NCBI RefSeq assembly: GCF_963921235.1
Contig: NC_086107.1
Coordinates: 98,768,001 to 98,832,000, forward strand
From: Mobula hypostoma
Lineage: Eukaryota
Direction: 5' to 3'
Length of the DNA: 64,000 nucleotides
Below, piece after piece: positions 1 through 64,000 of this stretch (the first letter of the stretch is position 1; the number at the start of each line of letters is the position of its first letter). Under the pieces are notes generated by a model. That model was not told the DNA's origin, made no database searches, and saw only the letters and a program-made list of their open reading frames with translations. Made by a program: the position numbers and the translations under genes.

Positions 1-1049
1 ACTCTTCATTCTTCCTCAGCTTACCAGTCACCTTCAGGCTCCTGTCTCAGCACTCCACTCTTCACTTTGTGCTCGCTGCCTCCCCTCTCCACTCTCAGTC
101 CTGACACAGGGTTTCGATCCAAGATGTTAGCAGTTCCACTCACCAGCCCCTCAAATGGTGCCTGACTCTGAGTTCCTCCAGTTGGTCCAGATGTTTGCAT
201 CTGCAGTCCCTTGGGCCTCCAACTTTTCACGTCGACCTGGAACAAGTTTTGCCCTTTATTGAACTTTTTACCATTGCTGGAAGCACTGAGGCTAATCTCC
301 CAAACAGTGCTGAAGGAAGCTGCTGGCAATCAAATCTGAAGAAAACAACTGGCAATCAGCCATTTGGCCAAAAGGAAGTCCTCCAAATCTGGGGCTTGCT
401 GACAGATGGCATTATGCCTGTCTCTATGCTTTGTTGCTATACTTCAAAGACCAGTCTCGATAAAGTTTTTTCATATCACACTGGGAAAATTACCTTGTAT
501 AGGAGTGGATCCCTGTGCATTTTAATCAGAATTTTTAGCAGATCAGGAGGCAAAGGAGAAAGCAAATTTTTCTATAATTTCAAAAAATTATTTCTTAATG
601 TCTTGATATGCTTACATTGCAGCCTGTGATAGGAGCCATAGCTCTACCTTCTGTCAAACCCTGTCAATGTATTTCCACAGTAGGACGTCATTGCCTGAGG
701 CCCAGTTGTCTCGACAATGTTGCACCCAATTCCAATGGACAGAGAGACAGTGAGACTGTTCTGTCCTGTTGTTGAGTTAAGACGGCAGGCAGTGTTGGAA
801 GCAGAACAGTTGGTTCCTGATATACTAAATGATTTTGCAGTAATCCCAGCAAAGAAGCAGGACATTACAGCTGAATGGTTCCTGCTGAGGATACAGTTAT
901 CTCAGAGCAACTGTTTTCCAGGTGATCCTGGCAGTTTCAGAAAGTACTGGTTTATTAAGTTACAGTGAAAAATTTGTGTCGCCTACAGTTTATACGGAAC
1001 AAATCATCATACAGTGCATTGAGCTAGAATAAGATAAAACAATAGTTTT

Positions 1050-1460
1050 CCTATGTACAATACGCCACTGGCGTTTAGAGCAGAAAAAAAAGGTATCCAT
1101 CTCTGGTGGTGTTCAGGGCTTCCTTCATCACGTCAGTAGCTTCCTTTCAGTTTTCACTACTGTCAGCATGTAAGTCCCAGATTGAGACTCAGGAATACCA
1201 TCACACTCAGATGTAGAAGGAATCTTCATTGCTGTTTCTGTAACAATTTTGTTTTACCACTCAGGGTTGTTAGCCCTGAGCTGGAGCCCCTGAACCTGGA
1301 GGACCGCTAGACCACTCTCAGTCTGGCCTCAACCGCTTGCCTTGTTTGGCATGGGTGACCCTATCAAGAGCCAAAGCATTGAGCCCTGACTCCAGCCACC
1401 ATAGCTCTCCAGGGTCACTGAGGCACACAAGCCTCCAAACCCTACAAGATTGTGGTCCTT
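1050..1460 (-). mobile_element. Non-autonomous RTE-like retroposon fragment
   Basis: Contains ggcatgggtgaccct...catagctctccagggtcactgaggcac, recalled as an RTE 5' UTR-like motif in reverse. Confidence 0.4.
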
Positions 1461-1499
1461 CTGGAGGAAAACAATAGCAAAACAGAATTAGTGTAAAAT

Positions 1500-2000
1500 C
1501 TACTGAAAAAGTGCAGTGCAGGTAAACCAAAATAAGCAAGATCATAGAGAGGTCATTTATGAGACCAAGAGTCCGTATTATTGTACAAGAGCTCCATTCA
1601 AGAGTTTGATAACAGTGGGATAGAAGTTGTCCTTGAACCTGGTGGTACATGCTTTCAGGCTTTTGAATCTTCTGTCTGATGGGAGAGGAGAGAAGGGAGA
1701 ATGTCTGGGTGGGTGGGGTCTTTGGTTATGCTGGCTGCATGACTGAAGCCGTGAGAATTTTAGACGGAGTCAATAGGGGAGAGGCCAGTTCCTGTGATGT
1801 GCTCAGCTGTGTCCACAACTCTGCAGTTTCTTGCATTCAGTTGCCATACCAAACTATTATGCATCCAGACAGAATGCGTTCTACGGTGTATCAATAAAAA
1901 CTGGCCTGAGTTGAAGGAGATCTGCTAAATTCTTTAGTCTCCTCAGGCGTTGGTGAGCTTTCTTGGCTGTGACATTGACTAGGACAGGCTATTGGTAATG
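1500..2000 (-). mobile_element. Degraded Rex1/L2-type LINE 3' fragment
   Basis: Resembles the better-preserved Rex1-type copies in this window (tccttgaacctggtggtac..., ccataccaaactattatgcatcc). Confidence 0.55.
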
Positions 2001-3006
2001 TTCATGGCTAATGTAGAAGAGCTGTTGAATTAATATGCTCGTTATTAATAACTAGGAACTAGTAATTTAACTAGATCATTAGCTATCTCGTGCATAGTTA
2101 GAAACTTAGTGGAATCTGTTAATAGTGGCACAATGACTGAGCAATTAAATTAAGGCGAAGTGCTGAAGATTTAGGGGCAAATATGTCTAACTTTACATAG
2201 TTGAACACTTCAGTCACAAAGTGGATAAGGGAATTTCTATAGATATTATTTATCTGGATTTTTAGAAATCATTCAGCATGATTCCATAGAATAAACATAC
2301 TTTTGCACAAATTGGAAGCAGTCTATTGGCTTGGACAGGGAGTTGGTTAGAAGGTATTGGAGAACCTGGCTCACACCCAGTTGACATGATGCAGTCCTAA
2401 TGAAAGGTCTTGGCCAGAAACAACTGTTTATTCCTCTCTATAGATGCTGCCTGACTTGCTGAGTTTCTCCAGTGTTTAGTGTGTGTTTCTCAAGGTTTCC
2501 AGCATCTGCCAAATATCTTATGTTAATGATGTAACTATCATTTTTTTTCTAAAGCGTTATTAAAGATTTATTTGGCTTTTTAGTATTTCTGTAAGTTATA
2601 TAGTTACTCCAGTGGACCTTGCTGTTGATGCATTAGGTGCATCGTAATTACCATGGAAGGGGAAGGTGGACAGGAAATGTGGAAGCTATGGCAGGTGCTT
2701 TTTTCTTTGTAGGGGAAAATGCAAAGATATCTGAGATGGATCAGACTGCTTTCTACACGATGAAAAGCTGAGAACTGTGGACGAGTGAAGTGAACTTGGG
2801 GTGCAGTCCAGAAATCACTGAAAACTTAATGGACAGATACAAAATCAACTTTTAAAAATGTGTTTGTTTCTGAAGGGGAGTTGTGTTGTACAGAATGCAG
2901 GTTAGACCATACCTTTAGCACTGAGCAGTCCTCACCACCCTGTTAGCAAAGATACGTGAGTGTTATTAAAGGAGCAGGTAAGGAAACCTGTTTCAATTGT
3001 GTAGAG

Positions 3007-3081
3007 CAGGGGTTACCAGTCTGGGGTCCACGGACCCCTTAATAATATTGGTCCATGGCATAAAAAAGCTGGGAACCTCGG
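3007..3081. mobile_element. hAT/Charlie-type mini-MITE (about 75 bp)
   Basis: CAGGGGTT...GGGAACC TIR remnants. 8-bp TSD GTGTAGAG/GTTTAGAG. Confidence 0.7.
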
Positions 3082-4887
3082 GTTTAGAGGGTTAACAATC
3101 AGGGGTATTAGTCTGAAGATTAGAATCAAGCCAATTAGGACTGAAATTAGAAAGTGTTTCTTCTACACAGCAATCAATACCCAGTTAATTTACTCTAAAT
3201 TAGTTATTAAGGCTGTATAAACCAAAGGATAATGGCTTTATAATACAATCTGGTGCTTGGCTGATTATGTCATTGTAAATGACAGAATAAACTTAGAGGG
3301 TAAATGAATTTTCATTTTTATCTCCTGGGAGGTTGGCTTTCAGCCCAGTAGTATTTAACGTAATTGATATGTCTGAAAAACTTGTTGGAATTGATAGAAT
3401 AGATGATGAGAAATTATTTCCTTAGTGGGGGAAGAAGGCATGTTATTAGAACTAGGTTAATCAGGGGCTGTGGTAGGTAATGGAAATTGGGCACTCTTCA
3501 AAAAGTTGTTGAGGTTTGAGAACAATTCCATATTTGAAAAAAATGAGATTGATTATTTTTTGTTAGCAGGAGTACCAAGCACAAAGGAGGGATGGGATAC
3601 AATCAGACTTTAGCTCCTTCACTTCCTCAGGTAGTCAGTTAATATCACAGCTGACTTCTTCCAAGGTGGTGGGGGTTTTTTTGTGTGTGAGGACAGATGG
3701 ACTAGACAGGGAATATCTTCAAAGTTGAGAAGAACCTTCTTTAAACATACAGTTCTTAAAAGACTTTTAAGACAAGCCAGATGCAGAGATGCTTTCTCCT
3801 GGCTGAGGAAGCTAAGGAAGTAAGGAACCTGCGTGAACAAATTTCACGACACACATGCCGTGATAACAAACCTGATTCTGATTCTGATGACTGAAGAATA
3901 TAGACTAGGCTGCTTAGAACTGAGTTGAGGAGGTTCTTCATTCAGAAATGAATCTTTGAAACACTCTGCTCCAGGATGCGATAGAGGTTCAGACACTGAA
4001 CTCATTCATTGTATTTCTGAGTATGACTTGAGTGCAGGAACTGATCAGAGGCTGAGAGCTGCCATGATAGAAATGTAGAAGATGATAAGAGGTATATATC
4101 CAGTGGACAGCCAGACACTCTTTACAAAGGTGGTAATGGATAATATAAGGCGGACTTAATTTTCATTGGCGGAAAGTATAAGGGGGGGATGTCAGAGGCT
4201 AAGATTTTTTTTGGACAGCGGTAGGTGTGCAGAAAGCCCTCCCATCAGTGGTGGTAGAGGCGGATACATTAGAAACATTTAAGAAACTCTTAAGCCATGG
4301 ATGACAGAAAAATGGGGGGCTATGTAGGAGGGAAGGATTATTTTGATTTTAGAGTAGGTTATAAGGCTGGCTCAACATTGTGGGCCGAAGGGCCTGTTCT
4401 TTGTAGTGATGGTGCTGGAGACTGCTGCTAAGCTAAAAGATCAGCCTTGATGAATGGCAGAAATGGAAGAGTCATGGGATCTATTCCTGCTCCAAGTTGT
4501 GTTACTGTAGGTCAGTAATTCACTTCTGTAAACTGTGCTTACAAAGATTTTCTCACGCATCAAAGGCAGGTCATGCCAGAGAAAAAAGTATACCAGACCC
4601 AAGTCATAGTTCCTATAAGGAAGTGTTGGACAAAAACATTCAATCTGTAAACTGAGGTTTTTAAAAATGTAAGACAGTGACACAGGAAAAACTTTTTTCA
4701 CTCGAGATCAGATTAGAAATCGTAAATTTGTTGGGAAATCCGAACGGAATTACAGGAAAATTTCTTTTTGCAGTGTTGTGAGTTTGCCTCAGCCACTCCA
4801 ATAACAATGGATGCAGTTTCTATAAATACATGAGGATGAAATAAATTAAACAGTAACCTGAAGATGAAATGGGGTAAGGAGGGAAGC

Positions 4888-4950
4888 GACACACACACAG
4901 ACACACACTCACTCAGACAGACACACACACACACCCACCCACCCACCCAA
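4888..4950. repeat. (CA)n microsatellite, imperfect
   Basis: acacacacag acacacactc...acacacacacacacccacccacccaccc. Confidence 0.85.
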
Positions 4951-7911
4951 AATGGAGGAACTCAGCAGGTCAGGCAGCATCTATGGAAAGGAGTGAACCG
5001 TTGACATTTTGGGCCGAGACTTTTCTTCAGGAGAGAGGCTGTCTGGAACGTGACTGCATAGACCAGATGGGCAGAAAGGCCTGATTTGGTTATGCTCATC
5101 TCATATTTTGGACTTGTAAACTAAACATACTAGAAATTGCTTCAGGAATTGGTGGTTTGTGCTGGAATAAGATGAAAATGTGCAACTTTTTTCCAGTGAA
5201 ACGAAGGTTAAATGATGTGTAAATGGTTTTCTGTGCGGTTTGAAGAGGGTAAATGAGGAAAGGTGGTTTGTGGTAATTGTCAAATTACCATTGGATTGCA
5301 ATTTATCTATAGAATAAAGGAGGCTAGAAGGAATGTTTCTGTATAATATCTTCCTTCTGCGGTTATTAAAGAGACAACAAGTACATTTAAATGGTACAAT
5401 ATAGGAATCGTAAAGGATGAATACTAAAGGGTGCAGGTAAGTGGTGTTCACCATTGTCACAGCTAGTACAGCCACTGACTGCTTTCTGTATTGCGAGTCC
5501 CAAAGAATGGCCTTGCCCGAAACGTCGACTGTTTATTCATTTCCATAGATGCTGCCTGACTTGCTGAGTTCCTCCAGCATTTTGTTGCTTTGAACTTCCA
5601 GCATCTGCAAAATGTCTCGTGTTTCTGTATTCTGAGTCTGTGAGACATTTCAGTGCAACGAAGGTTTATGTCTTGGAAAGACATTGGCTTTCTACGTGGG
5701 TGATGAAGCTGCTGCATCCGGGCTACTCAGGCGGTCATTGTGTGATCCTGTCGTTAATGAGCTGGCAATTTGTTTCATGGAATGAGGTTATGAACAGAAA
5801 GAAATATGCGGCTGGAGGCAGGGCCTTATATGGAATGGAACTCAGAAGACACCTGACCTCCAACTAGAAGCAACCTCGGTAATCTTCCCTGGATGATTCA
5901 GCATTTCAAAACCAACAGGGATCTCAGAGTCAAAGCCAGAGAAGTGAACAATCTGTAATCAACACTCAGTTTTGTAGGACAGATTACTTTTCTCTGTGTG
6001 ACCAACTTTTAAAAATCTGTTCTGAAAATATTTATTTTAAATCTCTTAGTATTATTAAACTTTAGAGAAAAAAATTATATTCTAACTACATTAAATCATT
6101 TTTAAATTGTAGTTCTGTGACATCAGTTTACAATCTCAGGAGTTTCACTGGAATATTTGTAATATGTAGTTGCTAAGATAATATAAATCCCAAAATAACG
6201 GATATACCTATGACGGAATTACACATTAAAAGGGCCATTCAAACTGTTCATTTAATGATTGGTGAGGAGCAGGTTTTGAATCAAGATGTCAAGGAGAGCT
6301 CCCCTACTCTTTGGGGTTGGAGTTGTGGGATCTCCACCTGAGGGGGTTAGACAGGCAGTAATCCTTGTTTATATATGTAGGACAAGGTTCAAACTTGTCT
6401 TTGAACCAAAGAAAGTAGAGATACTGAAAAACCTAAAACTTAAACTAGAAGGTGCTAGAAACAGTCGCCAGAGCATTTGTGGAGCAAAAAGACGAATCAC
6501 TGTTTATATAAAGCACAGGAACAGAGTAACACCATTCATCAATAAAGTATGATTATGACTATCCCATAAAGTCTGCGTCACTTTCAGGATGCTGTTACTT
6601 CATAGTTTTTGTTGAAGGGTCACTGAGCGTTGCTTTAACAATGTCATGTAGGCTGCAGCTTAACAGCATCCTTTACCTCTGAGTCAGGTAAGAACTTGCA
6701 TGTGACAGCAAGAGCAGAGCACTCAGGCCCTCAGGCCTGCCCTGTCACTCAATGTGATCGTGGCTGACCTACCCCTAAACTCCTCTCTCCCTCAATCCCC
6801 CTGATATTTCAGAAACAAATCTGTCTCCATCTTAAATGTTCTTAATGAGCTATAGTGTCCACAACACCTGGGACAGAGAGCTCCAGAGATTCATCATTCT
6901 ACAGAAATTTCTACACACCCCTTTTAAATGAAACACCTTGAAACAGCACCGCCTTTTTTGAGAATCAGGTCTTGTGAGAGCCCAAACGTCTATCTTGACA
7001 CCACTGCAGTATTTGGGGAGTTGTGCAGTGCTGAAGGTAAGAAATAGAAGCAGGAGAAAGCCGTGAGAATCTTCTAGACTGCTGTGCCTTTCAAGGCATT
7101 TGTGGATAATTCTCCATCTTGTCCTTTATCGCTTTTGAGCCTCAGATCTCTTGGTTTTCTTCGTATCCAGAAATGTATTAATCTCAGCTTTTCATGCAGT
7201 ATATACTTAATTGGAATTCTGTGTATTCTCAATTATTTATAATCCTCTGGATAAAGCAGTTTCTCATCATCACCCTCAAATATTTCTCCTGAGATTGTGC
7301 TTTCCAGAATCCTGAACTGCAGGTAATAGACTCTTGTCTTTTGCCCTGTGAATCCCTCTCAGAATCTTACGTGTCTCAACTTGACCTTCCTTTTTTCTGA
7401 ACTTAAACTAGTGGAGGCCAGTTTCCCCTAATCTCTCCTCATGAGGAAACACTTCAGTCCATGAATCAATCTAGTAGAACTCCACCATTTGACCAGTGGG
7501 TCCTTCATAGGTATGAAGACCAGAGCAACATTCAGATTCAAGTGTGACTTCAAAAGTCCTGAATACTTTGTTTTCCAATCCCTTTCCGACATACCTTTTC
7601 CTCAGTGCTTTACTTATATGTACCTTGTGAACATGTGAGTAATTTGTTTCTGAACATATAAATATTGTTATTCTTCAATTCATCTTGCCAAAGTGCATAA
7701 CTCTATATTTTCCCACATTATACTGCTATGTCATATGTGTCTAAACTTGACAGTATAACTTGTGAATAGCAAGTGAGGGTGGATTTGGGTGGGGTGGTTG
7801 GTGAGAATGTGGAGAGGATATAATTAGTTAGGGTAGGGTTAGTATGAAAATCGGTGCTTAATAGGCAGCAGGGACAGTTTCCTTGTTATGCCTCTACAAT
7901 TATAATTCTGA

Positions 7912-8420
7912 CGTGTGGTGGTTGGCATCCGCCTGTCTCGAAGGACAGTGGGTGATGATCATCATCACAAGCCTGGGCGAAAAGTATAGGGACGGCCAGT
8001 CGTCCAGATCCCCCTCTCGGCCTCACTTGTGTAAGGAAAGTTTATGAAGCAATGCGTTTGACACGAGCTTGGCTGCAGGAGCTGCCGGAAGAATGTTCAA
8101 TGACGTCCAGCTACCTTAGGGGATCCGCTCCGGATTTGCTGTCTAGGTTTACTCCCGTAGCCTTCGTCTCTCCCGAGGCTGCCCACGAGGCAGTGGGGCT
8201 ATTTACCCATAGCTGGGGATCTGGTTCACAAGCACCAGGGCGTGTCCACACACCGGTGGGCCTGTGTGCTACATGTGCAGGGGCCAGACCTCCTCCCCGC
8301 CCTCTATAGTTCAGTTTGGAGTCCGGTTTCTGTGTGTCGCCAGCGAGGAAGCAGAACGCGAAGCTTGCTGTTGGGGAGGCTGTGTACTTGGCATGGAGGG
8401 ACTTACACATACAGCTCCCC
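7912..8420 (-). mobile_element. Internally deleted RTE-clade retroposon
   Basis: ggttggcatccgcctgtctcgaaggacagtgg looks like the reverse complement of an RTE 3' end, joined to a GC-rich 5' UTR-like segment. No RT ORF. Confidence 0.5.
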
Positions 8421-9668
8421 TTTTCACAAGACTGCAAGCAGCAGTGGAAGCTGAAAGTGAGAACAATAAGCACTACCCACTGCACTACCACACTAGACGC
8501 ATCACAACAACCATTTGACAACTCTATAATTAATGTCCAATCTGATCTTTATCCCTATATCACATTTTCTCATCATTTGTAGCTGATTCCTAAAACTCAT
8601 TTCTGAACTTGCTCTTCTTGGCATCATTTAGACTTGTACTCTGCCTCACCGTCCTTCAGTTTCACCCGTAGAGTTTCTCTTTTGCAATGGAATATGCAGG
8701 CTTTGTTAATCTGTTAGGTAATCCTTTAATTTAATTTCCTAATCTATCTTTGTCAAACTGCCTTTGTAATTGGATTTATTTAGTCAAGTTCTGATTGGCC
8801 AGCATTCTCAAACAATGCACAGAATTCTTTTTAAATTCAGTCATTTTCTTTACACGATTCCTACAACTAGATTGTAAACGAGCCTGCCTCATTACACAAG
8901 TTTAGGTCTAAGGTACTTGGTCTGTTCCATGGTGTATTACTCAAATTTCTCCTATTGTGATCCCCATGGGGCTCATTCTATGTTTTAAATAGTCTATTCA
9001 ATCTTGCATAGTTATAAAAAGTTCTTAAAATAACTTTGTTGTATTAAATAATTATATTCAAGTCATGCCAGAATTTAGTATTTTTAAATAGAACACAATC
9101 TCAAAATCTGTGTTTTCAACTAAACATTTGTTTGTAGTTATCATTCCTGGGTGTCTTGGGTATTTCAGATCAGTGAAACTAACACATGAAATAATACATA
9201 GAGTACTGTACTCCCCAGTTAACTGGCTGGCAAATGGTATATAATATAAATCTACTCTAACAGTTAAAATTTAAGTGCTGTTATTATCGGTGGCAAAGTG
9301 GGGCTATGGGTATCACAATGATCTGTCAGCTCCAGCCACCAATCTCAATGAAGATTAAGATCACACATAATCCCTATTATCTTTATTACACACCATTCTA
9401 ATATTTTAGTTACCATAATACTTTCAACAAGTTATTGCTGCGGCTGGTGTGTAAAAGGTTTGTTTCATGTAACACACGCACACACAATACTGGAGGAACT
9501 CAGCAGGTCAGGCAGCATCTATGGAAAGGAATAAAGAGTCGACATTTTAGGTCGAGATCCAGTGCCCTGTCGTTTTGTACCATAACAGCTCCTCACTGTT
9601 CATGTGACAATTTGTTATGAAGGTCAACTCTCTTCCCCCATTTGGTTTATCCTTTCCAAATGCTGGAC

Positions 9669-9909
9669 TGTTAAGTTTTGTAACTTCAAACCTTTAAGCT
9701 AATTCAGAGAAAGTCATGGGAGTCTGAAATGTGAATCTAACATTGAGTTTACCTTAAGCGAGGTGCGTACTTACCATGTGGCAGCGTGATGACAAGTGCA
9801 GTTCACATACTTTTACACATAAACCCTTAATTACTTAAATGAACAAGAATGCTTAATCAACATATTTACAAGATTGCTCAAATAGTACCGAAATATTAAA
9901 TACACAACT
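9669..9909. mobile_element. Solo LTR
   Basis: Starts TGTT and ends AACT (CA>CT), flanked by a perfect 5-bp TSD TGGAC at 9664-9668 and 9910-9914. Confidence 0.7.
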
Positions 9910-10785
9910 TGGACAATCAGGAATATTTAATTAACCTTTGATCACCATGCAACTAATCTTTGAAACATCTATAAGATTAAACCCATTTATCACTATTGGC
10001 GTTATCTTTGAGATGAAATACTTGTGAATCTTTAAGATGAAAAGCTTTGTGCTCTAAGGCAAGTGTAAAAGATCCCATAACTCAGTTTCAAAGAAGAATG
10101 GCGGAATTATCCACAATCCTGGACAACATTGATCCCTCACACTATATTTAAAGCAGCAAGATTATTCTAGTTCTGATGAGGGGTCTCTACTCAAAATTTA
10201 AACTCTTTATTCCTCTCTATAGATGCTGCCTGACCTGCTGTGTTCCTCCAGCATTTTGTATGTGTGTTGCTCTGGATTTCCAGCATCTACAGAATCTCAT
10301 GTTTGATATCATTTTACTAATGTTTGTGGAAGCTTGTATTGTATTTCATCCATTATATCAGTGGCTACACCTAACAAGATCTTTAGTGACTGGAAATGAG
10401 CAGAAATATATATATATTTTTTGTATATTTCTTGTTGAAAGATTGGAACACACTATGACTACATCTGAGGGATTCAAGTACTTTGTTCCCCTAGAAAATT
10501 CACTGCTGACACCCATAAGAGACCTGATCACATTAGATTGTGGATAATATCAGTAAACTCTTGACTTTGGGAGATGTTGAGTTTGCAGGAGTGATGCTGA
10601 CCTAAGAGCTTCGCTGGAGCAGGCCTAAAGGCCTAACCTGCACGAGGTGGTACTATTGAATGTAACACTGGTGACTGTATAAAGAAAAGCCTACAAAGGT
10701 TTTATAGTATTTGTCAAAGAAACAACTGTCATTGTTCATTGACTCTCCTGTGGAAGGTTCAGCAGTGTTTTTGCTGTTTGTTTAG

Positions 10786-10870
10786 GAGGTGTGACCGAGC
10801 AAACGACTCCAGTGCCGAAACCCCGGGATCGGCCCCGGTCCCTGACAGAACGGTGCACTCCTGAGGCTAG
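10786..10870 (+). CDS. MICALL1: MICAL-like protein 1, internal coding exon (first exon recognised in window)
   Basis: tttag|GA...AG|gtatgt. Reads GVTEQTTPVPKPRDRPRSLTERCTPEA; PVPKPR resembles MICALL1. It ends in phase 2, matching the next exon. Confidence 0.8.
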
Positions 10871-10924
10871 GTATGTTAACCAGGGCCTTTGTTTGTTTCA
10901 AGACAGCTTGGAGTGGGCCCCTCC

Positions 10925-11172
10925 AGCCCTTCGAACCGCGCCGCCCAGCAACCCCAATTTAACCCTAACCCAATCACAGGACAATTTACAAAGACCAATT
11001 GACCTACCCGCTACATGTTTGGGCTGTGGGAGGAAACCCGAGCACCCGGAGGAAACCCACACATTCCGGGGGTGGAGGGGGGAAGGACGTACAGACACCT
11101 CACAGAGGATGCCATAATTGAACTCCCTGACGCCAAAAGCGTCACGTTAATTGCTCCGCTACCGTGGCGCCC
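10925..11172 (-). mobile_element. tRNA-derived (V-SINE/HE1-like) SINE
   Basis: Core tgtgggaggaaacccgagcacccggaggaaacccac. Related copies at about 14180-14370, 48035-48295 and 49115-49360. Confidence 0.7.
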
Positions 11173-12910
11173 TTGTGCTCTGTGGGTTGATAAGGAAGAG
11201 TCGTTTGAAGTGAATGTGACTTTGGGACCCCCGGGTAGAGTGCTAACTGAGTGCATGCGGCTGGGGTGGGCTAGTCTGCAGCTGGGTGGGATTTCTGCAG
11301 GCGGTGGGAGCATGCTGCTGGGATGGGAATGGTGGTCTTATGATGTTTGTACAGTATATGTAGCTCCACCTATGCACAGGGTTTTACGGGATTCAAGGTA
11401 CCTGCTCTCAGCAGGATTTCTGCAAGGGACAGGCATGTGTGGAAAGCTCAGGATGTCTGAAACCATCAGGGTGCCTACCCCAGGAGGATTTCTGCAGGAC
11501 GACATTGGGATCCTGTTGTGGGTTACTGTGATGCCCCGTATAAGCTGTGGTTTTATCTGTTAAATAGACACTGCAATGCCTTCCTCAGTGACTTGATGCT
11601 TTCACTCACACTGTTCAGCGGTAGTGCTCATGATACGAGCGAGGGCCAGCTGCTTGCTCAGGGCTTCACCGCTTTCTCTCTGGTTGAAAATGTTCCAGGT
11701 TCTACTTAGATGCTTGACTCAATAAGCAGCTTCAATTTGATGCCACCTCAACTCTAAGTCAAGACTGTGTATCAATAGACTGTTAGACAAAGAATCATAG
11801 ACGAATTCGTAGCATAGGAGGAGACCTTTGGGCCCATCATGTCAGTGGTGGAGAAGGAGTTAGTTAAACTGGTACATTCTCTAGCACTGAGCCTGTGGTC
11901 CTGCTCTGCAACTACAAAACCAAGCACATCTTAAATGTTAAGGGGATTCTCCCTCTTCCACTAATCCTTCTGGCAATGACGTTGAATCTGTTTCCTAGTT
12001 TTTAGTTCCTCTGCTAAAGAAAACAGCCCTTTCCTATTTGCCCACACAAAATTACACATTCCAGATCAGCTGTCCTTTGGTTACCTCCGCTCCAAAGAAA
12101 ACAGTCCTGGCTTATCTCAACTTTCCTTAGCAGTTGCATTTTTCCAGGCCTGTCAACATTGTTGGAAATTTCCTCTGCGCTCTCGTCAGTGCAATCACAT
12201 CTTCCCTATAATGTGGAGACGGAAACTGTACTCAGCTTCTAACTTGTGTGTAGCAGCAGCGTAACCTCACTGTTCTGATGTTCTCCAGAGTGGTTCCAAT
12301 AGCTGCCACAACTCAACGTGATGACCTTCCTTTCCTGCAGCAAGTGAGAAGTTTGAAGCATCAATGAAAAAAAACCACTGCCCTTTCTGTCTTGTGAGGC
12401 TGTACTACTGTATATAATCCTGTACCTTAGAGTGGCCATTCTGCAGCCCTGGCTGTGAATAACATCTGCCCTAGAACACTAGTACATTTCAGGCAGACCA
12501 CTGCATCCATGGTTCTCCAACACCAGCTGATATTTGTCTCAGTGTGTCCCTGGCAGTAGCCTGTTGAGCAGTGTTTAGTGTTTGCGATGTACCTCAACAA
12601 ATACCGCTGCATCACTTCCTCGACCTCCCACCGCAGAGCCAGACCCTTAAAAGCAAGTGAAGCAACAGTCTCACTTCCCCAGCAGTGTAGGTAATAATTC
12701 TGATCATACTCAAGATCTGATCGAGGAGGCCTTCCTCACCACCCGCCATGTAAGTGTTAGTGCTTGTGTGAAAGCTTCGGTGAGGATGCATCCCCTTTGA
12801 GAGTCTGCTTGGGCAACCGCCATGCTCCGTCATCCATCCCCTTGCCCTGCAGGGCGCTGATGCCATTTTATGCATGCAGTTGGCGCATGATCAGGAATGG
12901 TGCTCTGGCT

Positions 12911-12991
12911 CAGGGGTTCCCAACCTGGGGTCCACGGACCTCTCGGTTAACGGTAGGGGTCCATGGCAGAAAGAAAGATGGGGGACCCCTG
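12911..12991. mobile_element. hAT/Charlie-type mini-MITE
   Basis: CAGGGGTTCCC...GGGGACCCCTG TIRs. TSD CTCTGGCT/CTCTGGAG. Confidence 0.75.
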
Positions 12992-14899
12992 CTCTGGAGG
13001 ACAGATTGAAGCTCAGCACTCGTCATTTGCATTAACAGGATCAATGCACAGCTTGCTGCAGCCAACAGATTGAGAACCGTGTTTAATACATTTTCCCCCT
13101 TTTCTGTCAGATTATACATTGAAGTTTTGCAAACACTCTTCATTTTTGAGGTCTAGTTGAAGCTGGAAAGATCTCGGGTGATATCTGCAACACAAGCTGA
13201 TATCCACGTATTTCTCTGCCCCTTTGACGTACCTTCTGAGAATGTGGAGATATTGAGGACAGGCAGGTGGATCGAACAGGGCTCACTCTTTCTCTTGCAG
13301 GATGGGAAGGGAGCCTCCACACTCGGCCATTTCCTTGCCCCCTGACCCCCACCACCAAAGGATCACAGCATCCTTAAGACATCTACTTTCCCACAAGGTT
13401 ACGTTGCTGTCCGCACTGTGAAGGAAACCTGGAGTGTAAATATCTCCCGTTTGAAGCTGCACGCCCCGAGCAACATTATTTACTGAAGCTTCTTCGTTCT
13501 CACGGTACTGCAGCTCCAGCAGACTCCTCACCAACACCCAGGTGTTCTGCTCACATGTACTGACTTGTATTGCGATACTAACTGATAATAGAACCTTGCC
13601 CTGCCCCCAAAGAGCTATTGACAGAACTATCCACTTCTTGGCAAAACACACCTTCTTCCCTACCAAGTGAACTGGGGTCATGTCATTAACTTTCTCAAGT
13701 ACAAGTACACAATGACAACTAGATTAGCAAAACCACTGCAAACTTCAGCTAAGTTGTAAAATGCACCCTTACAACTTACATTGTAAGTGTCTGTCAATGT
13801 AGTCATACTGATCATGTCCAATCACCCCTTGCACCAACTTTCTGTTACCTGCTGTGTTAATGTTCCTGTCATTTCCTGGTTCTATTTAAATATTTCTTTA
13901 TTAGCTTCCCCACAGTTCCTGGGAATAATTCCTGTTTCTCAAAAAGGCTGTTAATGTCTCAATTTCTAAATTAGATTTTGAGATGAAAAGCAGTCTCTAA
14001 ATACGAGGCGACAAAGGTGGATCTGAAAGCTGAGTCTAGACTTGCCTTTCGGGTGTTAACTTTCTTTGTCACATTTGCATCGAAACGTATAATGGAGTGC
14101 ATTGTCTGCTTCACGTCAACAAGGATTGTGCTGGGGCAGCCTACAAGTGTTACCATACCTCTGGTGCCAACATAGCCGGTGTACAACTTACTGACCCTAA
14201 CTTGTATGTCCTTTGTAATGTGGGAGGAAACTGGAGCACTTGGAGGAAACCAACACAATCATGGGGAGAATGTACAAGCTCCTTACAGACAGCAGTGGGA
14301 ATTGAATCCCGCTCAGTGATCGCTAGTACTATAGTCGCGTTATCTTAGCCGTTACGCTAGCATGCTACCCCGTTTGACAATGCTTATTTTCTTTTCTCAT
14401 TTATCTAGTCATATTCATCCGAATTCACTGGTCCTTTCCAATAATCCTTTCAATAACATTTGCTTTATAAATATTCAGAGCCCAGGACTGTTGTGTTCAT
14501 CCTAACCATTATTTGAGGCACACACCAGAATGAGACTTGTGCCTGTAATGCCACCTTATGCTCATAAGTGCTTACTACAGCTGCTCTACATCTCTCAGAC
14601 TTTGGAGATATTGGTCTGGATTTTGCTGACATGGGTCCGTCACGTAGATTTGCTGCTGTTTTTCTCCATACCCCTGTGTTTCTTCTTCTGACCCATCCCA
14701 TTGTTACAAAAGCCTGAAAGTACATACAACAAACTCTATCCTGCTCATATTAGACTATTGAACTATCCTCTAATTAGATAAGATTGACTCTTAACCGTTC
14801 AGTCCTTCTTCATTATGACGTTACACCATTACGCCTGCATAAGTTAAACACAAATTTTACAACAGCACAATTAGAACTAAAAAACACAAGTCCATTTTA

Positions 14900-15756
14900 G
14901 TGGTCAAGTTTAGTGTCATTTAACTATATACACAAATACCGTTAAACAGGAGAATGTTTCTCCAAACCAGGGTGTAAAACACTGTAATACACATAACGCT
15001 CAATAACTTATGAAAGTAAGGATGAAATCTACGAATGGATTATACATAAATTAAGTTAAATATTGTAAGGTACAGAACAAATTAACCAGTGATACTTTGA
15101 ATGCAATGCAGCAAGGAACTTAGAAGCCTAATGTCCTGAGGGAAGAAACTGTTTCCCATCCTGACCGTTCTTGTTTTATGCATCAGAGTCTCCTGCCTGA
15201 TGGTAGAAAATCAGAGAATGCTGGATGGATGGATGGGATCCTTAATAATACGAAAGGCTCCTGATAAATGTCACTAGTGGATGGTAGGGAGACCACTATG
15301 ATCCTTTCAGCCATTCATATGGTCCTTTGTGGGGACTTCTGGTCTGATGCTTGGCTGCTCCCATACCAGATGAAGATGCAACTTGTCAGGATGCTCCTAT
15401 GAAACGCAAATAAGATGCGGGGGGAGCCTTGCTTGCCTCAATCTTCTTAGGAAGTGGAGACGCTGCTGTGTCGTCTTGTTCAGGGAGGTGATATTGAGGG
15501 ACCGGGTGAGGTCATCCGTGATGTGAACTCCCAGGAACTTGATGCATTTAACTCTCTCTATGGAGGAGCCATGTATTCGCAGAGAGGGATGGTTCGTCTG
15601 TTCCTTCCTGAAGTCCACAGAGATTTCTTTGGTCTTCTCCATGTTCAGACTTGGGTTGTTGTTCTCACTCCAGTCCGCCAGCTGCCCCACTTCCTCTCTG
15701 TACTCCGTCTCATCATCGTTGACGAGGCCAACCACTGTTGTGTCATCCGCAAATTT
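14900..15756 (-). mobile_element. Rex1-type LINE 3' fragment
   Basis: ORF 15397-15735: LNMEKTKEISVDFRK...KFLGVHITDDL...QQRLHFLRRL, an RT C-terminus. Confidence 0.85.
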
Positions 15757-16105
15757 TAGTTCAAAGTGGTCACAAGGTAGTGATTAAGATTTTGCCGGTT
15801 GGTTCAAGAACCAAATAGTTAAAGGGAAGTAGCCATTCTTGAACATACTACAGTAGTAGTTATAGACAAGGATTAGAACTATATGCAGTGGCCATTTTAG
15901 TTTTAAGATCTGTTTGGGTTTGTACTTCTGCCTTCTGCATTGTGTCACAAGACACATCCTGATCCTGTAGCTTCTCATACTTTGCACTTGTAATTATTAA
16001 AATTAAGTTCCATGAAAAAAATGTGCCTCCTGAAAGGAAGTGTGTTCAGTTTTAAAGGAGGTTCAGTTGCCTCCTGGTTCCTGATGCATTATTTGATTCA
16101 AACAG

Positions 16106-16422
16106 GAAAGGAGACACCAAGCCTAAAGACCCTCCTTGGCTCTCGTTGGTAAATTCTGAGCCAAAACGGAGGCCTGCCCCACCCCGGCCTGGAACGCGAC
16201 CCCAACCCAGTAACACCCAGCGGGAAGCAGTTGAGACTCGCTCCTTAAACCCATTCGAAGTGGACGATGAGGAGACAAACGACGCATCTGAGAAAGTGCC
16301 CAGTGTAGCGTCGGCTGAGACTGTCACCAAACCAAGCCACCCATGGTACGGTATTCAGCCAGCTAACAGTCCAAGGAGCAAGAAGCGTCCAGCTCCCCCA
16401 GCACCAAATGCATCGCCGTCAG
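16106..16422 (+). CDS. MICALL1: MICALL1 coding exon, proline-rich region with first NPF motif
   Basis: aacag|G...G|gtgagc. Reads KDPPWLSLVNSEPKRRPAP...LNPFEVDDEE...HPWYGIQPANSPRSKKRPAPPAP, matching the MICALL1 KDPPW, NPF-acidic and HPWYGI motifs. Confidence 0.93.
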
Positions 16423-16664
16423 GTGAGCCTACTCACTCTGTGTTGGCTGTTAAAAGTTAACTCATGGAATGCATTTGAGAAAGAATCTGTCCCTAGAAGA
16501 TAAGTATTATTTCCCTGATTGTTTGAGGTTGACTTGCAGAGATGTATAGACAGCAGTGGTCTTTACTGATTGAATAATTATTTATTAAGTTTGTGATATT
16601 TGAAAAGCATCTTAATAAGCCGTCATTATTCTGTTGATAAAATGACCATTCCTTTCCCCTAGAA

Positions 16665-16741
16665 CAGGAGTTCCCAACCTTTTTTATGCCATGGACTTTC
16701 CGTTAACCAAGGGGTCTGTACACCCCAGGTTGGAACCCCTG
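16665..16741. mobile_element. hAT/Charlie-type mini-MITE
   Basis: CAGGAGTTCCCAACC...GGTTGGAACCCCTG. TSD CCCTAGAA/CCCTGAAA. Confidence 0.75.
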
Positions 16742-17014
16742 CCCTGAAAGTGGTCAGCTCTGTATTTTTTTTTAATCACTGAATAGGGAATAGGAGATGT
16801 GTCACAATTCAGACACATCTATCCCCATGAGGCTGCAGCTGTTCCATAACTGAGCAAGACAGTATGAACAAACTGCTTCAAATGCTGGAATTCCAACATA
16901 AAAATAAAGTGTAGATGCTGTTAGATCTATTGGAAATGCTCAACAGGTCTGATCTACAAAGAGAAACAGAGTTACACTTCAGGTAGACAACTTTTCGCCA
17001 AACCCAGGAAAAGT

Positions 17015-17615
17015 TGCGGCAACACGCATCAAAGTTGCTGGTGAACGCAGCAGGCCAGGCAGCATCTCTAGGAAGAGGTACAGTTGACGTTTCGGGCCGA
17101 GACCCTTCGTCAGGGCTAACTGAAGGAAGAGCTAGTAAGAGATTTGAGAGGGGGAGGGGGAGATCCAAAATGATAGGAGAAGACAGGAGGGGGAGGGATG
17201 GAGCCAAGAGCTGGACAGGTGATTGGCAAAAGGGATATGAGAGGATCATGGGACAGGACGCCTAGGGAGAAAGAAAAGAGGGAGGGGGGAAGCCCAGAGG
17301 ATGGGCAAGGGGTACAGTGAAAGGGACAGAGGGAGACAAAGGAGAGAGAGAGAAAAAGAATGTGTGTATATAAATAAATAACAGATGGGGTATGAGGGGG
17401 AAGTGGGACATTAGCGGAAGTTAGAAAAGTCAATGTTCATGCCATCAGATTGGAGGCTACCCAGGCGGAATATAAGGTGTTGTTCCTCCAACCTGAGTGT
17501 GGCTTCATCTTTACAATAGAGGAGGCCGTGGATAGACATATCAGAATGGGAATGGGACGTGGAATTAAAATGTGTGGCCACTGGAAGATCCTGCTTTCTG
17601 TGGCGGACAGAGCGG
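17015..17615 (-). mobile_element. Penelope-like element 3' end (GIY-YIG C-terminus plus pLTR with hammerhead motif)
   Basis: ORF 17411-17659: LPVATHFNS...RLEEQHLIFRLGSLQSDGMN. Minus-strand CTGACGA-AGGGTCTCGGCCC-GAAACGTC at about 17081-17120. Confidence 0.85.
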
Positions 17616-18439
17616 TAAAACAGGTTTAAAGTGACTACAGAGTTGGGGAGGGAGAACACACAAAGAAAAAGAGTTGTGCGGTGTAAGATGAGGTGCTTCA
17701 GATTGTGGGGCTTTGGAACGGATTCAAGGGGAGGTGGGACCGATTGTATTCCAGCGCGTCTTGGGAAGCTTCACCAGTGCCTTTAAGTGAGGTTTAAAAT
17801 AATCTGGCTGAGATTTGGGCACTGTAAGTTGCCATTGAAAAGAAGAAAAAAGTGCAGAAAGGATTGGAAGAGATAAGTAACATTGGAACAAGAAATAAAA
17901 AGCTTTTTTTAGAAAGGACTGAGTTAGGAGTATAAGCTAGCCTACAGTTTACAGTTCATGTAAGTACTGCAGGCTTATTAACCATGTAGGGTTAGACTAC
18001 AGGCTTCCAACTGGTGGGGAGAAAATTGGAGCAAATTTCAGAGAATACAAAAGCTGCAGTGGTGATAATAGGGGAATACCATTATCTAATTGGATATGGA
18101 TAACAAAGAGGAGTTTTTGATGGCTGTTCAGAAAAACTTGATCAGTGCATCTATGGCTCAACAGGAAAGAATTGCTGGACTTGACTTCAGGAAATGAGCC
18201 CAGCCAACTGGAGCAGTTATCAGGGGAACATCTAGGAAATAGCGGTTATAAATTTGGAATGGCTATGGGAAAGGAAACCTGCCATTCCAAGGTAAAAACT
18301 TGGTCAATTAGAAAAGGGCCAGGTTCAGTGGGTTGAAAGTGTAGTCTAAATTAGAACCAAAGTTTGACAGGCAAAATTCTAATTGAATCTCTTATGGTAT
18401 AATGCTTTGACTGCAAAAAAAGACATTCCCTTTATCAAT

Positions 18440-19250
18440 GTTCAAAGTCAATTTATTATCAAAGTACATAACTGTCACCATATAGAACCCTGAGATTAAT
18501 TTTCTTGTAGATACACTCAATAAATCCATAATAGAATAAGTATAATGGAATCAATGAAAGACCGTCCCAATTTGGATGTTTAACCAGTGAGCAAAACCAA
18601 TTGTGCAAGTACAAAATTAAATAATTAATAATAATAAATAAATGAGTAATAAATATCGAGAACATGAGATGAAGAGTCCACAGACTGTAGGAACATTTCA
18701 GCAATGGGGCAAGTGAAGCTGAGTGCTGTTATCCCCTTTGGTTCAAGAGCCTAATGGCTGAGGGGTAATGGCTGTTCCTGAACCTGACGGTGTGAGTCCT
18801 AAGGCTCCTGTACCTTCCTCCTGATGGCACCTGTGAGAAGAGAGCATGACCTGGGTGGTGGGTGGGTCCTTGATGATGGATGCTGCTTTCTTGCGACAAC
18901 ACTTCCTGTAGATGTGCCCAATGGTGCGGAGGACTTTACCCGAGATGGACTAGGACATATCCACTATATTCTGTCGGATTTTCCGTTCAAGGGCATTGGT
19001 ATTTCCATACCAGGCTGTGATGCAGCCAGTCAACGTACTCTCCATCACACATCTATAGAAGTTTATCAAAGTTTTATATGTCACGCCGAATCTTCGCAAA
19101 CTCCTAAGGAAGTAGAGGGGCTGCTGTGTCTTCTTAATAATTGTACTTGTGTGGTGGTCCCAGGACAGGTCCTCCGAAATTATAACACCAAGAAATTTAA
19201 AGTTGATGACCCTCCCCATCTCTAATCCTCTGAAGAGGACTGGCTCATGG
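18440..19250 (-). mobile_element. Rex1-type LINE 3' fragment
   Basis: ORF 18950-19219: FKFLGVIISEDLSW...LYFLRSLRRFG...GCITAWYG. Tail ending tttgaac on the minus strand. Confidence 0.85.
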
Positions 19251-19813
19251 ACATCATGGAGAGAGTTTGGGATCTTACAGCCAGAGTTCCCTTGATGACC
19301 AGTCCAGATGTTGCCTGTCTAACTCCTTCCATCAATGATCCCATCTGGAATACAGAAAAGATAAATGGTACTGCAGCACGAGCATATACGAATATGTTCA
19401 GGGCTCACAATACCCTGCACCATTATTTATACCATTAAGACAATGTGCTGGCTAAACTTTTGTAACTTAGGGTTTATTCAGGTAGACCCTGCAGATTGCA
19501 TTTGGTGTTTATTTAGTCCTTTGGTGTCATGCACACATAGTGTCTTAACAGAAAAACCCTGTTAATTATTTTGAAGGTTTTTGCAGACTTCCCGCAGACT
19601 CTTCATAACTTATTGCATGGTACCACATTGTGCATCTGGGACTACGTACAGTGGGAATGCTAATTATCATTTCTAACTGAATTGCATTTGAAATTTAACA
19701 GCACATTGTGTTTATTATTTGGATAAATGGAAGTAAGTGTTTATCTCCTTTTGGTATTTTTTAATTTCATTCCTGAACATCAAAGACAAATTAAGTTTCT
19801 CAATTTCTTTCAG

Positions 19814-20319
19814 CCCTTCGCTCAGCCCAGTCTCCAGCCCCCAAAACAAGCCCTTCCCCATCCCTTAGCATGGAGAGTATTACAGGGGACTCTGCAAAGT
19901 CTACTCCAGAATTACACAGAAGATTTGAAGATGGTCCTGCTCTGGCTGCCAAGAGCCCAGAGGCGGCCTGCAAGACTCCGATAGGAGTTAGTGGGGCTCC
20001 AGAGGTGGTCAGTGAGACTGGTGGGAGCCCAGAATTGGCTAGCAGAAGCCCATCTGATACCAGCACGATTCCAGAGACAGCCAGTGAGAACCCAGAGATG
20101 GCCACTGAGAGTCCAGCGTCAACTGGTGGGAGTGCGGAGGTGGCCGGCGGGAGCCCAGCGACCAAGGAGACTACCACAGCATCCAATGAAAGTCCAGCAC
20201 CACTCAGCTATCACCGACCTCCACCTAAACCACCGTCAGCCCCTAGTCCTGTGCCGTCACTTTATCCATCCCCTGAATCCAACAGAGTAAATGCTGCCAG
20301 CACAGATCCTCAGTCAAAG
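19814..20319 (+). CDS. MICALL1: MICALL1 coding exon, S/T/P-rich low-complexity region
   Basis: ttcag|CC...AAG|gtaggt. 506 bp, open, phase 1 to phase 0, consistent with both neighbours. Includes SPSLSMES. Confidence 0.88.
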
Positions 20320-21596
20320 GTAGGTGTGGAGCTGTTGCACAACTCTGTGTACATTAAGTGAAAATATTCAGCTCATCTGAGAGAGCCAGAGAGAGTTTGT
20401 GAAGGAGGCATCATGCCTGATGAAGCTGATTTCATTATTTACTTTGGGTGGAGAGATGACCAGAGGAATGTCAGTGAATGCAGAAAGTGTTCTGCTTAGT
20501 AAAATACTTGGCTACGGTGGACAGTAGTGGTATGGTAAGCAAAATTATTGAACTGTCAGGAAGATGCTATGTGCCAGAAGGCAGCTGGGGTAGTGAGCAG
20601 GATGTGACTCATAGTCTGCTGGAAGAATTTGTGTTGTACCTATGTACTAACGCTCCAGTGGATGTAATTTAAATTGTATCTAGGTTTTTTAATGATACAA
20701 AATCAATGGCATCATAAAGGTGAACAGTTCTAAATTACAGAGGTACTGCTAGGTGAAGCAAATAGGGAAACTGTAGGATTGGATCTTGCTAGCCGTGAGC
20801 TCAGGTTCCAACTACATTCCCATCACCGAGTCCTCTTATTCCACTTCCATCTCTTACTGAGTGTTGAGCTGTCTCAGCACTGATTCTGCAAAGTGAGATT
20901 AACCTAAAAATTTGTTTTTAGCCAGTATGGACACAACAGTCTTTGTTTAAAAAAAATAATTCTATGATTCATCGGTTGCTGCTAATCCATTCAAGATCTT
21001 GCTTTCATTCTATGCCTGTCTCCAAACTCAGCTGCTTCAGATCTGATGAGCAACAATTTGGAAATTGTTCATTTGTTGAATGACTCAGGAAGTCAGATAG
21101 CTGAATGTCAGCACAATCGAGCACATTGCATTTGGACTTGTTCTTACTATCCAGGTGCCACTCCCTGCCCTACCTTTGCATGCAGCTTCTATACGTATGA
21201 AGGTAATGCTTAGAACTCTTGTGATAGACACGTACCTCTAGTCGTTGAGAAGAAAGTGGATTGCTCTAGACAAGGGATTCCCATGCACTGGACTCATATC
21301 ATTAACCAAGAGGTCTGTGGACCTCAGGTTGGGAACCCCAGCTCTATATTGAGTTCAGTTCCAACCATTCATTGAACCTTATTGTGGTTTTTCTGTTGCT
21401 TTCTGGAAGTAACCAGTTTACTTGATGTGGTTCACTGTCAAATGTGTCAGAACATTGGAATGCCATGGTGAGTGGTCTTAGCAAGTTTATGAGGCAAAAC
21501 TGTTGAAGCACTAATGGTAAACATCCAACACGCAGCTGCAACTCTCCCTTACATTATTCCAACTAACTTTGATCAGGAATTTTTTTTTTTTTGCAG

Positions 21597-21731
21597 TCAT
21601 CTTGCAAAGAAAATCCATTCGATAGAAAATCATCCCCCGCCGGAGGAGCTGCCCCTCTCAGGCCACGGAAAGGGCCAAAGCCAGCTCGTCCACCAGCACC
21701 CGGCCATGGATTCCCACTGATTAAACGCAAG
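21597..21731 (+). CDS. MICALL1: MICALL1 coding exon with second NPF motif
   Basis: ttgcag|TCA...AAG|gtaggt. Reads [11 protein letters not shown]...[15 protein letters not shown]. Confidence 0.95.
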
Positions 21732-22125
21732 GTAGGTAACAGATCAGGAGTTTTCAGCCTGTGCCAATAAACCTTTCCCTTTATCTTTTTGTAATGAAGC
21801 CTGAGCAGATATTTCTTTGTGCTTGTCAAGTTTTATCAGTGTCATATTCCTGGCAGTGGTTTGTGGAAGGTGTATAACACTGACAAATGTTCTGTAATGT
21901 CAGCATATTAAAGCTGTATCTGTTTTTGTTTCATTATTCTTCACTGAATACTCACTGCTAGTCATCCAGACTACAGCAAGCCAAACTGAGCACAGGGTAG
22001 TCACCATTGCCTAAATAAATGCTATCTGAGGCTTTGTGGTCATTCACTTAGAAAGGTTCAAGTCACAGTGTGATAACAGTCGGGAAATAATCTCAATATA
22101 CTTAGCCACGTTATCAGTTCGTGTA

Positions 22126-22654
22126 CAGTACTGTGCAAAAATCTTAGGCACACATATGCAGCCCGGGTGTCTTAAGAATTTTGCACAGTACTGCATTAAT
22201 TTTATGTATTGCACTGTACTGCTGTTGCAGAAAAAACAAAATTTCATGATATATGTGAGTGATGATAAACCTGATTCTGATATGGGTCACTATTGTGGAC
22301 TGAGAGTGGGGGGTGGGGGGCAGGGAGAGGGGAACCATGCTTGGAAGAAGGGGAGGGTGCAGGAAGCACCAGAGAGACATTCTGTAATGACCAATAAACC
22401 AATTGTTTGGAATCAAATGACCTTGCCTGGTGTCTCAGGCTGGGCGTACCTGCACCTGTGCCACACCCCACCTCTACCACCTGTCCCACACCCTTCCAAC
22501 GCCACTCCACCCTCACCAGTCCCAACATCCTTTGCTCCCGCCAGATTTACAAACTCGCTCTCCACTCCACGTTGACAAGTACAGCACTGTGCAAGAAGTC
22601 TTAGGCACCTAAGCTATATACTGTATATGTGCCTAAAACTTTTGCACAGTACTG
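22126..22654. mobile_element. Pair of Tc1-like hairpin mini-MITEs bracketing a LINE-tail-containing segment
   Basis: CAGTACTGTGCAAAA...TTTTGCACAGTACTG palindromes at 22126-22193 and 22582-22654. TA dinucleotides at the outer ends. Confidence 0.7.
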
Positions 22655-22738
22655 TACCAACCTGATCCCTGACCCGAGAAGGCAGCACAGTTATTAAAGC
22701 CACTGCCTCAGTAGCACTGACCAGGGTTCAGTTCTGAC

Positions 22739-23631
22739 GATACAACCATTGTTGGTAGAATCTCAGGTGGTGACAAGAGGGCATACAGGAGTGAGATATG
22801 CCAACTAGTGGAATGGTGCCGCAGCAACAACCTGGCACTCAACGTAAGTAAGATAAAAGAGCTGATTGTGGACTTCAGGAAGGGTAAGATGAAGGAACAC
22901 ATACCAATCCTCATAGAGGGATCAGAAGTGGAGAGAGTGAGCAGCTTCAAGTTCCTCGGTGTCAAGATCTCTGAGGATCTAACCTGGTCCCAACATATTG
23001 ATGTAGTCATAAAGAAGGCAAGACAGCGGCTATACTTTAATAGGAGTTTGAAGAGATTTGGCATGTCAACAAATACACTTAAAATCTTCTATAGTTGTAC
23101 CATGGAGAGCATTCTAGCAGGCTGCATCACTGTCTGGTATGGAGGGGCTACTGCACAGGACCGAAAGAAGCTGCAGAGGGTTGTAAATCTAGTCAGCTCC
23201 ATCTTGGGCACTAGCCTACAAAGTACCCAGGGCATCTTTAGGGAGCAATGTCTCAGAAAGGCAGTGTCCATTATTAAGGATCTCCAGCACCCAGGGCATG
23301 CCCTTTTCTCACTGTTACCATCAGGTAGCCTGAAGGCACACACTCAGTGATTCAGGAACAGCTTCTTCCCCTCCGCCAACCGATTCCTAAATGGACTTTG
23401 AAGCTTTGGACACTACCTCACTTTTTTAAATATACAGTATTTCTGTTTTTGCACATTTTTTAATAATCTATTCAAAATATGTAATTGATTTACTTGTTTA
23501 TTTATTATTATGTTTATTTTTTTTTCCTCTCTCTGCTAGATTATGTATTGCATTGAACTGCTGCTGCTAAGTTAACTAATTTCATGTCACAATGCCGGTG
23601 ATAACAAACCTGATTCTGATTCTGACTCTGA
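22739..23631 (+). mobile_element. 5'-truncated Rex1-type LINE inserted into a tRNA-derived SINE
   Basis: ORF 22808-23350 (180 aa, RT C-terminus), (ATTCTG)n tail, TCTGAC on both sides. SINE sequence continues across the insertion (22681-22738 and 23632-23810). Confidence 0.88.
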
Positions 23632-24779
23632 CCTCAGGTGCTGTCTGCATAGAGCTTACACGTTGTCCTTGTGTTCCAGATTCCGTATCATCCACTGTAG
23701 ATTACCTCGTGGGTAGAATGTGGGAAGAACGGACTGGGGTTAGTCTAGATGGGTACCTGATAACGTAGATTCTCTGAGCTGAGGAGCTTGTTCTTGCGCT
23801 GGATAACTCTGCATTTCTTCTTCATCGCTGTCTTAAATGGCAGCCTGCTTATCCCAAAATCCATCCCCATATCACTGCTCTATCCAGGCACACAAAATAA
23901 TCTCTCAACATCTTCACCCCCAGAATGTTGTATATTTCAGCAAGTCTTCCTTTTTATTGTAAACTCTCAAAAATCAGCTTAAATCTACATGAAATAACCT
24001 CCAGGTTAGGAAAGAAGACCACATTGCACATGCTACTCACAAAAAAGAGTAGTCTGTACAAATACAAGAATAAGGAAGATACCTTTATCAAATTGTAACG
24101 GAAAACAATGTACTCTTAGCTTTCCTCATTGCTCCGCAGCTATGACGAAGTGTCTTTTAACATTGACATGGGGGGAGGTGTTGGTGCAGCCTTCTGAACT
24201 TTTCTTAGCATTGCGGCAGAAATCACCTTTTGGTTCTGCAACCTAACCCTTACAACAGCCACAGTGTGTTTCATTTCTCTGCTTGAATTTCTTTGCGGGC
24301 CATGACATAATGATCAAATTCCCATCACCTGTTTTCATTTGTACAGGTATCCTAGCTTGGACAAGGCTGAGGTTCCTGTATTTGAGGTCTCTATGTCTTC
24401 CTGAGTCAAAGTGACACTCTCCTGCTCCTGATTATTGACTAAATGTAAACCACTGCCTACTTCACTGGCTATGACATCCCCTGATGCAAAGTGTGCAGCC
24501 TACACTTGCTGTTACCACTTCGTAATGTCTCCAGATCAGCTACTGGAAGCTAGATTTAAGCTGTAGACAATTACTGGAGAAAGACCTAATGGATTGTCTT
24601 CCACTTCCTTGTGAATGCCCAAGTTAGTGGGGTCTTTCATTCATTTTGTTATTATTATTATTCTATGCATTTATTGAGTATGTCCACAAGAAAATTAATC
24701 TCAGGATGTATATAGTGACATATATGTACTTTGATAATAAATTTACATTGAACTTTGAGTGACATATGCAATCTTCTAT

Positions 24780-26262
24780 TCCTCTGGAACTATTCCAGAA
24801 CCAGTGATTCTTGGTTGATCCCCTCTTTTAGAACCATGGGGTGTAGTCCATCTGATGCAGATCTACCTTCAGACCTTTCTGCTTCCCGAGCACCTTCTCC
24901 TTAGTAATAGAAACAACACTCACTTCTGCCCCTTGACATATTGCTGGTATCTTCCACGGTGAAGACTGATGCAAAATACTTAACTTCCTCCCTCTGCCAT
25001 TTCTTTGTCTCCACCCCCCCCCCCCCCGCATTGCTACCTCTCCAGTGTCATTTTTCACTGGTCTGATAGTCACTCTTGCCTGTCTTCATCTTTGAGGCAT
25101 ATCTATCCTCCGCCTTTTGAATTGTCTCCACAAACTTCAGCTGTTATTTTTCTGCTGTCATCCCTGCTGGTGTCTCCTTTCAATCAACTTCTACCAGCTC
25201 CTGTCTTATGCCTCTGTAATTCCTTTTACTCCACTCTAATCCTGATACATCTGACTTTACCTTCTTCTCAAAGTGCAGGGTGAATTCTATCATGTTATGA
25301 TCACTGCTTACCTTAAGCTTCGTAATCAAATTTGGTTCATTGCACAACACCCAATTCAGAATTGCCTTTTCCCTAGTGGGCTCATTCACAAACTACTCTA
25401 AAAAGCCATATAGTAGGCATTCTACAAATTGTCTCTTAGAATCCAGCACCAAACTAATTTTCTCGATCTTTTTGCAAATCGAAATCCCTCCGTGACTATC
25501 ATAACATTGCCCTTTTTACATGCCTTTTCTATCTCCTGGTGTAATTTGTATCCCACATCCTGGCTACTATTTGGAGGCCTGTATTTAACCCCCATCAGGG
25601 TCTTTTTACGCTTTCAGTTTCTTAACTCTACCCACAAGGATTCGACATCTTTCAATCCTATATCAAATCTTTGAGGATTTGATTTCATTTTTCACAGAGC
25701 CACCCCAACCATTCTGCCTACCTGCTTGTCCTTTTGATATAATGTGTATCTAAGATGTTTTGCTCCCAACTGGTGATCTTCTTCCAGCCACGACAGTGAT
25801 GCCCACAACGTCATACCTGCTAATTTCTAATTGCACTACAACATCGTCTACCTTATTCCATATATTGTGTACATTCAAACACAATACCTTTAGTCCTGTA
25901 TTCATCACACTTCTTGATTTCGCTCCATGTTGCACTTCAGCTTATCCCACTGACTGCAATTTTGCCCTATTATCTGCCTGTCCTTCCTCACAGTCTCACT
26001 ACACACTGCATCTACTGGTGTACCAGCTGCCCCATCCTCAGCCCTGCCACCCCAGTTACCATCCTCCTGCCCCCACCCACCCCCTCTACCAACAGCTCTA
26101 GCAAACCTGCCCGCAAGGATATAGGTACCCCTCCCATCCACCCCCAGTTCAAGTGTAACCTGTCCTTTTTGTACAGATCATACCTTCCTCACAAGAGATC
26201 TCAATGATACAGAAATCTGAACCTGGCCCTGATTCCTCAGCTAGACATTCATCTGCCAAATC
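24780..26262 (-). mobile_element. Degraded CR1 LINE (ORF1 end and endonuclease-region remnants)
   Basis: Fragments TYILAGRFARAV (ORF1-like), LCLNVHNIWNKVDD..LEISRYDVVGIT and EPTREKAILNWVLCNE..SDHNMIEF (APE domain). Confidence 0.8.
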
Positions 26263-26579
26263 ATTTTAAGATGTAAGAAACATCCTCTCCATGTCCATTC
26301 TAAATTCTATTGTATTTCTTTAATTTTCCTGTAAATGCCTGCAAGAAAATTAATCTCAAGGTGTATATGGTGACATGTATGTACATCGATAATAAATTTA
26401 CTTTGACTTTGAGATGGAGCCTCTTTGAAACTAATTTGAGAATGAATAAACTTTTCAGCTGATCCAACACAAATGAGATTGAGTAGTGTTAACCTGTACT
26501 TCAGGGTAGGGATTCACCCTCCTTGAGATCTAATTCGTTAATTTTCCTGATCTATGGTCGTCATCGTGTGATTTTTCAG

Positions 26580-26706
26580 GTACATGCTAATCAGTACATT
26601 CCAGAGGAGAGTATCCAAGGAGAGTTGGAACAACTGGAGCAGCAGCTTGACGAACTGGAACTCCGTGGAGTTGCTCTGGAGGAAAAACTGCGCAACTGTG
26701 AAAACG
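26580..26706 (+). CDS. MICALL1: MICALL1 coding exon, start of C-terminal coiled-coil/bMERB region
   Basis: ttcag|GTA...G|gtgagt. Reads [42 protein letters not shown]. Confidence 0.95.
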
Positions 26707-27059
26707 GTGAGTTCGGCAAACCCTCATTGAACTAGGAAAGCGAGGCAAAAGTGCTTGTGTTTATTTACACTTTGAAGGATATTAGAGAGCCCACTAGTTC
26801 GAAAGTTACGGTCAAAGGAAGGGAATCGGGGCTGCTTGTTTGTACATGTCAACGTGATGGCCGGACTTTATCTGATTTGAATTGGGGGACTTGCGTTGGA
26901 GCAGTCATGGACACAGGTCCCCTGCTGTTCTGTAACCTCATAGCCTGACAGGGTCTCAGTTTAACACTGCACAGAACAATAAATCATCTTTTTTTGACCA
27001 GCACTGATTTAACAGCCTACATTTGTGTGTTCATATGTGAATGGGGGGAGTCCTATTGG

Positions 27060-27398
27060 TTACAATTGACGTGGAGAGGATGTTTCTTATAGTGGGAGAG
27101 TCTGGGACCAGAGGGCACAGTCTGAAAATAGAGGGACATTCATCTAGCACAAAGGTGAGGAATATCTTTAGCCTGAGTATAATGAATGTGTGGAATTCAT
27201 TGCCACAGATGGCTGTGGAGGTCAAGTCACTGAATGTTTTTAAAGTGGAGGTTGCTGGATCCTTGATGGGTCAAGGCGTCAGTGATTACAGGAAGAAGGC
27301 AGGAGAATGGGGTTGAGAGAGAGAATAAATCAGCCATGATGGAATAGTAGCCCAGACTTGATGGGCTGAATGTCCTCATTCTTCTCCCAAGTGTTATG
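27060..27398 (+). mobile_element. CR1 3' fragment
   Basis: Reads DVERMFLIVGESGTRGHSLKI...VWNSLPQ, followed by a CR1 3' UTR (atgggctgaatg...). Confidence 0.85.
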
Positions 27399-29096
27399 TC
27401 TGTGGGGCTGGGACCTGAGTAGAGGACATTCTGATTCAGAGGTAAGAAAACAGAGTCATGGCTGAGACCAAGGTGTGGCAGCGGTTTAGACCCCAGGTTA
27501 ACTAGTTCCTACCCATTTCAACCGGCTGTCACCACATGCCTGTGCTTCAGTTTTTGCTAAAACATCTCCACATGGAATTCTTTCAGGTGTCTTCTTGGAG
27601 CCACTTGAATAACATTCAAAGCCATTCCTGCAAAATAGGAATAAGTCTCATTGAGTGGATTACACAGGAGAAATTTATACAGCCTCTAGTTATCAGCTCA
27701 AATACGTTGTCGCTACTTTCCTTCATAACAAACTCTATGAACTGATATCAGACTAGAAGATCTTATTTAAAACTCCTAATTTAAAGTAATAGTGATGGTT
27801 CTGAAAGCCACAGGGAGATTTTCTGAGCTGAGTACTTTCAAAGATACAACCAGATCATTATTCAGTTCCTCAAAAATGACTGTTAAGCATTGGTGCTGGA
27901 GATCGAACTGTGTTTAACCCCTGTCATTACGCCACAAGGATATTTTTTCAACCTGTTTGGACAATAGCTTCCTCCTTGTCTTTAACTCTTTGGTGCTTCA
28001 TTTCAATTGCCACTTCACCTGGGGCTTTTTAAAGGGAAAACTGTCACAATCCATCTTTAGCGTCATCCATTCATTACACACAAGGGTTCTTCCCTCCTTC
28101 TCTTTCCCCCCACCCCCAGCCTTCTCTGTTCCACACTTCAGATCCTCAAATCAAAAATAATTACTGTTGAACCATACATGGATACAGCCGAACAAAACAG
28201 TGTTCCTCTGGGGCCAAAGTGCAAAACATACACAGCACACATACAGTCGTGCAAAAAAATATATAGCCCAAGTCCCTGAGTGACATGTCCCACAGATTGA
28301 TGGTGCGCAAATACACGCATACAATCCAGCTTGTCGTTCCATTGATCAGACACTGGGGGGCAGCACCGACAGGAGAGGCCAGCCCCCAGTCAAGCATGGT
28401 TGCCCCGCAACACTCCCTCCGGTGTCTCCTCTCATGGGCTGCAGCAGCAGGCAAGCCTGCGCTTGAGGCCTAGTCCTTACTATAACTGACGCCACACAGC
28501 TCCCCCGCCATCTGTCGCGACACCAAACAAGGGAAACGGGCCTGTGGCATCTTACGTCATCAATTTCCAACAGAGTCTTGCAATCACAAGAGAAACATTC
28601 AAAACAATCACCCACAGTTACACTGCACGCCGCCTTCACACACCATTTTCGATGCCTTCCTGTGGCAGGCAGCAACTTGGTCTCCACCAAGTCCAGCTCC
28701 TCTGCCTACAAGGAGCTGCAGACCCAGAGTTCTTGGAGTCCAGCATTGTCTTGTGACTGTGTAAAAAATAAATAAATAAAATAAAATAAAATAAATTTAA
28801 ATCTCACCTTTGCTTGGCGCCTGAGAGACAACTGGGTCCAAAAGCACCATCACTTTACCCCAGTACCCTTCTCTGCCCCCGCACCTCTCACCATTACACC
28901 CACTATCTCTTTCCACACGGCTCAGAGAAGCCCTCGACTCAGTGCAACCACTGCATACCCCCCATATTCTGCTGCAGCCCAGCCTGCATCTTCTCCACCT
29001 GGGTCCGTGTTTGTGGAGCTTGAGGAAGTAGGCATACTGGGGAGGGAAGAGGGCTTGTCAAGCGTCTGTCAGAACCCATTTTGTTTCCCTCTCCAG

Positions 29097-29187
29097 ATGA
29101 TGACGAAGATGATCTTCTGGTCGACTGGTTCAAATTGATCCACGAGAAGCATTTGTTGGTTCGCCATGAATCAGAGCTTGTCTACAC
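29097..29187 (+). CDS. MICALL1: MICALL1 coding exon, bMERB domain
   Basis: ccag|AT...AC|gtaagt. Reads [29 protein letters not shown]. Confidence 0.95.
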
Positions 29188-29550
29188 GTAAGTTACCGGC
29201 GTCTCATTGTGTGGGGATCAAAACCTGCATCCCAACACAGTTCTTTCTGAATGTTTCCAGCTTCCCTTTTCCCACATGGGCTAAGATTTACCTCCCCACC
29301 CTCCTCTTCTATACCTCCCTTAGGTTATCATCAGTGTTTCACCCCCGTGCCGCTCCCCACCGCCTCTGACCCTGTGCTGTTCCCCACCTCCTCTTCTGCT
29401 CCCAGCTCCTCTCTCCATACGGACACATTTGTATTACTGAGTGATCTGGTGATTTGTCCTTTGACAAGCTGTTGCTGATACAAGCAGAAATTGTTGAGTC
29501 CCCTTCTCATTTGCTGGCATAATAATCTGCTGCCCATCTTTACCCCCTAG

Positions 29551-29624
29551 CTTTAAACAGCAGAATCTGGAAGAGCGGCAGGCAGATGTGGAGTACGAGT
29601 TGCGCTGTCTTCTTAATAAACCAG
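29551..29624 (+). CDS. MICALL1: MICALL1 coding exon, bMERB domain
   Basis: cctag|C...G|gtgagt. Reads [24 protein letters not shown]. Confidence 0.95.
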
Positions 29625-29714
29625 GTGAGTGCCTGCAGTGTGCCGAACCCAGGAGCTTCCTTACCACAGTCCCCAGCTGCCTGAGGCTGACCGCTCCTCT
29701 ATCTGTCCCCGCAG

Positions 29715-29829
29715 AGAAAGATTGGACAGACGAAGATCGAGCGCGGGAGACAGAACTGATGCAGGAGCTGATTACGGTCATTGAACAAAGGAATGCCATC
29801 ATCAACAGCTTGGATGAAGACCGACAGCG
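29715..29829 (+). CDS. MICALL1: MICALL1 coding exon, bMERB domain
   Basis: cgcag|AG...CG|gtaat. Reads [38 protein letters not shown]. Confidence 0.95.
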
Positions 29830-30159
29830 GTAATCTGCAGATGAATGTGGTTATGGGATGACAGGTTGTGGCTGAGGGACACAGCAAGGTGGAGCACAAG
29901 CCCCTCGTGTATGGGGTACTCATTCAGAATAATTGGCTGATTGGCATATTATGCCTAGCAGATGAAGATTAGGGGGTTATGGGACATTTGTGGAATATAA
30001 CCCCCTGTGGAATTTAGGCATAGGCTAGAGAATGTCTTCATTTGTCTATATATGATGGGTACAAGGTAAAAGAAATCAATATTTTGTAGTCGACTATTTT
30101 CTGGGATACTGTATCGTACAGTATATTTATAGCTCAGAAACAATCAGCACAGAATACAA

Positions 30160-31240
30160 AGTTCAAAGTAAATTTGTTATCAAAATACATACTGTTTATG
30201 TCACCATATACAGACCTGAGATTTGTTTTCTTGTGGGCATACTCAGTAAATCCAATAACCGTAATAGAATCAATGAAAGACTGCACCAACAGGGCAGACA
30301 GCCAGTGTGCAAAAGACAAACTGCAAGTAGAAAAATAAATAAAAATAAGCAATAGGTATCGAGAACATAAGATGGAGAGTCCTTGAAAGTGAGTCCGGAG
30401 GTTGTGGGAACAGTTCAGCGATGAGGCAAGTGAAGTTATCCCCTCTGGTTCAGGGTCTGGATGGCTGAGGGGTAGTAAGTGTTTCTGAACTTGGTGGTGT
30501 GAGTCCTGAGGCTCCTTTACCATCTTCCTGATGGCAGCAGCGAGAAGAGAGCATGACCTGGGTGGTGGGGGTCCCTGATGATGGATGCTGCTTTCCTGCA
30601 ACAATGCTCCATGTAGATGTGCTTAATGGTGGGGAGAGCTTTACCTGTGAAAGACTGGGCCGTATCCACTACTTTCTGTACGCTTTTCCGTACAAGGGCG
30701 TTGGTGTTTCCATACCAGGCTGGGATGCAGACAGTCAGTATACTCTCAACCATATATCTATAGATGTTTGTCAGAGTTTTAGATATTGTGCCAAATCTTC
30801 TCTAACTTATAAGGAAATAGAGGTGCGGCCGTGCTTTCTTCATAATCGCACTTGTGTGCTAGTCCCATTGATAGCACCAAGGAATTTTAAATAGCTGGTT
30901 GCCCGCCATGCTGGGTGCAGTCTGTTATTAATTCTGTTATGGTTATTGGATTTATTGAGTATGCCCTCAGGAAAACAAATCTCAGGGTTGTATTTAGTGA
31001 CATATACAGTACATACTTTGATAATAAATACCCTCTCCACCTCTGATCCCTGGCTCATGGATTCCTCCAGAAGTCAATATTCAGCTCCTTGCTGACATTG
31101 TTGTGGCACCACTCACCCAGATTTTCAATCTCCCTCCTATTTGCTGATTCGTCACCACATTTGATTTGGCCAATGACAGTGGTGTCACCCGCAGACATTG
31201 GAGCTGTGTTTGGCCACACAGTCATAAGGGTAAAGTTTCT
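30160..31240 (-). mobile_element. Rex1-type LINE fragment with nested opposite-strand tail piece
   Basis: ORF 30517-30753: ESILTVCIPAWYG...HPGHALFSLLPSGR. A plus-strand tail copy sits at about 30898-31030. Confidence 0.8.
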
Positions 31241-31614
31241 ATCTGGATGATATAGGTAGCAGATTGTTGGTTACAGATATTTGGTCTGGTTGTGAGGGAA
31301 TAGGATCAGCATATATTGTGTCTCCACGTGACAGACAGAATAGTGGAGGACAATTTTCCTCTAGTAGTTACTGTGGGGTTACAGGACCACAGGCTTCCTG
31401 GGGATGATGGGGAAGGATCATGGTATAGACTTCACATAAGGTGAAAAGCTCAGGGTACTGGGGTACAAGCTGCCCAGAAGACAGACACAGGACAGACAGT
31501 CGGGTACGTAGTTCTTGCAGGTGATGGGGCAGGCAGAGGATGGTGAGGTACATTTTGAGACTAGTAGACCTGAAAGGGGAATGGAAAATAAATTCTCATA
31601 CAACTGTCTTACAG

Positions 31615-31661
31615 AGAGGAAGAAGAGGATAAATTGTTGGAAACGATGATTAAAAACAAAG
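31615..31661 (+). CDS. MICALL1: MICALL1 penultimate 47-bp coding exon
   Basis: ttacag|A...G|gtaaga. Reads EEEEDKLLETMIKNK, with phases matching the flanking exons. Not in the ORF track. Confidence 0.92.
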
Positions 31662-32166
31662 GTAAGATTATTGTTTGCACTTAATGTAATGGGGGAGTGG
31701 TTTAACATAGAACAATATAGTACGGGCCCTTCACGCCACAATGTTGTACCGAACTTTTAACCTTCTCTCAAGATCAATCTAACCCTTTCCAACTTTTCTT
31801 TCATCCACGTGCCAAAGAGTTTCTTAAATATCTTTAATGTACCTAACACCTCTGGCAGCGTATTCCACGCGCCCACCACTTTCTGTGTGGCGGGGGGGAA
31901 CCTGCCTCTGACAACCTTTCCTCCAATCACTTTAAAATTATTCCCTTTTCATATTAGCTATTCCCGCCCTGGGGAGAAAGGAGCTGGCTGTTCACTCTTA
32001 TCTAATAGTCTTACCATCTTGTGTATCTCTATCAAGTTACCTCACCCTCTTTCATTTCAAAGAGAATACTCTCCATCAATTCCTCTGATTCCTTTTGCAA
32101 CAACTTTTACCCAAGGAATAATTTTAGGTGGTGGGGCGGATACATCTTGATCAGAAGAGGTGTAGG

Positions 32167-32514
32167 CAACGTTCCCTCGAAGGTGTGCACATGTGCACGC
32201 TCGCACACCTTTTGCTACTAGTGCACAAAGGAAATTAAACTGTGCACAAAAGGTTGTCCCCCTCCACCTCATGGAATGTAAAGTATATTTCATGATCATA
32301 CACAATCATATTTCCTTTTTCTGGTTTCTGATGCGGATGGTGTTGACAACATGGAGTTTGTGATGATTTCTCTGCAGATTTTAGAACCGGCTTATTTAAA
32401 CTCCTTTTATTGAAGAAATTATTCGGTGCACACGTGTTGTTGTCACTGGGCATAACAATTGCACAGCACAAGATTTTTGTGCATGCTGCTCATTGCAGAT
32501 TAGGGGGAACGTTG
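32167..32514. mobile_element. hAT (Tip100-like) MITE
   Basis: TIRs CAACGTTCCCTCGAA / TTAGGGGGAACGTTG. 8-bp TSD GGTGTAGG/GGTGTGAG. Confidence 0.75.
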
Positions 32515-32852
32515 GGTGTGAGGTGCTCCTTCTCTCCGCTAGCCTGCAGGTCACCCTCTGACAAGTGTAGCACCTGCTTAGCCCCTGATCGGAGTCACGT
32601 GAAGCCGTAGGAGCAGATGGCGGATGGTCGTATGAGCAGCTGGTCCATATCATAAGTCCTGGTTATGCGACCACTGACACCAGGCCGACAATCTCAGAAG
32701 AGTATTGACGATGGCTGAGGTCACCCATCTTGTGAAGACACTGCCCAGAAGAAGGCAATGGCAAACCACCGCTGCAGAAAACTTTGCCAAGAACAATCCT
32801 GGTCAACACCATGATCGCGCACATCATACAATACAGCACATGGTGATGATGG
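32515..32852 (+). mobile_element. RTE/BovB-related SINE-like element
   Basis: Contains GAAGGCAATGGCAAACCAC...TTGCCAAGAA, a motif recalled from BovB/Sauria-type elements. Ends in a (GAT)n-like tail. Confidence 0.55.
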
Positions 32853-33527
32853 AATAATTTACAGTAGCCATGAAGCTATTGGAATGTGGGGGAAAACCAG
32901 AGCACCCAGTCACACATGCAGACTCCACACGCACAACCAGCACCCAAGGTCAGGTTCAATCTCGGGTGCCTGAAGCTGATGGCAGCACCACTAACTACTG
33001 CAGCATGATAATTTGATTTTGTCATTCTTATCCTGTTCAAATCCTTCCTTAGCCTCAGTCCTGTCTACATCTATAATCTTGCCCAGCCTTAAAATCACCC
33101 TCACATGTTCTATTACCTAGAAATTACACAGACAGACATGCAAGCACACACACAGACTTCATCACGAGCTGTAACTTCAACTACATGCATTTCTATCTTT
33201 AGGATTCATCTCTAAACCTTGCTTTGAATTATAACGTAAAACTATTTTTTAATTATTTGGCCTAAAAACTCCTGTGGTTTAGCTTCCTGTGAAGCTCATT
33301 GTAATGTTTATCTGTGGGAAGGGTTCTCTATAACGCAAATGATCCAACACACTGGCATGTACCATTCATTGTGAATGCCCAACCTGCCTTTCCTCTGACA
33401 AGTTACTAGCTTATCAATATCATTCTGTGTGTTAAGAATACCCTCACGGTCAACAGGACCAATTTTCATGTCTGCAAACTTGCTAATCATACCCGTACTA
33501 CACCACTGTCATAGCCACAAAAGCAAC

Positions 33528-33870
33528 CATATAACCATATAACAATTACAGCACAGAAACAGGCCATCTCAGCCCTTCTAGTCCGTGCCAAACTCTTATT
33601 CTCACCTAGTCCCACCGACCTGCACTCAGCCCATAACCCCCCACTCCTTTCTTGTCCATATATCTATCCAATTTAACTTTAAATGACAACACCAAACCTG
33701 CTTCAACCACTTCTGCAGGAAGCTCGTTCCACACAGCCACCACTCTCTGAGTAAAGAAGTTCCCCCTCATGTTACCCCTAAACTTTTGCCCTTTAACTCT
33801 CAACTCATGTCCTCTTGTTTGAATTTCCCCCCACTCTCAATGGAAAAAGCCTATCTACATCAACTCTCCT
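33528..33870 (-). mobile_element. CR1 3' fragment
   Basis: ORF 33606-33803: GNFFTQRVVAVWNELP...KLDRYMD. Tandem aaccatat tail. Confidence 0.85.
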
Positions 33871-35313
33871 TTGACATCCCCCACTGTCTCCTGTTACCAA
33901 AACAATATTGAGTCCAGTTTTTCCACACTTGCTGTTCTAATCTTTAAACCCTTTGGGAACATGTTTGCCCTGATATCTTACCACTTTTAGTTTATAAGAC
34001 CTCCACTTCCCAGATATGAATTTATTGGTATGTAGCTGTTCCCAGTCTTTTTAATATTGAAGTTGATCTTCCCCCCCAAGTCAGTCACTTAACTTTGGAA
34101 CTATCTTTTCCCTTTCTATAACTGCTTTGAAATTTAGAATTTCACTTTAGAATGACACTTTATTCACTTGCCTGACTTTATATTCCCTCAATATTTGGCA
34201 CTGCCCCATCCCTAGTGATACTGTCTATATTCCAGCACTATAAACTCTCTGGATGCATTTCAAAAGTTCTGCCCCCATCTAATCCTTTCACACAAGGATG
34301 GTTCAGGTTATTGGGGAAGTTGAATCAGCTACTGCTGTAACAATAATCTCGTTTTCATCTCTGTGATTTGCCTGCATTTCTGTTCCTCTATCTTCTGACT
34401 ATTGGGAGGCCTGTTGCACAATCCCAGCAAACTGTTCACTCTTTTTATTCTTAAGCTCTACCATGTGGACATATTGGAAGTTCTATCTAAGACGTCCTTC
34501 CTCATTAGCAATGGTATCCTTGATCAGCAATGAACTGTCCTCCCCACGCCCCACTTTGAACTCTGGACTTCGCTACGGCCTGTAGATACAAACGAGTGTT
34601 TGGGTGAGCAGCAAGATAGATTTGCTGACTGCTGCATGGGAACTTAGTTCACAGTCCATGGTTCCAACATGAGTACTTTTCAAATTATGATCAGTTCACT
34701 GAACCCGGCCCTAACCTGGAGATGACCTGGACCCTGGAATGTTGATTTGACTGTCTTTAGGATTCCAGACTTGAAATCATTTTTTCCATAAGGAGTTGAA
34801 AGACTAGAACAGTTTGTTTAAATTTTTTTGAAAGAATTGCAAATCTTTACATTTTTTTTTATAGAGGTCTAAGGCTGGTCTGTTGTTGAATAGTTTTATC
34901 GATAGATTCTTTGTCAGTGGCGGAATTGAGGGGGATGAAAATGGCGCCGGAAGCCACATTAACAGTCGAGCAGGCTTGAAGGACCATATAGCTGATTTTG
35001 TGTCATTAGGTAGTCCAGCTTCTAACCCTAGAGCAGCATCTCAGCTGTCTCTAGAAACTTACAGGCCTTGTGTGTGGTTCCAGGGTAGGATTTGATCCCC
35101 AAACAGAGTAGACCTCCAGATCTTGTAGTCCCAAAGACCATGGCCCTAATCTGCCCTCCTTCAGACTCCAGCCACACCCCCGCACCCCTGCCCCCCGAGT
35201 GTGGCGTGTCCTCTGCCTCCTCTGGATCCAGGCTTCACCTCTCATACAGGCTGTGTGGGCCCTTTGTCGGCTTCAGAAATGTGATCTCTAATCACCGATT
35301 TTTTTTTTAATAG

Positions 35314-35438
35314 ATTTCCACAAAGATCCAAACAGCGAAATGAAAAAGAAGGCAAAATTCAAACCAAGCAAGATGCTGAAGTTTCTTAGCAACAAACCAG
35401 AGGGAAAGTCGAAGAGTGCCAAAGAGAAGAACTTGTGA
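35314..35438 (+). CDS. MICALL1: MICALL1 last coding exon, basic C-terminal tail and TGA stop
   Basis: aatag|AT. Reads FHKDPNSEMKKKAKFKPSKMLKFLSNKPEGKSKSAKEKNL*, with TGA at 35436-35438. Confidence 0.92.
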
Positions 35439-36305
35439 TGGGGAAAGAAGTGCTGTAATGCAGGGAGAACTGCAGGAGTGGCTGGCACAGCTGACCGTGC
35501 TGGGAGCAGTTCTGCTCCACCATGTCTGGTGACTGGCTCATAGGAGTCTCGTACTTGATATCAGGCAGCTCCCTCATGTGCTGACTGAGGTTGCTTATTA
35601 TATATCATTATATGTGCAATAGAAACCTCTACAGTACTCCCTTTATTTTTGCTTAGTGCGGTGTTAGCTTACTGGTTAGATGTTCTGTTCCTTTTGCTAA
35701 AGTTGTCTCATTTCCACCATGTGGTTTTCTGCAAAGTTTCACAGCTGCAGAGTTGAATGCTCGCGTTCGACTTTCCTGGTGCTCATTCACCGAGGGCTTG
35801 TTTTAAGGTCACGCCCGGCTGTCACTCAGGACTGTAGACCAGAAATGTGCCTTTCCAGTGTGAAGACTGGCCCGCTTCCTGCTACGTTGTGCTGCTGTTC
35901 AGCGTGGTGTGTGAACACTCGGCGACCCACTGGTGATTCAGAATTCTGCGCACTGTGGCAGGTTATTTTGTGCCATTTATCTATCATCAACTTAAACTTT
36001 GCAAAGATATTAACGGTATTGCAAGATGCTGTATTGGACCTATAACTCAAACGATAGGCTATAATAGTTCCTCTGCAGCGTTGAGAACAGGATCTGCTAG
36101 CACTTAATAGCATGGTGTGACAGTGCGGTGTGTGGAGTCCAACGTGCAGGCATGGTGTGATCTATTACACTGTCGCGCTTCCTACAAATACTCTGGGGGC
36201 TTTGCTTCGGGTGGAAGTATGTCCAGAGCACTTCTGAGTAGCTTAAGACTGGCTCCCCAATCCTACTCTTCGTCTATCAGTAGATCACTATGCAACAAGA
36301 ACCTT

Positions 36306-37822
36306 CATAGAAACATAGAAAATAGGTGCAGGAGTAGGCCATTCGGCCCTTCGAGCCTGCACCGCCATTTATTATGATCATGGCTGATCATCCAACTCAG
36401 AACCCAGCCTTCCCTCCATACCCCCTGACCCCTGTAGCCACAAGGGCCATATCTAACTTCCTTTTAAACATAGCTAATGAACTGGCCTCAACAGTTTGCT
36501 GTGGCAGAGAATTCCACAGATTCACCACTCTCTGTGTGAAGAAGTTTTTCCTAACCTCGGTCCTAAAAGGCTTCCCCTCTATCCTCAAACTGTGACCCCT
36601 CGTTCTAGACCTCCCCAACATCGGGAACAATCTTCCCGCATCTAGCCTGTCCAATCCCTTTAGGATCTTATACGTTTCAATCAGATCCCCCCTCAATCTT
36701 CTAAATTCCAACGAGTACAAGCCCAGTTCATCCAGTCTTTCTTCATATGAAAGACCTGCCATCCCAGGAATCAATCTGGTGAACCTTCTTTGTACTCCCT
36801 CTATGGCAAAGATGTCTTTCCTCAGATTAGGGGACCAAAACTGCACACAATACTCCAGGTGTGGTCTCACCAAGGCCTTGTACAACTGCAGTAGTACCTC
36901 CCTGCTCCTGTACTCGAATCCTCTCGCTATAAATGCCAGCATACCGTTCGCCTTTTTCACCGCCTGCTGTACCTGCATGCCCACTTTCAATGACTGGTGT
37001 ATAATGACACCCAGGTCTCGTTGCACCTCCCCTTTTCCTAATCGGCCACCATTCAGATAATAATCTGTTTTCCTATTTTTGCCACCAAAGTGGATAACTT
37101 CACATTTATCCACATTAAATTGCATCTGCCATGAGTTTGCCCACTCACCCAGCCTATCCAAGTCACCCTGCATCCTCTTAGCATCCTCCTCACTGCTAAC
37201 ACTGCCACCCAGCTTCGTGTCATCCGCAAACTTGGAGATGCTGCATTTAATTCCCTCATCCAAGTCATTAATATATATTGTAAACAACTGGGGTCCCAGC
37301 ACTGAGCCTTGCGGTACCCCACTAGTCACCGCCTGCCATTCTGAAAAGGTCCCGTTTATTCCCACTCTTTGCTTCCTGTCTGCTAACCAATTCTCCACCC
37401 ACACCAATACCTTACCCCCAATACCGTGTGCTTTAAGTTTGCACACTAATCTCCTGTGTGGGACCTTGTCAAAAGCCTTTTGAAAATCCAAATATACCAC
37501 ATCCACTGGTTCTCCCCTATCCACTCTACTAGTTACATCCTCAAAAAATTCTATGAGATTCGTCAGACATGATTTTCCTTTCACAAATCCATGCTGACTT
37601 TGTCCGATCATTTCACCGCTTTCCAAATGTGCTGTTATCACATCCTTGATAACTGACTCCAGCAGTTTCCCCACCACCGACGTTAGGCTAACTGGCCTAT
37701 AATTCCCCGGTTTCTCTCTCCCTCCTTTTTTAAAACGTGGGGTTACATTAGCCACCCTCCAATCCTCAGGAACTAGTCCAGAATCTAACGAGTTTTGAAA
37801 AATTATCACTAATGCATCCACT
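36306..37822 (-). mobile_element. Young 5'-truncated CR1 LINE with intact ORF2 RT portion
   Basis: ORF 36397-37821, 474 aa uninterrupted: NYRPVSLTS, QHGF, LDFQKAFD, GVPQGSVLGP, KFADD. (TTTCTATG)2 tail. Confidence 0.97.
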
Positions 37823-38189
37823 GAAATTCTTCCAGACAGAACTCACCACATCAGCTTGACTTCCGTCATCTTAAGTACTCTCACTCCGGTGCCACAAGTT
37901 AAGCATTCAACTCTGCCCTGAAGGATGTTGAACGTAGTGATGTAAAGAGTATTCCTGTGCCACTGTGAAACATTGCAACACTTCTTTAAAAACTGGTAGA
38001 ACATGTTCTTGTGACTAAGTGTATGCATAAATACACTCTCATGCTTATTTCTTGAGTGTGTGCACACCACATGGATCCAGTTACTGAGACCAGCTAATAC
38101 AAATGTGCTTCCAAACCTAGTTAATTCATAATGAAGTATGCTTTCAAACATAGTTAAGTCATTTAAGATGGTGGTGAATATTGGCAACT

Positions 38190-38782
38190 TAGGTCGAGGC
38201 GTTTGATCTTGTGGTGTTCGCTGAGCAGATGTTTCATCACCAGTTGAGGTGACGTCCACAGGTCACAGTTGTTGGTGTTTCTCTCCAGGAGTGCTCACGT
38301 TTATATAACCCCCCTCCCCATTCATTTGCTTGCCTCAGTCCTGATTGGCTACCCATTCAGTTGACCTCTGAATTCTACTGGCTCGCGTTTCTTTGGCTCT
38401 TAGGGGTCTATTGACAGTGATCCATTGTCACAGTACAAGAAAGACACCAGTTTAACTGAGACACTGTGGAGGCAAACACGAAGTAGGCACAAGAATTCTT
38501 AGAAGCGTGGTTCTCTTTTGATAACTCCGAAAGCAAACATACAGTATCAAAATAGATACCATCTATGAAACCGCTAAGAGCCGTAGAAACACGAGCCAAT
38601 AGAATTCAATGGTCAACTGAAGGGGTAGCCGATCAGGACCGAGGCAAGTAAACGGGCAGCTATATAAATGCAAGCACTCCCAGAGAGAAACACTAACAAC
38701 TACGCACTGAGGATGTCACCTCGACTGGTGATGAAACATCTGCAAGCTAATCACCAAACTCGACGAACATTGCAACATCAAG
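38190..38782 (+). mobile_element. Penelope-like element remnant with inverted pLTR arms
   Basis: Arms at about 38205-38404 and 38572-38782 are reverse complements. The spacer encodes degenerate HQFN*D...ANTK*AQEFLEAWFS (GIY-YIG C-terminal-like). Confidence 0.8.
38704..38743 (+). ncRNA. Minimal type I hammerhead ribozyme motif (Penelope-type)
   Basis: GCA-CTGAGGA-T-GTCACC-TCGACT-GGTGAT-GAAA-CA-TC-TGC: CUGANGA and GAAA cores, 6-bp stem II, 3-bp stem I. Confidence 0.6.
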
Positions 38783-39999
38783 AGTTAAATCATAATAAAG
38801 TACGCTTTCCAAAGTAGTTAAAAAATCATAGTGAAGTATTGCTATTAATATTGCACTTTAATTGACCAGTGAGGTGTTATGCTTTTTTCAACAGGTCAGT
38901 CACACAAGCTTCACACCAAAATTTAGTCATCTCCATTTGAGTCAGTCTCCAGACAATCTTGAGTGCACTTTGGCCGTGCTCAGCCTACGTTGCAACAGGC
39001 TGCATTGCCAGCCCGTGAGCTCCGTTAGGTGGTGTTCCTAGTTCGGAAAGCCGAAGGGAGTTACCAGTCTGATCCATGTACTTACAGCACTAGCTTATCA
39101 AAGGCGACTTGCAGATAAATGTGTTCCAGCAAGAAACAACTTCAGTTTGGAATTCGTGTATGATCCAGACTTTTCAGGGACTCTTCAATTTGTTTTTGAA
39201 ACTTAATCCTTCAGTAGATTGGATAAGGACAACATATTCTATTAGCCTAAAACTGGACTGACACTTGGCATTCGCACCCCTACCCTGATTAACATAGTGT
39301 GTTGAAGTTCTGTCAACTCTTAGCAATAATTGTATCCCTACCTAACATACAGGAACAGCTGCAAAAAAGCCTTAATCCAATTTATTGTCGAATCTTCAGT
39401 TTAAAGTCTTTATAATACTTATTGTAACTGCATTATTGGTGCCATGTCTTTGTATTAGTCCTTCAATTATGGTATTACTTTCATAAGTTCATTCAGACCA
39501 TCTTGCTGATCCAAATCTTTGACTTTTACTGTATCTTACCTATTTGTATATAATATTTATTGAAACACAAAAGAACTGTTCTAAAGCTATATTATTCTGC
39601 TAACAAAATTGATAAAACTGGGTCTTTTAAAATGGAAGGTCGTCCAAATGTGTGTCTGGTGTGTGCGACAGTTGATTGTGATGGCAAATCCTATCTGCAT
39701 GTTACTCCACGTGTCCTGGGAGCAGTCATTGCCCTACTTTAAGCAATGTATTTCTGATGTCTGGCAGATTGTATTGAGTGGGCTGTCGGAGCCATTGGTT
39801 TACTTCTCAAGCACTAAGATTTGCATCGTCCACAGCTTAAAATTGAATTCCAGTTTGTTGGGATTGAACTCCAAAGCAAAATGTTTCTGCATCTCGTGAA
39901 TGCACGGGGCCCTGAACAGGTTGAGAAGCAAGTGTCTTTCATCTGTTAGTGGATCCAAGTGGTGACATCTATTTCTGTATCATCTTGCACTGCCTAGAG

Positions 40000-40334
40000 C
40001 AGAGGTTCCCAACCTGGGGTCTATGGACCGCTTGGTTAATAGTAGGTATCCATAGCATTAAAAAGGTAAGGAACCCCGGTAGTGTAACTGTAAGTATTTC
40101 CATATTTGATCCAGTCTGAATGGCTTCCATTATCATCCTTCAATGAAAACAGGAAAAACAAACACTGTCATCAACCTGAACTGTAACCAATGACTGCCTG
40201 CTATTGAATCACTCAGCGACAGATATTTCCTTATCTAAGAACTTTATATCTTACTGTACTGAATTTAGAGCAGAGGTTCCCAATCTTCTTATTCCATTAA
40301 CCAAGGAGTCTGTGGATCCCAGGTTGGGATCCCA
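40000..40334. mobile_element. Two hAT/Charlie-type mini-MITEs (about 40000-40078 and 40271-40334)
   Basis: Both start CAGAGGTTCCCAA after a ..TAGAG target and share internal sequence with the other copies. Confidence 0.65.
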
Positions 40335-40769
40335 TCCAGTGCAGGTGGTGTTACACGACCTGCTCTAAAGTAACCACCTGTGACATCCTGCACTGGATCT
40401 GTTCTGACTGCATTTCAGACTGGGCAGCCCTTTCACCATATTCTGAATCCGGTGTGACTATGCTATATGGGGTTACTTATACCTGCAGTGGTATCATTCA
40501 GTGCAGGGTTCAGGCGGGCTGTATCAGCCTGAACTAGTTACATAGATCCGGGGAAGCTTGAACTGCCCCATCACTCTGCACAATGTCTAATGTACTGTAT
40601 ATACATCTGTTAGCCATGTGGCTGCCAGTCTAATCAAACCTACTGGATCTAGTGAGACTCTGCCTACAGATACTTAGCAACCACTCAGTGCACTTGCACC
40701 CGATCGCCTTGCACATGATCAGAAGATACATCACGTGCTTCCCTATTTTCTTTCACTGGACAGTATGAC

Positions 40770-41312
40770 TTAATAAAGCACTGGTGAGGCCTCACTTGGA
40801 GTATTGTGAGCAGTTTTGGGCCTCTTATTCAAGCTGTGCTGAAACTAGAGAGTTTCAAAGGAGGTGTTCACAAAAATGATTCCAGGATTTGAAGGGCTCT
40901 GGGCCAGTATTCGCTGGAATTCAGAGGAATGAGGGGTGACCTCATTGAAACCTATCGAACGCTGAAAGGCCTTGACAGAGTGGATGTGGAGAGGATGTTT
41001 CCGATGGTGGGAAAGTCTAAGACCAGAGAACACAGACTCAGAATAGAGGGGAATCCTTTTAGAACAGAAATGAGGAATTTCTTTCATCAGAGAGTGATGA
41101 TTCTGTGGAATTCTTTGCCACAGGTGGCCGTGGAGGCCAAGTCTTTATGTATATTTAAGGCAGAGGTTGATAGATTCTTAATTGGTCAGGGTATGAAGGG
41201 ATAGGGGGAGAAGGCAGGATATTGGGGTTAAGAGGAAAATTGGATCAGCCTTGACGAAATGGTGGAGCAGACTCAATGGGCCAAGTGGCCAAATTCAGCT
41301 CCTACATCTGAC
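40770..41312 (+). mobile_element. CR1 3' fragment
   Basis: Reads MRGDLIETYRTLKGLDRVDVERMFP...LWNSLPQ, followed by the 3' UTR. Confidence 0.9.
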
Positions 41313-41849
41313 GATATCCTGAGCTGGATGTTGGTTGAATGTACCAGGTCAGTCTCTCCTGCACTGGATTCAGTGAGAGAGGCTAAATAGTTGTGGTTGA
41401 GTTAGTAGACTAATGATCTGGATATAAAAATTCAAATCCCAACATGGCTGGAAAGAAGGGGCAAGCTTAAGTTCAGTTTTATTTTAAATAGTGTATTTCA
41501 TGTTACCATCCCCCAGTGTGTTTGACTTTCAACTGCTGACCGAAGTAGTTTCATGAAACATCAAAACAACCAGATTAAAGAAAGAATAAAACCAGATGGA
41601 CCACCCAGCCACCGCCCACATTCTCTCCCGCCTGCTTCTCTCTCCTTCCTACCTCTGGCGAAGAGTTGCTGACCCAAAACATTGAATTTCCCCAGATGCA
41701 GCCTCCCTGCCAAACTCTCCCAGCATTTTCTGTTTTTTTTTAAAAGTCTGGCGTATCCACAGATCATGGAGGAGGATTTTGAGATGTTGACTGTAGAGTG
41801 TGATTATGTTATGCTATTCCTACCAAGCACCACTATCAATTGAAACGTC

Positions 41850-42030
41850 AGTCTTCACCTATCTCCTGCCAGCTTGTATCCCTACACCCCCACCTTCCTA
41901 TTCTGGCTTCTTTCCGCCTTCCTTTCCAATCCTGATGAAGGATCTTGGCCCAAAACATTGACTGTTTATTCCTCTCCACAGATGCTGCCTGAGCTGCTGA
42001 GTTCCTTCAGCATTTTGTGTGTGTTGCCAA
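41850..42030 (+). mobile_element. Penelope-like pLTR fragment
   Basis: ctgatgaaggatcttggcccaaaacattgactg...gatgctgcctgagctgctgagttcc. Same family as copies at about 2393, 4950, 5495, 9470, 10170, 53500, 55215 and 57035. Confidence 0.75.
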
Positions 42031-45000
42031 GGAGTGTTCCCTTCCAACGGAGGACTGATGTATCGATTGGCAAAGCTGCCCTCATAGCAACAGCCTAATA
42101 TAATCACACTCTACAGCCAACGTCCCAAAATCATCCTCCATAATCCCTGGACACGCCAGAGCTAAAGACTCAAAATGCCGGAAAAGATTGTCAGGCAGGC
42201 TGTGTCTCTGGAAAGTCAGCAATCCTTCATCAACATCGGGAAGGAGAGAGTGGGTTAGTTTTCAGTAGGAGCAAATATGCAGGGTGGGAAGGTATAGAAC
42301 AAAGGGAATATCTGTGATAGCTGGAGTTGGGATGGTTTAACGTGGCATTTCATCAACGCGTTAAGCTTCTCAGTCGGTTTAGGATGTTAATATGTTCAGA
42401 CTTACTAGCAGGATTGGCCTACAAGAAGGAGTGATGTAGTAGTATATTGGTGGGAAGAAATTACCAGAACAGGTCAAACAGATACATGGAAACCACTTAC
42501 CATCATCTCCCTGCTGAGGGCAGAGTTCCTCCCTGTTGACCAGCAGTTAGGAGGAGTGTTGCAACAATAAGAATCTGATGTCCTTCCACCCAGAGTACAT
42601 TCTACGTCCATTGTCAAGTGAGCTGAGCCCTGAAGGATGTGCATACATAATTCGATCTGTGGCGGGTGGTGAGGAAATCGAGGGGCAGAATCTCACTCGC
42701 TCTCTCTCTCACACTGATGTATCTCTATGTGACAGGATTGACCCAAGTACATTAGTTCCCACCTTCACACCAAAGACAAATTTCATGATGGAGATTTATT
42801 TATCGCACTACACATCGAAACATACAGTGAAACGCATGGTTTGAGTTGACAACCAGCACACTCAAGGGTGTGCTTGGGGGCAGCCCGCAAGTGTTGCCAC
42901 ACACTCTGTTGCCAACATAGTATGCCCACCATGTTCCACAGAGAACACAAGCAGGGACAATAACAGCAAATCAAGTCCCTTTCCCATCCCTCCCACCTAC
43001 CCACTCACACACCCAGACAGCCACCAACCCTAGGGTTGGCCGCCTCTGGGCCTCCAGCCCTTGTCCTTGGATCCTCAGACTCTCAGCTATCAACTTCACC
43101 CCAGAGCGCCGGTCACGGGTTTGACCTTCAGGCCTTGACTTCTAGACTCTGGAAGAAAATAACAGTCCTGTCCTAGTTCTTTAAGTGAAGTCACAACAAT
43201 TATATCTAACCAAAAATGTGAAAAATTTCCCAACTGTATCTTGTCTACACCCATGTGTTTTTAAAGTTAATCATTTCTAACCTCTGAAAATTGCTACAGG
43301 AGATCTTTGGGCTGAGTCCTAAACAACTTTGACTTCATTTGCTGGATTAATGATTTTCCTTCTGCAACAGAAAACATTCAGAGATTTGAATGAATAGCAA
43401 ATAATTAAGTAGGTAATGGGATGTTGTAAGGGAAAGGGATACAGGAGTTACGAAATCTGGCTTCATACTGTATGTAGGACCAGCTTTGGTAGGACCAGAC
43501 CTGAGGTACCACATTTATTTGATTTATCTGAACAAAGGAAGTGTTTTGCTTGGAGTTGCTTCAGCAAAATTTTGCTGAATTGGTTCATTGGAAGCGAAAG
43601 TTGGTCTAAGAAAAGATTGAGCAGTCTGAACCTATGCTTATCAAGGAGTGGTGACCTTGTTAAGACGAGATTCTGAGGAAACTTACTGCATCTGATGAAG
43701 GGAGAAACTTCTAGTGTCTAGAATCAGTGTGTGGTCTCAGGAAATCACCCACTTAAGACGGAGGTGAAGAAAAATTTCTGCCCCTGTGGATGTGAGGCTT
43801 TGGAATGCTCTATCCTTGACAGCCAAGTGGCTAGGTACATTCAAGATGACCAAGAAACCAAGGTTTTGAAAATTGGGCAGGAAAGTAGAGTTGAGGACAA
43901 TTGTAAAATCAGCCAATACTTATATATATATATAATGTACACACACAAACAAGTTCCATTTGGAAATCTTAAAAAATGAGTATCTTCTTGTTAAGTGCAG
44001 TAAGGTCTAGGCAGTATCCAGGCCGAGGGTGATAACTGGTGTAACATTATTTTGCCATACAAGAGCCAGACAATAACCATCAATGACCTACCTTACTGTT
44101 CAAATGGCATTTCCATCCTGGCAGCCCCTGGGGACCGGAATCTTGGTGGACTGACCATGTCAATTCTGTGCTTGCAAGAGCAGGATAGACACCAGGCTTC
44201 TGGCAGTGAGTGATTCTCCTGATTTCACCAAAACCTTTCTACTACCAGATGCAAATTGGTAATGCTCTCAACAAGTAGAATGACACTTAGGAAGTTCAAG
44301 GACATGATAAATATATGAAACTGCAGATGTGGAAGTTTGATGTGAAAACAGAAATCCTGAAAGAAATCAGCTAGTCAAGTTGCACTTGCAGAGAAAGAAA
44401 AACACGTTAACATTTTGGGTTGGGGGCTGTTGGCACAGCTGGCTGAGTTCTTCCAGTGTTTCAGTTTTGGTACCATCTGGGATAAAGCAACCCTCTTCAT
44501 CGGCTCCTTGTTCCACTGCCCCACACACTTAGTCCTTCCTACACTGGCTTTAGAGTGGGCCACCTGCAAAATATCCTGGTCTAATCACCAAGACTTCTGC
44601 AAGCTCCTTCACCAAGGATGCAGGCTACAGGAATGTAGGAATACCGCCATCTGCAGGTTCTCTTTCAAATCTCGAGTTAACCTGACTTTATCCTGGGGCT
44701 TTGTCCCCAGTGGCACTGGGAGCACCTTCACCCAAAGGACTCAAGTGATTTATAAAGGCAGTCCTCCGCTACATTGTCATGAACAATTCAAATGGAAGGT
44801 AAATGCACAAACAAACACCAAATCCAATATCTCATATAAAAATAATTGTCCTTGCCCCTCATAGATCCATGAAAGGTCAGTAAAGGGGCCACATCTCTCG
44901 TAGGAAGATCCAGAATGCCTGGTGCTCTATCACCTGTCATTGAATGCTACGTACCTGCCCCCATCACTCTACAGTGGATATGGTGAGGTGAGGACCTACA

Positions 45001-45339
45001 CCTTTTCACCCTGCATTGCATTGAAGTGAGGGGGAGCATGGTTTGATCAATCAGGGTTGCATGTCACCCTGTTACCATGCACTAGATCCATTAGGATGCA
45101 CCCACCACCCTATAACCTCACACTGGATCCATTAGGGTACAGCCAACTACACCACAATCCTGCACTGGACCTAAACAGTATCCTTTCTGCCCTTCATTCC
45201 ACAGAAAATCCAGATGAGGCACACCTACCACCTATCACCCTTCACTGGATCCTGAACGTGGTGGTGGTACGTAACCCCTTCCCACTTCTATACAAGGTTT
45301 AAGGAGATGTGCCTGCTTTCTATAACCGTGCAGTGGATT

Positions 45340-46650
45340 TACAGTCATGGAAAAGTACAAAACTGAAACAAGCCCTTTGGCCCATCTAGTCCTTACTGAA
45401 CCATTTTAAACTGCCTACTCCCATCAACCCGCACCAGGACTGCCCTCCATACCCCTACCATCCATGTACCTTTCCAAACTTCTCTTAAATGTTAACATCA
45501 AGCTTGCATGCACTACTTGTGCTGGCAGCTCATTCCACACACTCACAACCCTCTTGAGTGAATATGTTACCCTTATACTCTTTCATCTCTGGTTGTAGCC
45601 CCACCCAACCTCAGTGGGGCGGGGTGGGGGGGAATGTCTGTTTACATTTACCCTATTTATGCAGCTCAAAATTTTATACATCTTTATGAAATCTCCTTCC
45701 AATCTACATTCCAAGGAATAAAGTCCTAACCTATTCAATCTTTCCTTATAACTCAGGTCTTCCAGGCCTGGCAACATACTTGTCAATTTTCTCCACACTC
45801 TTTCAACCTTATTTACATCTTTTCTGTAGGCAGGTGAGCAAAACTGCACACAATACTCCAAATTAGGCCTCACCAATGGCTTATACAACTTCCACATAAC
45901 ATCCCATCTCCTGTACTCAGTACATTGATTTATGAAAGCCAATGTGCCAAAAGCTTTCTTTACAACCCTGTCTATCTGTGATGCCATTTTCAACTAATTA
46001 TGAACCTGTACTCCCAGATCCCTTTGTTCTACCACACCCCTCAGGTCCCTACCATTCACTGCGTAAGACCTACCCTGGTTGTTCCTATCGAAGTCCAAAA
46101 CCTTGCGCTTGACTGCGTTAAATTCCATCTGGCATTTTTCAGTCTATTTTCCCAGCTGGTCCAAATCTCGCAGCAATCCATGATGACCTTCCTCACCGTC
46201 CACTACACGCCCAATCTGGGTGTCATCTGCACATTTGCTGATCCAGTTAACCACATTATCATCCAGATCATTGATATAGATGACAAACAACAAAGGACCG
46301 AAACCGATCCCTGCAGCACACTAGTCACAGGGCTCCAGTCAGAGGGGCAACCTTCTACTACCACTCTCTGGCTACTCCCGCAAAGCCAATGTCTAATCCA
46401 GTTTACTACCTCATCCTGAATGCCACCTTCTTGACCAACCTCCCATGCAGGACCTTGTCAAAAGCCTTTCTGAAGTCCATGTAGACAACATCCAATGCCT
46501 TGCCTCCATCCACTTTCCCGGTAACTTCCCCGAAAAACTCTATAAATTTGTTTAGACGTGACCTTCTAGGCACGAAGCCATGCTGACTATCCTTAATCAG
46601 TCCATTATCTATCCAAATATTTATCTACCCTGGCCCTCAGAATACCTTCC
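45340..46650 (-). mobile_element. CR1 LINE fragment (RT and 3' end), degraded
   Basis: ORF 45583-45993: KKAFGTLAFI...LVRPNLEYCVQF...ERLNRLGLYSLE. RT remnants continue to about 46650. Confidence 0.9.
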
Positions 46651-46883
46651 AAGAGAGACTGCATCTGTCACCCTATCAAGCCTTACTGGATCTAGGACTG
46701 CTAAGTGGCCCTTGTCATCCCCTCTTTGAATCTAGAGATCCTTATTACGAAGAAGGAAGCCATTCTGGTCATGGTGTGGATGCTACCCCCGCACTGGGTG
46801 GATCCCGGTGCCGCCACGCCCCACCCCCAAGGGAACGGGATGACGCAGGCACGCAAGAGCTGACGAACTGGTGGTGGCGTTAC

Positions 46884-46897
46884 GTTTCCGTAGCAAC
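46884..46897. promoter_or_regulatory. RFX X-box motif
   Basis: GTTTCCGTAGCAAC fits the GTYNCY-NN-RGYAAC X-box consensus and lies about 60 bp upstream of the ATG. Confidence 0.7.
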
Positions 46898-46959
46898 AGG
46901 CCTAGCGCCTCAGGCGGGTGCGGGCTGAGCCCGAGGGACGGCGCCGAACGTCGGGCGAA

Positions 46960-47059
46960 ATGTCTGGTCAGCAGGGACCGGAGAAAGTGCAAACGGGCAG
47001 TGGGTTCTGGAACTGCGCCAAAGCCTCTTACAGCAAGGAGACCGTGGACGCGCTGAGGG
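46960..47059 (+). CDS. C22orf23: UPF0193 protein EVG1, coding exon 1
   Basis: gaaATGtct...AGG G|gtgagg. Reads MSGQQGPEKVQTGSGFWNCAKASYSKETVDALR. Phase 1 joins exon 2 to give VMMQESKL. Confidence 0.85.
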
Positions 47060-49371
47060 GTGAGGAGGGTGGGGAAGGACGGGGCCTGGGGTGAGGGCTG
47101 CAATCAAACAGCTTTAGGCAGATAGATGGCAGCACATGCAGAGGAAAGCAAAAGCAGACTGAGCCGGAGCTGGACCTGGTCTGGGTGCAGTTCATTTTAC
47201 CAGCACTGATGTTCTCAGCTAATGTCGACAGCTTTTAATTAGCAGAAACAATTCCTAGTTTACCATAGTGATTTACGACATCATCTCAACTTGTCACGCC
47301 TTTTTTTTATTATAGACTCCCGGACTAGAATACCTCTTATTCCTCCGAATCACTGAGTTAAGTTTGTTGTTTTGCAGCAGCAGTGTGGTCTAGTGACATA
47401 AAATTACTATGATTTCAATAAATAAATAAATACGGTAAATAGTGCAAAAAGAAATCAAAACATTCAGTGGAATATAAATATGGCTCACAGAGCAACCTCG
47501 TAATTCTTTTAATCCTTGTATTATCCTGGTGAATCTGTACTCCAGCCATTCCAAGACCAGTAAATCCATCCTAAAGTATGGTGTTCAGAACTGAAAGCAG
47601 TAATCACATTTGCCCTTTATCTGATTTTAGTGAAGTACCACCCCTCAATTAGCTTTATCAACTTTTTTGTACCTGCCTCTTAAATCTCAGTGATTCTTAA
47701 ACCCCTCTTTGCTCACCGACAGCTCCTCGCATGTCACCACCAAGAAAGTCAGCTGTTCATACTGTTTTGGATCCAAAGGTTTCACATGGCCTCGCACGAT
47801 AATCAATCCACTTCATTTTTCACCTTCCTTTGGCAGATTTTTCCTTCCATTAACAGTATTGATTACACTGTCACCTCTAGTTATATGTTGTCAAGTGGAG
47901 AAAGGGAAATAGGAGATAAACAGAAGTGAACATATGAGTGAGGGAGCATGACCAGACCTGATCTTGGAGAATGTAAATAGTCAAGTAGAGGAAGTGTAAA
48001 TGGAGAATCTTTTGGAGACCATGACCATAACTTTATTTATTTATTGAGATACAGCATGGAATAGGCCTTTCTGGCCCTCCAAGCAATGTGGTCCAACAAT
48101 CACCTGATTTAATCCTAGCCTAATCATGGGACAATTTACAGTGAGCAATTAACCTACCAACCGGTACGCCTTTGGACTGTGTGAGGAAGCCAGAGGTCAC
48201 CGGGAGAGCGTACAAACTCCTGACAAGCCACAGCGCGAATTGAACCTGGGCCGCTGGTAGTGTAAAGCGTCGTGCTGACCACTACGCCGCCGTGCGATCT
48301 GGTTATGGAGAAAACCAGGAAAAAAGGTCTCAAACTGGAAAAGGCCAATTTCATTAAAATAACAGGACTTGATAAAGGCAGACTGGGAGAATTGACTTTC
48401 AGGCAAGCCTAGTTCAAGTTCATTATCATGGCCACACATAGCCAAAGTATAAATGCCAGAAAAAAATTGCTTTTCGCAGCAGCAGTACAGTACAATACAG
48501 ATGTGACAAATATGAAGTACATAAGCCTAATTTAACATAAATTATGCACAACTTGCCTGACAAAATAAACAAAACTAAACATAACATTTTTGCAAGTTAA
48601 GCAAAATATAGGTAGACTTGGAGTTTTTCAGGTAGGCTCAATAACACGATGGCAGTAGGTAGGAACTGTTAACTGGAAGATGACAAAATGTAGTTCTGCT
48701 TTTCAAAAAAGAGCAGGGAAAATGCCGAGAAAGACTGGGACTAATCAGCGGCTTTGTCAAGGGTATATCCCGTCTGGCCAATCTGACTGAATTTTTCAGA
48801 ATCAGGGTCAGGTATTTATCACCGGCATGTGTCGTGAAAGGTAATGTGGTGGAGAGGGAACTTGAAAGCCTTTGACAAGGTGTCATGTGGGTGATTCGTC
48901 TGATAAGTTAGGGCCCAGGGGATCCAGAACAAGTTGGAACCAAAACAGGCCGGACAATAGCAGACAATAGCAGGTGGTAGTAGAAGGTTGTTTTTGTGAT
49001 TGGATGCCGGTGACTCGTGGTGTCTTACAGGGACCGGTGCTGCAACCCATTTTGTTATTAATGCACATGAATGGTTTGGATGTGGATGCAGGAGGCAAAC
49101 TTAGTAAGTTTTTTTTGAGATTCAGTGTGAAATAGGCCCTTGAAGCTATGCTGCCTAACAACCCCCGATTTACACCTAATTACGGGACAGTTTACAACGA
49201 CCAATTAATCTACCAACCGGTTCGCCTTTGGACTGTGGGAGGAAACCGGAGCACCCGGAGGAAACCCACGCGGTCACGGGGAGAATGTACGAACCTCTTA
49301 CAGACAGCGGCGGGAAATGATCCCGGGCCGCCAATAGTGTAAAGCATAGTGCTGACTACTAGTTCACAGAT

Positions 49372-51125
49372 GTCAAAGTTCAAAGTAAAATTTATTATCA
49401 GAGTACATACATGTCACCACATAGAACCCTGAGATTCTGTTGGCATACTTAGCAAATCTGTAGATCAGAAACTGTAAACAAACTGTGTAAATGCAGATGT
49501 AAGTCATAGCAGTAAATAACAAGCATGAATTAACAATATAGCAGAGTCCTTAAATGAGTACGGTTATCCCCTTTTGTTCGAGAGCCTGATGGTTGAGGGG
49601 TAGTCACTGTTCTTGAACGTGGTAGTGCAAGTCCTGATGGCAGCAGTGAGAAAAGAGCATTGCTTGGGTGATGAGGAGCTTCGATGATGGATGCTGCTTT
49701 TCTACGGCAATGTTTCATGTGGATGTGCTCATTGGTTGGGAGGGTTTTACCTGTGATGTACTGGGCTGAATCCACTACCTTTTGTAGAATTTTTCCCTCA
49801 AAGGCATTGGTGTTTCCAGGGCATAAGGCAGCCAGTCAGCATACTTTCCGCCACACATCTGTAGAACGTTTTCGATGACATGCTGAACCTCTGCAGACTT
49901 CTGAGGAAGTCGAGGTGCTGTTGTGCTTTCTTCACAATAATATTTATATGATGGGTCCAGGACAGATCCTCTGAGTTAGTGACACCCAGGAATTTAAAGT
50001 TACTGACCCTCTCCACCTCTGATCCTCTGATGATTACTGGCTCATGGACCTCTGGATTCTGTCACCTGAAGTCTACACTCGGTTCTTTGATCTTATTGAC
50101 ATTGAGTGAGAGGTTGTTATTGCACCATTCAGCCAAGTTTTAAATCCCCCTCCTATATGCAGATTCACCACTCCCTTTGATACAGTCCACAACTGAGGCA
50201 TCATCAGCAAACTTGTATGTGGTGTTGGAGCTGTACTTAACCACACAGTCACAGGTGTAAAGTGAGTAGAGCATTCAAACCCTGCCACAGCTGTCAAGCA
50301 CCCTCGTTGATTCCAGTCTAGTCCGGAATCTCCACTTTGCCCAAGAGATGGCTTTCCGGAGATCATACCTGTACCTCTTCTGGTGTCCGTGATCTCCAGG
50401 CTTGAACGCCTCTGACCTGGCTCTCAGCAGGTTCTGGATTTCATTGTTCATCCAGGGCCCCTGAACGATTTTGTGAGGACACACTCATCCATAGCTGTTT
50501 TAATAAAGTCTGTAACCACCCTGGTGTAATCATTAGTGTCTTCAGATGAGTTCTTGAACATGGCCCAGTCCACTGACTCAAGGCAATCTTGTAACTGTTC
50601 CTCAGCCTTCTGCGACCAGTTCTTAGTTGTCTTGATCTCTTGAGCTTTGCTGTTTCGGCTCTGACTGTATACAGGTGGGAGTAGAGTCAAATGATCCGAC
50701 TTGCCAAAATGCGGTTTTGGGAAGGAATGATAGGCATTCCTTATCATAATTTAGTAGTGGTTTAGTGTGTTGGGACCTCTGGTGCAACAGGTTATGTGCT
50801 AGTGATAAATGGGCAGGATTTTCTTCAAACAAGCCTGGTTAAAGTCAGTGACTACAATTTGAAATGCGTCGGGATGGGCCTTTTCTTGTTTACAGACAGG
50901 ATCGTGCAGATTCACGAGTGCTTGCTTATAATCAGCCACTGGTGGTATGTAAACTGCAGTCAGGGTCACGGATGAAAACTTCCAAGCAAGTAGAAGTGTC
51001 TACATTTAATCGTTAGTTGTTCTAAGTCAGGGGAACAAGAAGTTGACATAACCCCAACGTCCGTGCACCAACGAGGATTAACCAGAAAGAACGCACCACT
51101 ACCTCTTTCCTTATTAGAATTGGTG
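49372..51125 (-). mobile_element. Degraded Rex1-type LINE with endonuclease and RT remnants
   Basis: Fragments NAYHSFPKPHFGKSDH, PWMNNEI, FKFLGVTNSEDLSW and ALFSLLPSG in several frames. Confidence 0.85.
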
Positions 51126-51149
51126 GAGTCATTGACAGAGTGGTGGGTA

Positions 51150-51955
51150 GTCCTAGGTTACAAAGTGTAATTGATGTGTTGGTGAAATGGGCTGAGAAAT
51201 GGCAGATGGAGTTTTAGAAGTACTAATGAAATTAGGACATACAAAGTTGGAACATAGTTTGCAGGGTCTTGGGGAAATCTTGGGGAACAGGGGAACTTTG
51301 GTGTAAAGTCCAAAAAATCCTTGAAGGAGGCAGTGCACATTGTTAAGAAGGCTTATGGGATACTAACTTTCATTAGTCAGGGCATTGAATACAGAGCCAG
51401 GAGGGAGGTTATGTTCCACTGGTCAGTCCTCAGCTGGGATACTGTGTGGAATTCTGGTCACCACGACGTATGAAGGAAGTGATTGTGGTGGAGACAGTGC
51501 AGAGGAGATTCACTGGGATGGAGTTATAACGAGAGGTTGGAGAGGCTAGATACTTTCATTGCAGGAGTGGAAGAGAAGAAGGAACAGAATTGAATTCTAT
51601 AAAATTATGAGGGATATAGATAGAGTGGACTATAGGAAACCTTTCCCCATATCAGTGGTGGATAAATCTAGAGGACGTAGATTTAGAGGAAGTGGTAGCA
51701 GATTAGAGGTAATCTGAGGCGGTTGGGGGGGGGTTCTTTTTCACCCAGAGGGTGGTGAGTATCTGGACGACACTGCCTGAGAGAGTGGTGAAAGGAGGGT
51801 GACTGGCCGCACTGCCAAGTGTTCAGACAAGCACTTGAATTGCCTGGGCATAGAAGAATACTGACAAAGCGCTGGAAGATAGGCTTAATACAGATGGGTG
51901 CCCACTGGTCAGCATGGATGTGCTGGGCAGAATGGCCTGTTTCCATCCTGTATAA
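51150..51955 (+). mobile_element. Degraded CR1 3' fragment
   Basis: aaatggcagatggagtttt, ctgggatactgtgtggaattctggtcacc, ttcacccagagggtggtg, and a CR1 3' UTR. Confidence 0.8.
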
Positions 51956-52169
51956 AAAAGGGTGAGGAAAGCTTGGAGCAGTTAAGTCAAAAATGTTACC
52001 GAATTATATTCACAGAATAGGGCCATGGCATCAAACACAGACACTCTTGAAACGAAAATGAATACAAAGTTGTTTCAGTTTTACTTTTACAGTACACACG
52101 CACAGAAAGAGTGATTCAAAATCAGGGTAACAGAGAGAGAAGGACATGTATGAATATTGAGAAGATTTC

Positions 52170-52590
52170 CTGTACATCCTCGAGGATCTGTCCTGGGCCC
52201 AACAAATTGTTGCAGTCATGAAGCAGGCATGCCAGTTTGAAAAGATTTGGTATGTCACCTTAGACTCTGACAGATGTCCATAGGTGTAAGGTGGCATCCC
52301 TCACCATCTGGGACATGCCCGCTTCTTGCTACTACCATCAGAGAGGAGGTACAGGAGCCTGAAGGCACACACTCAACAACTCAAAAACAACAACTTCCCC
52401 TCCGTCCTCAGGTTTCTAGATGGTCCATGAACACTACCTCATTATCCCTTTTCTAGAACGTAGAACATCAAACTTTCTTCTGCACTATTTTTGTAACATC
52501 ATAATTTTAGGTGTTTGCACTGTACTGCTGTCGCAAAACAACAAATTTCACATGATCTTAAGTCAGTGATACTAAACGTGATTCTGAGGA
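52170..52590 (+). mobile_element. Rex1-type LINE 3' fragment
   Basis: gaggatctgtcctgggccc...ctaccatcagagaggaggtacaggagcctg..., ending in a gattctga tail. Confidence 0.75.
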
Positions 52591-52741
52591 TGCAGGCATA
52601 CAAATGTTCAATGGGTGGATGCACGGCCGCAGAAAAAGAGAGAACAACGTAACGAAACAGGCCAGCTCCCCACAGACATACTTTGTACCCCTTCTATCGC
52701 TGTTGCAGTATTTCTGACTCTCCTCATCTGTCTTGATGCAG

Positions 52742-52804
52742 TGATGATGCAGGAATCCAAACTCAATCTGTTCCAACAGAGGCAGCTAAACAGAAGGCTC
52801 CAGG
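52742..52804 (+). CDS. C22orf23: EVG1 coding exon 2
   Basis: tgcag|TG...G|gtgagt. Reads VMMQESKLNLFQQRQLNRRLQ, similar to EVG1 VMMKESKLTNIQQR. Confidence 0.92.
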
Positions 52805-54364
52805 GTGAGTACATTCACACACGTTTTGCACTCTCAGTTTTGTAGTCAATAAATTCTCATGTGGCGCCTGTCCTGGGAGTTTTTTTATGGGTTAGGGTTA
52901 CATCGTGCAGTAATTTTGGCTCTGCTTCCAAATTATGATTGACAGTGATTGGTGGAGCAGGGTAGATTTATTCTTTATTAAACTCTGCCTCTAGAAATGT
53001 TTGATACTGACTCAATGTACAAAGTGGAAAAGCTGTCTTGTTCTTCACTTTGCCTTCTTCAGACAAGGCAGGCTTCTGCCTTTAATTGGTTCTGTGTTTA
53101 GACCTGAAGGTTGCGTGAATTTATCAGAGATTACAGCATTTGTTCAGAATTTCCTACGTAAGGATAACACATTCAACCCATGACCAGGGTAGGCTGCACT
53201 GAATTAGGTACCAGCTTAACCAGCAGCACAAAATACTGGGGTAGATATCAGAGGTAGGTACTCATGCTGGGAGAAGATTCCATGTGGATCTGCACCATAC
53301 AGGATCAGTCTGATTGGGAAGCAGAGAGTAGGAGGCTGGGCAAGCATCCAGCTCCAACTCCAGGCAAACCAAAACTAAAGGGTCAAGCGCCCCTAATGTC
53401 AGCAGGTTTGAGTACTTCAGAAAAATGAAAAGATAAATGAAATCTCCAACCTGAAGACAGCTCCAGATCACTTTATACTGACAATCTGCCCTCTATTTTT
53501 AGTCCAGGTGAAGGATATCAACCGCGAGTGTTGACTGTCCATTCCCTGCTGCCTGCCTGACACACTGAGCTCCTCCAGCATTTTGTGTGTTGTTCCAAGT
53601 TCCTCCCTCTTCAGTCCTCTATGTCCTCAGGTGCAAATTGAATCCATTTTATTACCAGAGCAGTGTAGGACCCATGTAACTAAACTCTGTCTGCCTGTGT
53701 TGTATTTTGTGTTACATGTTTATTATGGGTAATTTGTCACGTGGGTTGAGGTATGGTAGAAGTGAGGACTATAATTATGTACTCATGCTTTGTCTTTGAT
53801 CAGTTTTTAGTCTGGTTAGAGTAGGGAGTAAGTCAGGGAATAATTTTTTTTGTTAACCACATATTGTTTAAATACATTTAAAAACTCTTGGCTTAGTACA
53901 TTTAAATTTGCTAACTCTCAAGTATGTTTAAATATGCTTAGACCATTTATTTTGTTATATATTAGTTTTGTCATTACAAGATCATTTGCTTTTGCTGTTT
54001 TCTTAATAAAGGATCGAACATACTTTCTTCGACTTAGAAATTGGTCATTTTTGGAGCACGTAATACAGTGTCAGCCCCTCCCCCCAGTGCTTAGTCTCTG
54101 AGCGGTTTTAGTTTGTTTTAAAGTAGCCACTATAGGCAGTGATCACTTTGGTTTAAGGTTTGTTTTTCAGACGGGAAAGAAAGGTACAATGGAATGCCCC
54201 CCAGCAGTCAGAATTAGGAGCAAGACTCTTTTTTAAAGGACACAATGATCTGGGCTTTAGTATATAATTTTAATTGGTCAATGATATTAATCTCATTAGG
54301 GCCATCTTAGGAATGATGGGCCAAGTGGTCTCATCAGTTGTGTTTATTGTTTTCCTTCTTCCAG

Positions 54365-54544
54365 AGGGTGATTCCTTACCAGTGAATTGTAATCCCACAT
54401 CCAGCCGGGTGCCAGAGACCACTCCACTGCCACCAGCTCCATCTCTCCGAGCCAACCCCTTCTCCAAACCACAACTACGTCCTGCAGAAAGTTGTCGAGC
54501 CGGTGACGCATACCAACGGGAAAAATTTAGGCCTCGACCAACAA
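54365..54544 (+). CDS. C22orf23: EVG1 coding exon 3
   Basis: tccag|AG...A|gtaggt. Reads GDSLPVNCNPTSS...LRPAESCRAGDAYQREKFRPRPT. Confidence 0.92.
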
Positions 54545-55214
54545 GTAGGTGATCAGATATACTGTACCGAATGTAATAACATTAGCAACAACTTGCTAAA
54601 CATCCAAGTTTGTTGTGAAATAATTTATTTGCAGGGATCCTAAAAGGAGAGACATCAGTAAGAATTTAGTTATTTAAATTCTAAAGCAATTCTAAATAAC
54701 TGCAAGTTAGCAAACTTGGACATTTGAAGTCTACTGTTATTCCAGGTTTAGGCATTTATTTAAAATAGTGCAAATGGGCTCCAATGCAGTCAACATCTTT
54801 GGATCTAAAGCGAAGGACACTCTGAATAGTGAAAAGTTGGAAGCCCAAAGAAGAGGAGGTTTCGCTGAAGCTGTGATCACAGTTGAAGCACTGTTGGTAG
54901 TTCTGGGAACCACATTTTAACAAGAATATATTGGTCTATGCTTTGCAACATGATACTTTGATCCTAAAGTTCAATCATAGAACATGGATCAGTACAGCAT
55001 AGAAACAGGCCTTAGACCCACAGTGTCTGTGCCAACAATCCCTTCTGCCTGTACATGATCCAGATCCCTCTATTGCCTGCATTTTTAAATGCCTATCTAA
55101 AAGCCTCTTAAATGCCACTCGCACCACACCTGTCAGTGCTTTACAGGAACCCACCACTCCCTTTGTAAAAAAAACTTGCCCCGCATATCTCCTTTAAATT
55201 TTCAAAGACAATAG

Positions 55215-56362
55215 ATGTTCTGCAGATGCTGGAAATCCAGAGCAACATGCACAAAATGCTGGAGGAGCTCAGCAGGTCAGGCAGCATCTATGGAAAGGAA
55301 TAAACAGTCGACATTTCGGGCCAAGACCTTCATCAGGACTGGAAAGGAAGGAGGATCAAGTCACAATAAGAAGGTTGGGGGGTGGTGGGGAGGGGAAAGA
55401 GTACAAGCTGATTAGTTTCTTATTAGGCCTAATTCAGGGTATTGTTTGCAGTTTTGGTAACCTACGTACAGGAAAGGTGTAAATAAGGTTAAAAGAATAC
55501 GGAGAAAATTTATAAGGATGTTGCTGGGATTGGAGGACCTGAGTTATAAGGAAAGATTGAGCAGGTTAGGTTATTCCTTGGAATGTAGAAGATTGAAGGG
55601 AGGTTTGATAGAAGTATATAAAATTATAAGGAGTATAGATAGGGTAAATGTAAGCAAGCTTTTTCCTTTGAAATTGGGTGGGACTACAACCGGAGGTCAT
55701 GGGTTAAGGGTGAAAGGTGAAAAGTTTAAGGAGAACGTGAGGAGAAACCTCTTCACTCAGAGGGTCGTGAGAATGTGAAGTGAGCTGCCAGCACAAGTGG
55801 TGAGTGCGAGCTCGATTTCAACGTTTAAGAGAAGTTTGGTTGGGTACGCGGATGGTAGGTGTATGGAGGGCTATGATCTCGATGTAGGTTGATGGGACTA
55901 GACAGTTTATATAGCTTGGCGTGGACTAGATAGACTAAAGTGCTTGTTTCTATGCTGTACTTTTCTATGACCCGATGACTGTAAGTGAAAGGTGAATCCA
56001 GGTGAGTGTTCCTTTAAATTCCCATGAAGTGGTCTCCCAATCTTTGTTGGGCCTCACTGATCTACAGGAGGCTGCACTGGATACAGTAAAGTAGATGACC
56101 CCAACAGACTCGCAGCTGAAGTGTCACCTCACTTGGAAGGACTGTTTGGGGCCCTGAATGGTAACGTGGGATCCAGTTGAGATGGCCAAAGTTACTGAGA
56201 ATTTTGTGCTGGACGTGGGGGCTGGTGGGGTGGTAGTTGAGGACAAGAGGAACTCTATCCCTGGTGGGGTGGTAGGAAGATTGCCCGAGGGTAGACATGC
56301 ACAGAATGGAAGAGATGCAGTTGAGGGCATCATTGATGGTGGAGGAAGGGAAGCATCTTGAT
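55215..56362 (-). mobile_element. Penelope-like fragment interrupted by a plus-strand CR1 3' fragment (about 55420-55980)
   Basis: pLTR at 55215-55410. RDRVPLVLNYHP and IQGPKQSFQVR remnants at 56062-56367. CR1 ORF at 55518-55778. Confidence 0.75.
55305..55341 (-). ncRNA. Minimal hammerhead ribozyme motif in Penelope pLTR
   Basis: Minus strand CAGTC-CTGATGA-AGGTCTTGGCCC-GAAA-TG-TC-GACTG, with a perfect 5-bp stem I. Confidence 0.55.
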
Positions 56363-58199
56363 GTCAAGTGACATCAGTTTACCAGGGTTCATACAGCTAC
56401 ACTTGGTCCAATGTTGCTGTGATGTCAAAAGAAGTCGCTCAGCTCATTTTATTTATGAAATTTCAGCTGTGTGATGTAGATTTCAGACAAGACTACAAAG
56501 AGATCTGGAGCAAGGCTGGCCTGGTGAAGCCCAACCTGGCCACGGGTGAGCAGGTTGTAGTAAATGCCATTTGATAACACTCTCACGACATTATTAATGA
56601 ATGGATCTGTCATATTTCTTCTGTTCAGGATCAGTGTACATCTGCACAAAAGAATTAGGAGCAGGAGTGGGTAGCTCACCTTCTAGCTGTTTCTATCATC
56701 CAGTAAAACCATGTAACCTGAATTCCACATCCCCATCTACTCTGGTAAACTTTCACCCCCTTGCAGATCAAGAATCTACCCACCTCTGCCATGGGAATTT
56801 TTTAATTCAAAGAATCTGCTGCCACTCCTCTTTGAGAGAAAAAATCTGAGGGGTCACAAGCCTTTAAAGGGATTAATATAATCTCATCTGTTTTAAAAAG
56901 AATGACCCCTTATTTTTAAACACTGGTCTCTAACCAGATTTTCCGAGAAGAGACCATCCTCTCAACGTCCACCCCTGTCAAGTCACTTGAGGGTTGTGTA
57001 TGTTCTCACTGAGATCATTCCTTATTCTTCACCTGTTCTGAAGGTTGTTAACCTGAAATATAAAGTCTCTTTCTTTCTCTACAGATGCTGCCCAACCTGC
57101 TGGGTCCTTCCAGCACCTGCTGTTAGTTGATTTATATCACCTAGCCATTTTTATTAAGACCGTACGATGAAGTTCATCAGGAACAGTGACAGCAACAACT
57201 TGCTCAGTACTCCTTCCCTGGTGATTCTGTTTTTCCTAAATTCTTCCTTCCCTTTCAATTGCTGTTTTACAACTTTTTCTGAGATGTTAGTTGTGTCTGC
57301 TAACGTCAGTCACGGCGTGCAAAATTCCTGTTTAATTCATCTACCGCCTCTTCGTTTTCCATTATTAGTTTCTCAGACTTGCTTGTTTGTGTTGTTGGAA
57401 AAGGCAACCAATGCTTATTGAACCTGTGAATACTGTTTCAGAAAGTAGTAACATTTTGATAACTAAAGATATGGGAAAGGAGAAATGTGAAGTTAGATCA
57501 CAGATTGTACAAGTGACAGAAATAACCAGGAGCTAAATGGTCTGTATCTCTTTCCATGTTGTAATACTTAAATGTTTAACATTCCCGCTGTACTCTCTCA
57601 CAATTGCCTTTTTCCATCCACGAATGCCCACCACCATATCTGACTTCAGGCTCTGTTTCTCACTCTCAACACATGCTACTACGAGCCCTGTTTCTGATTC
57701 TGTAGTTCTGAATCTCATTTTCTTGTACCTTGCCCTCTACTCACCCTGTGTCACTCTTGCCTTGTTGCCCTATCTCTCATGCATTGCCTTTGGCTGAGCC
57801 TGCCTCTGTCTCTATCTGTCATTCTCTGATGTGCTTGTCTGAACACATCAGTCCACCACACTGTAATATTCCTCTTGCATTCACACTCTCTGGTATAATC
57901 CATGTCTGTCATTGCCTGTGTCTTCCATTAACTCTGTCTCCCGTTATCCATGTCTCTGATTCTCTGTGCCTCTGACACTGTCTCTCACTCCCCTTTTGAC
58001 TCCTCCTTTGATGTTTCTGTCTTTGACATTCTGACTCTTGTCCATAAGTCAGTGCTCCTTTCACTCTGCCATCAGTCTCATACATTTTAGTCTTTCTGAT
58101 TTACTAACTTTGTCTCCTGCTGTTCTACTCGTTCTAACTATCTCTGCTTGACCGTCCCCACAGCTTCATGTCAAACTTCAAGTTTCCACTTGCACCAAT

Positions 58200-58995
58200 T
58201 CCATTTACTAGCACTTGGTTCATAGCCTTCTATATCTTAGTGATTCAAGTACACGTCTAGGTACAGTACTTCTGAAATGTTGTGAAAGTCTCTGCCTCCC
58301 CCATCCACCCAGGCAGTGCGTTCCAAATTCCAGCCATCCTCTGGGAGAAAACCTTTTCCTTAGGTCTCCTCTAAACCTCTTGCCTGTTTCCATTAACCTT
58401 GGGCCTTTAGTTTTAGACACTTCTGCTATGGAGAAGGATTTCCTGCTATCTGTTTATGCCCCTCATAATTTTGTGTACCTTTACCAGGTCCCTCAGTCTC
58501 CTCTGCTCCAAGGAAGACAAACACAGCTTGATAACTGAAATACTCCATACCATCAATATCCTGGGTCCTCTCCAGTTCAGTCATATCCTTAGTCATACAA
58601 CTATTTTTTATATACTAGTAGAACCAGAATTGTTCACATACACCACTGTGGCCTAACCAATATCTAATGAAGTTGCACTATTACTCCATGTTCTTACATT
58701 CTGTCACTCAGCCAATGAAGGCAAGTGTCCTGTATGTCTTCTTCACCACTTTATTTACCTATCCTGCTAACTTCAGGAATCCTTGGACTTGTACGCTAAT
58801 GCCCCTCTGTTCTTCAATGCTCCCTTCAGCCCTACCATTCAGTGAATATGTGCTAAGCATAATACTCACACTTACCTGGATTGAGTTCCATCTGTCATCG
58901 CCCTGCCCAGCTTACCAATTGATCGACACCTTCCTGCAGCCAATGACTATCCTCTTCATGACTAAAACACCACCAGTTACCAAGTCACCTGCAAA
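58200..58995 (-). mobile_element. Old CR1 fragment
   Basis: ORF 58220-58420: SKTKGPRL..GKRFRGDLRKRF, plus degraded RT remnants. Confidence 0.7.
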
Positions 58996-59059
58996 CGTAT
59001 CACTCTACCTCCTTCTTGTGCTCGTTCTCTAACTCATTTGCTGCGATGGTTAACTTCAG

Positions 59060-59191
59060 GAGACTTGGAGAAAGAAAAGCAGCGCCTGCAGAATATCATG
59101 GCAACTGGGAAGGATGGTCCAATACCAGACAAGAAACGAAGACCAAAGGAGGAGGAAGAAGAGGAGCCAGAAATTGACCGGTTCGAGGAGC
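59060..59191 (+). CDS. C22orf23: EVG1 coding exon 4
   Basis: ttcag|GA...C|gtaagt. Reads DLEKEKQRLQNIMATGKD...EIDRFEE. Confidence 0.95.
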
Positions 59192-59721
59192 GTAAGTACT
59201 CCTGCCACCAGCAACTCACCCCTCTTTAGCAGCACACACCTTTAATGCTAATCCAGAATCTGGCAGTGGTCCTGCTCGTGATCCAGCGCCTGCTCCTGGT
59301 ACTGGTTGTGATTCTGATGTTCACCGAATTTGCTCCTATTTGGTTCTGCTCCCCTTGTGTCTCTGTTCCTGGGTTGTTGGAGATTGTTGCTCAGGATGTG
59401 AAGAGTAGTTTCAGGAGGATGACACCAGGGGAGGCCATTCCAGTTTATTTTCTCTCACATGCCCCTCACCTTTCAGCCATTAGCCGTTTCCCTACTCTAA
59501 GGGCAATTTACAGCAGCCAGTTAACCTACCACCACATCACTGGAATGAAGGAAGGAATAAGAGTACGCACAGGAGCTCATGCACCTCACTGTGATCTTGG
59601 ACAGTAACCATGAAACAGCTGCACCACCATGCTGTCCAGTCAAGCCCCACGCCCCCATCTTGCTGACATGCTGGAGCATTTTATCAGTGTGGGCAGGAAT
59701 GAAAGTGGGAGGGATGCTCTA

Positions 59722-60216
59722 TTGAATCAGAAACAGAATTGGGTTTAATATCACGTGCATATGTCGTGAACTTTTTTAACTTAGGAGCAGCAGTACAATG
59801 CAATACATGATAAATAGAGAAAAATATAAATGAATTATAGTAAGTGAATTATATGTATGCTAAATAGTTAAATTAAATATAGTGCAAAAACAGAAATAAT
59901 TTTAAAAAATAGTTCTTGGGTTTAATGTCCATTTAGGGATTGGATGGCAGAGAGGAAGCTGTTCCTGAATTGCTGAGTGTGTGCCTTCAGGCTTCTGTAC
60001 CTCCTACCTGATGCAATGAGAAGTGGGTGTGTCCTGGGTGGTGGGGGTCCTTAATAATCGACGCTGCCTTTCTGAGGCACCGCTCCTTGAAGGTGTCTTG
60101 GATACTATGGAGACTAGTACCCATGATGGAGCTGATTAATTTTTCAACTTTCTGTAGCTTCTTTTAGTCCTGTGTAGTAGCACCCCCTTCCATATCAGAC
60201 AATGATACAGCCCATT
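59722..60216 (-). mobile_element. Rex1-type LINE 3' fragment
   Basis: Reverse complement of the 23150-23630 region, with a gaatcagaaacagaat tail. Confidence 0.8.
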
Positions 60217-60606
60217 AGAAATGGGTGTTTATACTAAGAAAAGTGGGCGAAGTTGAGGAGAATATACTGCAGGGTGGTGTGCTAGATGTTGTTAGAGAAT
60301 GGGAGTGTATAATCAGGAGGGTCTGGGTTGGGAGAGTGGTGACTGCTGGCTGAGAGTGAGAGCAAGTGTCAGGATGTTGTGGTGGTGAGGGTGGGTAGAG
60401 AAGATTGGAAGGGGTGGTGCCTGAGGATGTAATAGTTTGGCAAAGTCCTTTCCAAGTTAGTGATGAAGAAGGGGATAATTCAGGGAATAGGTGAGTACAG
60501 TATCTGAGAGTGAAGCAGAAAGCGATGCAGATGGCCAAGTGCTGTCAGGGATGGGATGGGATGGGATGGCCATTACTATTTTGTCTTTCTCTTCCCTCCT
60601 GTTCAG

Positions 60607-60707
60607 TATGTAATGAGATTGAAGAGAGAAGGCAGTTCCTGGAGCAAATGGAATCCTTTGGCCGAGGGAAGGAATTCCGTGGGATCATTCACGCAGAAGT
60701 TTCCCAG
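60607..60707 (+). CDS. C22orf23: EVG1 coding exon 5
   Basis: ttcag|TA...CAG|gtacta. Reads CNEIEERRQFLEQMESFGRGKEFRGIIHAEVSQ. Confidence 0.93.
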
Positions 60708-61321
60708 GTACTATCGGGAGATACTCGCAGAGCAACAAGTAATCCCAAACATTTCCATCTACTGCACCTGAACTCTACTTAATCATAGATACAGTTGTGG
60801 AGAAGCCTAGTGTGAGTTTTGTTTCCTTGTTGGACTGAGTAATGTACTGTCTGATCATAACAGAACTGGACCCACTCACTGGGTAGATCCTGTTGAATTT
60901 TTAACTCTTCCCCTTGGCGGAGCCTAAGGATTGTACCTTCACTGCCCATCATCTTGTTCACAATAGTCCACCTCTTCCCTGTCATCTCCTATCTATCACC
61001 TCCATTTTATTCCCTACAGAATCTCCTATCTCCATATCCCCGGCCTATAGGAGCTCTTCATCTCTCACAATCCCTTTAAAACTCCTCTCATTCCCTTTTG
61101 ACCCATCCCTCTTCTTCATTCCTTTTGTACCCTTTTCTCACTCATTCACTCTTTTCTCTCTGTCCTCCTGTGAAAGTGGTCTTACTCACTCCTGGTTGTT
61201 ATCAGCTAGTAGTTATGCAAAAAGGAATTGTGTTTGGCAGTGCAGTGTGCATCAATCAGCAACGTCTTGTTGAGCAATAATAATCTTCACACTTCAGTCA
61301 TCTGTTGTGTGTCTGTTACAG

Positions 61322-61414
61322 AAAATCCAGGAGATGAAGGAGATCGACAAGAAGAGGAGCAGTGAATTGAGGCAACAAATAGAGATGGATAAGAGGAAGG
61401 GGGAATCTGCTTGA
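61322..61414 (+). CDS. C22orf23: EVG1 coding exon 6 with stop
   Basis: ttacag|AAA. Reads KIQEMKEIDKKRSSELRQQIEMDKRKGESA*. The spliced CDS totals 669 nt (222 aa). Confidence 0.92.
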   Translation, partial: KIQEMKEIDKKRSSELRQQIEMDKRKGESA

Positions 61415-61438
61415 TCATAGTTTTATACTAGATATCAA

Positions 61439-61459
61439 ATTAAAGTCTAAAGAATTAAA
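61439..61459 (+). terminator. Candidate polyadenylation signals (ATTAAA x2) for C22orf23
   Basis: ATTAAA at 61439-61444 and 61454-61459, shortly after the stop codon. Confidence 0.35.
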
Positions 61460-62119
61460 AAGTACCCGAAAGACTTGTTTCATAAAAACATTTTCAGCTC
61501 CACCTTCCTCAGGCAGATTCTGATCCCATGGCAGGAAGTGCCCTCTCTGTATGAATGAGAGATTAGTGCTTGTTCTTTTTCCACCTGATATAATTTGTAA
61601 AATAAGGAACACAAAGTTAAAAAGCAATGAACATCGGGAAGTTTTCTGTGGTCTCTTTTATTCCAGCTGATACAACAAAGAGCTGCTGCCCCCCTCCCTC
61701 ATCAGTCACCAGGCCATAGACACCCTCCCCGAACCACTCCTGCATCGTGACGTGAGTAGAAGAGCAGATCACCTGTCACTCCACTACGCTGACTTGCACC
61801 AGATCCTTGCAACTCTCATAGACCAGTTTTATAGGCTGCCTCACTCCAGCTCTCACTCTGGGCTCTCTCTTATGCATTGCAACAATTTCTGTAAGTTTAA
61901 AAGCTATTTCTAAACTCTAACCCTCTTACAGTGAGGACCAGTGTTTCATTTATCTTTATAACTACTTTCTGGACCTACTGGTTAACCAAAGATCCCCCAG
62001 TACTGCATTCATTTCCATTCTCTCTCCATTTACAATATAATCTGCCTTTTGTTTGGTGGCTGTCTGAAGTTTCCGGCCGTGACAGGAAATCTGTGTGAGA
62101 GAGTTTTTAAAGGGGGGGA

Positions 62120-62560
62120 TCGTTGCACTCAGGCAGTTCCACTCTCTTGACCTCAGAAGTTGAGGTCCAGTGGAACAGACAAGCATCACAAACTGGGGTC
62201 TTCCTTGGTTGCAGTGGATGACCATGATGTCTTCTGTGCCTTGTCGTGTCCTTTGCTCTCCACCGAGCGTTACAGTACCACCTTCTTGGCTGTCAGATCT
62301 CCCCCGCCCAGTCTGCCAGAGCTGACTTCGCGTGCTGGGACAGGCACGTCCCTAACTCACTGGGGTACGAGGCCTACTGACTATCCTCACCTCGTTCAGC
62401 CCGCCTGTGGAAGAGATGTATCGGGGTGTGGTCGCCGTCGCATGCAAACAGCTATTTAGAACCACAGGTAAGAGTGAGTGTCCGGTGGGGACCAAAGGTA
62501 AGTGAGCTGCCCTGGAATGGACGCAACAAGCCTTTTCACCGGAGGTGCTACCCCTCTCTA
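62120..62560 (-). mobile_element. Probable RTE-derived non-autonomous element
   Basis: GC-rich interspersed-repeat-like block (ggtcttccttggttgcagtggatgacc...). Family recalled only loosely. Confidence 0.35.
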
Positions 62561-62842
62561 GACACCCCATACTCTTACTGAATTGTATGGCTTCACACTT
62601 ACCTTGCAAGAAGCTTCACTTGCCAAGTCTTTGTCAATTCACTCATATCATATCTCTTCACTGCAACAACCTCTCTGGAATATTTTTGTGTTGTCAGCAA
62701 ACTCGGGTACCTTACGTTCTGCTCCTCCTCCTCTAGTCATTAGTGACCATGTGGTTGAAGGATAGTGATCCTTAGGACACTGCAATGTTTACATTCAGCC
62801 TGAGAAAAACAAGTTAATCTCACTCTGTCTTCTATACAATAA

Positions 62843-63635
62843 CACTGGACAACATATTTTTTCGTAAGTGTTGCTTCCTCGTAATTTTTTTTTTGTTTAT
62901 GATTGACCGCTTGAAGCTGAACATAAATATAATTTCAGACTACTTGTATTACGTAGGAATTTGGAGAAGCAACAAATTAACTTATTGAATATAATGCGTT
63001 TAATTGCATAACAGTGCTAACACTTTGCAATAGATCAACTAAGCTAAAAACGTTTTTGTTGATGATTCTTGTTTGCACTCAGTGTCTAAGGCTTCTCGCT
63101 TAGTGTCCAACGATAATCAGGCAGCATTGATGGACTCTAGTTGCCCTGATACTGTTTCTCCATGACCGCAATGGCCTGGTGAAACCTGTCACCACGCTCG
63201 TCACTGACAGCGCCAAGATTTGCAAGGTGGAAGTCTAAATGGGAATTCAGAAAATGAATCTTTAGTGACATGTTGCTTCACGGTTTTGTATGCTTGGAGC
63301 ATGTTGTCAACCAGCTGCATATAGTCTGGTGCTCTGTAGTTGCCAAGAAAATTTTCAACAATGTCCTTGAATGCCTTCCATGTGATTTTCCCTAGAAGTT
63401 CTTTGAATTGCCTGCCATTAATGACCTGTTTAATTTGTGGATCAACAAAATTGCCTTTCTTAATCTTAGCATCATTTATTCTGCCTTGAATTATGAATTG
63501 AAATAACAAATATAGATGATTTTTTAAAAAATAGTGCGTAATGGGGAGACGTCCGGGTGATTTTCATGATCAGCAGCCCAAATTCTGTAATATACACCAA
63601 AAGTATTCAGGAAACAAAATCTTTGTTGTCCAGTG
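62843..63635 (-). mobile_element. Chapaev3-like (CMC superfamily) DNA transposon, internally deleted
   Basis: 12-bp TIRs CACTGGACAACA/TGTTGTCCAGTG and TAA TSD on both sides. Minus-strand transposase remnant: AKIKKGNFVDPQI...FLGNYR..., then after a frameshift NMSLKIHFLNSHLDF..NLGAVSDERGDRFHQ..VMEKQYQG. Confidence 0.8.
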
Positions 63636-64000
63636 TAATCAATCATCAGTCCATGTTAACACATCGCCCCTAATACTATGTGCTCTCTTGCTTGTCCTAG
63701 TAATGCATATTCACATGATGCAAGAGTTGTTCTACTTTAACCAAATATTTAAACACCAAACTTGCAACACTTCCACCCACTCGCAATCTCTAAACCATAT
63801 CCAGCTCATTCAAAGATCTGGTGTGAATCGTGAGAGAGAACGGGTCTTGGAATTAACGAGACCTGGAAAACGTCCAGCTCCCTGGATTTACCTCTGAATA
63901 TTGTGTGTGTTTCAGACAGGATTTAAACAAATTGAAATATTGAGGATTATGCTGTGCATATTACTGGGGATTAAGGCGATTTTCCCTTATTGTGTGTAAA

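Follow-up and report, generated by a model that had tools for sequence, protein, structure and literature searches.

A Penelope-like element remnant in inverted-repeat form, with a minimal hammerhead motif and clustered A>G differences, in the MICALL1 3′ UTR of Mobula hypostoma

Described Penelope-like elements and the window locus

The minimal hammerhead ribozymes (min-HHRs) of metazoan Penelope-like elements (PLEs) combine a long helix II, a short helix I, an unpaired base at 9/10.1 and a palindromic 15.2–16.2 segment, and show no cleavage in monomeric form (Cervera and De la Pena, 2014, PMC4209133). For the hammerhead of PAc, a Poseidon element of Anolis carolinensis, the portion of the published account drawn on here describes no cleavage without the element's own protein, which cleaves and extends both DNA strands (PMC11167929). 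PLE insertions, in the part of the survey by Craig et al. (2021, PMC8557442) used for comparison, carry an adjacent inverted 5′-truncated copy, pLTRs and a tail of 30–40 bp. A rule for clusters of hyper-edited sites, at least three sites no more than 30 nt apart, is given in the excerpted text of PMC9989829.

The locus compared with these systems lies in a 64-kb stretch of the M. hypostoma genome (the window, to which all positions refer). The reading that we consider likely is a single old PLE insertion at 38158–38782, transcribed in the MICALL1 3′ UTR, whose hairpin would be edited by ADAR and whose hammerhead would be a relic. The locus is a further case of known kinds and not a new class. 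Inverted Alu pairs in human 3′ UTRs likewise form edited dsRNA, for which two independent insertions are needed; the window hairpin shares their 3′ UTR location and differs from such SINE pairs in its host, a cartilaginous fish, and in that its dsRNA probably stems from one PLE insertion event. The discontinuous hammerhead of mammalian CLEC2 3′ UTRs, reportedly described by Martick et al. in 2008, is said to possess full helices, tertiary contacts and efficient cleavage. The window motif resembles it as a sense-strand motif within the 3′ UTR of a protein-coding mRNA, but is a minimal, decayed, dimer-dependent transposon motif that is predicted to be buried in a duplex.

The inverted repeat and its Penelope-like family

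Repeat search, MAFFT alignment and family copies delimited two arms: the left (38201–38407, minus strand), an inverted, 5′-truncated copy of the PLE 3′ end also seen in reverse-orientation family matches, and the right (38570–38782, plus strand). The repeat search paired 38225–38314 with 38654–38743 (90 nt, 82%) and 38325–38407 with 38570–38652 (83 nt, 87%). Alignment of 38190–38410 with the reverse complement of 38565–38790 gave a mean column identity of 84%, with homology running from about 38201 to 38782, which bears out the reverse-complementary arms of ∼200 bp reported in the first-pass annotation. The right arm comprises the end of the endonuclease ORF, part of the pLTR with the hammerhead and the ∼70 first bases of the next ORF unit. 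The inverted and forward copies are separated by a junction at 38408–38420, defined as the gap between the homology ends.

The spacer at 38421–38569 (plus strand) carries a decayed remnant of the C-terminal end of the family's probable GIY-YIG endonuclease ORF, corresponding to residues 74–128 of the family protein P0001. A tblastn comparison with the endonuclease ORF matched 38421–38540 (E = 1.5e-10, with stops, a frameshift and gaps) and 38546–38569 (E = 0.23); just the last ∼55 residues are encoded, and the catalytic GIY/YIG part is missing. The earlier description of the spacer as GIY-YIG-like is therefore retained for its kinship with the endonuclease ORF tail but not for the GIY-YIG motif itself, which it does not contain. 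A minus-strand "GIY" (IDGIYFDT, ORF 38411–38605) was rejected as a chance word on the wrong strand.

Longer copies of the family extend this picture, since the ORF upstream of the unit encodes EFLEAWFSSDNSVNKHIEIDAIYEPL, and family ORFs include ..REHK. The 209-aa upstream ORF of family locus L040 matched 22 longer proteins at E ≤ 1e-5, most with RVT_1 and HTH_animal and one named as a GIY-YIG domain protein; P0124 (832 aa; RVT_1, PF28514 and HTH_animal) showed 46% identity over 100% of this ORF. Remnants of reverse transcriptase motifs (MGSPIS..., YVDDTL) were found upstream in L071, L066, L064, and L070. Because the Pfam matches on the decayed ORF pieces did not reach the threshold (GIY-YIG, E = 0.021, 15.6 bits where 22.6 are required; RVT_1, E = 0.0023), the domain identity was taken from the architecture of the homologues. 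Neighbours in the ESM Atlas were HTH_animal/GIY-YIG clusters, with GIY-YIG in 12–18% of members. A reverse transcriptase upstream of the endonuclease is present in the family and not in the 5′-truncated window copy; the hammerhead motif is present in the pLTR, after the endonuclease stop and overlapping the ORF start; and the inverted-insertion structure and 5′ truncation, both PLE traits, are present in the window. The spacer match, the family ORFs and the architecture of the L040 homologues uphold the earlier assignment to a Penelope remnant in inverted-repeat form, and on these homologies the remnant is a Poseidon/Penelope-type PLE, 5′-truncated with an adjacent inverted copy, a known insertion form.

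A 601-nt query yielded 92 family matches from 40 scored of 1532 candidates, and the endonuclease piece had 29954 candidate sites in the genome. The family thus resembles the PLEs that carry min-HHRs in its thousands of scattered, mostly truncated copies (PMC4209133). Most family matches end at query positions 591–595 (window 38780–38784), which places a common 3′ end near 38781. Element 3′ ends falling inside the next ORF unit are also described in the available part of the PAc study, at 111–118 nt into the ORF against ∼70 nt in the window (PMC11167929).

The proposed structure would consist of a 5′-truncated forward copy (38421–38782), running from the endonuclease C-terminal tail through the pLTR with the hammerhead to the start of the next ORF, and a shorter inverted copy of the same 3′ end (38201–38407) abutting its 5′ side. 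This head-to-head form would be a normal PLE integration product. An inverted 5′-truncated copy at the 5′ side is in agreement with the architecture outlined in the consulted sections of PMC8557442, whereas both window copies are short 3′ ends with no full-length unit between or beside them. Cleavage and extension of both strands, as described for PAc, could yield head-to-head copies; unlike PAc, which in that partial account is an active, full element in vitro, the window copy is a dead 0.6-kb remnant (PMC11167929).

The element is flanked by a 39-nt direct repeat (38119–38157 and 38783–38821; 33/39 identical), whose alignment score of 48 compares with a mean of 16.5 and a maximum of 26 in 300 shuffles. 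A target-site duplication or a local repeat that predates the insertion may account for it. Between the left flank repeat and the left arm lie 43 bases (38158–38200, minus strand) that, read by eye, partly resemble, in reverse complement, the bases at the 3′ end of the element; the local alignment of the flank repeat did not extend into them. They are possibly the 30–40-bp "tail" extension of PLEs, which would give the 43-bp extension at one end that the architecture in the accessible part of PMC8557442 includes.

Two independent PLE insertions landing side by side would also give an inverted repeat, an origin that we regard as unlikely but still to be reckoned with. The arms are only ∼84% identical, a figure that makes the insertion old if the origin was a single event; the family is extremely abundant, and chance neighbours occur; the left flank repeat is offset by 43 bp; and the flank repeat was not reproduced at the seven other head-to-head loci, where no long target-site duplication exceeded shuffles and two were marginal. 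On the other side, the copies abut within 13 bp, and a second copy was found at 7 of 29 family loci, in all seven as minus-then-plus (head-to-head) and in none as tail-to-tail or direct, with the top three of the 29 biased by the head-to-head query itself. The arrangement is typical of PLE insertions in the portion of PMC8557442 considered, and opposite-strand min-HHR pairs 100–700 bp apart, as in the window, have been described (PMC4209133). These observations favour a single insertion event.

The MICALL1 3′ UTR and the A>G cluster

The last coding exon of MICALL1 (MICAL-like protein 1) occupies 35312–35438 on the plus strand and ends in the stop codon TGA (35436–35438). Its identification rests on its ORF and sequence, on spliced contigs and on bMERB exons, which a domain search placed on the plus strand upstream of 35312; the acceptor AG (35312–35313) is preceded by a T10 tract, and the best protein matches are elasmobranch proteins named MICAL-like protein 1. 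The transcript data are assembled contigs from runs X1 and X3 of the window's own species and X5 and X19 of two related organisms. The contigs are RNA-like only and were treated as RNA because their start coincides with the splice site at 35312: in 4/4 runs they begin there, with extra upstream letters not placed on 35200–35311 (for example, X3 record 16, 3958 nt). X19 record 9, which has 192 additional letters upstream of 35312, and X5 record 25 each join 35312–36307 to the element side in one contig (37822–38363 and 37822–38228, respectively), and other contigs span 38261–38663 and 38703–39622. Word depth is similar on both sides of the element. Contig-free stretches (39724–39897 in 4/4 runs, 40072–40245 in X1 and X19, and the right-arm breaks) were excluded as evidence.

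The MICALL1 3′ UTR therefore reads through the PLE remnant to about 39620, as shown by the contigs, and the proposed insertion would stand ∼2.75 kb downstream of the stop within the transcribed 3′ UTR. The placement in the MICALL1 3′ UTR made in the first-pass annotation is confirmed by the spliced contigs that link the last coding exon to the left arm and by others that extend past the element; contigs pass through the element rather than ending at a poly(A) site before 38190. In all four runs the contigs end at 39618–39622 on the plus strand (39619, 39622, 39622, and 39618), a weak indication that the mRNA 3′ end lies here; the 30 nt upstream contain neither AATAAA nor ATTAAA, and GATAAA is found at 39611–39616. 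The first AATAAA past the MICALL1 stop is 38794–38799, inside the right flank repeat, and the sole ATTAAA between the stop and 38794 is at 37114, within a CR1-like LINE; these hexamer positions agree with those given earlier. The AATAAA reads AATGAA in both related organisms (38797 A>G, confined to X5 and X19). The CR1-like LINE (36308–37821, minus strand; RVT_1 E = 3.9e-34, with a 481-aa open RT frame) is missing from the contigs of the two related organisms, in which 36307 is joined to 37822 with GTCTG between (X5 and X19).

RNA folding of 38190–38795 gave −312.6 kcal/mol against −157.1 ± 6.8 for 20 shuffles (z = −22.7). The predicted fold joins 175/207 left-arm bases to right-arm partners, with 33 bp in its longest uninterrupted helix. 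In the RNA the arms would pair to form a hairpin of about 200 bp. With the coding exon linked to the left arm and both arms covered by contigs, the long mRNA hairpin suggested earlier is supported.

Seven of the 11 left-arm adenosines in 38239–38297 read as G in contigs of the window's species (38239, 38252, 38258, 38265, 38267, 38287, and 38297, plus strand), where the reference genome has A. X1 record 6 (37793–38350, 558 nt with unique flank) shows eight differences, of which seven are the clustered A>G changes within 59 nt, and X3 record 22 carries six of the seven, 38239 being G in X1 and A in X3. Elsewhere, the contigs of both runs show no differences over 35312–36333 and one or two over 38703–39622. 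With gaps of ≤20 nt the seven sites come within the cluster rule of PMC9989829, and the nearby inverted repeats in one transcript are like those of hyper-edited inverted repeats in the part of that paper drawn on here. In the predicted fold the right-arm partners of the sites are C in three cases, A in one and U in three, and 38239, 38252, and 38258 lie opposite the hammerhead bases 38729, 38716, and 38710. The 5′ neighbour of the edited adenosine is C in 5/7 and G in 1/7, neither of which is preferred by ADAR at that position. The right arm is A-rich, and many sites would be expected there; one A>G (38758) is among the differences listed, none is at 38738, and contig breaks (38594–38707 in X1, 38664–38702 in X3) leave the region poorly seen.

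The cluster has the pattern of an ADAR hyper-editing signature; the calls are pattern-based, and it is from the pattern that the enzyme is named. ADAR would deaminate left-arm adenosines, with G as the observed read-out. The earlier suggestion that the hairpin is an ADAR substrate is supported by this left-arm cluster, confined to the duplex, in X1 and X3. Because 38239, 38252, and 38258 face hammerhead bases, the duplex over the hammerhead probably forms in cells.

A genomic haplotype, arm-to-arm gene conversion or a chimeric contig from another copy could also place G at these sites, and we hold each of these origins improbable. The changes at 38265, 38287, and 38297 give the left arm the bases of the reverse-complemented right arm, G is likewise found at most of the cluster sites in related organisms B and G, and alleles can mimic editing in calls made, as here, from RNA contigs against the reference genome. 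However, conversion or a paralogue would carry C>T, G>T, and T>G changes at 38262, 38263, 38266, 38286, and 38296, and none is among the contig's differences. The packing of 7/8 differences in 59 nt of a 558-nt record that includes unique flank, the lack of any difference along 1022 nt of this UTR in the same individuals, and the variation of 38239 between samples of one species (G in X1, A in X3) argue for editing, and polymorphism would be very unlikely to place 7/7 changes in one of the twelve substitution types.

That MICALL1 has kept the hairpin for a regulatory role, for example in nuclear retention, Staufen-type decay or the dampening of dsRNA sensing, appears quite improbable. Three related organisms have the hairpin and transcribe it, it appears to be edited, and the 3′ UTR reads through the element; yet the flanking UTR differs by only ∼1–3% (11 and 27 differences in 996 nt), at which sharing is expected by descent, and the arms, decayed to an identity of 84%, have lost CpGs as neutral DNA does. 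An edited hairpin from a decaying PLE insertion remains the preferred reading.

The hammerhead motif and what the locus means

The minimal type I hammerhead layout lies at 38704–38743 on the plus strand, identified by a descriptor, the family motif and covariation and compared in layout with PMC4209133 and PMC11167929. Its string is GCA / CUGAGGA / U / GUCACC-UCGACU-GGUGAU / GAA / A-CA-U / C / UGC. Helix I (3 bp) pairs 38704–38706 with 38741–38743; the core CUGAGGA (38707–38713) is followed by a bulged U (38714) between A9 and helix II, and helix II (6 bp) pairs 38715–38720 with 38727–38732. After GAA (38733–38735) come A15.1 (38736), C15.2 (38737), A16.2 (38738, ancestrally G), U16.1 (38739), and C17 (38740), and the predicted cut site is between 38740 and 38741. 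The core accords with CUGANGA...GAAA...U-H (CUGAGGA 38707–38713, GAAA 38733–38736, UC 38739–38740), and the start codon ATG of the family ORF (38713–38715, plus strand) overlaps the hammerhead. A min-HHR descriptor matched 38704–38743 alone in the 64 kb on both strands, with no match in 100 shuffles or in the reversed sequence, so the complete layout noted previously stands. The mirrored copy on the left arm (reverse complement of 38225–38262) indeed has a mutated core, reading CUGUGGA with A6 altered. No Rfam family reached its gathering score in the whole window, the hammerhead models expecting a helix III; over 38100–38900 at E ≤ 10 there was no hammerhead and three chance-level snoRNA matches. 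One of these three, to sR45 (E = 0.085), overlaps the hammerhead.

The 37-nt motif occurs genome-wide 459 times (222 + 237) with up to three mismatches, against 0 + 0 for the backwards control, and ten copies are exact. The window motif differs from that of the family solely by CG>CA, a change also present in seven others among the 62 one-mismatch copies listed. Alignment of 47 copies from several subfamilies showed helix II paired in 91.1% of cells, a percentage raised by dropping 10 of 56 segments as decayed or duplicate and drawn from related copies. Four of the six helix II pairs showed changes on both sides (U-A 41 / G-C 3; A-U 31 / U-A 6), and the covariation score was 0.160 against a shuffle mean of 0.120, a value reached in 0/500 shuffles, with slid controls at ≤0.054. 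At the unpaired position between 9 and 10.1 (U38714; alignment column 24), 90% or more of the 47 copies have T. In 20 divergent PLE 3′ regions the strict descriptor gave one match, and looser anchors and blastn-short were needed; 12 of the 20 (L041, L044, L045, L050–L052, L054, L055, L059, and others) contained no alignable hammerhead motif.

The type I layout in the pLTR, the 6-bp helix II, the short helix I, the lack of a real helix III, the unpaired base A9/10.1 and, in the family but not in the window copy, the palindromic ACGU at 15.2–16.2 are in agreement with the min-HHRs of Cervera and De la Pena (2014, PMC4209133). Unlike those, the window subfamily has CUGAGGA with G at the free position 7, a helix I of 3 bp and G10.1·U11.1 in place of the "highly conserved" G-C, and the window copy is without the palindrome. 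Helix II is closed by this G·U pair in the window and in 38/47 copies, with G-C in six, mostly from other subfamilies. At 15.2–16.2 the 47 copies have C-G (14), U-G (11), U-A (3) or are unpaired (19), the family majority being ACGU. Given the G·U closing pair, the 3-bp helix I and the lack of an Rfam match, even the intact family motif may be a weak ribozyme. As in PAc, so far as the portion of the paper used here describes it, the ORF starts where helix II starts and the cut falls ∼25–26 nt past the ATG (PMC11167929).

In the window the hammerhead would be a relic that most likely never cleaves. CpG>CpA (ACGU to ACAU) would have destroyed the palindrome that forms helix III of the dimer, as suggested by the calculated self-duplex of the 8-mer palindrome, with −3.1 kcal/mol for the intact form and +2.8 for the window copy; there is no second sense copy nearby, the element's protein is absent from the window copy, and the motif would be locked in a duplex upon transcription. 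Cofolds of 40-nt dimers were uninformative, giving −11 to −13.5 kcal/mol for the hammerhead-dimer fold and an alternative MFE of about −22.8 for intact and window motifs alike.

The first-pass annotation had suggested that the hairpin sequesters a self-cleavage motif like a switch, with the reservation that CpG decay may have inactivated it. On this reading the hammerhead would be a working motif in the MICALL1 3′ UTR, hidden by the hairpin, and unwinding or editing would release the cut. We judge this very unlikely, although the right arm has kept the core CUGAGGA...GAAA...UC and forms part of a supported hairpin that appears to be edited. Hyper-editing weakens duplexes, and deamination of A38738 would supply a substitute for the G that the ACGU palindrome has lost. 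Long contigs break within the right arm (38594–38739), but the break points vary by run (38703, 38708, 38722, and 38739), as expected when an inverted repeat is assembled, and contigs, which cannot show RNA ends, reach about 39620 with no sign of cleavage. The 15.2–16.2 pair is C·A, the only other copy for a dimer is the antisense CUGUGGA one, and the mean predicted probability of pairing between the hammerhead and the left arm is 0.925 (92.5% of pairing). Nothing singles out the window copy among the many in the genome. The PLE min-HHRs show low cleavage even as dimers (PMC4209133), and no RNA-seq ends at the Anolis PLE hammerhead site are described in the consulted part of PMC11167929. A variant in which ADAR loosens the duplex (I·U), A38738 converted to inosine restores an ACGU-type palindrome and a trans dimer cuts at 38740/38741, so that a fraction of heavily edited MICALL1 transcripts would be cleaved with a second PLE-bearing RNA to a shorter 3′ UTR, is exceedingly improbable.

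Taken alone, the locus is one more decayed transposon in a 3′ UTR. In the literature searched for Penelope together with A-to-I editing of dsRNA, nothing relevant was found beyond an unrelated human review, and the locus offers a worked cartilaginous-fish example in which a PLE would supply an ADAR substrate inside a host mRNA. The pattern of A>G changes opposite hammerhead bases suggests that in vivo a PLE hammerhead carried by a host mRNA sits in a duplex instead of adopting its catalytic fold, which fits the published weak activity of PLE hammerheads. Because PLEs often insert head-to-head, a single insertion can make a ready-made long hairpin, and PLE-rich genomes could owe a major part of their edited or immunogenic dsRNA to head-to-head copies.

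Placement and identity of the element

MICALL1 is encoded on the plus strand, and its bMERB exons lie at 26.5, 29.0 and 29.5–29.8 kb; the best-matching proteins, from sharks and rays, bear the name MICAL-like protein 1, and sequence/ORF analysis placed the stop codon of the last MICALL1 exon at 35436–35438 (+). Assembled contigs, rather than reads, from four runs and three organisms were compared over 35200–40400. In all four runs, the contigs begin at 35312, a polypyrimidine-AG acceptor, and the letters further upstream differ from the adjacent intron; hence, we take the contigs, whose runs are labelled as RNA only tentatively, to be spliced RNA. A single contig in each of the related organisms B and G links the last exon, across the place of a LINE, to the left arm of the repeat (reaching 38228 and 38363), and further contigs cover both arms and then continue downstream. 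The element is thus located within the MICALL1 3′ UTR, as the first-pass annotation had proposed, and rather than ending at a poly(A) site upstream of 38190, the contigs of all four runs run past it and stop at 39618–39622. No canonical hexamer (AATAAA or ATTAAA) was found near 39620, where only GATAAA (39611–39616) is present. The single AATAAA near the element, at 38794–38799, reads AATGAA in organisms B and G and likewise in the left flank repeat and is therefore a derived change.

The same 3′ UTR harbors, on the minus strand, a CR1-like LINE (36308–37821) whose RT frame is open over 481 aa (RVT_1, E 3.9e-34). It is missing from the B and G RNA contigs, which show the joint 36307→37822 with GTCTG between, indicating a young, lineage-specific insertion. 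The summed word depth over it (∼1e5) implies that these runs are rich in its family. Within a MICALL1 intron, an open frame of 209 aa (22721–23347, +) matched Pfam ALKBH8_N (E 4.5e-8); by its sequence, it resembles the C-terminal portion of a LINE ORF more than a host gene.

A search of the 3.48 Gb genome with the 601-base stretch revealed at least 92 matches (40 of 1532 candidates scored), most spanning only 38436–38781 in the forward sense, as the forward copy of the window reaches no further. Longer family copies extend upstream into an ORF with EFLEAWFSSDNSVNKHIEIDAIYEPL, and the endonuclease piece alone gave 29954 first-look candidates in the genome. The spacer between the arms, earlier described as GIY-YIG-like, corresponds at 38421–38569 (+) to the decayed last ∼55 residues of the family ORF (tblastn E 1.5e-10); it is therefore the endonuclease tail and does not hold the GIY-YIG motif itself. 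Pfam GIY-YIG and RVT_1 were matched below cut-off only, on broken ORF pieces of family copies. The 209-aa upstream ORF of one family copy matched longer database proteins that combine RVT_1, PF28514 and HTH_animal, and its ESM Atlas neighbours were HTH_animal/GIY-YIG clusters. Taken together, homologue architecture, Atlas neighbours, hammerhead and insertion form identify the repeat as a Penelope-like element (PLE) of the Penelope/Poseidon kind.

The inverted arms as a predicted RNA hairpin

The reverse-complementary arms were borne out by an inverted-repeat search, which gave the pairs 38225–38314/38654–38743 (82%) and 38325–38407/38570–38652 (87%), and by aligning the left arm to the reverse-complemented right arm (84% identity, ∼38201 to 38782), where indels of 16 and 9 bases occurred. 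As a single RNA strand, 38190–38795 had a predicted folding energy of −312.6 kcal/mol vs −157 ± 7 for shuffles; 175 of the 207 left-arm bases found partners in the right arm, with up to 33 bp in an unbroken helix. Run X5 contains two contigs that pass from one arm to the opposite strand of the other (joints 38329/38674 and 38333/38673); the inverted repeat most likely caused this artefactually, through assembly or template switching.

Contigs of X1 and X3, runs of the window's own species, were identical to the window over 35312–36333 and showed one to two differences over 38703–39622. The left-arm contig carries G for A at 38239 (X1 only), 38252, 38258, 38265, 38267, 38287 and 38297; these sites make up 7 of the 11 adenosines of that stretch and seven of the eight differences of the X1 contig, a picture that rests on the differences listed, the A-rich right arm being poorly covered by long contigs. 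In the predicted fold, three sites face C, one faces A and three face U. Neighbouring differences other than A>G would be expected from a paralogue, from a chimeric contig or from gene conversion by the other arm, and none was seen among the listed contig differences. ADAR very probably acts on the hairpin, as had been suggested, with the editing putative and read from the A>G pattern in contigs. Hammerhead bases 38729, 38716 and 38710 are the pairing partners of sites 38239, 38252 and 38258, respectively, suggesting that the duplex over the ribozyme forms in cells.

The hammerhead motif in the window and across the family

The hammerhead layout at 38704–38743 agreed with the first-pass annotation, to which can be added that U38714 bulges out between A9 and helix II and that a G·U pair closes helix II; the mirrored left-arm copy reads CUGUGGA on the minus strand and is core-mutated, as stated there. 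A custom descriptor (CUGANGA, optional bulge, helix II of ≥4 bp, GAAA, 0–4 bases, U-H and helix I of ≥3 bp) matched the window only at 38704–38743, with 0 matches in 100 shuffles. A profile search with Rfam models gave no match to this hammerhead, which is unsurprising since the motif is without helix III.

The 37-base family motif occurred 459 times in the genome within three mismatches (ten exact) vs 0 for the control. The window motif differs from it by a single change, CG>CA in GAAACGUC, shared by seven other copies among the matches listed. The fetched loci held 56 motif segments, 46 of which were aligned with the window. Helix II was paired in 91% of cells of this 47-row alignment, with compensatory changes in four of its six pairs, figures flattered by the omission of 10 segments (strongly decayed second copies or duplicates). 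Its covariation score lay above all 500 shuffles and all slid controls, helix II being GGCUUC/GGAGCC in another subfamily vs GUCACC/GGUGAU in that of the window. Helix I (GCA/UGC) showed no covariation in this alignment, and the 15.2–16.2 pair was C-G in only 14 of the 47 copies, as expected from CpG decay. These family-level traits are in agreement with the published PLE minimal hammerheads (PMC4209133), although that study stresses G-C at 10.1–11.1, where the subfamily of the window has G·U.

Among divergent subfamilies, helix II varies, whereas the bulged U, helix I (GCA/UGC) and the GAAAC(G/A)U box are retained. One (L042, L043, L046, L049 and L058) combines GGCUUC/GGAGCC with G10.1-C11.1 and a canonical CUGAUGA core; the other (L047, L048, L055–L057 and L060) has mostly GUCUCC/GGUGAU, the fourth pair being a U·U mismatch. 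Locus flanks also contained hammerhead-like motifs that belong to different PLE families (L010, minus strand, ∼1886–1913; L004, 1204–1231 and minus 2725–2759), for example, GGUC-CUGAUGA-...-GAAACGUC-GACC, whose helix I has 4 bp. Several distinct PLE hammerhead families occur in the genome.

The ATG of the family ORF (38713–38715) sits where helix II begins, 25 nt ahead of the cut site. The ORF start (MSPRLVMKHLQAN...) falls on the A9/bulge/G10.1 bases in the window as in L018, L021 and others, and insertion 3′ ends lie ∼70 nt inside the ORF. The same ribozyme/start-codon overlap is described for the Anolis Poseidon element (PMC11167929).

Origin of the inverted copies and fate of the ribozyme

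A second copy was present at 7 of 29 family loci, a sample biased by the top three of the seven having come from the head-to-head query; all seven were minus-then-plus, i.e., head-to-head with 3′ ends outward, like the window. An inverted 5′-truncated copy beside the 5′ end, with a 30–40-bp tail at one end, is typical of PLEs according to Craig et al. (PMC8557442). Cervera and De la Pena reported opposite-strand minimal hammerhead pairs 100–700 bp apart (PMC4209133), and cleavage and extension of both DNA strands are described for the Anolis PLE protein (PMC11167929). From the head-to-head loci and these published forms, we infer one integration event; two separate PLE insertions could also leave an inverted repeat and are an improbable source of this one. 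A 39-base direct repeat flanking the insertion (38119–38157 and 38783–38821, 33/39 identical) may be a target duplication, against which counts the 43-base offset of its left copy from the insertion. No such flank repeat was found at the other head-to-head loci.

The proposal that the hairpin hides a self-cleavage motif and acts as a switch found no support. The palindrome is broken: the 15.2–16.2 pair is C·A in the window copy, and the computed self-duplex of the palindrome context is +2.8 kcal/mol vs −3.1 for the intact form. The only other nearby hammerhead copy is antisense and core-mutated. The motif is also predicted to be duplex-bound, its bases pairing with the left arm at a mean probability of 0.925, and the left arm is transcribed before the right arm that bears it. 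Published PLE hammerheads did not cleave as monomers and cleaved weakly as dimers (PMC4209133); for the Anolis element, cleavage is reported only with the element's own protein, and no RNA-seq ends at the site (PMC11167929). Because the right-arm contig breaks vary in position between runs, assembly of the inverted repeat is their likely cause. Judged from its sequence, the window hammerhead appears to be a relic.

The observation behind the first-pass annotation is confirmed and its interpretation is half right, holding for the PLE remnant in the 3′ UTR and, very probably, for the hairpin as an ADAR substrate, and failing for the ribozyme. A literature search found no paper linking PLE insertions to such dsRNA hairpins in host mRNA. 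More widely, one PLE insertion can give a host mRNA a complete dsRNA hairpin.
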